Positions 1 through 64,000 of a stretch of 64,000 bases of DNA are shown here, one piece after another (the stretch's first letter is position 1; the number at the start of each line of letters is the position of its first letter). This DNA is from Parvibaculum sp. GTDB taxonomy: Bacteria > Pseudomonadota > Alphaproteobacteria > Parvibaculales > Parvibaculaceae. A model generated the notes under the pieces. That model had not been told where the DNA came from, searched no databases, and saw only the letters and a list, made by a program, of their open reading frames with translations. The translations under genes and the position numbers were made by a program. The stretch lies in assembly GCF_031291615.1 (NCBI RefSeq), contig NZ_JARLIS010000035.1; one strand, 5' to 3'.

Positions 1-255
1 ATATGTGTAGGCGACGACGAGAACGAGCGCCGTCGCCACCCAGACGAGCGCCTGCTTGATGGCGATGCCCGCCCGCTCGCGCCAGCCGATGCCGACGCTC
101 GCCACGATCATGGTCAGCAGGGTGAGCCCGTAGACGAGGCGCATCCGGCTGTCGTCGTCGTTGAGCGCGCCCGGAAAATGCACATTGAGATAGATGAGGA
201 GCGCAACGACGCCCAGCAGCGCCAGCGCGCCATATGTCCAGTTGTTCTGTCTCAT
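1..255 (-). CDS. hypothetical membrane protein, N-terminal part (gene continues past the left edge)
   Basis: ATG at 253-255 (complement). Translation MRQNNWTYGALALLGVVALLIYLNVHFPG...QALVWVATALVLVVAYTY has two hydrophobic helices and strong GC3 bias. Absent from the ORF track because it is truncated by the window edge. Confidence 0.5.
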   Translation of the reverse strand, partial: MRQNNWTYGALALLGVVALLIYLNVHFPGALNDDDSRMRLVYGLTLLTMIVASVGIGWRERAGIAIKQALVWVATALVLVVAYTY

Positions 256-320
256 GGGGACAACAATAGGCGGATTCGGTGACCGGGAATTTAAGCGGCG
301 GCGCTGTTCAATGCCCATTA

Positions 321-352
321 GTGTCATCCCGGAATAAATCCGGGGTGGCACT
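321..352. repeat. possible degenerate copy of hairpin repeat family R1
   Basis: GTCAT-CCCGGA-ATAAA-TCCGGG-GTGGCA resembles GTCAT-GCCGGA-CTTGA-TCCGGC-ATCCAT at 2366. Confidence 0.3.
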
Positions 353-438
353 GTTGTGGGGGTGGCGAAAGCGCCGACAAACCTCTATTTACGTGCTACT
401 CTTGGAGTGTCGAAATAAACACGATTTAGATACGTAAA

Positions 439-1332
439 ATGTCAACCGGCAAACTCATAGACCTCGGCGGCAACCGGGTGCCCGAAGCGGAGGAGGCGGC
501 CTCCCGCCTTGCATTGCCGCGCTTCGAACCCGGCTGGGTCTGGCTGGTGGGTGCGGGCCCCGGCGATCCGGGCCTGCTGACGCTCCATGCGCTCAACGCG
601 CTCCGTCAGGCCGATGTGGTCGTCTATGACGCGCTGGTCGATGAAACCGTTCTGCAATTCGCCAATCCTCGCGCGCGGCTTGAATATTCCGGCAAGCGCG
701 GCGGCAAGCCCGGCCCCAAGCAGCGCGACATTTCCGCAAAGCTCGTCGAGCTCGCGCGGGCGGGCAAGCGCGTGCTGCGCCTGAAGGGCGGCGATCCCTT
801 CGTCTTCGGCCGCGGCGGCGAGGAGGCGTTGGCGCTTGTGGATGCCGGCATTCCCTTCCGCCTCGTCCCCGGCGTCACCGCGGGCATCGGCGGCCTCGGC
901 TATGCGGGCATCCCGGTCACGCATCGCGACACCAACCACGCCGTCACCTTCATCACTGGCCACATGGCGGGCGGCGACGTGCCGGAGCATCTCGACTGGC
1001 CGTCCATCGCCAGGGGCTCGCCCGTCATCGTCCTCTATATGGCGCTGTCGCATCTCTCCCGCATTGCCGACCTCCTGATCGCCAACGGCCGCGCAGCCCA
1101 CGAACCCGTCGCTCTCGTCCGCAATGCGACGCTGAAGGACCAGCAAGTTCTCGAAACCACATTGGGTTCCGCCGCCGCCGACGTCGCCGCCGCGAACTTC
1201 ACCGCGCCCGCCATCATCGTCATCGGCGAAGTCGTGAAACTCCGCGACGGCCTCGACTGGCTCGGCGCACTCGAAGGCCGCGTGCTGAAACGCGACCCGC
1301 TGAACCTCCGCGCGAAGAAAGACGTGGGCTGA
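439..1332 (+). CDS. cobA: uroporphyrinogen-III C-methyltransferase (SUMT)
   Basis: 297 aa, ATG start. Tetrapyrrole methylase signatures VWLVGAGPGDPGLLTL, VVVYDALV, LKGGDPFVFGRGGEE. Confidence 0.9.
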   Translation: MSTGKLIDLGGNRVPEAEEAASRLALPRFEPGWVWLVGAGPGDPGLLTLHALNALRQADVVVYDALVDETVLQFANPRARLEYSGKRGGKPGPKQRDISAKLVELARAGKRVLRLKGGDPFVFGRGGEEALALVDAGIPFRLVPGVTAGIGGLGYAGIPVTHRDTNHAVTFITGHMAGGDVPEHLDWPSIARGSPVIVLYMALSHLSRIADLLIANGRAAHEPVALVRNATLKDQQVLETTLGSAAADVAAANFTAPAIIVIGEVVKLRDGLDWLGALEGRVLKRDPLNLRAKKDVG

Positions 1333-1343
1333 ATTGCCGCTTA

Positions 1344-1376
1344 CCCTCTCCCGCGGGGAGAGGGTAGGGTGAGGGT
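1344..1376. repeat. GC-rich hairpin repeat (family R3)
   Basis: CCCTCTCCC-GCG-GGGAGAGGG hairpin followed by TAGGGTGAGGG. Related block at 2127-2185. Confidence 0.5.
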
Positions 1377-1405
1377 CTTCCTTCCTTCAATTCAGCGGAC
1401 CCCGA

Positions 1406-1621
1406 ATGACCGACGTCAAGGACAGCAACGGCAACATCCTCGCCGACGGCGACAGCGTGATGGTCATCAAGGACCTGAAGGTGAAGGGCACATCCGTTAC
1501 GCTGAAGCGCGGCACGGTTGTCAAGAACATCCGCCTCACGGGCGACGCCGGCCTGATCGAGTGCAATGCCGAAAAGGTGAAGGGCCTGGTGCTGAAAACC
1601 GAATTCCTGAAAAAGGCCTGA
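1406..1621 (+). CDS. PhnA-domain protein (C-terminal PhnA domain only)
   Basis: 71 aa. DSNGNILADGDSVMVIKDLKVKGTS..LKRGTVVKNIRL matches the conserved PhnA C-terminal domain pattern. ATG verified. Confidence 0.8.
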   Translation: MTDVKDSNGNILADGDSVMVIKDLKVKGTSVTLKRGTVVKNIRLTGDAGLIECNAEKVKGLVLKTEFLKKA

Positions 1622-1634
1622 GCGGAGGCAGCCC

Positions 1635-2141
1635 ATGCTCGTCATCCTTGGCGGCCTCCCCGGCACCGGCAAGACGACTATCGCCCGCGAACTCGCCCGC
1701 GCGCTCGAAGCGATCCACATCCGCATCGACACCATTGAACAAGCGATCCGCAATTCAAGCCTTGCGCCTGCCGAGATCAACGAAGCGGGCTACCTCGTCG
1801 CCTTTGCGCTCGCCGAAGACAACCTCCGTCTCGGCCGCACCGTCATCGCCGACAGCGTCAACCCCATCGAGCTCACCCGCGCCGCCTGGCGCGAAGTCGC
1901 CAATCGCGCCGGAACGTCCTTCACCGAAGTGGAACTTATCTGCTCGGACCTCGCCGAACACCGCCGCCGCATCGAAACGAGGCAAGCCGACATCGACGGC
2001 TTCAAACTCCCGACATGGGAAGAAGTCGTCGCCCGCGACTACGAGCCGTGGACGGACGATCACATCGTCATCGACACGGCCACGCTCGCAACCGGGCACA
2101 TCATCACCAAGCTCCGCGCGATTCTGCCCCACTCCCCTTGA
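1635..2141 (+). CDS. P-loop kinase / AAA family ATPase (predicted kinase)
   Basis: 168 aa. Walker A GGLPGTGKTT at the N-terminus. GGAGG RBS at 1624-1628. Confidence 0.75.
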   Translation: MLVILGGLPGTGKTTIARELARALEAIHIRIDTIEQAIRNSSLAPAEINEAGYLVAFALAEDNLRLGRTVIADSVNPIELTRAAWREVANRAGTSFTEVELICSDLAEHRRRIETRQADIDGFKLPTWEEVVARDYEPWTDDHIVIDTATLATGHIITKLRAILPHSP

Positions 2142-2185
2142 GGGAGAGGGAGGGACCCGCGCGATAGCGCGGGAGGGTGAGGGGT
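2127..2185. repeat. GC-rich repeat (family R3), overlaps the 3' end of the kinase CDS
   Basis: Contains GGGAGAGGG, the hairpin CCCGCGC-GATA-GCGCGGG and AGGGTGAGGGG, sharing blocks with 1344-1376. Confidence 0.45.
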
Positions 2186-2216
2186 TCTCTTTAGAAAAGC
2201 CCTTCCATCCAAATCC

Positions 2217-2299
2217 GTCATGGCCCGACTTGATCGGGCCATCCATCTTCCTTACCTCGCGCAAGAAAGAGATGGACCCCAGATCAAGTCCGGGGTGAC
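2217..2299. repeat. palindromic repeat family R1, complete inverted pair (MITE/REP-like)
   Basis: Left arm GTCATGGCCCGACTTGATCGGGCCATCCATCTT. The right arm reverse-complements to GTCACCCCGGACTTGATCTGGGGTCCATCTCTT. Each arm is itself a hairpin. Confidence 0.7.
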
Positions 2300-2365
2300 G
2301 GGTTTGTTATATGGGGGAGAGTAACGTCAGGGCATGCGGCGAAACGTAAGCACTTACCCTCCGTC

Positions 2366-2425
2366 GTCATGCCGGACTTGATCCGGCATCCATCTTTCTT
2401 CCCTCGCGCGGAAGGACGGACTCCA
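2366..2425. repeat. repeat family R1, single arm plus spacer
   Basis: GTCATGCCGGACTTGATCCGGCATCCATCTTTCTTCCCTCGCGCGGAAGGA aligns with the left arm and spacer of 2217-2299. Confidence 0.65.
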
Positions 2426-2481
2426 CATTCCCGGCCTTCGCGGTAGACGGCAGCGACATTCGGAGAGAGGCAAGCGGCGGT

Positions 2482-3042
2482 CTAACTCCCCACCGCCTCC
2501 ACATTCCACCAGGGAAAATCGGCGCGCGGCGGATCGTGGCGGAAGACTTGCCCGTTCATCGCGTTGACGCTCGCGCCGAGGCGGGCGTGATGCTGGATGC
2601 TCCAGAAGACGCCGCCATGCGCGACGATGAGAAGCGGGCCGTCGAACCTGAGCGCCTTGTTGACGCCGCCGAGCGCGCGGGCGAGGAAGCCCTCATAGGT
2701 TTCCGCGCCGTCCGGGCAATAGGTGCCGGCGCGCCAGTCGCCGAACCAGGCGCCGCCGGCGCGGCCCTCGTCCGCGCCGAGCCCGCATTCCTTCAACTCG
2801 TCGATGACGGTGATCGGAACGCCCGAGGCCTCGCTCGCGAAGCGCGCCGTCTCATAGGCGCGCGACAGCGGGCTCGCGCAGATTGTTCTGAGCCCGAGAC
2901 CGCGCACCACCTCGGCGGCGGCCTTCGCCTGCGCGATGCCAGTCGCGTTCAGCGGAATGTCGATCTGGCCTTGCGCCCGGCGGTCGCGGTTCCAGTCGGT
3001 CTCGCCGTGACGCAGGAAATAGAACGGGACTTCGGTGAGCAT
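2482..3042 (-). CDS. histidine phosphatase family protein (phosphoglycerate mutase-like)
   Basis: This is the last 186 codons of the 1140-aa track ORF. MLTEVPFYFLRHGETDWN carries the RHGE motif and IVAHGGV the second catalytic His. ATG at 3040-3042 (complement). Confidence 0.85.
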   Translation of the reverse strand: MLTEVPFYFLRHGETDWNRDRRAQGQIDIPLNATGIAQAKAAAEVVRGLGLRTICASPLSRAYETARFASEASGVPITVIDELKECGLGADEGRAGGAWFGDWRAGTYCPDGAETYEGFLARALGGVNKALRFDGPLLIVAHGGVFWSIQHHARLGASVNAMNGQVFRHDPPRADFPWWNVEAVGS

Positions 3043-3044
3043 CG

Positions 3045-3284
3045 TCAGGCCCCGAGCGCCGATTTGATCCGCGCCACGGCCAGCATGGGCGCGGCTGCCT
3101 TCGGTCCCAGCGACAGGATGCGGTCGGGGAGTTCGGCCATGACCGCGCGGCGTTCCGCCTCGCTCATGCCGCTCCAGCCGGCGATTTCCTTCAGCCGCCT
3201 TCCGCAGCCCGTGCAAAGGCCCGAGCGCCCGTCGACGGCACAGACATTGATGCAGGGGCTTGCGATGGGCTTCTGGGCGGTCAA
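3045..3284 (-). CDS. DUF1289 domain protein (Cys-rich, putative Fe-S/oxidoreductase-like)
   Basis: SPCINVCAVDGRSGLCTGCGRRLKEIAGW is the DUF1289 pattern. No ATG lies upstream of the domain, so I propose TTG at 3282-3284 with GGAAAG upstream. The longer track ORF (to 3626) has an implausible N-terminus. Confidence 0.55.
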   Translation of the reverse strand: MTAQKPIASPCINVCAVDGRSGLCTGCGRRLKEIAGWSGMSEAERRAVMAELPDRILSLGPKAAAPMLAVARIKSALGA

Positions 3285-3558
3285 GGCGGCTTTCCGGTTT
3301 TCTGTGAGCGGGCAGGCTACAGGAACTTGGGGTTTCGGCCAAAACAATCGATCTAAGCCACGGTTCTCTCGGCCAGATTTCGTACAGCCCCCCGTTGGAG
3401 GGCGCACAGCGAGCAGCCTTGCAACAGGCGGGGGTCTGGCTATTATCGCCCGCAAAATAAGGCGGTCGGGCATGGGATGGCACCGGCCCCGTTTCCCATT
3501 TCCGGCATCGTCGCGGGCGCTCGATAGCGCCCCGCTTTGCCGTACAGGAGGTTCGCCA

Positions 3559-4749
3559 ATGGATATGAGCTTTTCGCCGGAAGACCTGGCGTTCCGCGAC
3601 GAAGTGCGCAGCTTCATCGCCGACAACTATCCCAAGGACCTGAAGTCGCGCCGCACGCGCGGCGAGATGACGAAGGAAGACATCCTTCGCTGGCACCGCA
3701 TTCTCTACAAGAAGGGCTGGGTCGTGCCCCATTGGCCGGTTCAATATGGCGGCACCGGCTGGACGATCACCCAGCGCTACATCTGGAACGAGGAGAATGC
3801 GCGCGCCGAGACGCAGCCGCTGCTTCCCTTCGGCCTGTCGATGGTCGGCCCCGTGATCTTCAGCTACGGCAATGAGGAACAGAAGAAGCGCTTTCTCCCC
3901 GGCATTCTTTCGGGCGACGACTGGTGGTGCCAGGGCTATTCCGAGCCCGGCGCCGGCTCCGACCTCGCCTCGCTGAAGACGCGCGCCGTGCGCGAGGGCG
4001 ATCATTACATCGTCAACGGCCACAAGATCTGGACGACGCTCGCCCAATATGCCGACTGGATGTTCTGCCTCGTCCGCACCGATCCGGCCGCCAAGGCGCA
4101 GGAGGGCATCTCCTTCCTTCTCATCGACATGAAGACGCCGGGCATCACCGTCCGCCCCATCATCACCATGGATGGCGCGCATGAGGTGAACGAGGTTTTC
4201 CTCGAAGACGTGAAGGTGCCGGTCGAGAACCGCATCGGCGAGGAGAACAAGGGCTGGACCTATGCGAAGTTCCTGCTCGGCAACGAACGCTCGGGCATTG
4301 CCGGCGTCTCGCGCTCCAAGAAGGCGATCGAGCGGCTGAAGACCATCGCCACCGCCGAGCTTCTCGACGGCTCGCCGCTCATCAAGACCGACGAATTCTC
4401 CCGCAAGATCGCGGAAGTCGAAATCGACCTCACCGCGCTTGAAGTGACCGAGCTCCGCACGCTCGCCGCCGAAAGCCGGGGCAAGGGCCCGGGACCGGAA
4501 GCCTCGATCCTCAAGATCAAGGGCACCGAAATCCAGCAGCGCATCACCGAGCTCACCGTCGAGGCCGTCGGCAATTACGGCATGGTTCAGGTGCCGACCG
4601 GCGAAATGGCGGGCAACGACTTCGTACCCGGCCCGGAATACGGCCAGGGCGCGGCGCAGAACTACTTCAACATGCGCAAGACCTCGATCTACGGCGGATC
4701 GAACGAGATTCAGCACAACATCATCGCAAAAATGGTGCTTGGCCTTTGA
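3559..4749 (+). CDS. acyl-CoA dehydrogenase, large-subunit type (PimC/FadE-like)
   Basis: 396 aa from ATG 3559, with AGGAG 9 nt upstream. ACAD blocks CQGYSEPGAGSDLASLKT, GHKIWTT, GGSNEIQHNIIAK. The rest of the track ORF (2536-) is shadow. Confidence 0.9.
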   Translation: MDMSFSPEDLAFRDEVRSFIADNYPKDLKSRRTRGEMTKEDILRWHRILYKKGWVVPHWPVQYGGTGWTITQRYIWNEENARAETQPLLPFGLSMVGPVIFSYGNEEQKKRFLPGILSGDDWWCQGYSEPGAGSDLASLKTRAVREGDHYIVNGHKIWTTLAQYADWMFCLVRTDPAAKAQEGISFLLIDMKTPGITVRPIITMDGAHEVNEVFLEDVKVPVENRIGEENKGWTYAKFLLGNERSGIAGVSRSKKAIERLKTIATAELLDGSPLIKTDEFSRKIAEVEIDLTALEVTELRTLAAESRGKGPGPEASILKIKGTEIQQRITELTVEAVGNYGMVQVPTGEMAGNDFVPGPEYGQGAAQNYFNMRKTSIYGGSNEIQHNIIAKMVLGL

Positions 4750-4803
4750 GCTAAGGCCGGGTACCTCATAGAAAACAGAAATACACGCAGGGAAGGGTAG
4801 GAC

Positions 4804-5934
<1,131 letters not shown>

Positions 5935-5952
5935 GTTCGCCGGGTAAACTGG

Positions 5953-5986
5953 AAGGCCGCATCTCCGGATGCGGCCTTTTTTCTTT
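5953..5986 (+). terminator. Rho-independent terminator of the ACAD pair
   Basis: AAGGCCGCATC-TCCG-GATGCGGCCTT followed by TTTTCTTT. Confidence 0.85.
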
Positions 5987-6052
5987 GGGGCCTTGCAATT
6001 CGTCGGCGAGTTACTTTATAAAACAAAGTACATTGTATTTGGGAGGCACGGC

Positions 6053-6652
6053 ATGGACGAGGCCGGCAAAGCTCACGAAGACATCGCCTTCATCAGAAGC
6101 AATCTGGAGGATGGGCGGGCCTATGCGCGGCTCAGGAGCCCCGATTTCGCGGTCTGGGGGCTCGCCGCCGCTTTCGGCTATCTCGGCACCTATGCTCATG
6201 CCCTGCATCTATGGTCGGCCGATCCGCGCCTGATCTGGTACGTCCCGGTCGCGGCCGCCTGGGCCTTTTCGCTGCGGAACACCATTGCGGCGGCGTTCGG
6301 CCGCGCGCGCGAACAGCTCCCTTCGCCGGCGGTGCAGACGCTGCGCGCCGTCTGGCGCGGTTTCGGCATCACCGCCATGCTGCTCGCGCTCGTCGCCTTC
6401 GCGGCCGATCCGCAGGCCAACTGGTTCGCCGCCGTTACGGCGGGGATGCTGGGGCTCTGCTTCCACGTCAGCGCCGCCGCCAGCGGCATCGGCTGGTTGC
6501 GCAATCTCGCTTACGGCTGGTGGGGCGCGACGATTGTGCTCTTTCTGTTGCGCGACAGCGTCGACGTTCTGCCTGTCGGCGCCGCGTCCATGATCCTGCT
6601 TCTCTTCCTGCCGGGCCTTGTGCTCTGGCTGCGCCGTCCCGGCCATGGCTGA
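6053..6652 (+). CDS. hypothetical polytopic membrane protein
   Basis: ATG 6053 preceded by GGGAGG (6041-6046). The track start at 5969 lies inside the terminator. 4-5 hydrophobic helices. The stop overlaps the next start (ATGGCTGA). Confidence 0.65.
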   Translation: MDEAGKAHEDIAFIRSNLEDGRAYARLRSPDFAVWGLAAAFGYLGTYAHALHLWSADPRLIWYVPVAAAWAFSLRNTIAAAFGRAREQLPSPAVQTLRAVWRGFGITAMLLALVAFAADPQANWFAAVTAGMLGLCFHVSAAASGIGWLRNLAYGWWGATIVLFLLRDSVDVLPVGAASMILLLFLPGLVLWLRRPGHG

Positions 6653-6974
6653 TTTTGATCACAACGCCATCGACGACGTGCTTCAGGGCCGCGTGCGGCT
6701 GGCCATCGTCGCCTTTCTCGCTGGCGCGGGCCGCGTCGACTTCACGACGATCCGCGACGCGACGAAAACGACCGACGGCAATGCGAGCGTGCATCTGAGA
6801 AAGCTCGAGGAAGCGGGCTACGTCGCCATGGAAAAGCGCTTCGTCGGCCGCAAGCCGCAAACGACCTACGCGCTGACGGCGAAAGGCCGCAAGGCGCTGC
6901 TCGACTACGTGTCGCATCTGGAACATCTGCTGCCGCCCGCCGGTGGCGCGAAAAAGGGAGACGCCGGGAAATGA
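6645..6974 (+). CDS. winged-helix transcriptional regulator (small HTH_34/PadR-like type)
   Basis: 109 aa. VLQGRVRLAIVAFL...TDGNASVHLRKLEEAGYV...GRKPQTTYALTAKGRKAL is a typical wHTH layout. Translationally coupled on both sides. Confidence 0.7.
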   Translation: MADFDHNAIDDVLQGRVRLAIVAFLAGAGRVDFTTIRDATKTTDGNASVHLRKLEEAGYVAMEKRFVGRKPQTTYALTAKGRKALLDYVSHLEHLLPPAGGAKKGDAGK

Positions 6975-7522
6975 AGGAATTTTTCAGCGACATGCTGTCG
7001 ACGATCATCTTCGTCGCGCTCTATATGGCAATCGGCGACATCTACATCGCTACGGGAGTGGCCATCGCCATCGGCATTTTCCAGGTGCTCTATCTGAAGT
7101 TGCGCGGTCGCAAGGTGGATGCGATGCAGTGGATGGGCCTTGCTCTCGTCATCGTCTTCGGCAGCGCCACGCTCTACCTGCAAGATCCCCGCTTCGTGAT
7201 GGTGAAGCCCAGCATCATTCACTTCGCCATCGGTTGCGTCATGATGCGCCGGGGCTGGATGGCCCGCTACCTGCCGTCCCGTGCCGTCGAGAACCTCAGC
7301 AGTCGCATGGTCAATGGCTGGGGCTATGCCTGGGCCTTCTTGATGTTCGGGCTCGGCATCTCGAACATCGTGATTGCAATGACCTACAGCCCGCAAATCT
7401 GGGGCTACTTCATCTCCTTCGGCGCGATGGGCGCGAAGATTGCGATGTTCGGATTGCAATACTGGATTTTCAAGGCGACCGTCATCCGGCGGCTTTCCAC
7501 CTCCGGCGCAGCGGCTTCCTGA
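6971..7522 (+). CDS. inner-membrane protein, septation protein A (YciB/IspZ)-like
   Basis: 183 aa, 5 TM. N-terminus MKEFFSDMLSTIIFVALY... is typical of the family. ATGA overlap with the regulator gene. Confidence 0.6.
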   Translation: MKEFFSDMLSTIIFVALYMAIGDIYIATGVAIAIGIFQVLYLKLRGRKVDAMQWMGLALVIVFGSATLYLQDPRFVMVKPSIIHFAIGCVMMRRGWMARYLPSRAVENLSSRMVNGWGYAWAFLMFGLGISNIVIAMTYSPQIWGYFISFGAMGAKIAMFGLQYWIFKATVIRRLSTSGAAAS

Positions 7523-7525
7523 TCT

Positions 7526-9046
7526 TCAGATCGCCAGCGTCGCCTGTCCCGTCGGATAGTTCAGGCGCCGCGCGGGGAAAATCGCCTCGGCCTGCGTGCC
7601 CTTGCCGAGTTCGCTCCTGATTTCCAGGCGCCCGCCATGCAGCGACATCAGGCCCTTCACGATGGAAAGGCCGAGGCCTGAGCCCTTGCCCGGCTGCGCG
7701 ATGCCCGCAGCACCCTGCGTGAAGGCTTCGGTGACGCGGTGGAGCTCCGCTTCCGCTATGCCCGGGCCCTGATCGTGGACGCCAAAGCGCAGATCTCCCG
7801 ACGCATCTAGGCCCGCGATCATCGTGACGGTCGTTCCCGCAGGCGAGAACTTGATCGCATTGGTCAGAAGGTTGATCCAGATCTGGCGTGTCACCCGGGC
7901 ATCGGCATGGAGGGTCGGAAGGCCGTGCGCGAACTCGGTCCTGACGGAAACGCCTTGCGCCTGAGCCCGGATTTCCAGCAGGCGGCCCGCTTCCTCCGCC
8001 AGATGCGTGATGTTGACCTCTTCCTCGACGATCTGGAACCGTCCCGCCTCGATGCGGGAGAGATCGAGAATGTCGTTGATGAGTCCGAGAAGGTGCTGGC
8101 CCGAGCGGTTGATGTCGCCGGAATATTCCTTGTAGATCGGCTTGGCGTGGCTGCCGAATATCTCGCTCGCCATGACTTCCGAAAAACCGATGATGGCATT
8201 GAGCGGCGTTCTGAGCTCATGGCTCATATTGGCGAGGAAATGCGACTTCGCCTGGTTCGCTTCCTCGGCCCGCGCCCGCGCCGCATCCGATTCCCGTTTG
8301 GCGCGGAACAGCTGCTCGATCAGCGCGTTCTTGTCCGATTGCAGATTGATCGCATGATGCATGGCGGCGTTGATCTGCGCAGCCATCCTGACCAGAAGCC
8401 CGCTGAAGAGGATCAGCACGGCGGCGACCGCGAAGTGGAAAGCATCGCCATAGGCGAGGAAACGGATGACCAGCGCCGCGAGGATCGGCAATACGGTGCG
8501 GCGGAGAACCGGCAGATAGCCGATCGTCACCAGCGTCATCGGCGCAAGGGCAGCCGTCATCGCCGAAACGAGGAAGCTCTCATAAAGAATGCTGCCGGGA
8601 ACCCACAATATGTAAAGGCTCGACGCAAAGGCGACGGCGAAGCCGAGGCTCTGCCATTCGAAACGGCGGCCCCACATTTCCGCATCTTCGAGCGGAATGT
8701 CCGCCGCCATGAAGCGGCGCGCATTCGCATTGCCGAGCACATGGAGCGCCGCCATCATGGCGACCCAGCAGACGATATTCGGCCATGCCACCGCCGGATA
8801 AAGGCTGGAGGCGAAGCCCGTCATGAGCACTGGAAAAGCGAAGGGAATGCTGAGTTGCGGCTCGGCAAGCATGCGCAGTTGCGCCAGCCGCGCTTCAGGA
8901 GAAGGGTCGCGTGTCGGCACGGCGAAGAACGCACCCAGATACGCGCCGAGGCCTGTCCAACAATCCCTTAAAAAGGATCGTTCGGAAGCGCCTTCGCTTG
9001 CACGCCGGCTTATGCCGGCGCTCCGCGGTGCATCTTCCAGCGCCAT
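7526..9046 (-). CDS. membrane sensor histidine kinase (HisKA + HATPase_c), orphan
   Basis: H-box [22 protein letters not shown]-box NLLTNAIKFS, G-boxes DQGPGI and GSGLGLSIV. The track start at 9100 is TTG. The first ATG (MALEDAP) is at 9046, so the start is uncertain. Confidence 0.8.
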   Translation of the reverse strand: MALEDAPRSAGISRRASEGASERSFLRDCWTGLGAYLGAFFAVPTRDPSPEARLAQLRMLAEPQLSIPFAFPVLMTGFASSLYPAVAWPNIVCWVAMMAALHVLGNANARRFMAADIPLEDAEMWGRRFEWQSLGFAVAFASSLYILWVPGSILYESFLVSAMTAALAPMTLVTIGYLPVLRRTVLPILAALVIRFLAYGDAFHFAVAAVLILFSGLLVRMAAQINAAMHHAINLQSDKNALIEQLFRAKRESDAARARAEEANQAKSHFLANMSHELRTPLNAIIGFSEVMASEIFGSHAKPIYKEYSGDINRSGQHLLGLINDILDLSRIEAGRFQIVEEEVNITHLAEEAGRLLEIRAQAQGVSVRTEFAHGLPTLHADARVTRQIWINLLTNAIKFSPAGTTVTMIAGLDASGDLRFGVHDQGPGIAEAELHRVTEAFTQGAAGIAQPGKGSGLGLSIVKGLMSLHGGRLEIRSELGKGTQAEAIFPARRLNYPTGQATLAI

Positions 9047-9320
9047 AATAAATGCCCTATTCAAACAGACCGGTGACGGACCCCCATCTGCAACGCCCAA
9101 CGAATCCTTCGTTCCGTCGGCCGTCAGGGTCGGCTAAAATCCTTAATAAGGTTTTCCGATACTTGGTTAACACCGGGCGGCGGAGAGGGTGGGTTCCGGA
9201 AAGTCACAGACTTTTAGGGAAAACCCTTCCTCACTCATGATCCGGTCGCGATCCATCGCACTCGGGTAAGAATAACGAGGCGGGGCCATGGGCCTGCGCC
9301 CAAAAAGGAGCGTCCTGAAT

Positions 9321-10121
9321 ATGAATGATGCGCTGCTGTTCGAAAAAAACGGGCCCGTGGTCACGCTGACCATCAACCGGCCGGAAAGCCGCAATCCGCT
9401 CGGCGCCGCCGACGATCCCGAGAACTTCACGGAAGCCGCGCGGCGCATCAACGCCGACCGCGATGTGCGCTGCGTCATCCTGACCGGCGCGGGCAAGGCC
9501 TTCTCCGCCGGCGGCAACGTCAAGGCGATGCGCGAAGGCTCGGAGGGCTTTGGCGGGCCCGGCGTCCATATCCGCGAGCATTACAGGAACGGCATCCACC
9601 GCATCGTCCGCTCTGTCTGGGGCATCGAAGTACCTGTCATCGCGGCGGTGAACGGCCCGGCCATCGGCCTCGGCAACGACGTCGCCTGCCTCTGCGACAC
9701 GCGCATCGCGGCCGATACGGCGATTTTCGGCGCGACCTTCCTGAAGATCGGCCTCATCCCCGGCGACGGCGGCGCCTGGCTTCTGCCCCGCATCATCGGC
9801 ATGGCGCGGGCCTCGGAGCTCCTCTACACCGGCGACACCATCGACGCGAAGACGGCCGAGAAATGGGGCCTCGTCTCCGAAGTCGTTCCTGCCGCCGAAC
9901 TGATGTCCCGCGCCCGCGCGGTCGCCGAGAAGATCTGCGGACAGGCGCCCGACGTCCTGCGCATGACGAAGCAGCTTCTGCGCCAGGGCATGACGGTTTC
10001 CTTCGACAACATCATGGAACTGTCGGCCACGATGCAGGCGCTTGCCCACCACACGGGCGACCACAAGGAGGCGCTCGACGCCTTTTTCGACAAACGCCCG
10101 GCGAACTACAAGGGCGAATAG
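9321..10121 (+). CDS. enoyl-CoA hydratase/isomerase (crotonase) family protein
   Basis: VTLTINRPESRN, ILTGAGKAFSAGGN, AAVNGPAIGLG. ATG 9321 with AAGGAG 10 nt upstream, preferred over the track start at 9288. Confidence 0.85.
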   Translation: MNDALLFEKNGPVVTLTINRPESRNPLGAADDPENFTEAARRINADRDVRCVILTGAGKAFSAGGNVKAMREGSEGFGGPGVHIREHYRNGIHRIVRSVWGIEVPVIAAVNGPAIGLGNDVACLCDTRIAADTAIFGATFLKIGLIPGDGGAWLLPRIIGMARASELLYTGDTIDAKTAEKWGLVSEVVPAAELMSRARAVAEKICGQAPDVLRMTKQLLRQGMTVSFDNIMELSATMQALAHHTGDHKEALDAFFDKRPANYKGE

Positions 10122-10239
10122 AGGCCTGTTCGACATTGAACGGGCAGGGGAGGCCGTGGACGTTGATGCGGCCCCCCATTGGCCCTAAAGTCGCGCCAAT
10201 CCGAACATACGGAACAACATTGAAAATCGGGAGAAACGA

Positions 10240-10536
10240 ATGGCCACCATCGGACTCGTCGCCACGCTGAAAATCCAGGCGGGCAAGGAAGCGGAATTCG
10301 AAGCCGTGTTCAGCGGCCTGCGTTCGCAGGTTCTCGCGAATGAAAAGGGCTGCCTGCAATATGACTTCTTCAAGTCGAAGTCCGACGGCACGACCTACAT
10401 CGTCATGGAACAGTATGCCACGCAGGCTGACCTCGACGCCCATGGCAAGACGGACTACTTCAAGGCGGCGGGCGCGAAGTTCGGCGGCCTGCTGGGCGGC
10501 GCGCCCAGCCTCGTTTTTGCCGACAAGATTGGATAA
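10240..10536 (+). CDS. antibiotic-biosynthesis-monooxygenase (ABM) domain protein / putative quinol monooxygenase
   Basis: 98 aa ferredoxin-like ABM pattern (ATLKIQAGKEAEFEAVF...GCLQYDFF...VMEQYATQADLDAH). Confidence 0.7.
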   Translation: MATIGLVATLKIQAGKEAEFEAVFSGLRSQVLANEKGCLQYDFFKSKSDGTTYIVMEQYATQADLDAHGKTDYFKAAGAKFGGLLGGAPSLVFADKIG

Positions 10537-10545
10537 GGCGACCCC

Positions 10546-11754
10546 ATGGATCTGAATTTCAGCAAGGAAGACGAAGCGTTCCGCAAGGAAGTGCGCGACT
10601 TCATCGCGGAAGCCTATACGCCGGCCATGCGCGCGAAACATGCGCGTTCCAAGCACGGCTATATCGACAAGGAAAGCCACATCCAGTGGCAGAAGTCCCT
10701 TGCGAAGAAGGGCTGGCTCGCGCCCAACTGGCCGACGGAATATGGCGGCCCGGGCTTCACCGCGTCGCAGAAGTATATCTTCGATGTGGAGATGGGCCGC
10801 GCCGGCGTTCCGCACACCGTGCCCTTCGGCCCGACCATGGTGGCGCCCGTCATCATGAAGTTCGGGACGCCGGAGCAGAAGAAGCGCTTCCTGCCCGACA
10901 TCCTCGCCACCAATGTCCTGTGGTGTCAGGGCTATTCGGAACCGGGTTCGGGTTCCGATCTTGCCTCTCTCCAGACCAAGGCCGAGAACAAGGGCGATCA
11001 CTATCTCGTCAACGGCTCGAAGATCTGGACCTCAGTGGCGCAATGGGCCGACTGGATTTTCTGCCTGGTGCGCACCTCGAAAGAGGGCAAGCCCCAGGAA
11101 GGCATTTCCTTCCTGCTGATCGACATGAAGACGCCGGGCGTCAAGGTCGAGCCGCTCGTGCTCCTCGACGGCACGCCCGCGCCTCACCAGGAAGTCAATC
11201 AGGTCTTCTTCACCGATGTGAAGGTGCCGATTGAAAACCGCATCGGCGAGGAGAACAAGGGCTGGACCTACGCCAAGTACCTGCTTGAGTTCGAGCGTGG
11301 AAACCCTTATTCGGCGGGCCTTTATCGCGCGCTGAACAAGGTGCGCAAGATCGCCGCCGACACGAAGGTCGGCGATCACACGCTGGCCGACGAGCCGGAG
11401 TTTCAGGCCGCCGCTGCCGATCTCAATGCGCAGATCGTGGCGATGGAATTCACCGAGCTTCGCATTTTCTCGGCGCTCTCGACCGGCGGCAATGTCGGTC
11501 CTGAATCCTCGCTGCTGAAATGCCGCGGCACGGAAATCCAGCAGGCCATTTCGCAGCTCGCGGTCGAAGCTGTCGGCCACTACACCATCCCCTTCGTCGA
11601 GGATGGCATGGTGGACACGAACGAGCCGCCCGTCGGCCCCGCTTACGCCTTCACCACGGCGCCTTACTATTTCTCGCTGCGCAAGGCGTCGATCTATGCG
11701 GGCTCGAACGAGGTCCAGCGCAACATCATGGCGAAAGCCGTGCTCGGCCTCTGA
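10546..11754 (+). CDS. acyl-CoA dehydrogenase, large-subunit-type paralog without an adjacent small subunit
   Basis: 402 aa, colinear with 3559-4749 and roughly half identical by eye (CQGYSEPGSGSDLASLQT, GSKIWTS, IGEENKGWTYAKYLL, AGSNEVQRNIMAK). Confidence 0.9.
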   Translation: MDLNFSKEDEAFRKEVRDFIAEAYTPAMRAKHARSKHGYIDKESHIQWQKSLAKKGWLAPNWPTEYGGPGFTASQKYIFDVEMGRAGVPHTVPFGPTMVAPVIMKFGTPEQKKRFLPDILATNVLWCQGYSEPGSGSDLASLQTKAENKGDHYLVNGSKIWTSVAQWADWIFCLVRTSKEGKPQEGISFLLIDMKTPGVKVEPLVLLDGTPAPHQEVNQVFFTDVKVPIENRIGEENKGWTYAKYLLEFERGNPYSAGLYRALNKVRKIAADTKVGDHTLADEPEFQAAAADLNAQIVAMEFTELRIFSALSTGGNVGPESSLLKCRGTEIQQAISQLAVEAVGHYTIPFVEDGMVDTNEPPVGPAYAFTTAPYYFSLRKASIYAGSNEVQRNIMAKAVLGL

Positions 11755-11759
11755 GCGAC

Positions 11760-12242
11760 ATGGCCGCGAACATCACGACAAGACAAGCGAGCGCCGGAGA
11801 CATTCCGGCGCTCGCTCGCGTTTGGCATGACGGCTGGCACGAGAGCCACGCGGCGCTCGACCCCGATGTCGCCGCGCGCCGGCCGGTCCGCTTTTTCGAC
11901 GAGCGCATAGCGACGGCCGTGCCCGACAGCGTGGTCGCCTGCGTCGACGGCGAAGTCGTCGGCTTCGCGCATTGGGAAGATGACGGGATAGGACAGGTCT
12001 TCGTGCTGCCCGCATGGCATGGCAAGGGCATCGCGCCGCTGGTGCTATCGGCGGCGGAGGCGGCTCTACGCGCCAAGGGGCACAGCCGCATCTGGCTTCA
12101 GTGCCGCAAAGGCAATAATCGCGCGCGGGCCTTTTACGAAAAACATGGCTGGGCCGTCGTCGGCGAGGTCGACCACAGCCTCGGCCACATGGAAGGCCGC
12201 AAGCCCGTCATCGTCTGGCGGCTGGAAAAATCGCTGGGTTAA
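11760..12242 (+). CDS. GNAT family N-acetyltransferase
   Basis: 160 aa from ATG 11760. QVFVLPAWHGKGIAPLVL...ARAFYEKHGW acetyl-CoA binding motif. Confidence 0.8.
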   Translation: MAANITTRQASAGDIPALARVWHDGWHESHAALDPDVAARRPVRFFDERIATAVPDSVVACVDGEVVGFAHWEDDGIGQVFVLPAWHGKGIAPLVLSAAEAALRAKGHSRIWLQCRKGNNRARAFYEKHGWAVVGEVDHSLGHMEGRKPVIVWRLEKSLG

Positions 12243-12330
12243 GGGAAATCCCCTATGCGCCGTTTTGGCGCTGGGACGGCGGCGTCCGGCGATGTAGTCT
12301 TCTTCGAAGTTGATCGGAAGAGTCGAGACC

Positions 12331-12774
12331 ATGCACACAAGGGCGACGGAGAGGATCGGTTTGACGCTGGCGGCTTTGTCGCTCGCGATCAACATCCTGC
12401 TCGCCATGGCGCATATGGGCCTCTTCGTCGAACGGCTGGGCATGAACGGCGCTGCGGCGCCTGTCTCCGCATCGGCGCCCGGCGTGACCGAGGCATCGCT
12501 GATGACTGCGCTTGCTCAGATTTGTTCCGGCCACGGTCTCACGCAGCGCGCGGGCGGCGGCGATGCCGACAAGTCCACGCCGTTTGCGTCTTGCCCGCTT
12601 TGCTTCTTCTTCGCGGCGGCGAGCCTGATTCTCGCCATGGGGAATCTTTTCCTTATTCTGCGCCGCATCTCAGCCGACAGGCTGCAACCGCTGGCGGCGT
12701 CGAGACGCCTCAGCGCCTTCCTGCAAAGCATCGCGCAGCCGCGCGCGCCTCCTTCTCATTGGATTGCCGCCTGA
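12331..12774 (+). CDS. DUF2946-like Cys/His membrane protein (copper-locus associated)
   Basis: The track start at 12310 is TTG. ATG 12331 has GGAAGAG upstream. N-terminal TM, ICSGHG and SCPLCFFF motifs, second TM. Confidence 0.6.
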   Translation: MHTRATERIGLTLAALSLAINILLAMAHMGLFVERLGMNGAAAPVSASAPGVTEASLMTALAQICSGHGLTQRAGGGDADKSTPFASCPLCFFFAAASLILAMGNLFLILRRISADRLQPLAASRRLSAFLQSIAQPRAPPSHWIAA

Positions 12775-12861
12775 CGGTCTGACGCTCTGCGTCGGAACGA
12801 AAGCAAACGGGTGCCGGCTTGTCCGGCCCCTTCGCATTCCAATTGCATGAAGGATTTTCCG

Positions 12862-13776
12862 ATGAACCGACCCTTGAAGGGGCTTTTCGCGCTCGCTTGC
12901 GCAAGTCTCGCCGCCACGCCGGCCTTCGCTCACGCGATCGCCGGCAATCGCGTTTTTCCCGCCACGATCAACACCGACGATCCGGGCGTCGCCGACGAGC
13001 TGTCGCTGCCGACCATCGACACGTTCAAGACGAGCGACGATCCGGCCGCGCGCGAGAGCGACTACGGCTTCGAATTCGACAAGACGATCACCGAGGACCT
13101 CGCGATTTCGGTCGATGGAACATGGGTGAATGTCAGCCAGCCGGGCAGCGAAACCTTGCGCGGCTTCGACAATTTCGGTCTCGGCCTGAAATATCACTTC
13201 CTGACCAATGCGCCCCACGAGCTGATGATGTCGGTCGGCCTTAATGCGGAAATCGGCGGCAGCGGCGCGGCGCGCATCGCCGACAGCTACACGACCTTCA
13301 CGCCAACTTTCTATTTCGGCAAGGGTATGGGCGATCTGCCGGACAGCCTGTCCCTGCTGCGTCCGTTCGCCGTCACGGGCAATGTCGGCTATGCGATTCC
13401 GAGCAGTAACAACAACATCGACGGTTCCGGCAATCCGAACTATCACCCCCGCGCCATGGAATATAGCGGCGCCCTCGAATACAGCCTGCCTTACCTCCAG
13501 GCCAATGTGCACGACTACGGCCTGCCGAATTTCGTCAATCACCTGACGCCCATCGTCGAATTCGCCATCGAAAAGCCGACCGCGAATTCCGACGGCGGAA
13601 CGACCGGCAATTTCTATCCGGGCGTCATCTGGTCGGGCGACACGTTCCAGGTCGGCGCAGAAGCGATTATTCCGATGAACCGCTCAAGCGGCACCGGCGT
13701 CGGCGCCATCGTCCAGCTCCACTTCTTCCTCGACGATATTCTGCCGACGACGCTCGGCAAGCCGATCTTCCAGTGA
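12862..13776 (+). CDS. secreted protein, putative outer-membrane beta-barrel (Phenol_MetA_deg/transporter-like)
   Basis: Signal peptide MNRPLKGLFALACASLAATPAFA|HA. Alternating-hydrophobicity strands and Gly/aromatic-rich segments. ATG 12862 has AAGGA upstream; ATG 12847 is an alternative. Confidence 0.55.
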   Translation: MNRPLKGLFALACASLAATPAFAHAIAGNRVFPATINTDDPGVADELSLPTIDTFKTSDDPAARESDYGFEFDKTITEDLAISVDGTWVNVSQPGSETLRGFDNFGLGLKYHFLTNAPHELMMSVGLNAEIGGSGAARIADSYTTFTPTFYFGKGMGDLPDSLSLLRPFAVTGNVGYAIPSSNNNIDGSGNPNYHPRAMEYSGALEYSLPYLQANVHDYGLPNFVNHLTPIVEFAIEKPTANSDGGTTGNFYPGVIWSGDTFQVGAEAIIPMNRSSGTGVGAIVQLHFFLDDILPTTLGKPIFQ

Positions 13777-13783
13777 GGGCATC

Positions 13784-14143
13784 ATGAAAAAATATCTGAT
13801 CCTCACTCTTCTTGCGGGCCTGACGGCGGCCTCTCCCGCCTTTGCCCATGCGCAATTGCAAAAGGCCGATCCCGCCGCGGGCTCCATGCCTTCGGCGCCG
13901 GTCGCCCATGTCGATCTCTATTACAGCGAAGAGCTGGAGCCGCATTTCTCGAAGGCGGTGCTTGCCGACGAAAACGGGAAGCCGGTCGAGGCGGTTTCCG
14001 AGGTCGATCCGAAAGACGCCAAACATCTCGTGCTGACGCCCAGGACGCCGCTCGAAAGCGGCACCTTCAGGGTCGAATGGCACGCGGTCTCCGTCGATAC
14101 GCACAAGACGCAAGGCAGCTTCCAGTTCATGGTCATGCCCTGA
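13784..14143 (+). CDS. copC: copper resistance protein CopC (periplasmic copper chaperone)
   Basis: 119 aa. Signal peptide ...AASPAFA|HAQLQKADPAAGS gives the mature N-terminal His typical of CopC. C-terminal WHAVSVDTHKTQGSFQF. Confidence 0.85.
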   Translation: MKKYLILTLLAGLTAASPAFAHAQLQKADPAAGSMPSAPVAHVDLYYSEELEPHFSKAVLADENGKPVEAVSEVDPKDAKHLVLTPRTPLESGTFRVEWHAVSVDTHKTQGSFQFMVMP

Positions 14144-15013
14144 ATGCAAACGGCACTCGTCTTCTGCATCTGGGCGCAATTCGCGGCCGCGATGCTTCTC
14201 TTCGGCGGAGGCCTGTTCCGGCTTCTGCTTGGAGGGCTCGCGGCCGCAATCGACCGCGATCTCGTCCGCGCCCTGCGCGGTGCGACGGCCGTCGCCTGCC
14301 TCTCGGCGCTCGGCTGGCTCATGCTGGAAGCGGCGAATATGGGCGAGGGCTGGTCCGACGCAATCGACCCGGCCACCGTCGAAGCTGTCCTGCGCGACAC
14401 GGATTTCGGCCATGTCTGGACGGCGCGTCTCGTCATGGCGCTGTTCCTCGTCGCCTTTGCCGTTGCGCCGGCCTCACGCCGCGCCTTCCGCTTCGGCACG
14501 GCGCTCTCGGCGCTCTTTCTCGCAAGCCTCGCGCTCACCGGCCATGCCGTCATGGATGAAGGCGTCGCGGGCACCCTGCATCCGCTGAACCAGATGGCGC
14601 ATCTCCTGGCGGGCGGCGCCTGGATCGGCGCGCTGTTGCCGCTCTGGCTCTGCCTGCGGCGCGGCGTCGAAGCCGATGCGCTGACGCTGCTCGCCGTGCG
14701 GCGCTTCGCCGGGCTCGGCTATGTCTCCGTCGCGGCGGTACTGGCAAGCGGCATCGCCAACACATGGTTTCTCATCGGCAGCGTGAACGGCCTCGTCGCC
14801 ACATTCTATGGCCGCCTCCTGCTCGTGAAGCTCGCGCTCGTCGTCGCCATGCTGGCGCTGGCGACGCTCAACCGTTTCCGCCTCGCGCCCGAAATTGAGG
14901 TTCGGCCCGTCTCACGCGCATGGCTGGTGCGAAGCGTCGTCGCCGAAATCCTGCTGGCTGTAGGCATTCTGGCTGCGGCGAGTTTCCTCGGCACCTCCGC
15001 GCCGACCATCTGA
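14144..15013 (+). CDS. copD: copper resistance D (CopD) family inner-membrane protein
   Basis: 289 aa, about 8 TM. The start abuts the copC stop (TGAATG). Conserved TGHA..D and HLLAGGAWIGALL segments. Confidence 0.85.
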   Translation: MQTALVFCIWAQFAAAMLLFGGGLFRLLLGGLAAAIDRDLVRALRGATAVACLSALGWLMLEAANMGEGWSDAIDPATVEAVLRDTDFGHVWTARLVMALFLVAFAVAPASRRAFRFGTALSALFLASLALTGHAVMDEGVAGTLHPLNQMAHLLAGGAWIGALLPLWLCLRRGVEADALTLLAVRRFAGLGYVSVAAVLASGIANTWFLIGSVNGLVATFYGRLLLVKLALVVAMLALATLNRFRLAPEIEVRPVSRAWLVRSVVAEILLAVGILAAASFLGTSAPTI

Positions 15014-15015
15014 CA

Positions 15016-15044
15016 TGAAAAAGGGGAGCCCTGAGGCTCCCCTT
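15016..15044. terminator. bidirectional Rho-independent terminator between convergent copD and the SDR gene
   Basis: AAAAA-GGGGAGCC-CTGA-GGCTCCCC-TT. On the minus strand the stem is followed by TTTTT. Confidence 0.8.
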
Positions 15045-15069
15045 GAACATTCGCCGCAAGGCGCGTTGC

Positions 15070-15975
15070 TTACTTGCCGCCCGACGCGAGCTTGAAGAAC
15101 TTGCCCGTCTGCTCGCCGCCCATGAAGAAGGGCGTGGCGTTCGAGAAGTCGGTGATCTTGCCGATATTCTCGGCGACCATTTCCGCCGTCACGCCCGACG
15201 CGCCGAGGAACACGCCTTCCGATTCCTCGATGCGTGCCGAGGCGAAAACGCCCGCGCCCGCGCAGAGGCAGACGCCGGTGGGCGCATCTTCCGAGACGAG
15301 ATAGATGACGGCAGGCGTCACCGCTTCCGGCGCGAGCATCTTCTCGGCTTCCGGCGGCATCAGGTCCGACGTCATGCGCGTATAGGCGACGGGCGCGAGG
15401 ATGTTCGCGCGGATATTGTCCTTCTGGCCTTCGAGCTTCAGCGTATTGACGAAGCCGTAGACGCCGAGCTTCGCCGCGCCGTAATTCGTCTGGCCGAAAT
15501 TGCCGTAAAGGCCGGTCGAGGAGGTCGTGACCATGATGCGGCCATAGCCCTGATCCTTCATGATCTGCCAGACGGCCTTGGTCGGCTTCACGGTGCCCAT
15601 GAGGTGCACGTCGACGACGAGCTGGAAGTCGGCGATTTCCATCTTCGTGAACGACTTGTCGCGCAGGATGCCGGCATTGTTGATCAGGATGTCGATGCGG
15701 CCGAAGGCGTCCATGGTCTGCTTGACCATGTTGGCGACGCCCGCGTCGTCGGTGACGCTGGAGCCGTTGGCGATGGCTTCGCCGCCCAGCGCCTGGATTT
15801 CGGCGACGACGGCCTTGGCCGCCTCCGAATGCGCGCCCGTGCCGTCGCGCGAGCCGCCGAGATCGTTGACGACGACCTTGGCGCCGCGACGCGCGAGTTC
15901 CAGGGCGTGGCTCCGGCCGAGGCCGCCGCCCGCGCCGGTCACAATGGCGACCTTGCCGTCAAAACGAATGCTCAT
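15070..15975 (-). CDS. SDR oxidoreductase, MFE-2-type (3R)-hydroxyacyl-CoA dehydrogenase-like
   Basis: 301 aa from ATG 15975, with GGGAGA RBS. TGAGGGLG, NNAGI, YGAAKLG (YxxxK). Overall layout resembles the dehydrogenase domain of multifunctional enzyme 2. Confidence 0.8.
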   Translation of the reverse strand: MSIRFDGKVAIVTGAGGGLGRSHALELARRGAKVVVNDLGGSRDGTGAHSEAAKAVVAEIQALGGEAIANGSSVTDDAGVANMVKQTMDAFGRIDILINNAGILRDKSFTKMEIADFQLVVDVHLMGTVKPTKAVWQIMKDQGYGRIMVTTSSTGLYGNFGQTNYGAAKLGVYGFVNTLKLEGQKDNIRANILAPVAYTRMTSDLMPPEAEKMLAPEAVTPAVIYLVSEDAPTGVCLCAGAGVFASARIEESEGVFLGASGVTAEMVAENIGKITDFSNATPFFMGGEQTGKFFKLASGGK

Positions 15976-16159
15976 GGGTGTCTCCCGTTGGTCTGTGGGG
16001 CGGGCGCAGGCACTTCGGCTCGCGGGCCCGAATGGCTCTTCGGGGGCGACTTTGTGCACAATGCCAAGGCAGGGGTCAAGGCGGGCCGGGCAGGGCCGTT
16101 GCGCGGGGGTGCGCCGCCCCTATGATGTGGGCCTCGCCATTCCGCCCTCCGGAGCCTCC

Positions 16160-17419
16160 ATGCCCTTGCTGCCCCTGCAAAGCGCCTTCGGGCTTGCTGT
16201 CCTTGTGGCCTTGGCCTGGGGCCTGAGCGAGCGGAAAAGCGCCTTTTCTCCCCGTCTGGTCCTGACCGGCATCGCGATCCAGATCGCCGTCGCCCTGCTG
16301 ATGCTGAAGCTGCCCGCCGCGCGGGAAGGGCTACTTGCCCTCAACGTCGCTGTGGACGCCTTGACCGAGGCGACGAAGGCGGGGACCGGCCTCGTCTTCG
16401 GCTATCTGGGCGGGGGCCCCGCGCCTTTTGAAATCAAGCAGCCGGCGGCGAGCTTCGTTCTCGGCTTTCAGGCCCTGCCGCTCGTCCTCGTCATGTCGGC
16501 CCTTTCGGCGCTTCTCTGGCACTGGCGCGTGCTGCCCGCGGTCACGCGCGCCTTCGCCTTCGTGCTCCAGAAGAGCATGGGCATCGGCGGCGCGGTCGGA
16601 CTCGCATCGGCTTCCACCATGTTCCTCGGCATGGTCGAGGCGCCGCTCCTCATCCGCCCCTATCTCGAGCGGCTGACGCGGGCCGAACTCTTCATGATGA
16701 TGACGGTCGGCCTCGCTTCCGTGTCGGGCACGGTCCTCGTCCTCTATGCGAGCATCCTCGAACCCGTCATTCACGGCGCGCTTGGACAAATCCTCGTCGC
16801 CTCGCTCATTTCACTCCCGGCGGGTATCACGGTCGCGCGGCTGATGGTGCCGGAAGACAAGGACTTCGCCGGAACGGGTGTCGCCCATGACGAACCGCTG
16901 ATCGAATATGAAAGCAGCATGGACGCGGTGACGCGTGGAACGATCGACGGCCTCCATCTCCTGCTCAACATTCTGGCCATGCTGGTCGTCATGGTGGCGC
17001 TGGTCGCGCTCGTGAACATCATTCTGGGCGGCCTGCCCGATCTCTGGGGCGCGCCGGTCACCTTGCAGCGCCTGCTCGGCTGGGCCTTCGCGCCGCTTGT
17101 CTGGCTGATGGGCGTGCCCTCGTCGGAAATCGGGACGGCGGGCCAGCTCATGGGCACCAAGACGATCCTCAACGAACTCATCGCCTATATCGATCTTGCG
17201 CATCTGCCCGCAGGCGCGCTCAGCCCGCGCTCCACGCTCATCATGGTCTATGCGATGTGCGGCTTTGCCAATCTGGGCAGCGTCGGCATTCTGATCGGCG
17301 GGCTGACGGCGCTCGCGCCCTCGCGCCGCTCCGACATCGTGAAGCTCGGCACGCGCGCCATCGTATCGGGCACGCTTGCGACCTCGATGACCGGCGCGGT
17401 GATCGGGCTAATTGCTTGA
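16160..17419 (+). CDS. NupC/NupG-family (CNT) nucleoside transporter
   Basis: 419 aa from ATG 16160, with GGAG upstream. GTGLVFGYLGG, FQALPLVLVMSAL, GFANLGSVGILIGGL. The upstream part of the track ORF is antisense shadow. Confidence 0.8.
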   Translation: MPLLPLQSAFGLAVLVALAWGLSERKSAFSPRLVLTGIAIQIAVALLMLKLPAAREGLLALNVAVDALTEATKAGTGLVFGYLGGGPAPFEIKQPAASFVLGFQALPLVLVMSALSALLWHWRVLPAVTRAFAFVLQKSMGIGGAVGLASASTMFLGMVEAPLLIRPYLERLTRAELFMMMTVGLASVSGTVLVLYASILEPVIHGALGQILVASLISLPAGITVARLMVPEDKDFAGTGVAHDEPLIEYESSMDAVTRGTIDGLHLLLNILAMLVVMVALVALVNIILGGLPDLWGAPVTLQRLLGWAFAPLVWLMGVPSSEIGTAGQLMGTKTILNELIAYIDLAHLPAGALSPRSTLIMVYAMCGFANLGSVGILIGGLTALAPSRRSDIVKLGTRAIVSGTLATSMTGAVIGLIA

Positions 17420-17442
17420 GAAATTGAAACCGGGAGGGACCG

Positions 17443-18054
17443 ATGAAGCTCTACAACGAAAACATGCCCGCGCCGAACCCGCGCCGGGTGCGCATCTATC
17501 TCGCCGAAAAAGGCATCGAGGTGCCGCTCGTCCGCATCGACATGATGAAGCGTGAACACAAGGCGCCCGAATTCATGGACAAGAATTCGCTCGGCCAGGT
17601 GCCCGCGCTTGAGCTCGACGACGGCACGGTGATTGCCGAAAGCGTCGCGATCTGCCGCTATTTCGAGGCCCTCAATCCCGAGCCGGCGCTCTTCGGCCGC
17701 ACGGCGCTTGAACAGGCGCAGATCGACATGTGGATAAGGCGCGGCGAATTCATCGTCATGGGGCCCATCGGCAATTTCTGGCGTCACGCCCATCCGCGCA
17801 CGGCGAAGCTCCTCAAGCAGTTCAACGACTTCGGCGAGTCGAACCGCGAGGCGGCCGCCCGCTCGATGCACTGGCTCGACCGCGAGCTCGAAGGCCACGA
17901 CTTCATCGTCGGCAACGACTTCAGCGTCGCCGACATCACCATGCTGTGCACCGTCGATTTCGGCAGCTTCATCGGCCTTGGCATTCCGGACGACTGCGCC
18001 AACCTGAAGGCCTGGCATGCCCGCGTCTCCGCCCGGCCGAGCGCGGCGGCCTGA
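17443..18054 (+). CDS. glutathione S-transferase
   Basis: 203 aa. N-terminal thioredoxin-like GST domain (GQVPALELDDGTVIAESVAICRYFE). GGGAGGG RBS. Confidence 0.85.
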   Translation: MKLYNENMPAPNPRRVRIYLAEKGIEVPLVRIDMMKREHKAPEFMDKNSLGQVPALELDDGTVIAESVAICRYFEALNPEPALFGRTALEQAQIDMWIRRGEFIVMGPIGNFWRHAHPRTAKLLKQFNDFGESNREAAARSMHWLDRELEGHDFIVGNDFSVADITMLCTVDFGSFIGLGIPDDCANLKAWHARVSARPSAAA

Positions 18055-18065
18055 AGGAGTTAGAT

Positions 18066-18099
18066 GGCGGCGTCCATGGGGTACGGGCTGGACGCCGCC
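18066..18099 (+). terminator. GC-rich hairpin after the GST gene (terminator-like, no U-tract)
   Basis: GGCGGCGTCCA-N12-TGGACGCCGCC, an 11-bp stem 12 nt after the stop codon. Confidence 0.35.
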
Positions 18100-18309
18100 A
18101 AGACGAGTCTCCCCGCACCCGATGAAAGTCCCGGAGAGAGGCGTCACCGATGGGCCCTGGGGGGCTTCCCGGTAATGTGGACATTGAAGGAATGCACCTG
18201 AACGCCGGCTGAAGGCCTTGCTCATTCACCGTTGCTCTTTCCGCCGGGCAGATAGTACATTCACTTTACTACTTTGAGGCGGAGGCCAGACACCGGGGAG
18301 GGTGGCTGA

Positions 18310-19728
18310 ATGGATGCGGGCGTGACGGGTGTGTTCAAGCTGAGCCGGTGGCAGCTTTTTGCCTATGGCCAGCTCGTGGTGCCGATGGCGGTGATCGGTC
18401 TGCCGCTGGCGATCTACATCCCGCCTTTTTATTCCGGCACGCTCGGCCTCAATCTCGCCGCGGTCGGCTTCATCCTGATGCTGGCGCGGCTTTCCGACGT
18501 CTTCACCGATCCCTTCATCGGCCGCTGGAGCGACCGCACGCATACCCGATGGGGCCGCCGCCGGCCCTGGGTCGCGCTCGGCGTCGTCGTGATGATGGTG
18601 TCGAGCGTCATGCTGTTCATGCCGCCCGTGGCCGTGAGCAATCTCTACCTGCTCGGCTGGATCGCGGCGATCTATCTCGGCTACACGCTGATCGAGATTC
18701 CCTATGGCGCCTGGGGCGCGGAGATTTCCGACGACTATCACGAGCGTAACCGCATCACCGGCAGCCGGCAGATATTCCTGCTGATCGGCCTGCTGGTCGC
18801 CATCACGGTTCCGATCGTGGCGAGCCATAGCGGCGGCGATGGCGGCGACGCAAGCGCGGCAAGCCGCAAGTCGATGGCGGCCCTCGGCTGGCTGACGGCG
18901 GGGCTCCTGCCGATCTGCCTCGTCGTCATGTTCACATCGGTGCCCGAGCCCGCCATCGGCCACAGCACGCCGGTCTCCTTCGTTGCCGGAATGCGCATCG
19001 CCATGCGCAACGGCCCGCTTCGCATCGTGCTGATCGCGACGATCATCGGCGCGCTGGCGGGCTCGATCAACGCCGGCGTCGCGGTGCTCTTCTTCGAGCA
19101 CGTCGCGCAGCTGGGATCGGGCAGTTCGATCCTTATTTTCGTGCTGTTTTTCGCCGGCGTCGTCGGTTCGCCCTTCTGGGTTCGCATCGGCGGCAAGATC
19201 GGCAAGCACAAGGGCATCGGCGTTGCGGGCTTCATCAGCCTCTTCGCCTTCGCCTTCGTGCCCGTGGTGATCTATTGGGTGAAGCCGCTTTATCCGTATG
19301 CGGTTTTCCCGGCCATGCTGCTCATCACCACCATCCAGGGCTTCACCATCGGCGCCGCGCCCATTCTCGGCCAGTCGATCCTCGCCGATGTCTGCGATCT
19401 CGACACGATCAGGAGCGGCGAGCAGCGCACGGCCTTTCTCTTCGCCTTCCTGGCGATGGTGCGCAAAATGTTCGAGGCGGCCGGCGTGGGCATCGCCCTG
19501 CCGATTCTCTCCTGGGTCGGTTTCAATCCGAATGCGCAGGCGAATTCGGGCTTTTCACTCTTCATGCTGACGGCGATGTATTGCCTCGTGCCGCTGGTGC
19601 TCTGGATCGTCTCGACCCTCGTCATCTGGCAATACCCGATCACGCACGCAAGACAGGCGCGGCTTCGTTCCGCGCTCGACCGCCGCACTGCGCGCCGCGC
19701 AAGCGTTCGGCGGCAGGTAGCCGACTAG
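18310..19728 (+). CDS. MFS transporter, glycoside-pentoside-hexuronide (GPH):cation symporter-like
   Basis: 472 aa, 12 TM. LARLSDVFTDPFIGRWSDRT.TRWGRRRPW is the GPH loop 2-3 signature. Confidence 0.8.
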   Translation: MDAGVTGVFKLSRWQLFAYGQLVVPMAVIGLPLAIYIPPFYSGTLGLNLAAVGFILMLARLSDVFTDPFIGRWSDRTHTRWGRRRPWVALGVVVMMVSSVMLFMPPVAVSNLYLLGWIAAIYLGYTLIEIPYGAWGAEISDDYHERNRITGSRQIFLLIGLLVAITVPIVASHSGGDGGDASAASRKSMAALGWLTAGLLPICLVVMFTSVPEPAIGHSTPVSFVAGMRIAMRNGPLRIVLIATIIGALAGSINAGVAVLFFEHVAQLGSGSSILIFVLFFAGVVGSPFWVRIGGKIGKHKGIGVAGFISLFAFAFVPVVIYWVKPLYPYAVFPAMLLITTIQGFTIGAAPILGQSILADVCDLDTIRSGEQRTAFLFAFLAMVRKMFEAAGVGIALPILSWVGFNPNAQANSGFSLFMLTAMYCLVPLVLWIVSTLVIWQYPITHARQARLRSALDRRTARRASVRRQVAD

Positions 19729-20756
19729 GCGAGGCCGAAAGCCTTGGCGAGAAGCTCGTAGGAGCGGATGCGGTCCGCCTGATCGTAGGTGATCGTCAGG
19801 ATCACGAAATCGTCGACGCCATATTCCTCGCCCATCTGGAGGAGGCGCGCGCGCACCTGCTCGGGGGAACCCACGATGCCGCGCCGCTCGATGCCGCGCA
19901 GCATCACCCGCTCGTCATCCGTATAGGGATAGGAAAGCGCCTCCTCGATGGAGGGGAACGATCCGGCGCGGTTTTGCAGGAGCTGCATCACCCAGAGATT
20001 GCGCGAGGATGAGACGCGCTTTGCTTCCTCTTCCGTCTCCGCCACCGTCACCGAAACCGCAATCGCACCATGCGGCGAGGCGAGCCGGCGCGAGGGCCGG
20101 AAGAGCCGCCGGTAGGTTTGGAGCGGACTCGTGCCTGCGTCCTGATTGATGAAATGCGCATAGCAATAGGCCATGCCGAATTCGGCCGCATGCACCGCGC
20201 CGTCGCCGCCCGAGCCCAGCATCCAGAGTTCCGGCATTTCCGGTCCGCGCGGCGTCGCATGAATGCCCTGCCAGGGATGATTGGTCGGAAAGCCGCCCGC
20301 CTCGCCCGATAGCCCGTTCGAATCTTCGAGGAACTGGATCAGCAATTCCACCTGCTGCGGAAAGACCTCGATGCCATAGGCCTGCGGTCCCGGTTGCAGC
20401 GCGCGCGCCGTCTTCTGGTCCGACCCCGGCGCGCGCCCGATGCCGAGATCGATCCGGCCGGGATGCAGCGTTTCGAGCAGGCGGAAAACCTCCGCAACCT
20501 TCAGCGAGCTGTAATGCGGCAGCATGATGCCCGCCGAGCCCACATGGATGCGGCTCGTCGCATTGGCGACCGCCTCGATCATGATCTCGGGCGCCGAGCC
20601 CGCGAAGGACTGCGTGTTGTGGTGCTCCGCCAGCCAGTAACGCCGATAGCCCAGCGCTTCCGCCCGGCGCGCCAGGTCGATCGTATTGGCCAGCGCCTCG
20701 GCCGCGCTGCCGCCCTTGCGTATCGGTGACTGGTCGAGAACGCTCAGGCTGACCAT
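19725..20756 (-). CDS. LLM-class flavin-dependent oxidoreductase (luciferase-like monooxygenase)
   Basis: 343 aa. LSVLDQSPI...AEALGYRRYWLAEHHN is the typical N-terminus of the YhbW-like LLM family. Confidence 0.85.
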   Translation of the reverse strand: MVSLSVLDQSPIRKGGSAAEALANTIDLARRAEALGYRRYWLAEHHNTQSFAGSAPEIMIEAVANATSRIHVGSAGIMLPHYSSLKVAEVFRLLETLHPGRIDLGIGRAPGSDQKTARALQPGPQAYGIEVFPQQVELLIQFLEDSNGLSGEAGGFPTNHPWQGIHATPRGPEMPELWMLGSGGDGAVHAAEFGMAYCYAHFINQDAGTSPLQTYRRLFRPSRRLASPHGAIAVSVTVAETEEEAKRVSSSRNLWVMQLLQNRAGSFPSIEEALSYPYTDDERVMLRGIERRGIVGSPEQVRARLLQMGEEYGVDDFVILTITYDQADRIRSYELLAKAFGLA

Positions 20757-20762
20757 GACGGG

Positions 20763-21206
20763 CTAACTCGCCTTCCTCTTGATGCGCTTCACGATGCCGC
20801 TGAAATTGAGGAGCACGCGTTCATGCTTGCCCTCGCCGGTGAAGACCTGCCCGCGGAGGAAGACCATGCTGCCCGTATTCTGCACCACTTCGCCCCGCGC
20901 GAGGATCACCTCTCCGGGCCCGGTCGAGGCCGTGAACTCGGCGTTGAACGACACCGTCACGGCCGGTCCATGCAGAATGTCCGAGCCAATGGCGAATAGC
21001 GAGAAGTCTGCGAAGGTCATCAGCGAACCGCCATGCAGGAAGCCGCCGCCGTTGCAATGCTGCGGCCCCGCCTCGAAGGCGCAGATGACCTGGCCCGCAT
21101 CCGTCTTGCGGAAGAAATAGGGTCCGGCATGGTCCTCGAACGGGTCCGTTCCGTCCCAGCCCTTGAAGCCCGCCGCGGCGAGCCGGGCGCTTGGTTTTTT
21201 CGACAT
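20763..21206 (-). CDS. PaaI-family hotdog thioesterase
   Basis: 147 aa. NGGGFLHGGSLMTFADFSL motif. Confidence 0.8.
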   Translation of the reverse strand: MSKKPSARLAAAGFKGWDGTDPFEDHAGPYFFRKTDAGQVICAFEAGPQHCNGGGFLHGGSLMTFADFSLFAIGSDILHGPAVTVSFNAEFTASTGPGEVILARGEVVQNTGSMVFLRGQVFTGEGKHERVLLNFSGIVKRIKRKAS

Positions 21207-21383
21207 CTTATTATTACGCGGCCTGTAACAAATGGATTTTCTGTCTCATATCAGGAACGGCCGGAGATCCAAAACGCCTTCCTTCCCGTAACAGCCCCTA
21301 TGACGGTCCGTGTTCACTTCGGATTAGGGCCTTCCCTTTAGATTTTGAGTTCTCTTGGACAGGTGTGCCGTTGCGAGGGCCCG

Positions 21384-21941
21384 ATGGGCGAGCTTGAGGA
21401 ATTGATTGTAAAAGCGGGCGCGGGCAGCGCTGGCCTGCGCAAGCTTCGCGATCTTTCCGATCCGATGGTTCTTGAGGTTCTGAACTATTGGTACGCCAAG
21501 CGCGGCGACCGGCGCATGCCGAGGCCTCAGGACATGGACCCGGTCGACTTCGCCCGCCACATGCCGAACCTCATGATGATCCAGGTCGACTACGAGCCCT
21601 TCGCGCTCACCTATCGCCTGATCGGCGAGGAAGTCGCCCAGGTGCATGGCGCGAACTACCGCGGCCGCTCGGTGCTGGAAGTGGACAATGTGAGGTCGAA
21701 CCTCGGCTCCCTCCTGCATGAGCTCTACAAGGCCGTGGCCATGCTCGGGCGCCCCGTGGGCGTCGGCGGCGGCATGGAATTCGTCGGGCGCGGCCACATG
21801 GTCTTCGAGGCGGCCTATATGCCGCTCTCCTTCGACGGCGAGCGCACGGACCGCATTTTCACCGCCACCTCCTACAAGCCCCTTTCGGTGGCCCAGCGCT
21901 TCAGCATCGAGAGCGCCGGCCCCGGAACCCTGACGGTCTGA
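21384..21941 (+). CDS. stand-alone PAS domain protein (PAS_5/DUF1457 type)
   Basis: LNYWYAKRGDRRMPRPQDMDPVDF...LTYRLIGEEV pattern. The track start at 21345 is TTG. ATG 21384 has GAGGG upstream. Confidence 0.65.
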   Translation: MGELEELIVKAGAGSAGLRKLRDLSDPMVLEVLNYWYAKRGDRRMPRPQDMDPVDFARHMPNLMMIQVDYEPFALTYRLIGEEVAQVHGANYRGRSVLEVDNVRSNLGSLLHELYKAVAMLGRPVGVGGGMEFVGRGHMVFEAAYMPLSFDGERTDRIFTATSYKPLSVAQRFSIESAGPGTLTV

Positions 21942-22040
21942 CGCCAGGCGGCGTCGGAGGGTCCAACCATACTTTGACCCCCATGGGGTCGGTGGCCTAA
22001 ATTCCGCCCGTCCTGAACTTTCCCGTCAGCCGGAGCGACC

Positions 22041-23192
22041 ATGGCCCTCGACGCCGAAACCCGCGAACAACTCATTTCCTCGGTCCGCCGCCTCGTCGAC
22101 GAGCGGTTGCGCCCCATCGAGGACAAGGTTTCGGAGGACGACGCCGTCCCCGCCGAGATCGTCGAGGAGATGAAGGAACTCGGCCTTTTCGGCATTTCGG
22201 TTCCGGTCGAATATGGCGGCCTCGGCCTTAACATGGAGGAGGAATGCCTCCTCATGTTCGAGATGGGCCGCACCTCGCCCGCCTTCCGCTCCGTCTTCGG
22301 CACCAATGTCGGCATCGGCAGCCAGGGCATCGTGATGCATGGCCGCGAGGACCAGAAGGCCGAATGGCTTCCGAAGATCGCGAGCGGCGAGGTCATCATC
22401 AGCTTCGCGCTCACCGAACCCGAAGCCGGCTCCGACGCCGCTTCGCTGAGGACGACCGCCATCCGCGACGGCGACCATTACGTCGTCAACGGCACCAAGC
22501 GCTACATCACCAACGCCAACAAGGCGCACGCCTTCACGCTGCTCGCGCGCACCGACCCGAAGACGCCAGGCGCCAAGGGTGTCTCCGCCTTCATCGTGCC
22601 GCGCGACATTCCGGGCATTTCCATCGGCAAGCCCGAAAAGAAAATGGGCCAGCAGGGCGCGCATATCTGCGACGTCATCTTCGACAATGCCCGCATTCCC
22701 GCCTCCTGCCTCCTCGGCGACAAGGAGGGCAGGGGCTTCGTCACCGCCATGCAGGTGCTGGAGCGCGGACGGCTGCACATCTCCGCCGTCTGCATGGGCG
22801 TCGCCGACCGGCTAGTCGAGGACTCGACGAAATATGCCGCCGAGCGCAAGCAGTTCGGCGCGCCTATCGGCAACCTCCAGCTCGTGCAGGCCATGCTGGC
22901 GGATTCCAAGATGGAGCATTACGCCGGCCGCTGCATGGTGCTCGACGCCGCCAGACGTCGCGACAAGGGCGAGGACGTGGCGACCGAAAGCTCCTGTTGC
23001 AAACTTTTCTGCTCCGAAGCCGTCGGCCGCATCGCCGACCGCGCGGTGCAGATCCATGGCGGCGCGGGCTATGTCGCCGATTACGGCATCGAGCGCCTCT
23101 ACCGCGACGTACGCATCTTCCGCATCTATGAAGGCACGAGCCAGGTGCAGCAGGTCATCATTGCGCGCAACATGCTGAAGGATGTCGGCTAG
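22041..23192 (+). CDS. acyl-CoA dehydrogenase (short/medium-chain type, homotetramer class)
   Basis: 383 aa. FALTEPEAGSDAAS, GTKRYITN, IHGGAGYV, YEGTSQVQQVIIAR. Confidence 0.9.
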   Translation: MALDAETREQLISSVRRLVDERLRPIEDKVSEDDAVPAEIVEEMKELGLFGISVPVEYGGLGLNMEEECLLMFEMGRTSPAFRSVFGTNVGIGSQGIVMHGREDQKAEWLPKIASGEVIISFALTEPEAGSDAASLRTTAIRDGDHYVVNGTKRYITNANKAHAFTLLARTDPKTPGAKGVSAFIVPRDIPGISIGKPEKKMGQQGAHICDVIFDNARIPASCLLGDKEGRGFVTAMQVLERGRLHISAVCMGVADRLVEDSTKYAAERKQFGAPIGNLQLVQAMLADSKMEHYAGRCMVLDAARRRDKGEDVATESSCCKLFCSEAVGRIADRAVQIHGGAGYVADYGIERLYRDVRIFRIYEGTSQVQQVIIARNMLKDVG

Positions 23193-23198
23193 GCGGCA

Positions 23199-23810
23199 AT
23201 GCCCACGCGCCTCGACAAGCTCGCCGCCGAAATCCGCGCCTGCCGCATCTGCGTCGAGCATCCGCAAGGCAAACCGCTTCCCCATGAGCCGCGCCCGGTG
23301 CTGCGCGTGTCGCGCATGGCGCGCATATGTCTCGCCGGACAGGCGCCCGGCACCAAGGTTCACGCCTCCGGCATGCCCTTCACCGATGCGAGCGGCGACC
23401 GCCTGCGCGACTGGATGGGCGTGACCTCGGAGGAGTTCTACGACACCTCCAAAATCGCCATCGTGCCGATGGGCTTCTGCTTTCCGGGACAGGATGCGAA
23501 AGGCGGCGACCTGCCGCCGCGCCGTGAATGCGCCCCGCACTGGCGCGCCCGCCTTTTCGCGGAAATGCCGCAAGTCGAATTGACATTGCTCATCGGGCAA
23601 TATGCGCAAGGCTGGCATCTCGGCGAGGCGGCGAAGGGGAGTCTCACCGAAACGGTCGCGGCCTGGCGCGGCTATCTTCCCCGCGCCATACCTCTGCCAC
23701 ATCCCTCATGGCGTAATAACGGCTGGATCAGGAAAAACCCATGGTTCGAGACGGAGGTTCTGCCCATGCTGCGCATGGAAATACGCCGCCTGATTGGAAA
23801 GTCCGGATGA
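23199..23810 (+). CDS. uracil-DNA glycosylase superfamily protein
   Basis: 203 aa. CRIC... then AGQAPG, and a later HPSWRN motif, typical of UDG-fold families. Confidence 0.7.
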   Translation: MPTRLDKLAAEIRACRICVEHPQGKPLPHEPRPVLRVSRMARICLAGQAPGTKVHASGMPFTDASGDRLRDWMGVTSEEFYDTSKIAIVPMGFCFPGQDAKGGDLPPRRECAPHWRARLFAEMPQVELTLLIGQYAQGWHLGEAAKGSLTETVAAWRGYLPRAIPLPHPSWRNNGWIRKNPWFETEVLPMLRMEIRRLIGKSG

Positions 23811-24808
23811 GGCGGGCTCTGCGTTTCGCGCTCGGGTCCGCGCTTGTCGTCACGCTGACATTCGGCTGCGCGCCGCGCCTCATGGCAACGGGCGATCCGG
23901 TCTATCAGCCGACGCTGGAGCCTTCATCCGTCGCCATGTCCGACGGCGCGCGCCTGCCGCTCCGCGTCTGGCCGGCCGAGAAGCCGCGCGCGATCATCAT
24001 CGGTCTCCATGGCATGAACGATTATTCCAACGCCTTCGAGATGCCGGGCGTCTGGTTCGCGGCCCATGGCGTCACGCTCTATGCCTATGACCAGCGCGGC
24101 TTCGGGCTCGCACCGGGGCGCGGCCTCTGGGCGGGCAGCGACCGTATGGCGGACGATCTTAAAAGCGTCGTCAACCTTGTTCGCGCGCGCCATCCCGGAC
24201 TGCCGGTCTACCTGTTGGGCGAGAGCATGGGCGGCGCGGTCGCCATGCGCGCCTTCGCGCTGCCTGAGCCGCCGAAGGTGGACGGCGTCATCCTTGCTGC
24301 GCCCGCCGTCTGGGGCTGGCGTTCGATGAATGCGTTTTACGAAACGGCGCTATGGGTGAGCGCCCACACGGTGCCGTCCCTGACGGTGACCGGGCAGGGG
24401 CTCAACATCCGCCCCTCCGACAACATCCCGATGCTGCGCGCGCTTGGCCGCGATCCGCTGGTCATCAAGGAAACGCAGATCGGCACGATATACGGCCTGG
24501 TCAATCTGATGGACGATGCGGCTGTCTCGGCAGGCCGCATTGGCGTGCCCGTTCTGCTGATGTATGGCGCGCATGACGAGATCGTGCCGCCTATACCCGT
24601 CTCCCGCGCCTTGCGGGACATGCGCGCGGCGGGCGTGGACGTGAAGGTGGCCTGTTATCCGAAGGGCTGGCACATGCTGCTCCGCGATCTCGAACGCGAA
24701 ACCGTTTGGTCGGATGCCGCCGCCTGGATGGCCGCACCCGCCATGCCGCTGCCGTCGGGCGCCGACAATCTCGCGCCCTGCGAGGCACTTGCAAGCGCCG
24801 CGAACTGA
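23807..24808 (+). CDS. alpha/beta hydrolase lipoprotein (lysophospholipase/monoacylglycerol lipase-like)
   Basis: ATGA overlap with the UDG gene. Lipobox LTFGC, HGMNDYS, nucleophile elbow GESMGG, late HDEIVP and GWHM. Confidence 0.8.
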   Translation: MRRALRFALGSALVVTLTFGCAPRLMATGDPVYQPTLEPSSVAMSDGARLPLRVWPAEKPRAIIIGLHGMNDYSNAFEMPGVWFAAHGVTLYAYDQRGFGLAPGRGLWAGSDRMADDLKSVVNLVRARHPGLPVYLLGESMGGAVAMRAFALPEPPKVDGVILAAPAVWGWRSMNAFYETALWVSAHTVPSLTVTGQGLNIRPSDNIPMLRALGRDPLVIKETQIGTIYGLVNLMDDAAVSAGRIGVPVLLMYGAHDEIVPPIPVSRALRDMRAAGVDVKVACYPKGWHMLLRDLERETVWSDAAAWMAAPAMPLPSGADNLAPCEALASAAN

Positions 24809-24815
24809 TCCATAT
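24788..24815 (+). promoter_or_regulatory. candidate sigma-32 (RpoH)-type heat-shock promoter for hsp20
   Basis: CTTGCAA-N13-ATCCATAT compared with consensus CTTGAAA-N13/14-CCCCATNT. Located 67-94 nt upstream of the hsp20 ATG, overlapping the end of the hydrolase gene. Confidence 0.45.
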
Positions 24816-24881
24816 CAATGCCGTTTTAGGCGTTCTGCACTCGAATGCAGACGCTTTGGATTGTTCTCATGGAGGTTGGTC

Positions 24882-25376
24882 ATGGCAAATCTTCCATCGA
24901 AAAATGCAAGCCACGGCGCGCCGTCGATGTTTCCGCGTGACCCGTTCCATTCCTTCCGCGAAGAAATGAACACGCTGTTCGACCGCGCCTTCGGCAAGTC
25001 GTTGAGCTTCCTCGATCCTGCCGCAACGTCATGGGCCGCGGGCAGTATCACGCCCCGCATCGACATTCACGAAACCGACAAGGAAATCACGCTCACCGCC
25101 GAACTTCCGGGCGTTGACGAGAAAGATGTCGATCTGAGCGTCCATGATGGCGTGCTGACGCTGAAAGGCGAGAAGCGCTACGAGAAGAAGGAAGGCGAGG
25201 GCGACGCCCGCGTCGTCGAGCGTCATTACGGCAGCTTCTCGCGCAGTTTCACCCTTCCGTCCGGCGTGGACGAAGCGAAGATCTCCGCGAAATACGACAA
25301 GGGCGTGCTGAGCGTCGTTCTGCCCAAGCGGCCGGAAGCGGAAGCCGCAACCCGGCGCATCGCCATCGGCAAATAG
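24882..25376 (+). CDS. Hsp20/alpha-crystallin family small heat-shock protein
   Basis: 164 aa from ATG 24882, with GGAGG 7 nt upstream. Alpha-crystallin core IDIHETDKEITLTAELPGV...GVLTLKGEK...FSRSFTLP...GVLSVVLPK. Confidence 0.9.
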   Translation: MANLPSKNASHGAPSMFPRDPFHSFREEMNTLFDRAFGKSLSFLDPAATSWAAGSITPRIDIHETDKEITLTAELPGVDEKDVDLSVHDGVLTLKGEKRYEKKEGEGDARVVERHYGSFSRSFTLPSGVDEAKISAKYDKGVLSVVLPKRPEAEAATRRIAIGK

Positions 25377-25388
25377 AATCGGGCGCGC

Positions 25389-27884
25389 TCAGTCGCCGCT
25401 CGCCGCAACCGATCCGACGTTCGCGCTGTCGGACGTCGGATCGGTGTCGCGGCGATTTTGCCTGACGCGGTCTTCCTCTTCGCCGAAACGTGCGGCGAGT
25501 TCGCGCTCAATGTCGCGGATGAGGTCCGGAACGCTGGTCAGGAACGGCGTCTCGGCCTTCAGGATCGAACGGAACAGCCGCGCCTTGATCTGCGTGAAAT
25601 CCTTGCCGCTCCCGCTTCCCGTCACTGCCGCGCTCGCCACAATGTCGACCAGCCGGTCGGCCGCGTGGAGACGGCCCCAGAGATAATCGTTTTCGCGCGC
25701 GCGCCTGCTGAAGAAGGCCGCGAAATGTCCGAGATCGCGCCCCATCAGCGTCGCCTGCGCGCCGCCCTTGCGGATCGCCTTTGCGTCTTCTGGGCTGATC
25801 CGGTCGACCTGCATCGTGTCCACGTCGTCGAGGTCGTTCCATTTGTTGAGCGGCAGCGTCAGCACGTCGAAGAAGGGAAAGCCGACATAGGCGAGCATCA
25901 ACTCGAGCCTCGGCGCGCGCGGCAGATAGGTCTGCGACATCATCGCGAAGGTCTCGTCGATCACCTTGTCCGCGCCGACGAGATCGAGCGCCGGTCCCAT
26001 ATGCTGAACGAGCGCGTCTATGTCCTCGATGGTCGGCGCGCCCTTGGCGAAAGCCTGCGCGCACATCTTCATCACTTCGGGCGTCGCGATGCGCGTCGCG
26101 GGCCGCGCATTCAGAAGTTCGAGGCATTCGTAGATGCTGGCCTTGAACTCGTCGAGCGCGCCCGTGTGGTCGGTCGAACCGGCGGCCTCTTCGTAAAGCT
26201 CGTTGAGGCGGCGGACGACGAAACGCAATCGGCGAACGCGGAAACTCAGGTCGAAATCGCGCAGAAAGCGCACCCAGCTTGTCTGCGCCGTCGGCGTCGC
26301 GACCTGACCGTTGGAGCGGGTCCATTGCACGGGGAAGATTTCCTTGGCCTTCGCCCAGGCTTCCACCGCGCGCGACAGGCCGAGATAGTCGGCCGGGTTG
26401 TGCACCGCGCCGCTCGTGTCGGCGATGAAGCGGGTGAGCCGGTCGATCACCGAGCTCACCTTCAACTGGACATAGCCGTCATAGGCATAGCCGGCTTCGA
26501 AGGCCGCCTGGGCATTGGCGCGGTTACGCCGTTCGGCCAGCGTGTCGGCCGTCGGCGCGAATTCGGGCGTATCGCCCAGAAGCTCACGCACGCGCTCGGC
26601 GACATGCGGCCGCGTCGCGCCGACGATCTGGCGATACTGGCGCACGCGCTCCGAAAATTCGTGCACGGATTCAAGTTCGTCGCGCACCGGCTGATTGCGC
26701 GGAATGTCCGACAGCGCGCCGCGGATTGTGTGCAGGAAACCCGGCGCCGCGCCGCCGGCCTCAAGGTGCCCGCCTTCCGGGTCGGGGTCGATATAGACGA
26801 TGCGCCGGTCGACTTCGCGATAGGCCGGCCGACCGCGGATCGAGGCGATGGCCTCGCCGAACGGCTTGTTGTTCAGCACGCTGCCGTCGATGAAGGATGT
26901 CTTGACCGGATCGGTGCCGGACATGATGAGCGGCTTGAATTCCTCGGCGATGAATTCAGCCCGCGTCGGCCACGTCTCCTCGCGATGCGCCAGCACCTCA
27001 TCCATCTCGCCGATCTGCGCCGGAGGAAACGCGCCGGGAAAAGACGACGTCGCCCGCGCCGCAAACGCAAGGCCCGGCACATGGTCGGCGTCGAATTCCG
27101 TTTCTTCGCGGCCGCCCGAATGCTGCACATAGTCGAACTTCAGCACATGCCGGTGCTCGCGTTCGCGGATGAACGGCGGATCGTGCAGCGGAATGTCCTG
27201 CGTATAGCCGTAAAAATCGGTCACCGAGACGATAAGTTCGAGCTTGTGCGCGAGCGGCAGCAGGGACGCGCCGGGCTTCGCACTTTTGCCCATCGCCCTG
27301 AAGGCGTCGAGCAGCATGTTCGTCATGAGCTTGCCGGAGAAGGGCGGCTTGAACCAGCGCGAGCGCGTGAACAGCAGAAGCTTCTGGCGCATCTCGGCAT
27401 CGGGCGCGAATTGCGATAGCCAGCGATTGTTGATCGCCCAGAAGACCGGCTTCATGAAGAGCTTGCTCCACCGGCCGGCGATATGCTCCTCATCCATCAG
27501 CGCCAGAATGTCGGCCTGTTCGAGCCACATCTTGCGGTGCTGGTCGAGCGAGAGATCGTGGGCAAGCGCGCGGGCAAGCAGCACCCCGTTGATGCCGCCA
27601 GCCGAAGCCCCCGCAATGGTGTCGACGAAGATGCGCAGATCGAGCGTCTCGCCGATCTCCTGCAACATTTCGAGATAGATCGCTTCGGTGTCGCGCTCAC
27701 GCTCGCCCACATTGTCGAGTTCGGCAAAGGTCGCAATCTGCCGGCGCGCATGGTTCGCCTCGCCGTGATAGGCGCGCGACGACCTGACGAGCTTCAGAAT
27801 CTCCTTCGTCACGCCATGCATATAGACGGCGAGCGAAACGCCGCCGTAGCAGACAAGCGCGAGCCTGAGTTCCTTTTCCTTCAT
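25389..27884 (-). CDS. large patatin-like phospholipase (patatin domain + long DUF3376-like C-terminal region)
   Basis: Oxyanion region LVCYGGVSLAVYMHG, nucleophile GASAGG, catalytic Asp FIDGSVLNNKPF. I prefer the ATG at 27884 (MKEKELRLALV...) over the track ATG at 27956, which adds 24 non-conserved-looking residues. Confidence 0.8.
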   Translation of the reverse strand: MKEKELRLALVCYGGVSLAVYMHGVTKEILKLVRSSRAYHGEANHARRQIATFAELDNVGERERDTEAIYLEMLQEIGETLDLRIFVDTIAGASAGGINGVLLARALAHDLSLDQHRKMWLEQADILALMDEEHIAGRWSKLFMKPVFWAINNRWLSQFAPDAEMRQKLLLFTRSRWFKPPFSGKLMTNMLLDAFRAMGKSAKPGASLLPLAHKLELIVSVTDFYGYTQDIPLHDPPFIREREHRHVLKFDYVQHSGGREETEFDADHVPGLAFAARATSSFPGAFPPAQIGEMDEVLAHREETWPTRAEFIAEEFKPLIMSGTDPVKTSFIDGSVLNNKPFGEAIASIRGRPAYREVDRRIVYIDPDPEGGHLEAGGAAPGFLHTIRGALSDIPRNQPVRDELESVHEFSERVRQYRQIVGATRPHVAERVRELLGDTPEFAPTADTLAERRNRANAQAAFEAGYAYDGYVQLKVSSVIDRLTRFIADTSGAVHNPADYLGLSRAVEAWAKAKEIFPVQWTRSNGQVATPTAQTSWVRFLRDFDLSFRVRRLRFVVRRLNELYEEAAGSTDHTGALDEFKASIYECLELLNARPATRIATPEVMKMCAQAFAKGAPTIEDIDALVQHMGPALDLVGADKVIDETFAMMSQTYLPRAPRLELMLAYVGFPFFDVLTLPLNKWNDLDDVDTMQVDRISPEDAKAIRKGGAQATLMGRDLGHFAAFFSRRARENDYLWGRLHAADRLVDIVASAAVTGSGSGKDFTQIKARLFRSILKAETPFLTSVPDLIRDIERELAARFGEEEDRVRQNRRDTDPTSDSANVGSVAASGD

Positions 27885-28023
27885 GCCGCGATGCCCGTTT
27901 CCGCGATCGACCGTGAGTCCCTGAATTTGGTCTCCATAGTCTAGGCGACCAATCATGTAGGAACATTAACGATAATTGAGGCGAAATCCGGCAGAATTCT
28001 GCGGCCGCTGGCATTGCGCCGCC

Positions 28024-29004
28024 TTACCTGGCCGGCATAGGTAGCCCCGCGCGCTGGAGATCGGCGACGAATCGCTGGATGCGTGCATGGTTGAGCCGGA
28101 CGCTCTCTTCGTCTTCGAACCGGCGCTGGACCTCCGCGGGAACGATGACGCCCTGCGAGCCGGTTTTGGCGAGCCGGCCCTCCCGCACCATGCGATTGAC
28201 GTGCCGCCGCACGGTTTCATAGGGCATTCGCAGGGAGTCCGCGATCGACAGCACCGTCACCGGCCGGCGCAATTCGTCCGAACCGAGATCCGCTTCGAAG
28301 GTCGAGCCTTCGCCGTCCCAGGCCCTGACGACGTGATCGAGATTGGCCGCCAGAACGATCATGTAGATGAGGCCGGTCATATAGTTGCCATGCGCTTTTC
28401 CGAGCCGCTCGGCCTCATGCACCATCAGTTCCCCATGCAACCTGATGCCTGCGCGCGCCGTCGCGACCATGTCTTCCATTGCCGGCGCCTTCGACATTGC
28501 CGGACCGAAATCGAAACGCACGCGATGCAGGTCGCCGAGAAAACGCATTGTGGCGGCGAGCATCTTGCGGGCGTAGTCGATCATGCCGGGATCGCTGAAC
28601 ATCGCCGCGGGCACGACGAGGCCTTGCCTGTCTATCCGCTGGCAATATCCGCTGGCGACGAGCGCCGCCGAATGGCGACGGACCGTCTCGTAGGGAATGT
28701 TCAGGGAGTTCGACAGCGCCAGGACGCTGATGGGCTTTCGCATTTCGTCCGGCGGCGGGCTGTCGAGCCTTCCATATTCCGAACTTGCCGGCGAGTTGAT
28801 GAGATGGCGGACATTCGCGGTCCAGATCGCCGTCCAGATCAGTATCTTTATGGGTTCGCCGTTCTGTGCGTCTCTCACGGCGTCGACGCTGCGCAGAACG
28901 AAGGCGTCGGTCAGGCGCATCAATGCGCGCTCGGCGGCGAGCTGGGTTCCCTTGCCCCAGTCCAGTTCCGGATGGTCGGCCAGCCCGGATGTTCGCTCGC
29001 GCAT
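28024..29004 (-). CDS. hypothetical DNA-binding protein made of two tandem winged-helix repeats
   Basis: 326 aa. Two homologous units, each ending in an HTH: PISVLALSNSLNIPYETVRRHSAALVASGY...GLVVPAAM and PVTVLSIADSLRMPYETVRRHVNRMVREGR...GVIVPAEV. Confidence 0.6.
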   Translation of the reverse strand: MRERTSGLADHPELDWGKGTQLAAERALMRLTDAFVLRSVDAVRDAQNGEPIKILIWTAIWTANVRHLINSPASSEYGRLDSPPPDEMRKPISVLALSNSLNIPYETVRRHSAALVASGYCQRIDRQGLVVPAAMFSDPGMIDYARKMLAATMRFLGDLHRVRFDFGPAMSKAPAMEDMVATARAGIRLHGELMVHEAERLGKAHGNYMTGLIYMIVLAANLDHVVRAWDGEGSTFEADLGSDELRRPVTVLSIADSLRMPYETVRRHVNRMVREGRLAKTGSQGVIVPAEVQRRFEDEESVRLNHARIQRFVADLQRAGLPMPAR

Positions 29005-29129
29005 TATTTTCCCGCTTCTGAAACCACTCGCCCGGCTTGCTACCCAAATTGAGGATAGCAGTTCATCGAGCTGCGATCGACAGCGTTACTGTGCGTGCAT
29101 TGCGCGATCATGGTGTGGGAGCTGCCGTA

Positions 29130-29840
29130 GTGATTCAGGTTCTGGTGATGGGGGAGGACACCGACCTCCGTGACAGGATGATCGGTTTTCTGTCGGCGTC
29201 GGGGATGGCCGCTTGCAGCCTTGCCGATGGTGTCGCGCTCGATGCGAGGCTCGCACGGAGCCCGGTCAACATCGTTGTGATGGATATCGACGGGCAAGGC
29301 GCGAACGGCCCCGCGCTCGCCGCGCGCCTGCGGGGGAGCGTCGGGGTCGGGCTGATCGCTCTCAGCAATCGGGACGATGTCGATCATCGCGTCTCATGGC
29401 TTGCCTCCGGCGCCGACAGCTACTTTGTGAAGCCGGTCGATATGCGTGTTCTTGAAGCGGCGATAAGAAACCTCGCCGAACGCATCGCGCAGGCCGGCGG
29501 CAGGGTCTCGGGCATCGCGGAGAGCGGCTGGACCTTCGACCCGACGACCTGGCGCCTCACCGCGCCCAACGGCATCGCCGTCGAACTGTCCGCCAGCGAG
29601 CAGCGCGTGCTTTGCGCGATTTCGGCCAATGGCGGACTGCCTGTCACGCGCGAGGCGATCCTCGCCGCGCTCGGCAAGTCCCGGCTCGACAATGAGGAGC
29701 ACAGCCTGAACGCCATGCTGACAAGGCTGCGCCGCAAGGTCGAGGCCCATGCCGGCATGGAGTTTCCGATCCGCTCCATCCGCGCCATCGGCTACGCCTT
29801 TGCCGCGCGCCTCAACATCGCCGACCGCGAGCTCGCCTAG
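29130..29840 (+). CDS. OmpR/PhoB-family response regulator (orphan)
   Basis: Receiver (VLVMGEDTD, VVMDIDG, SNRDD, FVKPVD) plus a winged-helix output (LSASEQRVL..., MLTRLRRKV, IRSIRAIGYAF). GTG 29130 with GGGAG 9 nt upstream keeps beta-strand 1. ATG 29148 is an alternative. Confidence 0.75.
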   Translation: MIQVLVMGEDTDLRDRMIGFLSASGMAACSLADGVALDARLARSPVNIVVMDIDGQGANGPALAARLRGSVGVGLIALSNRDDVDHRVSWLASGADSYFVKPVDMRVLEAAIRNLAERIAQAGGRVSGIAESGWTFDPTTWRLTAPNGIAVELSASEQRVLCAISANGGLPVTREAILAALGKSRLDNEEHSLNAMLTRLRRKVEAHAGMEFPIRSIRAIGYAFAARLNIADRELA

Positions 29841-29915
29841 CGGTTCCGTACCCGTGGCGCGAATCTGCGCGGCGGATTACTCTCCGGCTCGAAGCAAGAT
29901 CGAGCAGGGGCGGCA

Positions 29916-30209
29916 ATGGGTTTCCGGTTCAGAAAAAGCCTGAGCATTCTTCCGGGCGTCAAAATCAACTTGTCCAAGACGGGCGGCTCCCTGTCGCTGG
30001 GCGGGCGCGGCGCCAGCGTCAACCTCGGCCGCAAGGGCGTGAAGACGACGGTCGGCTTGCCGGGCTCCGGCATGTCCTACAGCGAGCAGACCTCCTACGC
30101 CGACGCAACGTCAGCCGAAGGCCGTCCGGGAGGGGCAGGCCTCGGCAGGATCGTCCTGATGATCCTCGCCGGCCTCGGCTTCGCCGCCTGGCATTACTTC
30201 ACGAAATAG
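29916..30209 (+). CDS. DUF4236 domain protein with C-terminal TM anchor
   Basis: MGFRFRKSLSILPGVKINLSKTGGSLSLGGRGASVNLGRKG matches the DUF4236 N-terminal pattern. C-terminal hydrophobic helix. Confidence 0.7.
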   Translation: MGFRFRKSLSILPGVKINLSKTGGSLSLGGRGASVNLGRKGVKTTVGLPGSGMSYSEQTSYADATSAEGRPGGAGLGRIVLMILAGLGFAAWHYFTK

Positions 30210-30242
30210 GGAAATTCCGGCTTTCGCGCCCCTTTCGGGACA

Positions 30243-30318
30243 TGGTGGGCGGTACTGGACTCGAACCAGTGACCCCTGCGATGTGAACACAGTGCTCTAC
30301 CAACTGAGCTAACCGCCC
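30243..30318 (-). tRNA. tRNA-Val (anticodon CAC)
   Basis: The reverse complement folds as a cloverleaf. Acceptor GGGCGGT/ACCGCCC, D arm GCTC-AGTTGGTA-GAGC, anticodon arm CTGTG-TTCACAT-CGCAG, T arm ACTGG-TTCGAGT-CCAGT, encoded CCA. Confidence 0.93.
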
Positions 30319-30418
30319 TTGACCGAACCGGCTTTGGCCCGTCTATAGGACGCGCGCAATCCCGAAGTCAAGCGGACCTCCTTCCGCCGCCCGGCGACCC
30401 TAGATTTGGACGAGAAAG

Positions 30419-31390
30419 ATGGATTTTGAGGCTCTGAAGGCCCGTGCGGGCGAGGTGCTCCGCGACGCGACCATCCCGGAACTGCCGAACCACTACCGAG
30501 GCAAGGTCCGGGACAATTACGACCTGCCGGACGGACGGCGGATCATCATCGCGTCCGACCGCCTGAGCGCCTTCGACCGCATCCTGGCGGCGATTCCCTT
30601 CAAGGGGCAGGTGCTGACCGAGACGGCCCGCTTCTGGTTCGAGGAAACGCGCGACATCTGCCCGAACCACGTCCTCGAATATCCCGACCCCAATGTCGTC
30701 GTCGGCCGCCGCCTCGACATTCTCCCGGTGGAAATTGTCGTCCGCGATTACCTGGCCGGCACGACCGGCACCTCCATCCTGACGCTCTACAAGAAGGGCG
30801 AGCGCGAGATGTATGGCGTCCGCCTGCCGGACGGGCTGCGCGACAATGAGAAGCTCCCGCAAACGATCATCACGCCGACCTCCAAGGCCTTCGACGGCGG
30901 CCATGACGAGCCGCTGACGCCCGACGCCATCGTATCGCAGGGCCTGCTGACGGCGGAACAATGGAAAACCGTTTCCGGCTATGCGCTTGCGCTCTTTGCG
31001 CGCGGGCAGGCAGTGGCGAAGAAGCGCGGCCTCATCCTCGTCGATACGAAATATGAATTCGGCACCGACGCGCGCGGCAACATCATCCTTGCCGACGAAA
31101 TCCACACGCCCGACAGCAGCCGCTACTGGCTCGGCGGCAGCTATGAAAGCCGCTTCGCCAGGGGCGAGCGGCCGGAAAGTTTCGACAAGGATTTCGTCCG
31201 CAGCTGGGTCGCCTCGCGCTGCGACCCCTACAAGGACCCGATCCCCGAAATTCCCGCCGAGATGATCCTCGAAACCGCCGCCGTCTACATTCGCGCCTTC
31301 GAAGCGATCACCGGCCAGACTTTCCGCTTGCCCGAAAGCGTCGAAGCGCCGCTCAATCGGATCAGGAGAAATCTGGCGAAGTATTTCTGA
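30419..31390 (+). CDS. purC: phosphoribosylaminoimidazole-succinocarboxamide (SAICAR) synthase, long form
   Basis: 323 aa. [45 protein letters not shown]. Confidence 0.9.
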
Positions 31391-31415
31391 GACGGACGGA
31401 CAGAGGGAGCAGGAT

Positions 31416-32579
31416 ATGGCCAAGGGAGCGGGCCTCAGGGCCGTGACGACGCTGGCGCGGATAGCGGGCCGCAGGTTGCTGCGCGGCGCATCGAAGCCTG
31501 CCGACCCCATGGCTTTGGAGGCGGCGCTGAAAATGCTGCTCGCCCGGCCCGCCATGTCGGCCGAGGTAAAAGATATCCGCTTCATCGAGATCAACGCCGA
31601 CACGCCCGGCTGGTCCGAAACCGGCCTTACCCTCGCGCCCGGCGAAGAAGTGACGGTCTTTGCGGCAGGCGCATTCTGGGCCTCGAAAGCGCTCGACATG
31701 TATTTCGGCGCCCGCATCGGCCTCTGGTTGCGCGCGGGCGAAAAGGGCAGGGCGGTGAAAACGCCGAGCAATGCGTCAACCGTCAGTCTTGCGGAAGGCG
31801 GGCCGCTCTACATCGTTGCAAAGCCGCCCGGCGAATTCCTGGACGAGCAGGGCACATTCGATCCCGCTTTCCCGCGCGGCGGATTGACGGGCGGATTGCG
31901 CGCCTGCCTCATCACCTGGACGCATGGCGCGGCGCGCGGCCTCGACGCGCTGGCGGCAGAAGGCGACTGGCACGGTCTCGTCGCCCGTGCGCGCGACCGT
32001 ATGCATGCGCCGGTCGCAACGCCTTCGGGCTGGAACTATCTCTGGCGGCTCGGGCAGGGCGAAATCTACAGCGACGTGGCGGGCGAGCACGGTCGGCACA
32101 TACATTGCCGCACGCATGAAGACGTCGGCATCCTCCAATTCCCTGCCGACTTTCCGTTGACGGACAAAACGGAACTTCGCTGGCGCTGGAAGGTTGACAG
32201 GCTCCCCATCGACCTGCCGGAAGACATCCAGCCGACGCATGACTATCTTTCGATCGCGGTTGAATTCGATAACGGCCAGGACCTGACCTATATGTGGTCG
32301 GCCTCGCTCGAGGAAGGCACCATCTTCCGTTGTCCGCTGCCCTATTGGGACAAGGTCGAAACCCATTGGGTGCTGCGCTCGAAGCCCGCCGATCTCGGCC
32401 GCTGGCTTGCCGAGGCGCGGCCCGTGAAGGCCGACTACGCCCGCGCGGTCGGCGCGCCGCCCGCCCGCATCGTTCGTGTCTGGCTCATCGCCGTCAGCGT
32501 CTTCCAGCGCGGCGAGGGCGTTTGCGACTATGCCGATATCGAGCTGGTAGACGGCGAGCGGCGGCTGAAGGTTCTCTAG
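31416..32579 (+). CDS. hypothetical two-domain protein; C-terminal half DUF3047-like
   Basis: 387 aa. The C-terminal region LRWRWKVDRLP...THDYLSIAVEFDNGQDLTYMWS...VWLIAVSVFQRG fits the DUF3047 pattern. The N-terminal roughly 190 aa has no recognisable family. Confidence 0.55.
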   Translation: MAKGAGLRAVTTLARIAGRRLLRGASKPADPMALEAALKMLLARPAMSAEVKDIRFIEINADTPGWSETGLTLAPGEEVTVFAAGAFWASKALDMYFGARIGLWLRAGEKGRAVKTPSNASTVSLAEGGPLYIVAKPPGEFLDEQGTFDPAFPRGGLTGGLRACLITWTHGAARGLDALAAEGDWHGLVARARDRMHAPVATPSGWNYLWRLGQGEIYSDVAGEHGRHIHCRTHEDVGILQFPADFPLTDKTELRWRWKVDRLPIDLPEDIQPTHDYLSIAVEFDNGQDLTYMWSASLEEGTIFRCPLPYWDKVETHWVLRSKPADLGRWLAEARPVKADYARAVGAPPARIVRVWLIAVSVFQRGEGVCDYADIELVDGERRLKVL

Positions 32580-33265
32580 CGCCAGCCGTCGAACTGGTCG
32601 GGCAGCAGCGTTGCAAGCGCGCGCGGGAACTCGTCGAAGTGGTCGATGATGATGTCGGCCCCAAGCTCCGTCACCGGCTGGCGCGTATAGCCGAAGCTGA
32701 CGCAGATCGACGGCATCTTGGCATTCTTCGCCGCGTCTATGTCGGCCTCGCTGTCGCCGACCATGAGGGTCGTCCGCCGGTCGCCGCCGAGCAGGCGCAC
32801 GGCCTCGAAAAGATGCTCGGGATCGGGTTTTTTTACCGACAGCGTGTCGCCGCCGATCACCACCGGGAAATATCCGTCCAGGCCGAGCTTTTCGAGAAGC
32901 TGGCGCGACAGCCGCTCGACCTTGTTGGTGCAGACGCCGAGCGCGACGTCGGCCGCCTGAAGCCGGTCGAGCACGGGCACGACGCCCGGCCAGATCGCCG
33001 TGTGGTCGGCAATGTGTTCGCTGTAGTAGGAAATGAATTCCTCGAAGGTCTGATCGAGCAGCGCTTCGCTCGCCGGCGCGCCGGTTTCCGCAAAGCCGCG
33101 CTCCAGCAGCAGCCGCGCGCCGCCGCCGACGAGATGGCGCACGCGTGTCGCGGGCACGCGCTCGCGGCCGTGCCGTGTGAGAACCACATTCATGGTCTCG
33201 CAAAGGTCGCCCGCCGTGTCGGCGAGCGTGCCGTCGAGATCGAAAAGGATGGTCGGGCGGGGCAT
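32576..33265 (-). CDS. gph: HAD-family phosphoglycolate phosphatase
   Basis: 229 aa from ATG 33265. ILFDLDGTLADT, VCTNK, KKPDP, MVGDSEADIDAAKNA. The longer track ORF is an upstream read-through. Confidence 0.8.
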   Translation of the reverse strand: MPRPTILFDLDGTLADTAGDLCETMNVVLTRHGRERVPATRVRHLVGGGARLLLERGFAETGAPASEALLDQTFEEFISYYSEHIADHTAIWPGVVPVLDRLQAADVALGVCTNKVERLSRQLLEKLGLDGYFPVVIGGDTLSVKKPDPEHLFEAVRLLGGDRRTTLMVGDSEADIDAAKNAKMPSICVSFGYTRQPVTELGADIIIDHFDEFPRALATLLPDQFDGWR

Positions 33266-33315
33266 CGGAACCGGATGTGAATGAGATCGCCTTATGCGTC
33301 TGTCTCGCATGCGGC

Positions 33316-33909
33316 TCAGAAGCTGGCAAGTCTCCCGGCGAGCTTCGCCTTCACCTGCGGCCATTCTTCGCGGATGATCGAGAAATAGACCGTATCGCGC
33401 ACATGCCCGTCCGGCAGCACCATGTGGCGGCGGAACACGCCTTCCCGCGTCGCGCCGAGCTTGGCGATGGCGGCTTGCGAGCGTGCGTTGCGGGCATCGG
33501 TCTTCAGTTCGATGCGGTTGAGGCCGAGCGTCTCGAAGCCATGCCGCAGCAGCATCAGCTTGCAGGCCGGGTTGACGGCGCTTGCCCACACACCGGGCGC
33601 ATACCATGTGCCGCCGATTTCGACGCGAAGGTCATGCGCGGCGATGTTGAGATAGCGCGTGGAGCCGACGAGCTTGCCGTCGGCCAGCGTCCGCACCGCC
33701 CATATGGCTTCGCGCCCGTCGCCGTTCAGCTTCAGCGAAGCGTCGAACCAGCGGTCGAAACCGCCCGCCGACATGTCATAGGGAAGGTAGCGCCAGATTT
33801 CCGCCGCCGCGCCTGCCGATGCTAACCCGGCGCGATGCGCTTCGGTCAGCGGTTCGAGCCTGACGCCCGCTTCCTCAAGTTGAACGGCGCGAATATCGGG
33901 TCTGGTCAT
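33316..33909 (-). CDS. GNAT N-acetyltransferase (RimJ/RimL-like)
   Basis: 197 aa. VRLEPLTEAH..., LGLNRIELKTDARNARSQAAIAKLGA. Confidence 0.75.
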   Translation of the reverse strand: MTRPDIRAVQLEEAGVRLEPLTEAHRAGLASAGAAAEIWRYLPYDMSAGGFDRWFDASLKLNGDGREAIWAVRTLADGKLVGSTRYLNIAAHDLRVEIGGTWYAPGVWASAVNPACKLMLLRHGFETLGLNRIELKTDARNARSQAAIAKLGATREGVFRRHMVLPDGHVRDTVYFSIIREEWPQVKAKLAGRLASF

Positions 33910-34012
33910 CGTTGCTCACTCCGGTTCGTGCCGCTTCTTAGGCGCCCGCCAGCACTGCCGAAAGGTCCATTTTTCAATCGGCAACAGGCCGCGTCTCGGG
34001 CATAATTCGCTC

Positions 34013-34507
34013 ATGAACGTGCTCACGCGATATCAGCTGCGCATGGCCTGGCCCAATCGGGACGAGGGAGCGATTGCGCGCCTCAAGGTCGCCTGCTGGC
34101 GCGAGGCCTATGACGGCATCCTGCCTAGGCCCATCCTCGACGATCTGAGCGTCCGCCGTTCGACCATGGAATGGACACGCGGCCTTCGTGAAGGCATCGC
34201 CTGGCTTGCCGAACAGGCAGGCGAGCCCGTCGGCTTCGGCCATATGCGCCGCGACGAGGTGACGACGCTTTATGTCCGCGCCGCCGATCACGGCCGCGGC
34301 CTCGGGCGCGAATTGCTGACGCGCTGCTTTGAGGAAATCGGCTGCCTCGGCCATCGCCGCGCGCATCTCTGGGTGCTCGAGGAAAACCGTCCGGCGCGCA
34401 TTTTCTACGACCGCATGGGCGGCCGCCCGACGGCGCGGCGCTCGGTCGGCTATGCGCGCTGGCCGCACATCATGGAAGTGCGCTACGATTTCAGGATTGG
34501 CGGCTGA
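34013..34507 (+). CDS. GNAT family N-acetyltransferase
   Basis: 164 aa. LYVRAADHGRGLGRELL...ARIFYDRMGG. Confidence 0.75.
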   Translation: MNVLTRYQLRMAWPNRDEGAIARLKVACWREAYDGILPRPILDDLSVRRSTMEWTRGLREGIAWLAEQAGEPVGFGHMRRDEVTTLYVRAADHGRGLGRELLTRCFEEIGCLGHRRAHLWVLEENRPARIFYDRMGGRPTARRSVGYARWPHIMEVRYDFRIGG

Positions 34508-34524
34508 CGCATGATCGGCCGCGC

Positions 34525-35667
34525 TCAGTCCGCGGCTCTCGCATTTTCCAGCGACCATTCCGCCAGACCGGCAAACGTTACCCGATAGCATTCGAGCGCG
34601 TTGTGAATGACATTGTCGTGCCACGATTTCCGGCGCGGCGCATAATCGTCGCGGATTTCCTCGAAGTAGGTTCTGGCTTCCGGCGCGTCGAACCCGCCTT
34701 CGAAGCGGAGCCAGCGTTCGAGCAGCGAGGCGCGGATGGCCTTGGCCGGGTTCGGCTTGTGGCAGGCGGAACGGAACTCGATCACCGCGCCCGTGAGCCG
34801 CGCATGCCGCGCCAGTTGCGCCTCGAGGCCCCAGAACATGATGCCGCGCCGCGACGGGCGCTTCGATCCCCACATGGCGTTGACGGTCGCAGGATCGAGC
34901 GCGTCGCGGCCCCACCAATGGGCGGCGCGGGCAAACTCCGCGCCGTCCGGCTTTGAAAAGCAGAGATGGATCAGCTCGCCGTCGCCCGCCGGTCCCGAAT
35001 GCCAGTCGATGAAGCCGACGCGAGAGGCGCGCGCCAACTCCGTCTCGATGATCTTCCGCATGACGAGGTTCGACCATTCCGGCGCAAGCCCGCCATAGTG
35101 ATAGCCGTCGGGATGCGTGTACTGGCCGCGGCTGATCGCGTCTTCAAGCGCCCATTGACCATGGCGCTCGACGAAGCGCGCGCCGGCGAAAAGCATCTGC
35201 TGGATCGAGGCCTCGTCCAGAGATTTGGGACAGAGAAAACGATGCAGCTCGTCATATAGCGGATTGTCGGGATGCTCCGCATTGTGATCGAGAAAATTGC
35301 GGTTGAGATCGACATTGTTCTCGGTGCCGCGCAAACCCCAGGCAAATCCGTACGGGTTCACCGCATGGACGAAAAGCGCTGCGACGCCGCGCGGCAGATC
35401 GAGCGGCCCGCAGGTCGACATCCATGCAAGCTGCGCCGCCGAACCCGCAAAGCCTTCCGCGCCATGCGTGCCGCAGGTGTTCAGGAGAACGGTGCCGGCA
35501 TCGCGCGGGCCGAACCAGGCCGTATCGAGATGAAGCGCACCGCCATCCGGACCGACGGCAAAGGGATTTTCATGCGATTGAATCTCGGCCCCGGCGGCCT
35601 CCGCCGCTTCGAGAAAGCGGGAGCGGGCCTCGGAATATGTCTCGGAGAAGAACTTTCCAGCTTCCAT
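34525..35667 (-). CDS. DUF2817 / M14-like metallocarboxypeptidase-fold protein
   Basis: 380 aa. LLNTCGTHGAEGFAGS, DLNRNF and IDWHSGPAG resemble the zinc-ligand and scaffold motifs of M14-related DUF2817 proteins. Confidence 0.65.
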   Translation of the reverse strand: MEAGKFFSETYSEARSRFLEAAEAAGAEIQSHENPFAVGPDGGALHLDTAWFGPRDAGTVLLNTCGTHGAEGFAGSAAQLAWMSTCGPLDLPRGVAALFVHAVNPYGFAWGLRGTENNVDLNRNFLDHNAEHPDNPLYDELHRFLCPKSLDEASIQQMLFAGARFVERHGQWALEDAISRGQYTHPDGYHYGGLAPEWSNLVMRKIIETELARASRVGFIDWHSGPAGDGELIHLCFSKPDGAEFARAAHWWGRDALDPATVNAMWGSKRPSRRGIMFWGLEAQLARHARLTGAVIEFRSACHKPNPAKAIRASLLERWLRFEGGFDAPEARTYFEEIRDDYAPRRKSWHDNVIHNALECYRVTFAGLAEWSLENARAAD

Positions 35668-35816
35668 TCTCGGACCGTGACCCCTTGCCGCCCTTTTTTC
35701 CGTCGCGAACCGGTGCTAACTAGGAGCACTCAGCCACGCGGGGGCGCTTGTCGCCATTTGAGCCGGACAGTGCCTTTAAGGCAAGGTCGGGCTCCGAAGC
35801 AAGAAGAGGATTTCCG

Positions 35817-37277
35817 ATGAAGCTCGCTGCACGCCTGAAAGACCAGAGTCTGCTCAAAACCCAGTGTTACATTGACGGCGCCTGGGTGGGTGGCGGCGGC
35901 ATCGAGGTGACAGACCCTGCAACCGACGAGGTTATTGCGACCGTTCCCTCGCTCGGCGCGAAGGAAACGCGCGATGCCCTCAAGGCGGCCGAACGCGCGC
36001 AGAAGGAATGGGCGAAGCGCCCGGCGAAGGAACGTGCGGCCATCCTGCGCCGCTGGTTCGATCTGATGATGGCGAACCAGGACGATCTGGGCGCGATCCT
36101 CACGGCGGAGCAGGGCAAGCCGCTCGCCGAAGCCAAGGGCGAAATCGCCTATGCGGCATCTTTCCTTGAATTCTACGGCGAAGAGGCGAAGCGCGTTTAC
36201 GGCAGCATCGTCCCGTCGCCGCTCGCCGACCGCCAGATCGTCGTGCTGAAGCAGCCCATCGGCGTTTGCGCGGCCATCACGCCGTGGAACTTTCCGGCCG
36301 CCATGATCACGCGCAAAGCGGGCCCCGCGCTCGCTGCCGGTTGCGCCATGGTCGTGAAACCTGCCTCGCAGACGCCGCTTTCGGCGCTGGCGCTTGCGGC
36401 GCTTGCCGAACGCGCGGGCGTGCCCAAGGGCGTCTTCAGCGTCATCACCGGCAAGGCCGGTGAAATCGGCACCGAGATGACGACGAGCGACATCGTCCGC
36501 AAGGTCACGTTCACGGGCTCGACCGAAATCGGCAAGAAGCTGATGCAGCAGTCGGCATCGACCGTGAAGAAGGTGTCGCTGGAACTCGGCGGCAATGCGC
36601 CCTTCCTCGTCTTCGATGACGCCGATATCGACGCGGCGGTCGAAGGCGCCATCGCATCCAAGTATCGCAACACGGGCCAGACCTGCATCTGCACCAACCG
36701 CTTCCTTGTGCAGGACGGCGTTTATGACGCGTTCGTCGAAAAGCTCGTCGCCAAGGTGAAGGCGATGAAGCAGGGCGACGGCTTCGAGGAAGGCGTCGTG
36801 CAGGGTCCGCTCATCGACATGGCTGCGGTCGAAAAGGCCGAGGAGCATGTCGCCGATGCGCTCGCCCATGGCGGTCGCGTGCTTGCGGGCGGCAAGCGCA
36901 GCAAGCTCGGCCATTCCTTCTACGAGCCGACCGTCATCGCCGATGCAACGCCTGCGATGAAACTCGCGCAGGAAGAAACATTCGGCCCCGTCGCGCCGGT
37001 CTTCCGCTTCAAGACCGAAGAGGAAGCGATCCGTCTGGCGAACGACACGCCTTTCGGCCTCGCTTCCTATTTCTACAGCCGCGACATCGGCCGCGTCTGG
37101 CGCGTCGCCGCCGCGCTTGAGGCGGGCCTTGTCGGCGTCAATGCGGGCCTCATCTCCACCGAGGTTGCGCCCTTCGGCGGCTACAAGGAATCCGGCATCG
37201 GCCGCGAGGGCGGCCCTTGGGGCATCGAGGAATTCCTCGAAGTGAAATATGTCGCGATGGCGGGACTCGACAAATAG
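35817..37277 (+). CDS. gabD: succinate-semialdehyde dehydrogenase [NAD(P)+]
   Basis: 486 aa from ATG 35817, with AGAGGA RBS. ITPWNFP, FTGSTEIG, LELGGNAP, catalytic NTGQTCIC, EETFGP. Confidence 0.85.
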   Translation: MKLAARLKDQSLLKTQCYIDGAWVGGGGIEVTDPATDEVIATVPSLGAKETRDALKAAERAQKEWAKRPAKERAAILRRWFDLMMANQDDLGAILTAEQGKPLAEAKGEIAYAASFLEFYGEEAKRVYGSIVPSPLADRQIVVLKQPIGVCAAITPWNFPAAMITRKAGPALAAGCAMVVKPASQTPLSALALAALAERAGVPKGVFSVITGKAGEIGTEMTTSDIVRKVTFTGSTEIGKKLMQQSASTVKKVSLELGGNAPFLVFDDADIDAAVEGAIASKYRNTGQTCICTNRFLVQDGVYDAFVEKLVAKVKAMKQGDGFEEGVVQGPLIDMAAVEKAEEHVADALAHGGRVLAGGKRSKLGHSFYEPTVIADATPAMKLAQEETFGPVAPVFRFKTEEEAIRLANDTPFGLASYFYSRDIGRVWRVAAALEAGLVGVNAGLISTEVAPFGGYKESGIGREGGPWGIEEFLEVKYVAMAGLDK

Positions 37278-37976
37278 ATGACGCCCGACGATCAAAAGAA
37301 GGCCGCCGCCATTCGCGCCCTCGATTTCGTCGAGAGCGGCATGAAGCTCGGCCTCGGCACGGGGTCGACGGCGGAGCATTTCGTGCATGCGCTCGCCGAA
37401 CGCGTGGCGGGCGGCCTCAAGATCGTCGGCGTGCCGACCTCCGAGCGCACGGCCAGGCTTGCAACGAAGCTCGGCATTCCCTTGTCGAACCTCGACGACA
37501 CGCCGCATCTCGACCTCACGGTCGATGGTGCGGATGAGCTTGACGGCGCGCTTCGCCTCATCAAGGGCGGCGGCGGCGCGCTGTTGCGCGAAAAGATCGT
37601 CGCCACCTCCTCCGATCGCATGCTCGTCATCGCCGATGCATCGAAACTCGTGCGCACGCTCGGGGCTTTTCCGTTGCCGGTCGAAGTCATCCCCTTCGGC
37701 GCGGTTTCGACGGCGGGCCGGATTGCCGAAGTCGCAAGCGCCTTCGGCTGCCACGGCAAGATCGCGCGGCGCGTCGACAGCTATGGCGAACCCTTTTTCA
37801 CGGACTCCGCCAACTTTATTTTCGACTGCTCTTTCGGGCGCATCCCTGATCCCGATGGTCTGGCCGCCGCGCTGAACCTCATTCCCGGTGTCGTCGAAAC
37901 GGGCCTGTTCATCGGCATCGCCGCCGCCGCCCTTGTCGGAACGCCTTCGGGTGTCGATATGATAGAGGTGAATTGA
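37278..37976 (+). CDS. rpiA: ribose-5-phosphate isomerase A
   Basis: 232 aa. [28 protein letters not shown]. Confidence 0.9.
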
Positions 37977-37984
37977 CGGCCATG

Positions 37985-38083
37985 CTTCGAGACGAGCGGA
38001 CTGCGCCCGCTCTCCTCAGCATGAGGTTGTTTTTTTGAATAAATCCTCACCCTGAGGAGGCGCAGAACGCGCCGTCTCGAAGG
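37985..38083. repeat. long palindromic repeat family R2 (about 90-100 nt hairpin element)
   Basis: CTTCGAGACG...CTCCTCAGCATGAGG...CCTCACCCTGAGGAGG...CGTCTCGAAGG. A second copy lies at 41137-41220. Confidence 0.75.
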
Positions 38084-38103
38084 GTGCGGCCCGGAGCGGA
38101 CAC

Positions 38104-39489
38104 ATGACCAAGTACGACTACGACCTCTTCGTCATCGGCGCGGGCTCCGGCGGCGTCCGCGCCAGCCGCGTCGCCTCCATGCATGGCGCCAAGGTCGGCG
38201 TGGCGGAGGAATACCGCGTCGGCGGCACCTGCGTCATTCGCGGCTGCGTGCCGAAGAAATTATTCGTCTATGCAAGCCAGTTCGCGGAAGAATTCGAAGA
38301 CGCCGAAGGCTTCGGCTGGACGGTCGGCGAAACGAGTTTCTCCTGGACGAAGCTCGTCGCTAACAAGGACAAGGAAATCGACCGGCTCAACGGCATCTAC
38401 ATCCGCAACATGGAGCGTGCAGGCGTCGAGATCATCCAGACCCGCGCTTATCTGAAAGACGCGCACACCGTCCATCTCGTCGCGCAAGGCCGCGACGTGA
38501 CGGCGGACAAAATTCTAATCGCCACGGGTGCGCGCGCCTTCAAGCCGGTCGGCCTTCCCGGCATCGAGCACGCCATCACCTCGAACGAAGCCTTTCACCT
38601 GCCCGAATTGCCGGAACACATCGTCGTGGTCGGCGGCGGATATATCGCGGTCGAATTCGCCGGCATCTTCAACGGCCTCGGCGTCGAGACGACGCTTCTC
38701 TATCGCGGCGAGAAGATCCTGCGCGGCTTCGACGACGATCTGCGCACAGGCCTCATGGATGAAATCCGCAAGAAGGGTGTCGATCTCCGCACCGACACCG
38801 ACATCACGGCCATTGCGCGCGAAGGCGGGCGCTTCGTCGTGACGCTCAACGACGGCAGCACGCTCGAAACCGGTCTCGTCATGTATGCGACGGGCCGCGT
38901 GCCCAACACGCCGGGCCTCGGCCTTGAAGAAGCGGGCGTCGCCCTGAAGAAGGACGGCGCCGTCGCCGTCGACAAGTTCTCGCAAACGAATGTGCCGAAC
39001 ATCTATGCCGTCGGCGATGTGACGAACCGCGCGAACCTCACCCCCATCGCGATCCGCGAGGGACAGGCTTTCGCCGAAACGGTTTTCAACAAGAACCCCA
39101 TCGCCGTCGATCACTCGATCATCCCGACGGCCGTCTTTTCGCAGCCCGAGCTTGGCACCATCGGCCTCACCGAGCAGCAGGCGCGCGAGAAATTCGGCGC
39201 CGTCGACATCTACAAGACGACCTTCCGCGCCATGAAGCACACCATGACCGGCCGCGATGAAAAGACCTTCATGAAGCTGGTGGTCGATGCCGCGACCGAC
39301 CGCGTGCTTGGCGTCCACCTGATGGGCCCGGCGTCGGGCGAGATCATCCAGGCGGTCGGCATCGCCGTCACCATGGGCGCGACCAAGAAGCAGTTCGACC
39401 AGACCGTTGCCGTCCATCCGACGGCGGGCGAGGAGCTGGTGACGCTCAAGGAGAAGTGGGTTCCCCCGGCGGCAAAAGCGGCGGATTAA
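38104..39489 (+). CDS. gor: glutathione-disulfide reductase
   Basis: 461 aa. GAGSGG, redox-active [14 protein letters not shown]-terminal [10 protein letters not shown]. Confidence 0.9.
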
Positions 39490-39567
39490 CCGTCTTTTTC
39501 GACTGTTCCGAGCGGAATCAGGGGCTTACACTTCACTTTTATGGACCCGTGCCTTATATCCAAGCCC

Positions 39568-39646
39568 TTCATGGCCCGGTCTGTCCGGGCCATCCACGCC
39601 TTATTTTTGTGCTGAAGACGTGGATGACCCGGACCGACCGGGTCAT
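39568..39646. repeat. repeat family R1, inverted pair upstream of the DAHP synthase gene
   Basis: TCATGGCCCGGTCTGTCCGGGCCATCCACG ... CGTGGATGACCCGGACCGACCGGGTCAT. Same arm architecture as 2217-2299. Confidence 0.65.
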
Positions 39647-39682
39647 AGCGGTGAAGACATAGGGTTGTTAGAGGCGACGATC

Positions 39683-41074
39683 ATGGCGGAGACATGGACC
39701 CCGGAGAGCTGGAGGACGAAACCCTCGAAGCATCTCCCGATTTACCCGGACGCGGTGGCCTTGAAGGCCGTCGAGGCCCGCTTGCGCTCCTATCCGCCGC
39801 TGGTTTTTGCAGGCGAGGCGCGCAAGCTGAAGAGCGAGCTGGCCCAGGTCTGCGAGGGCAAGGCTTTCCTGCTTCAGGGAGGCGACTGCGCCGAGAGCTT
39901 CGCCGAATTCTCCGCCGACAATATCCGCGACACGTTCCGCGTGCTGCTGCAAATGGCGGTCGCGCTGACATTCGCCGCCGCCTCGCCGGTGGTGAAGGTC
40001 GGCCGCATCGCCGGCCAGTTCGCAAAGCCGCGTTCCGCGCCCGAGGAGACGATCGGCAATGTGACGCTGCCGTCCTATCTCGGCGACAACATCAACGGCA
40101 TAGAGTTCACGGCCGAGGCCCGTATCCCGGACCCCGAGAGGCTCCTGCGCGCCTATTCGCAATCGGCCTCGACGCTGAACCTCATCCGCGCTTTCGCGAC
40201 GGGCGGCTATGCCGATCTCGATTTCGTGCACCGCTGGAATCTCGGCTTCGTCGCCGACAGTCCGGAAGGTGCGCGCTATGAGGAACTGGCGAACCGCATC
40301 ACCGAAGCGCTCGACTTCATGCGCGCCTGCGGCATCGACAGCGAAACGCAGCCGCAGCTCCACACGACGGAGTTCTACACGAGCCATGAAGCGCTGCTGC
40401 TCGGCTTTGAGCAGGCGATGACGCGCATCGACTCGACGACGGGTGATTGGTACGACACATCGGCCCACATGCTCTGGATCGGCGACCGCACGCGCCAGCC
40501 CGATCACGGCCATGTCGAGTTCCTGCGCGGCGTGAAGAACCCGATCGGCATGAAGTGTGGCCCCTCGCTCGACCCGGAAGAGCTGGTGCGCCTCACCGAC
40601 ATTCTGAACCCGAAAAACGAACCGGGCAGGCTGACGCTCATCTGCCGCTTCGGTTCGGAGAATGTCGAGAAGCACCTGCCGCCGCTCATCCGCGCCATCC
40701 AGCGCGAAGGCAAGAAGGTTGTCTGGTCCAGCGATCCGATGCACGGCAACACGATCAAGGCGTCGAACGGCTACAAGACGCGCCCCGTCGACCGTGTGCT
40801 GAAGGAAGTGCAGTCCTTCATGGCCGTGCACCGCGCCGAAGGCACGCATGCGGGCGGCGTCCATTTCGAGATGACCGGCCAGAACGTCACCGAATGCATC
40901 GGCGGCGCGCAGGCCATTACCGAAGGCGACCTTGCCGACCGTTACCACACGCATTGCGACCCGCGCCTCAATGCGAGCCAGGCGCTGGAACTCGCCTTCC
41001 TTCTCGCCGAAGGCCTGAAGCGCGAGCGCCAGGAACAGCAGAAGAAACAGATCGCCGCCGTCGGCGCGCGCTGA
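39683..41074 (+). CDS. class II 3-deoxy-7-phosphoheptulonate (DAHP) synthase
   Basis: 463 aa from ATG 39683. [51 protein letters not shown]. Confidence 0.9.
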
Positions 41075-41094
41075 AAACTTCGCAGACGAAATGG

Positions 41095-41124
41095 AAAAGG
41101 CCCGGTGGAAACGCCGGGCCTTTT
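41095..41124 (+). terminator. Rho-independent terminator of the DAHP synthase gene
   Basis: AAAAGGCCCGG-TGGAAACG-CCGGGCCTTTT followed by ATGTTT. Confidence 0.8.
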
Positions 41125-41136
41125 ATGTTTGGCGAT

Positions 41137-41220
41137 CCTTCGAGACGCGGCTTCGCCGCTCCTCAGGATGAGGAACATGAAAACCTCATCCTGAGGAGGG
41201 CCGAAGGCCCGTCTCGAAGG
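41137..41220. repeat. long palindromic repeat family R2, second copy
   Basis: CCTTCGAGACG...CTCCTCAGGATGAGG...CCTCATCCTGAGGAGG...CGTCTCGAAGG. Confidence 0.75.
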
Positions 41221-41233
41221 ATGCCCGCACTCC

Positions 41234-42250
41234 CTAGCTCACCTTCACCAGCCGCCGCCCGTGGTTCTCGCCCTCGAACAGGCCGATAAAGGCCTTGGCA
41301 GAACCTTCGATCCCTTCCGACACGTCTTCCGTGTAGATGAGCTTGCCCTCATGGATCCAGCCCGCCATTTCGGTCTGCGCGGCGCGGAATTCCTTGAAGT
41401 AGTCGAAGACGACAAGCCCTTCCATCCTGAGCTTGTGCGTGATGAAGCGCGTCACATTGCGGATGCCGACGAGTTCATTGTCGGCGCGGTTATATTCGCT
41501 GACCTGGCCGGAGACGACGATGCGCCCGTGGTCCTTCATGTTGAGGATCGCGGCATCGAGCATCGCGCCGCCCACATTGTCGAAATAGATATCGACGCCG
41601 CCGGGGCAGGCCGCCGCCATCACCGCGCGCAGATCCTTCGCCTCGCGGTAGTTGATCGCGCCGTCGAAGCCGAGACCCTTCACGTAGTCGCATTTCTCTT
41701 TCGAGCCCGCGATGCCGACGACCTTGCAGCCCTTCATCTTGGCGATCTGTCCCGCCGTCGCGCCCACGGGCCCCGCCGCCGATGAGATCAGCACCGTGTC
41801 GCCTTCCTTCGGCTTGCCGAGATCGAGCAGCCCGAAATAGGAGGTGAGCCCGGGAATGCCGAGCACGCCGATGGCCGCCGTGGGGCGCAGCTTGCCGTGA
41901 TAGATTTTCGGATCGAGCACCTGTACGCCGCGCCCGTTGGAAAGCGCATGGCTCACCCAGCCGAAGCCGCCGGTCACGCGGTCGCCCACCTTGAACTTTT
42001 CGTTCTTCGATGCCTCGACAATGCCGACCATCGCGCTGTCGATCGTGTCGCCGACGGGAAGTGCCGCCGTGTAGCTGTCGCCCGACAGCCGCCCGCGCAT
42101 GCCGGGATCGACGGAGTGAAATTCCGTGCGGATGAGAATTTCATGCTCGCCGGGATCGGCAAGCGTGATCTCCTCCAACCGAAAATTATCGAGCTTCGGC
42201 TTTCCCGTCGGGCGCGAGGCCAGCACCCAGCGTTTGGCTTTTGTCGGCAT
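41234..42250 (-). CDS. NADP-dependent oxidoreductase, MDR family (alkenal/enone reductase, YncB/PTGR1-like), paralog 1
   Basis: 338 aa from ATG 42250, with GGAGGA RBS. SVDPGMRGR, GIPGLTSYFGL, SAAAGPVGATAGQIAK, YFDNVGG. Confidence 0.85.
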   Translation of the reverse strand: MPTKAKRWVLASRPTGKPKLDNFRLEEITLADPGEHEILIRTEFHSVDPGMRGRLSGDSYTAALPVGDTIDSAMVGIVEASKNEKFKVGDRVTGGFGWVSHALSNGRGVQVLDPKIYHGKLRPTAAIGVLGIPGLTSYFGLLDLGKPKEGDTVLISSAAGPVGATAGQIAKMKGCKVVGIAGSKEKCDYVKGLGFDGAINYREAKDLRAVMAAACPGGVDIYFDNVGGAMLDAAILNMKDHGRIVVSGQVSEYNRADNELVGIRNVTRFITHKLRMEGLVVFDYFKEFRAAQTEMAGWIHEGKLIYTEDVSEGIEGSAKAFIGLFEGENHGRRLVKVS

Positions 42251-42295
42251 GGCTTCTTTTCCTCCCACTTTCGCGATCCGCCCTTGCGAGCGAAG

Positions 42296-42336
42296 CGAAG
42301 CAATCCAGTCGGCTTTTGCCACTTTGGATTGCTTCG
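42296..42336. repeat. 12-bp perfect inverted repeat between reductase paralogs 1 and 2
   Basis: CGAAGCAATCCA-N17-TGGATTGCTTCG. Adjacent small hairpin GGCC-TTC-GGCC. Confidence 0.6.
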
Positions 42337-42370
42337 GCCTTCGGCCTCTCAATGACGAACAAGAAGTCGT

Positions 42371-43396
42371 CTAAACCGCCTTGTCCGGCCCGATCTTCAC
42401 CAGCATCTTGCCGGTGTTCCCGCCGGAGAAAAGTTTGATGAAGGCGTTCGGCGCATTCTCGATGCCGTTCTCGACCGTCTCCTGCCACTTCATCTTGCCG
42501 GCTTTGATGAGCTTGCCCATCTCCGCGTAGAACGCCGGAATGATGTCGAGATGGTTCGAGACGATGAAGCCTTGCAGCTTCAGGCTCTTGCCCACCGCCA
42601 TGATGATGTTCGACGGGCCGGGGCGGGGCGCGGTGTCGTTATACTGCTCGATCATGCCGCACAGCGCGAGACGGCCGAAGGGCTTCATGTGGTTGATCGC
42701 GGCTTCGAGATGCTTGCCGCCGACATTCTCGAAATAGACGTCGATGCCCTTCGGAAATGCCTTGCCGACCGCTTCGTTGAGATCGCCGCAGGTCTTGTAG
42801 TTGATCGCCTTGTCGATGCCGGCTTCCTTTTCGAGCCAGCGGCATTTGTCGTCCGAGCCCGCCGAGCCGACGACATAGGCGCCATGCGCCTTGGCAAGCT
42901 GGCAGACAACCTGACCGACCGCGCCCGACGCCGCCGAGACGAAGACCGTCTCGCCGTCCTTGAACTCGCCGATCTTGAAAAGGCCTGCATAGGCCGTCAT
43001 GCCCGGCATGCCGAGCGCGCCGAGATAGGCCTCGATGGGTCCGAGCGAGGGGTCGATCTTCTGGAAGGTCTCGGCCTTCGCAACTTCATATTCGCGCCAG
43101 CCATACATGCTCTGCACATAATCGCCGACGGCGAGCTTCGGCGATTTCGACGCGACCACCTGGCCGATTGCGCCGCCCTGCAACGGCTCGCCGATCTGGA
43201 AGGGAGGCACATAGCTCTGCCGGTCCATCATGCGCCCGCGCATATAGGGATCGACCGACATCCAAATGTTGCGCACCAGCACCTCGCCGTCATTCGGCTG
43301 GGCGACATTGCGCGTCGCCAGCTCGAAATTGGCCGCGGCGGGCACGCCTTCGGGCCGCGACTTCAGGCGGATTTCCTTCGAGACGATATTCGACAT
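42371..43396 (-). CDS. NADP-dependent oxidoreductase, MDR family (enone reductase-like), paralog 2
   Basis: 341 aa from ATG 43396, with GGGAGAG RBS. SVDPYMRGRM, GMPGMTAYAGL, SAASGAVGQVVCQLAK, YFENVGG. Confidence 0.85.
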   Translation of the reverse strand: MSNIVSKEIRLKSRPEGVPAAANFELATRNVAQPNDGEVLVRNIWMSVDPYMRGRMMDRQSYVPPFQIGEPLQGGAIGQVVASKSPKLAVGDYVQSMYGWREYEVAKAETFQKIDPSLGPIEAYLGALGMPGMTAYAGLFKIGEFKDGETVFVSAASGAVGQVVCQLAKAHGAYVVGSAGSDDKCRWLEKEAGIDKAINYKTCGDLNEAVGKAFPKGIDVYFENVGGKHLEAAINHMKPFGRLALCGMIEQYNDTAPRPGPSNIIMAVGKSLKLQGFIVSNHLDIIPAFYAEMGKLIKAGKMKWQETVENGIENAPNAFIKLFSGGNTGKMLVKIGPDKAV

Positions 43397-43494
43397 GGGG
43401 CTCTCCCTTGAGTTGTTGTTGGGGAGAGTAAACACGCTTTTGCCCCCGCCCGGTAGTTCGGACGGGAGCAATGCCTGTTCGGAAATTTACGCCT

Positions 43495-44499
43495 TCAGGC
43501 GACGCGCACCATCCGCTTGCCGATATTGTCGCCCGCGAGCAGCCCGATCAGCGCCTGCGGCGTGTTCTCGAGCCCCGTCATGATGTCTTCGCGCACCTTG
43601 ATCTTGCCGGCCTTGACCCAGGATTGAAGGTCCGCCAGCGCCTTGTCGCGCTGGTCGTTGAAGTCGGTCAGGATGAAGCCCTGCATGGTCAGCCGCTTGA
43701 CGACGATGAGGCCGGGAATGCCGCGCGGCCCATGCGCGGGCGCCGCGCCGTCATATTGCGACACGGCCCCGCAGCAGGCGATGCGGCCGTAATTGTTCAT
43801 GCCGAACAGGCAGGCTTCCAGAATGTCGCCGCCCACATTGTCGAAATAGACGTCGATGCCCTTGGGTGCTGCGGCGCGCAGCGCCTTGCCCACGGCTTCT
43901 TTCTTGTAGTTGATCGCGTGATCGAAGCCGAGTTCGCTTTTCAGCAGCGCGCATTTGTCGTCGCCGCCGGCAATGCCGATGACCGTGCAGCCCTTGAGCT
44001 TGGCGATCTGGCCGACGATGGAGCCAACCGAGCCCGCCGCCGCCGAGACGACGACTGTGTCGCCCGCCTTCGGCTTACCCACATCGAGCAGCCCGTGATA
44101 GGCGGTCAGCCCCGCAACGCCATAGACGCTGAGGAGATGGCTCAAGGGTTCCATCGCCGCAACCTTCTGCGCGCTCTTGGCGGGAACGGCGGCAAATTCC
44201 TGCCAGCCCGTATCCGAGAAAACGAGGTCGCCCGCCTTGAAGCCCGGCGCCTTCGCCTCGATCACTTCGCCGATGGAGCCGCCGGCCATGACCGTGCCGG
44301 CTTCGACCGCCGAGCGATAAGTCGCCCCCTGCATCCAGGCGCGGTTGGCCGCGTCCAGCGAAATGAGCTTCACCTTGACGAGGATTTCGCCGTCTTTCGG
44401 CGTCGGAATCTGCCCCTGATTGAGCTTGAAATTGCCGGCCTCAAGTTTCCCTTTCGGCGTTTCGACGAGAAGTATCTGGCGGTTCGTACCCGTGGCCAT
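43495..44499 (-). CDS. NADP-dependent oxidoreductase, MDR family (enone reductase-like), paralog 3
   Basis: 334 aa. SLDAANRAWM, GVAGLTAYHGL, SAAAGSVGSIVGQIAK, YFDNVGG. Confidence 0.85.
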   Translation of the reverse strand: MATGTNRQILLVETPKGKLEAGNFKLNQGQIPTPKDGEILVKVKLISLDAANRAWMQGATYRSAVEAGTVMAGGSIGEVIEAKAPGFKAGDLVFSDTGWQEFAAVPAKSAQKVAAMEPLSHLLSVYGVAGLTAYHGLLDVGKPKAGDTVVVSAAAGSVGSIVGQIAKLKGCTVIGIAGGDDKCALLKSELGFDHAINYKKEAVGKALRAAAPKGIDVYFDNVGGDILEACLFGMNNYGRIACCGAVSQYDGAAPAHGPRGIPGLIVVKRLTMQGFILTDFNDQRDKALADLQSWVKAGKIKVREDIMTGLENTPQALIGLLAGDNIGKRMVRVA

Positions 44500-44669
44500 T
44501 TGTCGTTCCTCCCGGTTTATGTCGTTGGGGAGAGCTTATCGGCATTGCCACCTCCGCGCATCCGGTGAAACTCGGGGCCCCCGCTCATCCCTGAACTATT
44601 GTTCGCCCGGCCTGCACGGGATAGAAACGCCGGTAGCTGCTACGCTCTCCGCATAGAATTTGTGGCCTT

Positions 44670-46331
44670 ATGACCGACAAGCTCCGCATCGCGCTCGCCC
44701 AGCTCAACCCGACCGTGGGCGACATCGCCGGCAACCTGAAAAAGGCGGTCGAGGCGCGGCGCGTGGCAGCCGCCGCCGGCGCCGACCTCATTGTCTTCAG
44801 CGAGCTCTTTCTGGCCGGCTATCCGCCGGAAGATCTGGTGCTGAAGCCGGCCTTCCAGCGCGCCGCCGCCGAAGCCGCGGGCGAGCTTGCCCGCCAGACG
44901 GCCGATGGCGGCCCCGCTGTCCTCGTCGGCGCGCCCTGGGTCGAAGAGGGAAGGCTGATGAACGCCGTCCTCTATCTCGACGCGGGCGAGATCAAGGGCC
45001 ACCGCTTCAAGGTCCACCTGCCGAATTATGGCGTCTTCGACGAGCCGCGCGTCTTCCAGCCGGGCCCCATGCCGGGCCCGCTCAACATTCGCGGCGTCCG
45101 CATCGGCGTGCCGATCTGCGAGGACATCTGGCTCACCGATGTCGTCGAATGTCTTGAGGAGACGGGCGCCGAACTTCTGCTAGTGCCCAACGGCTCGCCC
45201 TATGACGCCGACAAGTTCGACGCGCGCATGCAGCTCGTCGTCTCGCGCATCAGGGAGACCGGCCTGCCGCTTGCCTATGTGAACCAGTTCGGCGGACAGG
45301 ACGAGCTTGTCTTCGATGGTGGCTCCTTCGTCGTCAATGCCGACTTCTCGCTCGCTGTCCAGATGCCCGCCTGGGAAGAGCGCGTGACCATCACCGACTG
45401 GTCGCGTGGCGCGAGCGGCTGGGTCTGCGCGCCGGGCGAAAAGGCGCTGGTCGAGGAAGACCTTGAGTCCGTCTATCTCGCCGTGGTGCAGGGTCTTCGC
45501 GACTATGTGCGCAAGAACCGCTTTCCCGGCGTCGTGCTCGGCCTCTCCGGCGGCATCGACAGTGCGCTCGTCGCCGCCATCGCCGCCGACGCGCTCGGAC
45601 CCGATAAGGTCCATTGCATCATGCTGCCCTATCGCTACACATCGAGCGAAAGCCTGACCGACGCCGAGGCCTGCGCCAAGGCCATCGGCGTGCGCTACGA
45701 CGTGGTGCCGATCGAAAAACCCGTCGCGGGATTCACAGACGCGCTCGAAAAACTTTTCGAAGGCACGCAGTCCGACACGACGGAGGAAAACCTTCAGTCG
45801 CGCACGCGCGGCGTCATCCTGATGGCTGTGTCCAACAAGTTCGGCGCGCTGGTGCTGACCACCGGCAACAAGTCGGAAGTTTCGGCGGGCTACGCCACGC
45901 TCTATGGCGACATGAACGGCGGCTACAATCCGATCAAGGACCTTTACAAGATGAAGGTCTTCGCGCTGTCGCGCTGGCGCAACGCCCATCGTCCCAAGGG
46001 CTGCCTCGGGCCGCAGGGCATCGTCATCCCCGAGCGCATCATCACGCGCCCGCCCTCGGCCGAGCTTCGTCCAGACCAGAAGGACGAGGACTCGCTCCCG
46101 CCTTATCCGATGCTCGACGCGATCCTCGAATGTCTCGTCGAAAAGGAAATGTCGATCCGCGACATCGTTGCGCTGGGCTATGACCGCGCCGTCGTGAAGC
46201 GCATCGAGCACCTTCTCTACATCTCCGAATACAAGCGCCGCCAGGCCGCCCCCGGCGTCAAGATCACCGCCCGCAACTTCGGCCGCGACCGCCGCTACCC
46301 CATCACCAACGGCTTCCGCGATGCCGATTGA
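44670..46331 (+). CDS. nadE: glutamine-dependent NAD+ synthetase
   Basis: 553 aa. N-terminal CN-hydrolase domain ([20 protein letters not shown]) plus NAD synthase domain ([17 protein letters not shown]). Confidence 0.9.
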
Positions 46332-47670
46332 TCGCGTCACCGTCCGCTTCGCGCCGAGCCCCACGGGCAAGCTCCATGTCGGCAATGTGCGCGCCGCGCT
46401 CTTCAACTATCTCTTCGTGCGCAAGGCCGGCGGCGCCTATCTCCTGCGCCTCGACGACACCGATCTCGACCGCTCGACGGCGGAATTCGCCCAAGGCATC
46501 GAGACCGATCTCGCTTGGCTCGGCATTCGCCACGATCTCTTCGCCCGCCAGTCGGACCGCATCGCCGCCTATGAGGCCGCCGCCGACCGGCTCAAGGCCT
46601 CGGGCCGCCTCTATCCCTGCTACGAGACTGCGGCCGAACTGACCCGCAAGCGCAACCGCCAGCTCGCGCAGAAGAAGCCGCCGGTTTACGACCGCGCCGC
46701 GCTGAAACTGACGGATGAGGAAAAGCGCGCGCTGGAAGCCGAGGGCCGCAAGCCCCATTGGCGGTTTCTGCTTGCCGACGAGGACACGCGCTTTGTGGAC
46801 TTGATCCATGGCGAAACGCGCATCGATCCGCATTCGCTTTCCGATCCGGTGCTGATCCGCGAGGACGGCCGCTTCCTCTACACGCTGCCGAGTGTGGTGG
46901 ATGACATCGAGTTCGCCATCACCCATGTCATTCGCGGCGCGGACCACGTGACGAATACCGGCGTGCAGGTCCAGCTTGCCCGCGCGCTCGGCGCCGAGCC
47001 GCCGGTCTATGCGCATTTCTCGCTCCTCCAGAGCGTCGATGGCCGCCCGCTCTCGAAGCGCGAGGATGCCGACTTCTCGCTCGAAGCGCTGCGCAACGCG
47101 GGCTATGAGCCCATGGCGCTCAACTCGCTGCTCGCGCGCCTCGGCACCACCGACGCCATAGAGCCGCGCCAGACGCTGGAAGAGCTCGCCGCCGGCTTCG
47201 ACATTTCGCATCTCGGCCGCGCCGATATCCGCTTCGATCCGGCCGACCTCGACAAGATCAACGCCGCCTTCCTTCACATGCTGCCCTATGAGGCGGTGAT
47301 GGGCCGCCTCGGCGCGATGAAGTGCGATCTCGGCCGCGATTTCTGGGAAGCCGTGAAGCCGAACCTCGCCCGGTTCGCCGATGTGAAGGACTGGGCGCGC
47401 ATCGTCGAAGGCCCCGTCGCGCCCTCGATAGAGGACGCCGCCTTTGCAGCCGAAGCGGCGGACGCGCTGCCCGCCGAGCCCTGGGGGCCGGAGACATGGG
47501 GCCTCTGGACCAACGCCGTGAAGGAGAAATCCGGCCGCAAGGGCAAGGCGCTTTTCATGCCGCTTCGCCTCGCGCTGACCGGGCTTGAGCATGGACCGGA
47601 GCTGAAAAACCTGCTACCTCTCATCGGCAGAAAGCGGGCGGATGCCCGGCTTCGCGGTCTAAGCTCTTGA
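46321..47670 (+). CDS. gltX: glutamate--tRNA ligase
   Basis: 449 aa. [14 protein letters not shown] (HIGH), RGADH, PLSKR (KMSKS-like). Overlaps nadE by 11 nt. Confidence 0.9.
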
Positions 47671-47700
47671 AAGAGCTGGATTATTTGTAACGGCGAGACG

Positions 47701-47763
47701 ATGGCAACCGACATGGCGATGAAACGCCGAGCCACGATTTGGGGTCTCATTATTACCGGCTGA
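47701..47763 (+). promoter_or_regulatory. candidate leader peptide ORF upstream of cimA (speculative)
   Basis: ATG...TGA encodes MATDMAMKRRATIWGLIITG (3 Ile, 1 Leu, 3 Thr). Lies in the 211-nt gltX-cimA spacer. No convincing terminator follows. Confidence 0.25.
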
Positions 47764-47881
47764 CAACAGTCTGCCGCCGCCGTACAAGCTCGCTTTAAAT
47801 TCCATGTGAGACATAACGGGTCCGGTCGCGGCAGGGCGAGAGCTTGCGCGACACACAGAACCGAACCCAAGAGTCACGATC

Positions 47882-49519
47882 ATGACGAAAGAGCGCCTCT
47901 ACCTTTTCGATACCACGCTGCGCGACGGCGCGCAGACGCAGGGCGTCGACTTCTCGGTCGAGGACAAGCGGCTGATTGCCGGCCTCTTGGACGATCTGGG
48001 CCTCGACTATATCGAAGGCGGCTATCCCGGCGCGAACCCCACCGACACCTCCTTTTTCAGCGAGCGTCCCGAACTGAAGCGCGCCCGCTTCACCGCCTTC
48101 GGCATGACGAAGCGTGCAGGACGCAGCGCCGCCAACGATCCGGGCCTCGCGCCCGTGCTCGACGCCGATACGGATGCCGTCTGCCTTGTCGCCAAGTCCT
48201 GGGACTTTCAGGTCCGCGTCGCGCTCGGCATCACCAATGAGGAAAATCTGGAATCGATCACCGACAGCGTGAAGGCGATTGCCGCGCGCGGCCGCGAGCC
48301 GATGATCGACTGCGAACATTTCTTCGACGGCTACAAGGCAAACCCCGTTTACGCGCTCGCCTGCCTCAACGCCGCGCTGTCGGCGGGCGCGCGCTGGGCC
48401 GTGCTTTGCGACACCAATGGCGGTACGCTGCCGCAGGAAGTGACACGCATCGTCGGCGAGGTCATCGCCTCGGGCGTGCCGGGTGAGCGTCTCGGCATCC
48501 ACGCTCATAACGACACCGAGAACGCCGTCGCCAATTCGCTCGCCGCCATCCGCGCCGGCGTGCGCCAGGTGCAGGGCACGTTGAACGGCCTCGGCGAGCG
48601 CTGCGGCAATGCCAACATGGTATCGCTGATCCCGACGCTTCTCCTGAAAGCGGAATTCGCCGACCGCTTCGAGATCGCCGTCACGCTCGAAAAGCTGAAG
48701 GGGCTCACGCATATCTCGCGCACGCTCGACGAGGTGCTGAACCGCGCGCCCAACCGCTACGCGCCTTACGTCGGCGAGAGCGCCTTCGCCTCCAAGGCGG
48801 GCATCCATGTTTCGGCGATCCTGAAAGACCCGACAACCTACGAGCATGTGCCGCCGGAAACGGTCGGCAATGCGCGCAAGATCGCCGTTTCCGATCAGGC
48901 GGGCCGCTCCAACATTCTCGCAAGCCTCGAAGAAGCTGGCATCACCCTCGATCCCAAGGATGCGCGCGTGCAGCGCATGCTGGACGAAGTGAAGGAACGC
49001 GAATTCCTCGGCTATTCCTATGACGGCGCGGGCGCCTCCTTCGAACTTCTGGCGCGCCGCCTTCTCGGACAGGTGCCGGAATATTTCACGGTCGAATCCT
49101 TCCGGGTTCTGGTGGAGCGCCGCTACAACGCGGTCGGCGAACTCGTCACCGTGTCGGAAGCGACCGTCCGCGTGAATGTCGACGGCGAAGTCCTGATCTC
49201 GGTCGGCGAGGGCAACGGCCCCGTCAACGCACTCGACCAGGCGCTGCGCAAGGATCTCGGCAAATACTCGCCCTATATCGAAGACCTGCGGCTCGCGGAC
49301 TTCAAGGTCCGTATCCTGACGAGCGGCACCGAGGCCGTCACGCGCGTGATGATCGAAAGCATGGACGCCAAGGGCGCGCGATGGTTCACCGTCGGCGTGT
49401 CGCCCAACATTGTGGACGCCTCCTTTCAGGCGCTCGCCGACAGCATCACCTACAAACTTCTCCGCGACGGTGCACCCGCTCCGTCCAGAGCCGTCCGAAA
49501 AGCCGACATCCGTAACTGA
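47882..49519 (+). CDS. cimA: citramalate synthase (LeuA-related, long C-terminal regulatory domain)
   Basis: 545 aa. LFDTTLRDGAQTQG, HAHNDTENAVANSL, C-terminal LeuA-dimer-like domain. Confidence 0.85.
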   Translation: MTKERLYLFDTTLRDGAQTQGVDFSVEDKRLIAGLLDDLGLDYIEGGYPGANPTDTSFFSERPELKRARFTAFGMTKRAGRSAANDPGLAPVLDADTDAVCLVAKSWDFQVRVALGITNEENLESITDSVKAIAARGREPMIDCEHFFDGYKANPVYALACLNAALSAGARWAVLCDTNGGTLPQEVTRIVGEVIASGVPGERLGIHAHNDTENAVANSLAAIRAGVRQVQGTLNGLGERCGNANMVSLIPTLLLKAEFADRFEIAVTLEKLKGLTHISRTLDEVLNRAPNRYAPYVGESAFASKAGIHVSAILKDPTTYEHVPPETVGNARKIAVSDQAGRSNILASLEEAGITLDPKDARVQRMLDEVKEREFLGYSYDGAGASFELLARRLLGQVPEYFTVESFRVLVERRYNAVGELVTVSEATVRVNVDGEVLISVGEGNGPVNALDQALRKDLGKYSPYIEDLRLADFKVRILTSGTEAVTRVMIESMDAKGARWFTVGVSPNIVDASFQALADSITYKLLRDGAPAPSRAVRKADIRN

Positions 49520-49596
49520 TCTGCAGAGCGCCCATCCTCGCCCGCGCTCCGCATGCGTGGAGGGGGCGAGGGAAGCGCGATTGAAAGCTCTGCATC

Positions 49597-50532
49597 ATGC
49601 TCGACCCTTCTTCGACGGAAAGTGAAATCAGGCGGCAGGCGGTTCTGGGCGCTGCTGCGGCGGCGGTCGGCTACCTCACCTGGGGCCTCTCCGTCATCTA
49701 TTACCGCCAGCTTGCCGATGTCTCGCCTATCGAGATCCTTGCCCACCGCGCCCTCTGGAGCCTGCTGCTGGTCAGCATCTGCATCCTCGCCTTCGGACGC
49801 ATGCCGCACCTCATGACGGTGCTGCGCGATCGCCGCGCGCTTGCCTTGCTCACCGTCACCGCGACGATCATCGGCTCGAACTGGCTCGTCTTCATCTGGG
49901 CGGTGAACAGCGGCCGCATTCTCGAAACGAGTCTCGGCTATTTCATCAATCCGCTGGTCAGCGTTCTCGCCGGCGTCGTGCTGCTCGGCGAGCGCCTGTC
50001 GCGCGCGCAGATCGTGGCAATGGCGCTGGCGGCGGCGGGCGTCTTCTACTTCACGCTGGCGCTCGGCTTCGTGCCGTGGATTTCGCTTTTTCTCGCCTTC
50101 AGCTTCGCAGGCTACGGCTATCTGAAGAAGATCATGCGCGTCGAGGCGCTGGAAGGGCTCTTCGTCGAAGTTCTGGTCATCGCGCCTTTCGGCATCGCCT
50201 ATCTGATCTGGCAGTCCGGCCATGGCGGCTCGGGCTTCATCCATGACGGGCTCTACACCGATGCGCTCCTCGTGCTCACCGGGCCGATGACGACGATCCC
50301 GCTGCTGCTTTTCACCTTCGGCGCGCAGCGCATCCGCCTGACGACGCTCGGCCTGATGCAATATCTGGTGCCGACGACTTCTTTCGCCATCGCCGTCTGG
50401 CTCTATGGCGAGCCGCTGGAGCAGGGCAAGATCGTCACCTTCGCGATGATCTGGACCGGGCTTGCGATCTTCACCGTCGACACATGGCGCAAGGAACGCG
50501 AGCTGCGCCGCGTCCTGCCGTCGCGCGCCTAG
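49597..50532 (+). CDS. rarD: EamA/RarD family transporter
   Basis: 311 aa, 10 TM. YLTWGLSVIYYRQL...EILAHRALWS is the typical RarD N-terminus. Confidence 0.8.
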   Translation: MLDPSSTESEIRRQAVLGAAAAAVGYLTWGLSVIYYRQLADVSPIEILAHRALWSLLLVSICILAFGRMPHLMTVLRDRRALALLTVTATIIGSNWLVFIWAVNSGRILETSLGYFINPLVSVLAGVVLLGERLSRAQIVAMALAAAGVFYFTLALGFVPWISLFLAFSFAGYGYLKKIMRVEALEGLFVEVLVIAPFGIAYLIWQSGHGGSGFIHDGLYTDALLVLTGPMTTIPLLLFTFGAQRIRLTTLGLMQYLVPTTSFAIAVWLYGEPLEQGKIVTFAMIWTGLAIFTVDTWRKERELRRVLPSRA

Positions 50533-51413
50533 GCGGGAATGGGCGTCATCCAGTCGGCGGTGATGCCGACCGGATATTCGAAGCCGACTGTGCAGCCGTG
50601 CCAGAATTTCGGCGAGACGACGGGCAGCGTGCGCGTGCCGAACCAGGCGCCCCAGAGCGAGAAGGTGCTGCTCGAAATGACGCCGCCATCCGTCAGCGTC
50701 ATCAATCCGAGGTCTTCATACATGTTCGCGCCACGGAATATGTGGATGCCCGTTCCCTCGAAAAGAGGCGCAACCTCGTTCATGCCGTCGCTCAGCAGAA
50801 CGAATTGCACATTCGCATCGGCCGCCCGGATGAGCTCCATCCCCCGTTTGAAATAGTCGATCTCGAGTATCGGCGAGTGACCAAAAATCTTGCGCGGCTT
50901 CAGATTGCCGCGCCGGACATGGACGAAAGCCACTTTGCCGGCAGGCAACGTCTTCAGAAAGGCGCGACCGGCTTCCAGAAATTGTTCCTTGATGCGGAAC
51001 GAGCCCTGCGGAACGATATCCTTCCGTTCGAAATATCCCTTGTCGACAAAGATGATCCGGCTGAAGAGCCCGCGCGAATAGGTCACGTCCCGGCCCGCCA
51101 TCATGTAGGTCGAGCCCTCGACCTCGAACGGCACTTTCTTCTGCTTGTAGCCGTCGATGAGCCGAAGGCCTACCAGCGCTCGCCCGATCATGCGCAGAAG
51201 GCGTTTCAACGCGCGCCTCGAACGCAGATTGGGCGTGTTGGTGAACCGGAACGGATGCCAGTCGAACCCTTCGATGAGATGTTCGAGCCCCATGGCGGTC
51301 AGCCGGTCGTCTGCCGACAGAATGCCTTCGAGAAAGGCGGCCTGGAACATCTGGTTTCCCAGTTCCCCGTCGGCCGTGAAGAATGCGTGCTTGCTGCGCG
51401 GTTTTGTCGTCAT
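50529..51413 (-). CDS. glycosyltransferase family 11 (alpha-1,2-fucosyltransferase)-like protein
   Basis: 294 aa. GELGNQMFQAAF (GT11 motif GGLGNQMFQYA), HVRRGN (HVRRGDY), SSSTFSLWGAWF (S.STFSWW.AWL). Confidence 0.65.
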   Translation of the reverse strand: MTTKPRSKHAFFTADGELGNQMFQAAFLEGILSADDRLTAMGLEHLIEGFDWHPFRFTNTPNLRSRRALKRLLRMIGRALVGLRLIDGYKQKKVPFEVEGSTYMMAGRDVTYSRGLFSRIIFVDKGYFERKDIVPQGSFRIKEQFLEAGRAFLKTLPAGKVAFVHVRRGNLKPRKIFGHSPILEIDYFKRGMELIRAADANVQFVLLSDGMNEVAPLFEGTGIHIFRGANMYEDLGLMTLTDGGVISSSTFSLWGAWFGTRTLPVVSPKFWHGCTVGFEYPVGITADWMTPIPA

Positions 51414-51438
51414 GTTCTTGTCGTTCGATTGTCCGTAT

Positions 51439-51987
51439 TCAAAGCGCCGCCTCGATGCGCGGCAGAATGTCCTCGACCCGGTCCACGACGCCGTAGAAAC
51501 GCCGGATACTGTTGCCGACGAATTTCGTCTCGATCATGTGGTCGAGAAGATCGATCAGCGGATTCCAGAAGCCCTTGAGATTGGCGATGACGATGGGGTG
51601 CTTGTGCCGCCCGAGCTGCGCCCAGGTCAGCATCTCGATCAGCTCCTCCAGCGTGCCGATGCCACCGGGCAGGGCGACGAAGGCGTCCGACCGCTCGAAC
51701 ATGGTCCGCTTGCGCGAATGCATGCTGTCGGTGACGATGAGCTCGCTCACGCTGCGCAGCGGCACTTCTTCCCTGAACAGGAATTCCGGGATCACGCCCG
51801 TAACGTGCCCGCCATTGTCGAGCACCGCCCTTGCGAGCGCGCCCATCACGCCGATGCTGGCCCCGCCATAGACGAGCCCGACATCGGCCTTGGCCAGCAG
51901 ACCGCCCAGCCGCGTCGCCGCCGCCGTCAGGTCCGGGTCGCCGCCATCCTGCGAGCCGCAATAGACGCATATGTTGGAAATCTTCAT
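51439..51987 (-). CDS. LOG family protein (nucleotide 5'-monophosphate nucleosidase / cytokinin riboside-5'-MP phosphoribohydrolase)
   Basis: 182 aa from ATG 51987. VYCGS, GLVYGGASIGVMG, ALPGGIGTLEE. Confidence 0.85.
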   Translation of the reverse strand: MKISNICVYCGSQDGGDPDLTAAATRLGGLLAKADVGLVYGGASIGVMGALARAVLDNGGHVTGVIPEFLFREEVPLRSVSELIVTDSMHSRKRTMFERSDAFVALPGGIGTLEELIEMLTWAQLGRHKHPIVIANLKGFWNPLIDLLDHMIETKFVGNSIRRFYGVVDRVEDILPRIEAAL

Positions 51988-52146
51988 TAACGCAGGTCCG
52001 GACTCGTTCTTTTTTGCCCCGAAACGGCATTTCACAATGGTGCCGTGATTGCAAGATAGACGATAATCTTGCAATTGAACGCGACGAATGTGCCGTCGCG
52101 GCACGGAATTGGCTACTTGTGGCTTACAGCGGAGGATGAACGGTCG

Positions 52147-53106
52147 ATGCGGAACAATGGACTTGTCGCAGGCGTGGTCGTCGTCCTGCTGGTGCTTGTC
52201 GTCGGCGGCTACTTCCTCTTCTTCCATCGTCAGGCCGAAGCACCCCTGCCGTCGTCGCAGGCGACCGGCGAATCCCAGCCGCAGACGGGCGCCAAGGTTG
52301 AAGACAAGAGCGTGCCGACCTTCGACATCGTCCGCGTCGAGCGCGACGGATCGACGGTCGTTGCCGGCCGCGCGCTTCCCGGCGCCAAGGTCGAGATCAA
52401 GGCGAACGGCGTCGTCGTCGGCACCGCGACGGCGGACGACCACGGCGAATGGGTCGTCGTTCTTTCCGAGCCCCTGAAGCCCGGCAATATCGAAATCACG
52501 CTGACCGCGCACAATCCGGACGGCACCGTGAAGGACAGCATCCAGACCGTCTCGGTCCAGGTGCCCGAGCAGAAAGACAAGCCCGCCCTCGTCGTCATGA
52601 GCGAGCCGGGCAAGGCAAGCCGCGTGCTGCAAGGCCCGGGCGTGCCGTCGGACGCGGGCAACCTCGTGGTCGAAACCGTCGACTACGACGCGAACGGCAA
52701 CCTCATCATTTCCGGCAAGGCCGACAAGGGCGCAACCGTCCGCGTCTATGTGGGTGGAAAGCCGGTGGGCGACGCCGTGGCGGACGCCGCCGGTCACTGG
52801 GAGCTCCGCCCGACGGTTGCCATCGCGCCCGGCCAATATGCGCTGCGCGTCGACCAGCTCGACGCAACGGGCAAGGTCGTCGCCCGCGTCGAGTTGCCCT
52901 TCGAGCGTGGGGAGCCCTCCGCCGTCATCGCCGCCATGAAGAACGGCAAGGTCGTCATCCAGCCGGGCAACAATCTCTGGAACATCGCCCGCCAGATCTA
53001 CGGCTCGGGCTTCAACTACACGGTCATCTACGAAGCGAACAAATCGCAGATTCGCGATCCGAACCTGATCTATCCGGGCCAGATCTTCTCCACGCCCGCC
53101 AAATAG
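52147..53106 (+). CDS. LysM peptidoglycan-binding protein with N-terminal anchor and two Ig-like repeats
   Basis: ATG 52147 with GGAGGA upstream. TM anchor. Two repeats (GAKVEIKANGVVVGTATADDHGEWVV / GATVRVYVGGKPVGDAVADAAGHWEL). C-terminal LysM (NLWNIARQIYGSG..YTVIYEANKSQIRDPNLIYPGQIF). Confidence 0.8.
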   Translation: MRNNGLVAGVVVVLLVLVVGGYFLFFHRQAEAPLPSSQATGESQPQTGAKVEDKSVPTFDIVRVERDGSTVVAGRALPGAKVEIKANGVVVGTATADDHGEWVVVLSEPLKPGNIEITLTAHNPDGTVKDSIQTVSVQVPEQKDKPALVVMSEPGKASRVLQGPGVPSDAGNLVVETVDYDANGNLIISGKADKGATVRVYVGGKPVGDAVADAAGHWELRPTVAIAPGQYALRVDQLDATGKVVARVELPFERGEPSAVIAAMKNGKVVIQPGNNLWNIARQIYGSGFNYTVIYEANKSQIRDPNLIYPGQIFSTPAK

Positions 53107-53154
53107 GCAGGCTTGCTTACCGGCCTGTAAGGCTTATCTATGTGGGGTCATTCG

Positions 53155-53195
53155 GGCGCCCCGTCCGAACAATCGGGCGGGGCGCCTTGTCTATT
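53155..53195 (+). terminator. Rho-independent terminator of the LysM gene
   Basis: GGCGCCCCG-T-CCGA-ACAA-TCGG-G-CGGGGCGCC followed by TTGTCTATT. Confidence 0.7.
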
Positions 53196-53240
53196 GCGGG
53201 TGGTTATCAAGACTGCCGCCGAAACCGGAACGACCGAAAC

Positions 53241-55166
53241 ATGGCCATGCATACGAGGCGCGGCGCAGGCTCCGAGCCGGTGTCGCTCGGGCTGAAGCCC
53301 GGCGGCAACCGCCAATGGCAGACGTTGCGTTCCTTCGCGCCCTATCTCTGGCCGGTGGGCCGGACCGACCTGCGCGCCCGCGTCGTCTTCGCCATGATCG
53401 TGCTCGTCGCCTGCAAGGTCATCACGGTCTACACGCCCTTCCTCTACCGCGACGCGACGAACATCCTGTCGCCCAAGTCTCCCGCCCATGCCGCCATCGT
53501 CGTGCCGCTGGCATTGATCGTCGCCTATGGCGTCGGCCGCATCCTGATGGTCGTGCTTGCCCAGGTGCGCGACGGCGTTTTCGCTAAGGTCAGCCAGAAT
53601 GCGGTGCGCCAGCTCGCGCTGGAAACCTTCCGCCACCTCCATGCCCTGTCGCTGCGCTTCCACCTCGAACGGCGGACGGGCGGATTGTCGCGCGTCATCG
53701 AGCGCGGCACCAAGGCGATCGACCTGCTGCTGCGCTTCTCGCTCTTCAACATCATTCCGACGATCCTCGAACTTGCCTTCGTCGCCGTCATTTTCATCTG
53801 GGCCTTCAACGTCTGGTTCGCGGTCGTCACCGCCGTCACCATCGTCTTCTATATCTGGTTTACCTTCGCCATCACCGAATGGCGCACGCGCTTCCACCGC
53901 GAAATGAACGCGCTCGATACCGAGGCGAACACCAAGGCCATCGACAGTCTTCTGAACTTCGAGACGGTGAAATATTTCGGCAACGAGAATTTCGAGGCGA
54001 AGCGCTTCGACGCCTCCATGGCGCGCTACGAACGCGCCGCCGTGAAGACGATGACGACGCTCGCCACGCTGAATAGCGGCCAGGCGGCGATCTTCACGCT
54101 CGGCCTCACCGCGCTCATGCTCATGGCCGCGCAAGGCATCTCGCAGAAAACCATGACCATCGGCGATTTCGTCATGGTCAACGCCTATCTGATCCAGCTC
54201 TATCAGCCGCTGAACCTGCTCGGCACCGTCTACCGCGAAATCCGCCAGGCGCTGATCGACATGGAAACCATGTTCGATCTGCTGGAAATCCCGACCGAGG
54301 TCGAGGACGCGCCCGACGCGCGCATGCTTGCCGTGGGCGGCGGCGAAATCGTCTTCGACGGCGTTTCGTTTTCCTACGACAAGGATCGCGGCATTCTCGA
54401 CAACGTGTCGTTCCGCGTCCCCGCCGGTCGCACGCTGGCAATCGTCGGCCCATCCGGCGCCGGCAAGTCGACCATCTCGCGCATTCTCTTTCGCTTCTAC
54501 GACATCTCGAAAGGCCGCGTGCTGATCGACGGGCAGGACATTCGCGACGTGACGCAGGCCTCGCTCCGCGCCGCCGTCGGCATGGTTCCGCAGGACACCG
54601 TGCTCTTCAACGACACGATCCGTTACAACATCCGCTATGGCCGCCCCGATGCGACGGATGCCGAGGTCGAAGCCGCCGCAGCCCAGGCCCAGATCGCCGA
54701 CTTCATCGCGCGCCTGCCCAAGGGCTACGAGTCGAGCGTCGGCGAGCGCGGGCTGAAGCTGTCGGGCGGCGAGAAGCAGCGCGTGGCCATCGCCCGCACC
54801 ATTCTCAAGAACCCGCCCATTCTCATCCTGGACGAGGCGACATCCGCCCTCGATACGCATACGGAAAAGGAAATCCAGTCGGCCCTGAAGCGAATTTCCG
54901 AGAACCGGACGACGCTCATCATCGCTCACAGGCTTTCGACGGTGGTCGATGCCGACGAGATCATCGTTCTCGACCACGGCCGCATCGTCGAGCGCGGCCG
55001 ACACGAGGAGCTGCTCGCCCGTGGCGGCAAATACGCCGCCATGTGGAGCCGCCAGCGCGAGGCGGACGCGGCCCGCGAAAAGCTCATAGAGACCGAGGAC
55101 GAGGAAGAAGCCGACCTCGATCCCGAAACGGCGCGCGGCCCCCTGGCGCTTGCCGGGGATGCCTAA
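53241..55166 (+). CDS. ABC transporter, fused permease/ATPase, Atm1/HMT1-like exporter
   Basis: 641 aa from ATG 53241. 6 TM, then Walker A GPSGAGKST, signature LSGGEKQR, Walker B ILILDEATSALD. The track ORF start at 52449 overlaps the LysM gene out of frame. Confidence 0.85.
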   Translation: MAMHTRRGAGSEPVSLGLKPGGNRQWQTLRSFAPYLWPVGRTDLRARVVFAMIVLVACKVITVYTPFLYRDATNILSPKSPAHAAIVVPLALIVAYGVGRILMVVLAQVRDGVFAKVSQNAVRQLALETFRHLHALSLRFHLERRTGGLSRVIERGTKAIDLLLRFSLFNIIPTILELAFVAVIFIWAFNVWFAVVTAVTIVFYIWFTFAITEWRTRFHREMNALDTEANTKAIDSLLNFETVKYFGNENFEAKRFDASMARYERAAVKTMTTLATLNSGQAAIFTLGLTALMLMAAQGISQKTMTIGDFVMVNAYLIQLYQPLNLLGTVYREIRQALIDMETMFDLLEIPTEVEDAPDARMLAVGGGEIVFDGVSFSYDKDRGILDNVSFRVPAGRTLAIVGPSGAGKSTISRILFRFYDISKGRVLIDGQDIRDVTQASLRAAVGMVPQDTVLFNDTIRYNIRYGRPDATDAEVEAAAAQAQIADFIARLPKGYESSVGERGLKLSGGEKQRVAIARTILKNPPILILDEATSALDTHTEKEIQSALKRISENRTTLIIAHRLSTVVDADEIIVLDHGRIVERGRHEELLARGGKYAAMWSRQREADAAREKLIETEDEEEADLDPETARGPLALAGDA

Positions 55167-55235
55167 ACCGCCCCGAAGGCGTAAGATGCTCCCTGACGAC
55201 GATTTCCCGCCCGAAGCGAATCCCGAAGAGGAAAA

Positions 55236-55916
55236 ATGGACAGCCTGACTTCAATCCTTGTGCCGATCCACCGCGAGGGGCACCGCTTCGTCATCATCTT
55301 CGCGGCGGTCACGGTCGCGCTCTTTCTGATCTGGCAGCCGCTCGGCTGGGTCGGCGTCGTGCTGACGCTCTGGTGTCTCTATTTCTTCCGCGATCCGGAC
55401 CGGGTGACCCCGCAACGCGAGGGCCTCGTCATCAGCCCCGCCGACGGCGTCGTCAACATGATCGTGGAAGCCTCGCCCCCGCCGGAGCTGGGGCTCGGAG
55501 ACATGCGCCGCACCCGCGTCAGCATCTTCATGAACGTCTTCAACTGCCATGTGAACCGCGCGCCGGTCGCGGGGCGGGTGAAGCGCATCGCCTATCGTCC
55601 CGGCCAGTTTCTGAATGCGAGCCTCGACAAGGCGAGCGACGACAATGAACGCAACGCGATGGTGATCGAGCGCGCCGACGGCCAGGACATCATCGTCGTC
55701 CAGATCGCCGGACTGGTCGCGCGCCGCATCGTCTGCGACGTGGCGGAGGGCAAGGAGCTTCTGGCGGGCGAGCGTTACGGCCTCATCCGTTTCGGCAGCC
55801 GTCTCGACGTTTACCTTCCCGAAGGCGCCATTCCGCTGGTTGCCGTCGGCCAGACGGCGATTGCGGGCGAAACCGTGCTCGCGGACTCGATTTCGGTCGA
55901 ACCGCATCACATATAG
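55236..55916 (+). CDS. psd: phosphatidylserine decarboxylase proenzyme (short alphaproteobacterial type)
   Basis: 226 aa. [13 protein letters not shown], self-cleavage site [13 protein letters not shown]. Confidence 0.9.
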
Positions 55917-55962
55917 CGCCGAGATCGTGTAGAATAGGCTGTCAGTCAAAAGGACCAGGCAC

Positions 55963-56811
55963 ATGGCAAATCCGATCCCGCCTTTCGGACCTCGCCGCGA
56001 ACGTCCCTTCGCCAACCGGCGGACGCGGCCTTTCAGCCCCATGCCCATTCGCACAATCATCCCGAACGCGCTCACCGTGCTTGCGCTCTGCGCCGGCCTG
56101 ACCGCCATCCGCTTCGCGCTCGAAGCCCGCTTCGAGGCGGCGGTCGCCGCCATCATCATCGCCTCCGTGTTCGACGCGCTGGACGGCCGCGTGGCGCGCT
56201 TCCTCAAGGGCACGACGCGTTTCGGCGCCGAACTCGACTCGCTGACCGACTTCGTCAATTTCGGCGTCGCGCCCGTGATCGTGCTCTATCTCTGGTCGCT
56301 CAGCCAGATCGGCGGTATCGGCTGGATCGCGGTGCTGGGCTATGCCGTCTGCTGCGCGCTGCGGCTTGCCCGTTTCAATGTTGCGCTCGAAGACCCGGAC
56401 AAGCCAGCCTGGACCGGCAACTACTTTGTCGGCGTCCCGGCCCCCGCCGGCGCCATGCTCGTCATGATCCCGCTCTATCTCACCTTCATCGACGTGCCGG
56501 GCATTCAGGGCCTGCCGCTTCTCGTCGCGCTTCATTGCTTCTTTGTGGCGTTCCTGATGGTGAGCCGCATCCCGACCTTCTCGGGCAAGCGCATTGGCCT
56601 GCGCGTCAAACGCGACATGGTGATGCCGATCCTGCTTCTGGTGGGCTTTGCCGCCGCCGTGATTCTGAACTATCCCTGGGACGCCTTCACCGCGCTCGGC
56701 ATCGGCTATCTGCTGCTCATTCCCGTCGGCGTCATGCGCTATCGCCATCATCAGGCGAGGACGGCGAACGTGGCGGCGACCGTCGAAAGCGACGATCTTT
56801 CCATAGATTGA
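55963..56811 (+). CDS. pssA: CDP-diacylglycerol--serine O-phosphatidyltransferase
   Basis: 282 aa. CDP-alcohol phosphatidyltransferase motif DALDGRVAR...GAELDSLTD. Polytopic. Confidence 0.9.
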   Translation: MANPIPPFGPRRERPFANRRTRPFSPMPIRTIIPNALTVLALCAGLTAIRFALEARFEAAVAAIIIASVFDALDGRVARFLKGTTRFGAELDSLTDFVNFGVAPVIVLYLWSLSQIGGIGWIAVLGYAVCCALRLARFNVALEDPDKPAWTGNYFVGVPAPAGAMLVMIPLYLTFIDVPGIQGLPLLVALHCFFVAFLMVSRIPTFSGKRIGLRVKRDMVMPILLLVGFAAAVILNYPWDAFTALGIGYLLLIPVGVMRYRHHQARTANVAATVESDDLSID

Positions 56812-56850
56812 GAGAGGTTCTGCTTCTCCCGTTTCCTGTGCCTGAAAGTC

Positions 56851-57060
56851 TCAGGAACGGGCGAGGTGGCTCGCCATGCGCTCTTCGCCGAGGCCGGGCT
56901 TCGTCCGGTCGGCGGGTATGCGCCGCAACGTTCCTGAAGCGTCGAAAATCGGTTCAATGATGCGTCGTGGCTGGTTCGCCATGGCCGATGCGCCGTCCGT
57001 CATGTTCGTCTCCCTGTCGAAGGAGGGTTGATCCGTCATGCGGGCGGCTTCGGTTGCCAT
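56851..57060 (-). CDS. hypothetical small protein (69 aa)
   Basis: The ATG lies 1 nt after the stop of the upstream methyltransferase reading frame, which suggests coupling. GC3-rich codons. No recognisable domain. Confidence 0.35.
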   Translation of the reverse strand: MATEAARMTDQPSFDRETNMTDGASAMANQPRRIIEPIFDASGTLRRIPADRTKPGLGEERMASHLARS

Positions 57061-57061
57061 T

Positions 57062-58467
57062 TCAGCGCCCCGGTTCGCCGGTGCGTTTCGCCCCCGAATT
57101 GGGGTGTGCCGTGAAATGAAGCAGGCGAAGTCGTCCGCTTTCGAGGGCGCGGCTCCTTGCGAGCCACAGGTTGCCCTCAGCCATCAACATGGCGGCTGTT
57201 TCCGGCGGAAGTTTGGCGTTTTGCAGGCAAGTATGCAGCCTTTTCCATCCGGCCTGGATCAAGGGGAGATATTCCGCCGTCAGATCCTCGAATGCGTCGA
57301 CCTTGTACTTCAGCTCCGCAAGCATCTCGCCATATTCATCGATGCGCGCGGGCAGGGGATTTCCCGGCTCCGTCGCGCGCCAGGCCGCAAAGGACGGATC
57401 GTTGACGTCGTCCGTGCTGAGGGCGAAGTCGGTAATGACCAATGCGCCGTCCGGCGTCAGCGCCCGATGGAGCTTCGCCAGCAGCTTCTTGCGATTGGCG
57501 ACCGGAAGAGCACCTGCCGCGCGAATATCGCCTGATAGCAGCCGTCCTCGAAGGTCACGCTGTCCACGGATGCGCAGCGCACGGGCGCCGTCTGGCCGAA
57601 GCCGAGCTCGTCGGAAATCGCCTGGCCGGCCGCTGCGAGCTCGGGGTCGGCTTCGATCCCTTCGACGATGACGTGGTGTGTGTTGGCCAGCGCCCGCGCC
57701 GCGCCGCCGAGACCGGCCGACAGATCGAGGCAGGGCTTGCCCGGCGCGAAGTCCATGCCCTGGGCAAGGCGTAGCGCAAACTCTTCGCCGCCCGGCAGGT
57801 GAAAACCGTCGCCCCAGAGCGTCTGCATGATCTGGAAGCGGTCGAGCGGCATGACCTCGGGCGTGCCCGCTTCACCTGGAGAAACTTCCGCCGGGGCCGC
57901 TTCTGCGACCGCTGCCGCTGCGGCGGCCGGAGCGGCCTCGGCCTTCGCCGCGGGCTTTTTGACCGGCGCATCGGCCTTCTTCTCGACTTTGGGTTTCGCG
58001 CCGCCCTGCTTTTCGCGGGCGGCATCGAGAGCGGCCAGCTCCTCGACGCTCACGCCTTCCCACCAGGCGCGAAGCCGCTTCTTGAAATCGGGAAAGGGAC
58101 CGCGCTTCGACGTGCCGGCCGGCTGGCCGGATTTGGCGGGCGATGCGGGAGGTTCGAATTCACCGGCGCCGCCCGGACGCTTGTCGGGATGTTCGACCAG
58201 ATATTTTTCGAGCGCCTGGCGGTGATGGCTGCTGAGTTTGCGCATGCGGCGGAAGCGCGCGATGGCATCGCCCGACATGCGTTCGAGGCAGGACGTGAAG
58301 ACCTGCACCGACATGGCTTCGAGTTCGGCCGTGCCGACTGTCGCCAGATTGATTGTCGCGCTCTCGCCCATGCGTTCCTGCCGCGCCTCCGCTTCCTTCT
58401 GGAAGCCCCGTGTGGCGTCAGCGCCGCTCCGTCCCGCCGGAGGCGAATTGCGCATAACGCCCAACAT
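57062..58467 (-). pseudogene. SAM-dependent methyltransferase (phosphoethanolamine-N-methyltransferase-like domain) interrupted by a 1-nt frame shift
   Basis: Two track ORFs (57457-58467 and 57062-57442) are the halves of one class-I MTase fold. Restoring one base near 57502-57507 gives ...YQAIFARQVLFPVANRKKLLAKLHRALTPDGALVITDFALS... Confidence 0.7.
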
Positions 58468-58657
58468 GCCCTTTTTGACGCAATAGTCTTAAAATCGTGT
58501 ATCCCGCCATGGTGAAATTCGCGTTCAGGGCGGTTGTCAGGGCCTTCCGCGTGATTAAAATGCAAATTCCAGGGGGAGGTACTCCAAAGGCGGCCCGGCG
58601 GAGATGGTCCGGGCCCTGATGGGTTTGTACTCAAGGGCGACGGGGCGGCGCCATTGA

Positions 58658-60952
58658 ATGACTAAAGTGTTAAATCCGGTGCTGCGCGCGCCGCGTACCG
58701 TGATGGCGTTGTGTTTCCTGATTTGCATGATCGCGGAAGCCGGCCTTCCGCGGCTGACGCTGTCCTCGGACAGCCGCGTCTTTTTCGATCCCAAAAGTCC
58801 CGAACTGGTCGAACTGGAAAAGTTCGAGCACAAATACGGCCAGAACAACGGCGTGCTGATGGTCGTCTCGGCGGGCGACGAGAAGGTGACGAGCCCCCAT
58901 GTGCTCGCCGCCATCGGTGACCTCACCAAACGCGCCTGGAAGCTCCCGCATTCGACGCGCGTGGAGTCGCTGACGAATTTCCCTCACGTCGAGGCCGACG
59001 CCGACAGCTTCTCCGTCGAAGAGCTGGTGCCAGATCCCGCCCATGTGACGCCGGAACAGGCGCAGAAGATCGAGCGCATAGCGATCGACGATCCGCTTGT
59101 CCGCAACAGGCTCATCGCGGCCGACGGCAAGGCTGCGGGCGTCCTCGTCAATTTCAATCTTCCCGAGGAAGGCTCGAAGCAGGTCCGCGAGATCATCGCC
59201 GCGAGCCGCGAGCTTGCCGCCAAACTGGAAGCTGATCACCCCGGCATCGACGTGAAGCTCACCGGCAATGTGATGCTGCTCGGCACCTTCGCCGAAGCCG
59301 CCGTCAGCGACGCGACATTGCTGATTCCCGTCAGCCTCGTCGTCACCTCGCTCATCATGGTTCTCTTCGTCCGCGCCATCCGGCCGAGCATCGCCATCCT
59401 GACGCTGCTCGTTCTCTCCAGTGCCTCGGCCATGGGCGTCGCGGGCTGGCTCGGCTATGTGGTCAATCCGGCGAGCATCGCCGCGCCCATCATCATCATG
59501 ACGGTGAACATGGCCGCCGCCGTTCGCATCGTCACCACGGCCATGTCCGAACTGGGGCAGGGCAAGACCAAGCTCGACGCCATCAGGATCGCGCTGCGCA
59601 TCCACGTCCGGCCCGTCACGCTGACCAACGCGACGAGCGCCATCGGCTTTCTGTCCATGAACCTCGCCGAAGCGCCGCCCTTCCGCGACCTCGGCAACAT
59701 GGTCGCCATGGGCATCGGCTTTGCCTATGTCTTCACCTTCACCTGGCTCCCGGCGATGCTGGTGCTGACGGAATTGAAGCCGACGCAGAACCGCTCCGAA
59801 CGCTTCATGATCGGGCTCGGCCGCTTCGTGAACCGCTACTATATGGGCCTCTTCGTGCTTTGCGGCGTCATCGTCGTCGCCTCCAGTTTCTGGCTCGAAA
59901 AGATCACGCTCGACGACGACTTCGCCCGCTACTTCGACGGCCGTTTTCAATATCGCCAGGATTCCGACTTTGCCGAGGACCGGCTGACCGGCCTCAACAT
60001 CATCGAATTCGATGTCGGCTCGGGCAAGGAAAGCGGCGTCTACGATCCGGCCTATCAGCGCAAACTGTCCGATTTCGTCGACTGGCTCCGCGCCCAGCCG
60101 CATGTCGTCAGCGTGCTGGCGATCCCGGACATCACGCGTCGCATCAACAAGGCGATGAATGCCGGAAAACCCGGCGATCAGGCGCAGATACCCGACGATT
60201 CCGACAAGATCGCGCAATACTTCCTGCTCTATGAGCTGTCGCTTCCCTACGGCTCATCGCTCACCGATCAGATCAATGTCTCCCGCTCGTCGAGCCGCGT
60301 GACGGCGATTTTGAAGCATGTGAAGTCGAGCGAGATCAGGACCATCAACGCGGCGGCGCAATCCTGGCTCGCCGCCAACGCGCCGCCGGCGATGAAGGCG
60401 GACGGCATCAGCATCAACGTCCTCTTCTCCACCGTATCCTGGATCAACATCCGCTCGATGATTGGCAGCACCATCATCTCCATGCTGGTCATTGCCGCCA
60501 TCGTCGCGCTGGCCTTGCGCAGCGTCACTTATGGCTTCCTCAGCATCCTGATGAACGTGCTGCCCTCGATTGTTGGCTTCGGCATCTGGGGACTTCTGAT
60601 CGGGCAGATGGGGCTTGCCGCCTCGGTCATCACGGCCATGACCATCGGCCTCGTCGTCGACGATACGATCTACTTCCTGCTGATGTATCAGGCGGCGCTG
60701 AAACGCGGGCTCAACGCGGAGGAGGCGATCAACGAAGTCTTCGCCACCGTCGGCACCGCCATGCTGGTCATCACCTCGTCGCTGGCCATCGGCTTCGGCG
60801 TGCTGGTCGCTTCCGGCTTCGAGGTCAACCGCTCGCTGGGCGCGCAGACATCCATCGTCATCCTCGCTAATCTTTTCATCGACTGGTTGATGCTGCCGCC
60901 GCTCCTGCGCTTGATGAGCCGTCGCGCCCAGGCGAAGGCCGCGGCCGTTTAG
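58658..60952 (+). CDS. MMPL/RND-superfamily exporter (two 6-TM bundles with sterol-sensing-like region; HpnN/MmpL-like)
   Basis: 764 aa. An N-terminal TM plus periplasmic domain, then 5 TM, with the whole arrangement repeated. Typical MMPL start (...RVFFDPKSPELVELEKFEHKYG). Confidence 0.8.
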   Translation: MTKVLNPVLRAPRTVMALCFLICMIAEAGLPRLTLSSDSRVFFDPKSPELVELEKFEHKYGQNNGVLMVVSAGDEKVTSPHVLAAIGDLTKRAWKLPHSTRVESLTNFPHVEADADSFSVEELVPDPAHVTPEQAQKIERIAIDDPLVRNRLIAADGKAAGVLVNFNLPEEGSKQVREIIAASRELAAKLEADHPGIDVKLTGNVMLLGTFAEAAVSDATLLIPVSLVVTSLIMVLFVRAIRPSIAILTLLVLSSASAMGVAGWLGYVVNPASIAAPIIIMTVNMAAAVRIVTTAMSELGQGKTKLDAIRIALRIHVRPVTLTNATSAIGFLSMNLAEAPPFRDLGNMVAMGIGFAYVFTFTWLPAMLVLTELKPTQNRSERFMIGLGRFVNRYYMGLFVLCGVIVVASSFWLEKITLDDDFARYFDGRFQYRQDSDFAEDRLTGLNIIEFDVGSGKESGVYDPAYQRKLSDFVDWLRAQPHVVSVLAIPDITRRINKAMNAGKPGDQAQIPDDSDKIAQYFLLYELSLPYGSSLTDQINVSRSSSRVTAILKHVKSSEIRTINAAAQSWLAANAPPAMKADGISINVLFSTVSWINIRSMIGSTIISMLVIAAIVALALRSVTYGFLSILMNVLPSIVGFGIWGLLIGQMGLAASVITAMTIGLVVDDTIYFLLMYQAALKRGLNAEEAINEVFATVGTAMLVITSSLAIGFGVLVASGFEVNRSLGAQTSIVILANLFIDWLMLPPLLRLMSRRAQAKAAAV

Positions 60953-61092
60953 GGTAAACTTGGCAATTTAGTCACACAGCACATTGAAACGCTTGTGAAG
61001 TACTCGTTAACTATATGGTAACGTTTGCAATTCGTTAACGGGTGTGATTCCTTTCGAATATTGAATTGTTTATTGTAGGAGTGGGGCTGGTG
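60953..61092 (+). promoter_or_regulatory. AT-rich intergenic region with repeated GTTAAC/TTGCAATT motifs (promoter/operator region of the PilZ-methyltransferase gene)
   Basis: TCGTTAAC at 61004-61011 and 61032-61039. T(G/T)GCAATT at 60961-60968 and 61024-61031. TTAA-N7-GTAAC at 61007-61022. Near-palindrome TTCGAATATTGAA at 61053-61065. Confidence 0.5.
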
Positions 61093-62544
61093 ATGCGGAC
61101 CTACGAGGAACTGACAGGCGCCGAAGGCCGGCGCATGTTCTACCGGGCAGAGCGCTTCCGGCCGGATGACCTTTTCAAGGAATCCGTGCCCGTCGTGATG
61201 ATCGGCGATGAACGCGCGGCGCTGAAGAACATCAGCATGACCGGCGTTGCCGTGCAGTCGAGCAGGCTCGATGCCTGGGATGCGCGCATCGGCACCGAAA
61301 TGCCCTTCGAGCTGCGCGTCGGCGAGGATCGTCTATACGGCGGCGCTGGCCGCATCCGCCGCGTCGAGCCGCATGGCGCGCGCGCGACCGTCGCGCTCGA
61401 ATTCACCACCGGCTTTCTCGACATTCCCGCGATCGTCACCGATCACGACAACCTCCTTCTCGCCCAGGCGCTGGCCGACCCCGCCTTCGGAACGTCGGAG
61501 GGTATCCTTCCGGAGTTCGCGCAGCTCTGCACCGAAATCGTCAATCTCTTCCGTTCCTACAAGCAGGTCCTCGAGAGCTTCGAGGCGCGGCTGAAGGCGA
61601 CGGGCCGCGAGCGCGAGCAGAAACTTCTCGAAGCCCTCATCGCTTGCGAGGACCGCATCGTCCCGCAGTGGAAGGAACTCTGGTATCGCGGCAGCGACGT
61701 GCTTGAGCCCGTCTGGAGCGACCCGGCGACGCTCGCCCGCCACAAGCGTTATGCCGAACGCGTGCTGACGCCGGACTTCATGCCGGGCGCCGTCATGCGC
61801 CGCTGCTATGAAAAGCCGCTCGGCTATCCCGGCGACTTCCAGATCATGAACTATGTCTATGAGTGGCAGCGCGTCGGCAACACGCCATACGAGAAGCTCC
61901 TTCATCGCATCGGCATCGAGACGGGCGCCTGCGTCGGCACGCGCCTGCGGATGACGCAGAAGATCCTGGGCGAGCGGATCGCGGCAAATCCCGGCGACAA
62001 GGCCATGAACATCGCCAATCTCGGCTGCGGCTCGGCCTATGAAGTCTATGACTATCTGAAGATCGACCGGCTTGCGCGGCCGGTGAATTTCACGCTGATC
62101 GATCAGGACCAGCGCGCGCTCAGCCACGCCTATGAGCATGCCTATCCGGAAGTCGTGCGCCATGCGGGCAGGGCGAAGGTGCAGTGCCTGCAAGCCTCTT
62201 TCGCGCAGCTCCTGAAGGCGGGTGCGCTCTTCCAGACCTTGCCGCCCCAGGACATTCTCTACAGCCTCGGGCTCTTCGACTATCTCTCGCATCGCCGCGC
62301 CCGCGCGCTCGCGCACGACCTCTATGCGCAGGTCGCGCCCGGCGGCAAGCTGATCATCGCCAATGTGAAGCAGGGCCGCGAGACGTGTCAGTGGCCGCTC
62401 GAATTCGTCACCGACTGGAGCCTCATCTATCGCACCGAGGACGACATGCGGGCGATGCTGAAGGGGCTCGATGTCGAGAAGGTGACGATCGAGGAAGACG
62501 CGACCAAATGCGTCTGGGTGATGGTCGCCGACAAGCCGCTCTGA
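61093..62544 (+). CDS. PilZ domain - class I SAM-dependent methyltransferase fusion protein
   Basis: The track start at 61066 is TTG. ATG 61093 has AGGAG upstream. PilZ motifs RRMFYR and NISMTG are 28 residues apart. MTase motifs [27 protein letters not shown]. Confidence 0.75.
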
Positions 62545-62554
62545 GGCTCGAAGG

Positions 62555-64000
62555 TCAGCGCACGTTCCAGCGGATTTCCTCGCTCGGATCGGGAACGACG
62601 AAACGGCTCTTCGGGAAGGTCGCCGTCACGGTCGTGCCTTCGCCGACGACGCTCTCAAGGTCGACCGAACCGCCATGCAGGCTCATGATCTTGCGGACGA
62701 GCGGCAGGCCAAGGCCCGTGCCCTGATGCGTGCGCGACATGGCGTTCTCGACCTGCACGAAAGGTTCGAAGATGCGCGTGATGTCGGATTTCTTGATGCC
62801 GATGCCGCTGTCCTTGACCGTCAGCACCAGATTGCCCGATGCGTCGATGGCGATCTCGATCCAGACATTGCCGCCTTCGGGCGTGAATTTGAGCGCGTTC
62901 GAGGTGAGGTTGATCGCCACCTGATTGAACAGCCGCGGATCGGCGATGATCCAGGGAATGTCGTCGCGCACGCGGAACGAAAGATCGACGCCAAGCTCCG
63001 ACGCGCGCTGGCGGAACATGCGCATGGCCCGGTTGAGCGACTCGACCGGATCAATCGGCTCCTCTTCGAGTTGCAGCCGTCCGGCCTCCGCCTTCGATAT
63101 ATCGAGAATGTCGTTGATGATGCTGAGCAGATGCGTTCCGCTCGAGCGGATGTCGCCCGCATAGTCGGCATATTTCGCCTGGCCGACGGGCCCGAACATC
63201 TGGTTCGCGATGATCTCCGAAAAGCCGATAATGGCGTTGAGCGGCGTCCGCAATTCATGGCTCATGATCGCGAGGAAGTCGTTCTTCGCCCGGTTCGCCG
63301 CTTCCGACCGGCTGAGCAGGCGCTCCGATCGCGTGCGCTCGAAACGCAGCTTCTCATTGTCGACGTAGCTTATCCGGAGCTGATATTCCTGGATGTAATT
63401 GATGAACAGGCTGACGCCGATCGCGAAGACGAGGAAGGCGTTGTTGTTCATCAGGATGATCGGCGGCACCGGATTGACATAGAGCAGCACCGCCTCGTAG
63501 CAGGCGAAGACGAAGAGCGATATGCCGCTTGAATAGAGGCAGCCGAGCCGCCACAGGCAGTTGTTGTAGCCGATGATGATGATGAGGCCGGCATAATAGA
63601 GATAGCTGCCGGGCGCGCCCGCAAGCGCGGTCATGGCGACGACGCAGAGCCCCGGTATCGCCAGCGACAGGGCGAGCACAGATTGATGCTTGTGCGAGAA
63701 CCACGGCATGTAGGAAATGACCACGAGGCCCAGCAACAGCGGCGCGGCGACGACGAACCGGATCGCCCAGGCTTCATAGAGAATGTCCGGGATCACATAG
63801 GTATCGAACAGCGAATAGATGCCGAAAATGATCGCGCCGCCGCCGATCGATATGCGCGTAAGCCCGATCTGGCGATTGAAATTGTCGATGCGGAACGCTT
63901 CCTCAACCTCCGGCTCGCGGAAGTTGAGCGTTAGCAGATTCAGCGCGTAGCGGTTCGGGCTGCCGGCGGAATTCGGCGCAGCATCTCCCTGCGCGCCCCG
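62555..64000 (-). CDS. membrane sensor histidine kinase, orphan; 5' end lies beyond the right edge
   Basis: H-box [46 protein letters not shown]. The track start at 63796 is an internal GTG. The frame stays open to position 64000 (...[39 protein letters not shown]...). Confidence 0.85.

Follow-up and report, generated by a model that had tools for sequence, protein, structure and literature searches.

A PilZ-methyltransferase fusion related to PhcB and its possible role as a c-di-GMP-gated signal synthase

The gene at positions 61093-62544 of the 64,000-nucleotide stretch of Parvibaculum sp. DNA analysed here (the window) is best explained as encoding a cytoplasmic SAM-dependent methyltransferase of the PhcB family, which carries a PilZ domain at its amino-terminus. 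Its most likely function, to which we give a probability of roughly 0.4, would be the c-di-GMP-gated synthesis of a hydrophobic methyl-ester signal that is sensed by the histidine kinase encoded next to it. Bacteria choose between a solitary and a communal lifestyle mainly through two systems, c-di-GMP and quorum sensing. To our knowledge, the links known between the two are mostly transcriptional or indirect. If the proposed function is correct, this synthase would itself be the c-di-GMP receptor, and a single protein would connect the second messenger to cell-to-cell signalling directly and post-translationally.

Gene and domain organisation

An earlier interpretation of the same DNA, made from its letters and open reading frames (the sequence-only reading), had claimed a fusion of a PilZ domain to a methyltransferase at these coordinates. 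The open reading frame is present there on the plus strand, and from its ATG it encodes 483 amino acids. Translation could equally well begin at a GTG in frame at 61090, the database copy of the protein being 484 amino acids long; a GGAG sequence precedes this GTG by 8 nt and the ATG by 11 nt. Orthologues keep the amino-terminal sequence MRTYEEL; in P. lavamentivorans DS-1 the corresponding gene is Plav_1118. The AT-rich element in the promoter region is, from its sequence, a candidate operator (Table 1).

The protein is soluble. A PilZ beta-barrel at its N-terminus is followed by a long helical segment, a linker or lid, and then by the class-I SAM methyltransferase. Pfam matches in relatives, an AlphaFold model and Foldseek confirm that the fusion is genuine. 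The motifs quoted for it also lie where they had been placed, with RRMFYRAER at residues 13-21, NISMTG at 46-51, LGCGSAYE at 310-317, LIDQD at 335-339, GLFDYL at 393-398 and PGGKLIIAN at 416-424. A further quotation, LAPGG, was right in its PGG and trivially wrong ahead of it, as the sequence reads VAPGG.

Table 1. Coordinates of the features discussed in the text, given as positions in the window
Feature	Position	Strand	Evidence
MMPL/HAE3-type RND transporter, 764 aa, upstream	58658..60952	+	Pfam MMPL E=3.7e-34, NCBIfam HAE3 E=3.4e-38
AT-rich element, repeated GTTAAC/TTTGYAA units	61005..61051	.	promoter region; consensus kept across Parvibaculum loci
PilZ-linker-methyltransferase gene	61093..62544	+	ORF listing and 100% identical database protein (484 aa)
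N-terminal arginine motif RRMFYRAER, aa 13-21, candidate c-di-GMP motif I	61129..61155	+	translation, family conservation
PilZ-fold domain: six-stranded beta-barrel aa ~34-104 and C-terminal helix aa 111-128	61150..61476	+	AF2, Foldseek, Pfam
PilZ motif II NISMTG ([D/N]hSxxG), aa 46-51	61228..61245	+	translation, family conservation
Helical linker/lid aa ~129-300, with KPLGYPGD and R284	61477..61992	+	AF2 secondary structure, family conservation
Family-invariant lid signature KPLGYPGD, aa 241-248	61813-61836	+	conservation
Class-I Rossmann SAM methyltransferase core aa ~301-483	61993..62541	+	motifs, Foldseek, Pfam in relatives
SAM motif I LGCGSAYE	62020-62043	+	translation
Acidic LIDQD motif	62095-62109	+	translation
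Convergent histidine kinase, 413 aa	62555..63796	-	Pfam, hydropathy, synteny
Kinase polytopic membrane sensor domain aa 1-165	63302-63796	-	hydropathy

The full-length AF2 model has a pLDDT of 91 and matches class-I methyltransferases in Foldseek with E-values down to 9e-10. Both the glycine-rich motif I and the acidic residue ending strand 2 of a Rossmann fold are present, the core also carries DWSLIYR, and residues G313, E317, D337, D396, N424, W442 and R447 are nearly invariant in the family. The methyltransferase half of the query gave weak Pfam matches only; among its relatives Methyltransf_12 was matched in 46/80 and Methyltransf_25 in 22/80. The sequence-only reading had assigned the C-terminal ~250 residues to the methyltransferase. 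The class-I fold stands, the extent does not: the core comprises residues ~300-483, and residues 130-300 form the helical linker or lid. Conservation was counted in 80 close relatives and in a set of 126 representatives, obtained by clustering at no more than 50% identity. K241, D248 and R284 are invariant in the 126 representatives, and the lid signature KPLGY[PA]GDY and R284 are likely to be substrate-site residues.

The fusion is the normal and widespread architecture of this family, rather than an accident of one genome. The family runs to ~5,500 clusters; we found it in at least 503 species genomes, and its matches at E<1e-30 number ~1,200 when clustered at 50% identity. Its members are mostly alphaproteobacterial, from marine and soil Alphaproteobacteria and beyond; the 80 closest loci listed by a genome-contig scan are all alphaproteobacterial, and no full-length relative was found in the plasmid collection. 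Like the sequence-only reading, we know of no characterised PilZ-methyltransferase fusion, having found none in the searchable literature, and this architecture is absent from the PilZ fusions in a published survey (bioRxiv 10.1101/814665).

The PilZ domain and its c-di-GMP motifs

The AF2 model shows the PilZ topology of a six-stranded antiparallel barrel (residues 34-37, 40-47, 51-55, 69-76, 79-94 and 97-104) with a C-terminal helix (residues 111-128). When a separate model of residues 1-118 (pLDDT 85) was searched against the PDB with Foldseek, almost every one of the 26 best matches was a PilZ domain, with a probability of 1.0 and TM of ~0.5-0.57. The matches include BcsA, MotI, VCA0042, YcgR, PP4397, Alg44, MapZ, PA0012 and MrkH, of which BcsA is the best (4p00, E=6e-4). 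Against the Pfam PilZ model (PF07238) the query scores 20.8 bits over residues 28-105 (E=5e-4), which is below the gathering score of 22.5, and 49/80 close relatives match at E<=0.01, the best at 4.7e-8. Sequence searches of the PDB returned nothing useful for the full protein, and the N-domain profile reached the YcgR PilZ domain at E=0.7 only.

Both halves of the c-di-GMP binding signature, at canonical spacing, had been reported for this domain. This is true of the query sequence, which reads R13-R14-M-F-Y-R18 and so carries RRxxxR, followed by a motif II of the form [D/N]hSxxG, the refined definition taken from bioRxiv 10.1101/814665. It is not true of the family, where R14, the first arginine of RxxxR, is not conserved. 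Across the 126 representatives R18 is present in 113, R21 in 119, R/K13 in 77 and R14 in only 19, giving the arginine pattern R/K13-x4-R18-x2-R21 rather than a strict RxxxR. Motif I is located ~12 residues ahead of the first long barrel strand, and the Pfam PilZ alignment begins only at residue 28. The pLDDT falls to <50 for residues 1-16, and the N-terminal Arg loop is predicted to be disordered, like that of apo PilZ domains.

Within motif II, S48 and G51 are invariant in the 80 close relatives and D/N occupies position 46 in 79 of them; in the wider set of 126, D/N46 is found in 113, S48 in 98 (with A in 16) and G51 in 114. R18 and R21 together with the full [D/N]hSxxG are kept in 93/126 representatives. 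The two motifs are also retained or lost jointly in this set (both in 104, neither in 14 and one in 8; Fisher p=3e-12), as would be expected of a single ligand site. Because R14 is variable and Pfam aligns the domain only from residue 28, we regard c-di-GMP binding by the N-terminal PilZ domain as plausible from these sequence patterns, and not as established.

A distant full-length homologue of PhcB

The resemblance to the Ralstonia methyltransferase PhcB had been offered as an analogy, and can be upgraded to distant homology. For this comparison we used PhcB-clade proteins from Paraburkholderia (plasmid) and Cupriavidus as proxies for Ralstonia PhcB, which is RSc2735 in R. solanacearum GMI1000. 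The family profile aligned to the Paraburkholderia PhcB-type protein in hhalign with a probability of 100% and E=5.8e-48, over 422 columns from residue 43 to the end, and BLASTP to a PhcB-clade protein gave 27% identity at E=3e-23. Judged by these alignments, the gene product is a full-length distant homologue of the Burkholderiales PhcB clade. The clade was identified by its operon of MTase, MASE8-HK, REC-HK and REC in Cupriavidus and Paraburkholderia. Its proteins have an invariant R22 and a length of 463-468 amino acids, agreeing with PMC6989110, and are named in their sources either 'Regulatory protein' or '3-hydroxypalmitic acid methyl ester biosynthesis protein'. JGI gives the latter label to several relatives of the query as well, at 42-67% identity to it.

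According to PMC8578825 and PMC11960443, PhcB synthesises methyl 3-hydroxymyristate or palmitate, which is sensed by PhcS. We took membership of the PhcB family to mean a KEGG K19620-type signal methyltransferase recognised by full-length homology and the lid signature, and both are found here. Like the query, PhcB of the Ralstonia solanacearum species complex has an N-terminal beta-rich domain of ~100 amino acids, a helical region containing KPLGY[PA]GDY, a class-I core and a similar length. The lid motif reads KPLGYAGDY in the PhcB clade and KPLGYPGD in the query. Overall identity is only ~20-27%, so that the substrate may differ.

At the amino-terminus, the Pfam PilZ model matches 0/28 PhcB-clade proteins, the Arg loop is missing and NLQRKS stands in place of [D/N]hSxxG. 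Without the PilZ motifs, the known PhcB system provides no precedent for c-di-GMP control. The N-domains of the query family and the PhcB clade are weakly similar in sequence, and their homology is likely rather than proven. Restricted to this domain, hhalign gave a probability of 2% (E=0.028) with 34 sequences and of 51% (E=1.6e-4) with 126, and in hmmsearch all 28 PhcB N-termini scored 7.5-16 bits, against a maximum of 6.3 bits in 1,000 shuffles. Searching the PDB by sequence with the PhcB N-domain gave nothing useful. An adaptive mutation in PhcB, R22C, falls within the N-terminal domain (PMC6989110). We rejected R22 as the equivalent of R21 or R18, since PhcB lacks the Arg loop and R22 aligns near R41, in the strand that precedes the degenerate motif II.

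These observations bear on whether the PilZ domain is a receptor at all. It is conceivable, although on balance rather unlikely, that the protein and its kinase form a PhcB-type synthase and kinase pair in which the PilZ domain serves as a structural, dimerisation or protein-docking module, presumably its role in the PhcB clade too. The conserved Arg, Ser and Gly residues would then bind another ligand, such as an acyl-phosphopantetheine, the phosphate of acyl-CoA or another nucleotide, or a protein. Such a role would suit the non-canonical motif I of the family, in which R14 varies and the conserved arginines form an RxxR pair displaced from strand 1; PhcB-clade proteins function without c-di-GMP motifs, and PilZ-related domains that do not bind the ligand are well known (bioRxiv 10.1101/814665). 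It would sit less easily with the exact fit of motif II to its refined form and its invariance in close relatives, with the joint disappearance of motifs I and II, with the textbook RRxxxR of the query, or with the closest structural neighbours, which are c-di-GMP-bound PilZ domains.

The partner kinase and the gene neighbourhood

The gene does lie between an MMPL-type exporter and a histidine kinase, as the sequence-only reading stated, with the MMPL/HAE3 gene upstream and the kinase convergent downstream. Only the kinase proved to be a conserved neighbour. It is immediately downstream and convergent in 71/77 informative loci, including those of 41-45% identical relatives from other alphaproteobacterial orders, and is the sole neighbour conserved throughout the family, in a near-obligatory pairing; it is missing in one Parvibaculum sub-clade. 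The MMPL gene is syntenic in Parvibaculaceae loci, and among the distant loci only one (L068) has such a gene, placed elsewhere. The MMPL/HAE3 transporter is a lineage-specific candidate exporter. In 7/20 distant loci a FadL/TodX gene adjoins the kinase. These genes beside the kinase in distant loci, and the upstream MMPL gene here, count for a hydrophobic cargo.

Pfam identifies HisKA at residues 170-239 of the kinase (His at 180) and HATPase_c at residues 286-397, without a receiver domain. PhcB is likewise encoded beside a polytopic membrane HisKA/HATPase kinase, PhcS. The membrane domain of the query's kinase shows a weak similarity to the MASE8 region of PhcS (hhalign probability only 73%, E=3e-5), a match on transmembrane sequence, and the two membrane domains share YYAGL, NPxP and NNxFL-type motifs. 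Pfam MASE8 was matched in 0/10 kinase orthologues. The arrangement of the genes also departs from the Phc-type module (phcBSRQ). In Ralstonia and Cupriavidus, PhcR and PhcQ follow a kinase gene that runs in the same direction as the methyltransferase gene, whereas here the kinase is convergent, and neither a receiver-domain or response-regulator gene nor PhcR or PhcQ equivalents adjoin the locus. A kinase that is convergent rather than co-transcribed, has no response regulator beside it and is missing in one Parvibaculum sub-clade counts against the gated-synthase reading. A motif scan found no GGDEF, EAL or HD-GYP genes within the window; a 'GGEEF' string found in an ORF of 336 aa that resembles a methyltransferase does not belong to any GGDEF domain and is a chance match.

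In Parvibaculaceae the surroundings are lipid-related, with psd, pssA, a second putative methyltransferase and the MMPL gene. This could be taken to mean that the enzyme is a lipid or metabolite methyltransferase which responds to c-di-GMP and modifies some component of the membrane or envelope; the MMPL protein would move this component while the kinase monitors the envelope, and no signal would be made. The lack of a nearby response regulator, PhcR or PhcQ equivalent and the low identity to PhcB would agree with this. We think it distinctly unlikely, however, as the lipid-gene synteny is confined to Parvibaculaceae while the kinase pairing extends across the family, KPLGY[PA]GDY and R284 are common to PhcB, and the polytopic domain of the kinase resembles a ligand sensor and carries PhcS-like motifs. 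It is very improbable that the protein is a CheR-like protein methyltransferase, controlled by c-di-GMP, with the adjacent kinase or some other protein as its target: the weak Pfam CheR matches (5/80 relatives and 23/28 PhcB-clade proteins, at E 2e-4 or weaker), the weak PDB sequence match to CheR and the MapZ-CheR1 precedent speak for it, but the similarity stays sub-threshold and does not extend beyond the generic SAM-binding core, its homologue PhcB methylates small molecules (fatty acids), and the kinase has no MCP-like methylation helices.

Proposed mechanism

In the gated-synthase model that we favour, the enzyme would, like PhcB, act on a hydrophobic precursor derived from a fatty acid, methylating its carboxyl group to give a diffusible methyl-ester signal. 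Export of the signal may be aided by lineage-specific lipid transporters, MMPL/HAE3 here and outer membrane FadL/TodX channels in other alphaproteobacteria, and the membrane domain of the adjacent kinase would detect it, as PhcS does in Ralstonia. Unlike PhcB, the protein appears to have retained a c-di-GMP-competent site, made up of the flexible Arg loop (R13/R14/R18/R21) and N46-S48-G51. Binding of c-di-GMP would order the Arg loop and shift the barrel, together with the helix that follows it, against the lid. Methyltransferase activity would be switched in this way, and the output of signal would report the cellular c-di-GMP level.

A broader version of this idea, which we put forward tentatively as a possibility, is that c-di-GMP bound to PilZ switches a PhcB-type autoinducer synthase throughout a large family, and that the N-domain of Ralstonia PhcB is a decayed PilZ domain from which this control has been lost. 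PhcB controls virulence in a major plant pathogen, and its uncharacterised N-terminal domain would thereby gain a first rationale; a candidate ligand class would also be assigned to the unannotated sensor domain of the histidine kinase. Given that the family is large and is not confined to marine and soil Alphaproteobacteria, lipid-like signals and receptors of a new class may be widely distributed.

Comparison with other c-di-GMP systems

The proposed architecture has parallels in known c-di-GMP effectors. In the cellulose synthase BcsA and in Alg44 a PilZ barrel is fused to an enzyme or secretion component, and c-di-GMP gates catalysis. The query differs from these in that its PilZ domain is N-terminal, its partner is a methyltransferase and the motif I of its family departs from RxxxR. 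In Pseudomonas aeruginosa, MapZ (PA4608) is a stand-alone PilZ protein whose c-di-GMP-bound form binds and inhibits the methyltransferase CheR1. This is a precedent for PilZ-mediated control of a SAM methyltransferase by c-di-GMP in trans, and the MapZ structures 5xly and 5y4r are among the Foldseek matches of the query N-domain. Between the MapZ-CheR1 system and the query methyltransferase, likeness is shown only at the level of the class-I fold. In MapZ the C-terminal helix of the PilZ domain makes contact, and in the query the equivalent helix runs straight into the methyltransferase lid. The target of MapZ is a chemoreceptor methyltransferase reached in trans, whereas the PilZ domain of the query is fused in cis to what is presumably a small-molecule enzyme of the PhcB type.

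A PilZ domain joined to a PhcB-family methyltransferase

The PilZ-methyltransferase gene has an alternative in-frame GTG start at 61090, 8 nt 3' of a GGAG; the database entry for the identical protein gives 484 aa. No transmembrane segments were predicted in the protein. Its nearest relatives are Parvibaculum proteins at 77-87% identity, with named orthologues in P. sedimenti (86%) and P. lavamentivorans (Plav_1118, 80%). The motifs quoted in the sequence-only reading were all found in place in the translated ORF, and Pfam and NCBIfam domain matches confirmed the position of the gene between an MMPL-type exporter and a sensor kinase. An AT-rich element, CGTTAAC-TATATG-GTAACG-TTTGCAATTC-GTTAACG...TGTGATTCC, lies 40-90 nt 5' of the gene start. 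Its consensus is kept across Parvibaculum loci and it may be an operator.

Coordinates of features in the window and at loci holding relatives (locus:positions)
Feature	Position	Strand	Remarks
PilZ-methyltransferase gene	61093-62544	+	ORF listing; 483 aa counted from ATG
MMPL/HAE3 RND transporter	58658-60952	+	Pfam MMPL E=3.7e-34; precedes PilZ-methyltransferase gene
Histidine kinase, 413 aa	62555-63796	-	HisKA and HATPase_c; converges on PilZ-methyltransferase gene, gap 10 nt
Kinase membrane domain, ~165 aa	63302-63796	-	Conserved, unannotated sensor module (alignment A7)
AT-rich element	61005-61051		Candidate operator
336-aa protein	57457-58467	-	Ala/Pro/Lys-rich linker; weak, apparently short C-terminal Methyltransf_25 match
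126-aa ORF	57062-57442	-	Adjoins 336-aa protein gene; without Pfam match
Putative phosphatidylserine decarboxylase	55236-55916	+	By look of sequence
Putative CDP-alcohol phosphatidyltransferase (PssA-type)	55963-56811	+	By look of sequence
FadL/TodX genes	L065:11063-12454, L069:5565-6968, L071:11136-12482, L072:10878-12248, L074:7487-8836, L078:4593-6155, L079:10940-12346
PhcB-clade protein	L081:4419-5825		Alignment A5
N-terminally truncated copy	L082:4001-4993		Pseudanabaena sp. PCC 7367 plasmid pPSE7367.01

The query alone fell just under the Pfam PilZ cut-off (20.8 bits against a threshold of 22.5, E=5e-4, aa 28-105), but the family speaks far more strongly for PilZ: 49 of 80 close relatives matched the model at E<=0.01 (best 4.7e-8). 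In a confident AlphaFold2 model of the whole protein (pLDDT 90.9, pTM 0.79), six strands form a barrel over aa 34-104, the barrel's C-terminal helix spans aa 111-128, long helices reach as far as about aa 300, and a Rossmann domain makes up the rest. When aa 1-118 were modelled separately (pLDDT 85), PilZ domains made up nearly all of the first 26 Foldseek matches in the PDB, including BcsA, MotI/DgrA, VCA0042, YcgR, PP4397, Alg44, MapZ, PA0012 and MrkH, with probability 1.0 and TM about 0.5-0.57. Given the Pfam matches in relatives, the models and these PDB matches, the assignment of the predicted N-terminal structure to the PilZ fold is secure. The full-length model matched class-I methyltransferases in Foldseek and the SAM-binding residues G313, E317 and D337 are kept in the C-terminal core. 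Sequence searches of the PDB found no close relative among solved structures. The proposed fusion of the two domains was thus borne out by Pfam, AlphaFold2 and Foldseek alike.

The architecture is widespread, and relatives do not encode the two domains in separate genes. At least 503 GTDB species genomes hold a relative, and the representative library gave 5,538 clusters at E<=1e-3 and 1,197 at E<=1e-30; the best 150 of the 5,538 are mostly full-length proteins of about 480 aa. The truncated plasmid copy in Pseudanabaena matches aa 160-482 at 39% identity and adjoins genes for a recombinase and for a Tn3 transposase. Even so, a HAMP histidine kinase gene faces it in convergent orientation, and a response regulator comes after the kinase.

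The two c-di-GMP motifs are kept or lost together

Motif I of the query, R13-R14-M-F-Y-R18, is a textbook RRxxxR, and motif II fits the refined definition [D/N]hSxxG (bioRxiv 10.1101/814665). S48 and G51 are invariant in the 80 close relatives, with D or N at position 46 in 79. Among 126 representatives, one per cluster at 50% identity or less, D/N46 is kept in 113, S48 in 98 (A in 16) and G51 in 114, and in motif I R18 is kept in 113, R21 in 119 and R/K13 in 77. The canonical spacing given for both halves in the sequence-only reading therefore holds for the query, but motif I is the less clear of the two in the family, R14 of its RxxxR being an arginine in only 19/126. About 12 residues separate the arginine cluster from the first long strand that follows it; alignment of the Pfam model starts only at aa 28. 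AlphaFold2 predicts disorder for aa 1-16, as would be expected of an unliganded PilZ loop.

Both R18+R21 and [D/N]h[S/A]xxG are kept in 104 representatives, both are lost in 14, and one stands alone in 8 (Fisher p=3e-12, uncorrected for phylogeny). Across these sequences the motifs thus go together, which is good but indirect evidence for a single ligand site formed by both. We put the probability that the protein binds c-di-GMP at roughly 0.6, the alternative being that the PilZ domain is a module without c-di-GMP binding.

Distant homology to PhcB

JGI lists several relatives at 42-67% identity to the query under its name for the KEGG entry phcB. Among plasmids, tblastn picked out a gene of Paraburkholderia graminis that encodes a 468-aa methyltransferase; downstream of it, in the same direction, come genes for a kinase and for two response regulators. 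The methyltransferase belongs to a large clade of Burkholderiales (Cupriavidus, Massilia, Paraburkholderia and others; 463-468 aa, R22 invariant), whose members go by 'Regulatory protein' or '3-hydroxypalmitic acid methyl ester biosynthesis protein'. In order, the Cupriavidus operon encodes the methyltransferase, a MASE8 kinase, a REC-kinase and a REC protein, which is the phcBSRQ arrangement published in PMC6989110 (Fig. S1 legend). That paper also reports conservation of PhcB R22 across Ralstonia, Cupriavidus and Paraburkholderia, in keeping with the clade described here. In hhalign our family profile and the Paraburkholderia protein aligned with 100% probability (E=5.8e-48) across 422 columns that begin at aa 43 and run to the C-terminus; a BLASTP alignment of aa 217-456 showed 27% identity (E=3e-23). 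The lid signature, KPLGYPGD with R284, is common to the PhcB clade, where it reads KPLGYAGDY. These matches and the common signature indicate distant homology, exceeding the sequence-only reading, which had called the PhcB resemblance an analogy.

The N-domain likeness, taken alone, is modest (hhalign probability 51%). All 28 PhcB N-termini scored 7.5-16 bits in hmmsearch, against at most 6.3 bits for 1,000 shuffles, and Pfam PilZ matched 0/28. The N-terminal ~95 aa of the clade align to the PilZ barrel of our family; unlike the latter, the clade proteins begin straight at the barrel without the Arg loop and read N-L-Q-R-K-S at [D/N]hSxxG. By this alignment the PhcB-clade domain is probably a decayed one, with both c-di-GMP motifs lost. 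The same ~95 aa are extremely conserved within the clade, R22, Q29-R30 and NTGLTA being invariant. The adaptive PhcB R22C mutation, placed outside 'known functional domains' in PMC6989110, falls within this domain. We rejected R22 as an equivalent of the Arg motif, since in the alignment it falls on the strand preceding the degenerate motif II.

A near-obligatory partner kinase

The convergent kinase is the sole universal neighbour (71/77 informative loci), a near-obligatory pairing that reaches relatives only 41-45% identical (Rhodospirillales, Sneathiella, Oceanibacterium and others). It is absent downstream of the match, from ~9450, in a Parvibaculum sub-clade (loci L003, L015, L023, L029, L030 and L031). 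This sub-clade retains the PilZ-methyltransferase and MMPL genes, and in L015 an RNase E gene lies directly 3'. No response regulator was found adjoining the subject locus or the distant loci. Hydropathy of the kinase indicates 4-5 transmembrane helices set close together and no periplasmic domain, and the sensor region of the kinase had no Pfam match in 10/10 orthologues. Invariant membrane-domain residues include R13, Q38, Y67, G70, L71, N108, P109, P111 and N118. The likeness of this domain to the PhcS MASE8 region is weak (hhalign probability 73%, E=3e-5), and the motifs YYAGL, NPxP and NNxFL line up between them.

Synteny of the MMPL gene is limited to Parvibaculaceae. Throughout that family the block of MMPL, PilZ-methyltransferase and kinase genes is accompanied by the 126-aa ORF and the gene for the 336-aa protein, the latter divergent from the MMPL gene. 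The two putative phospholipid genes lie upstream of the block, after an ABC transporter gene, with synteny in Parvibaculum only. A FadL/TodX outer-membrane channel gene adjoins the kinase in 7/20 distant (non-Parvibaculaceae) loci; the two scanned (L065 and L079) matched Pfam Toluene_X at E=1e-92 to 1e-99. FadL/TodX proteins are channels for hydrophobic compounds, and transporters of such compounds recur as neighbours.

Discussion

A PilZ fold is here joined to a PhcB-family methyltransferase, and its two motifs are conserved and lost in a coupled manner. We propose that the enzyme would make a hydrophobic methyl-ester signal, that the adjacent kinase would sense it, and that c-di-GMP on the PilZ domain may gate catalysis via the helix and lid joining both domains. 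The enzyme could instead have a lipid-modifying role; set beside the PhcB homology, a CheR-like protein methyltransferase is unlikely. Gating by c-di-GMP is a sharp hypothesis, open to direct test. Members carry the database labels 'PilZ domain-containing' and 'class I SAM-dependent methyltransferase', or the phcB KEGG name, and no record of a characterised member was found. Nothing relevant came up in searches of the literature for PilZ together with PhcB or with methyltransferase fusions, and such a fusion is absent from the main PilZ survey, in agreement with the earlier statement that no characterised example was known. A known precedent in trans is MapZ-CheR1, in which a methyltransferase comes under the control of a PilZ domain loaded with c-di-GMP; what is new here is a PhcB/PhcS-type module bearing a predicted c-di-GMP receptor domain.
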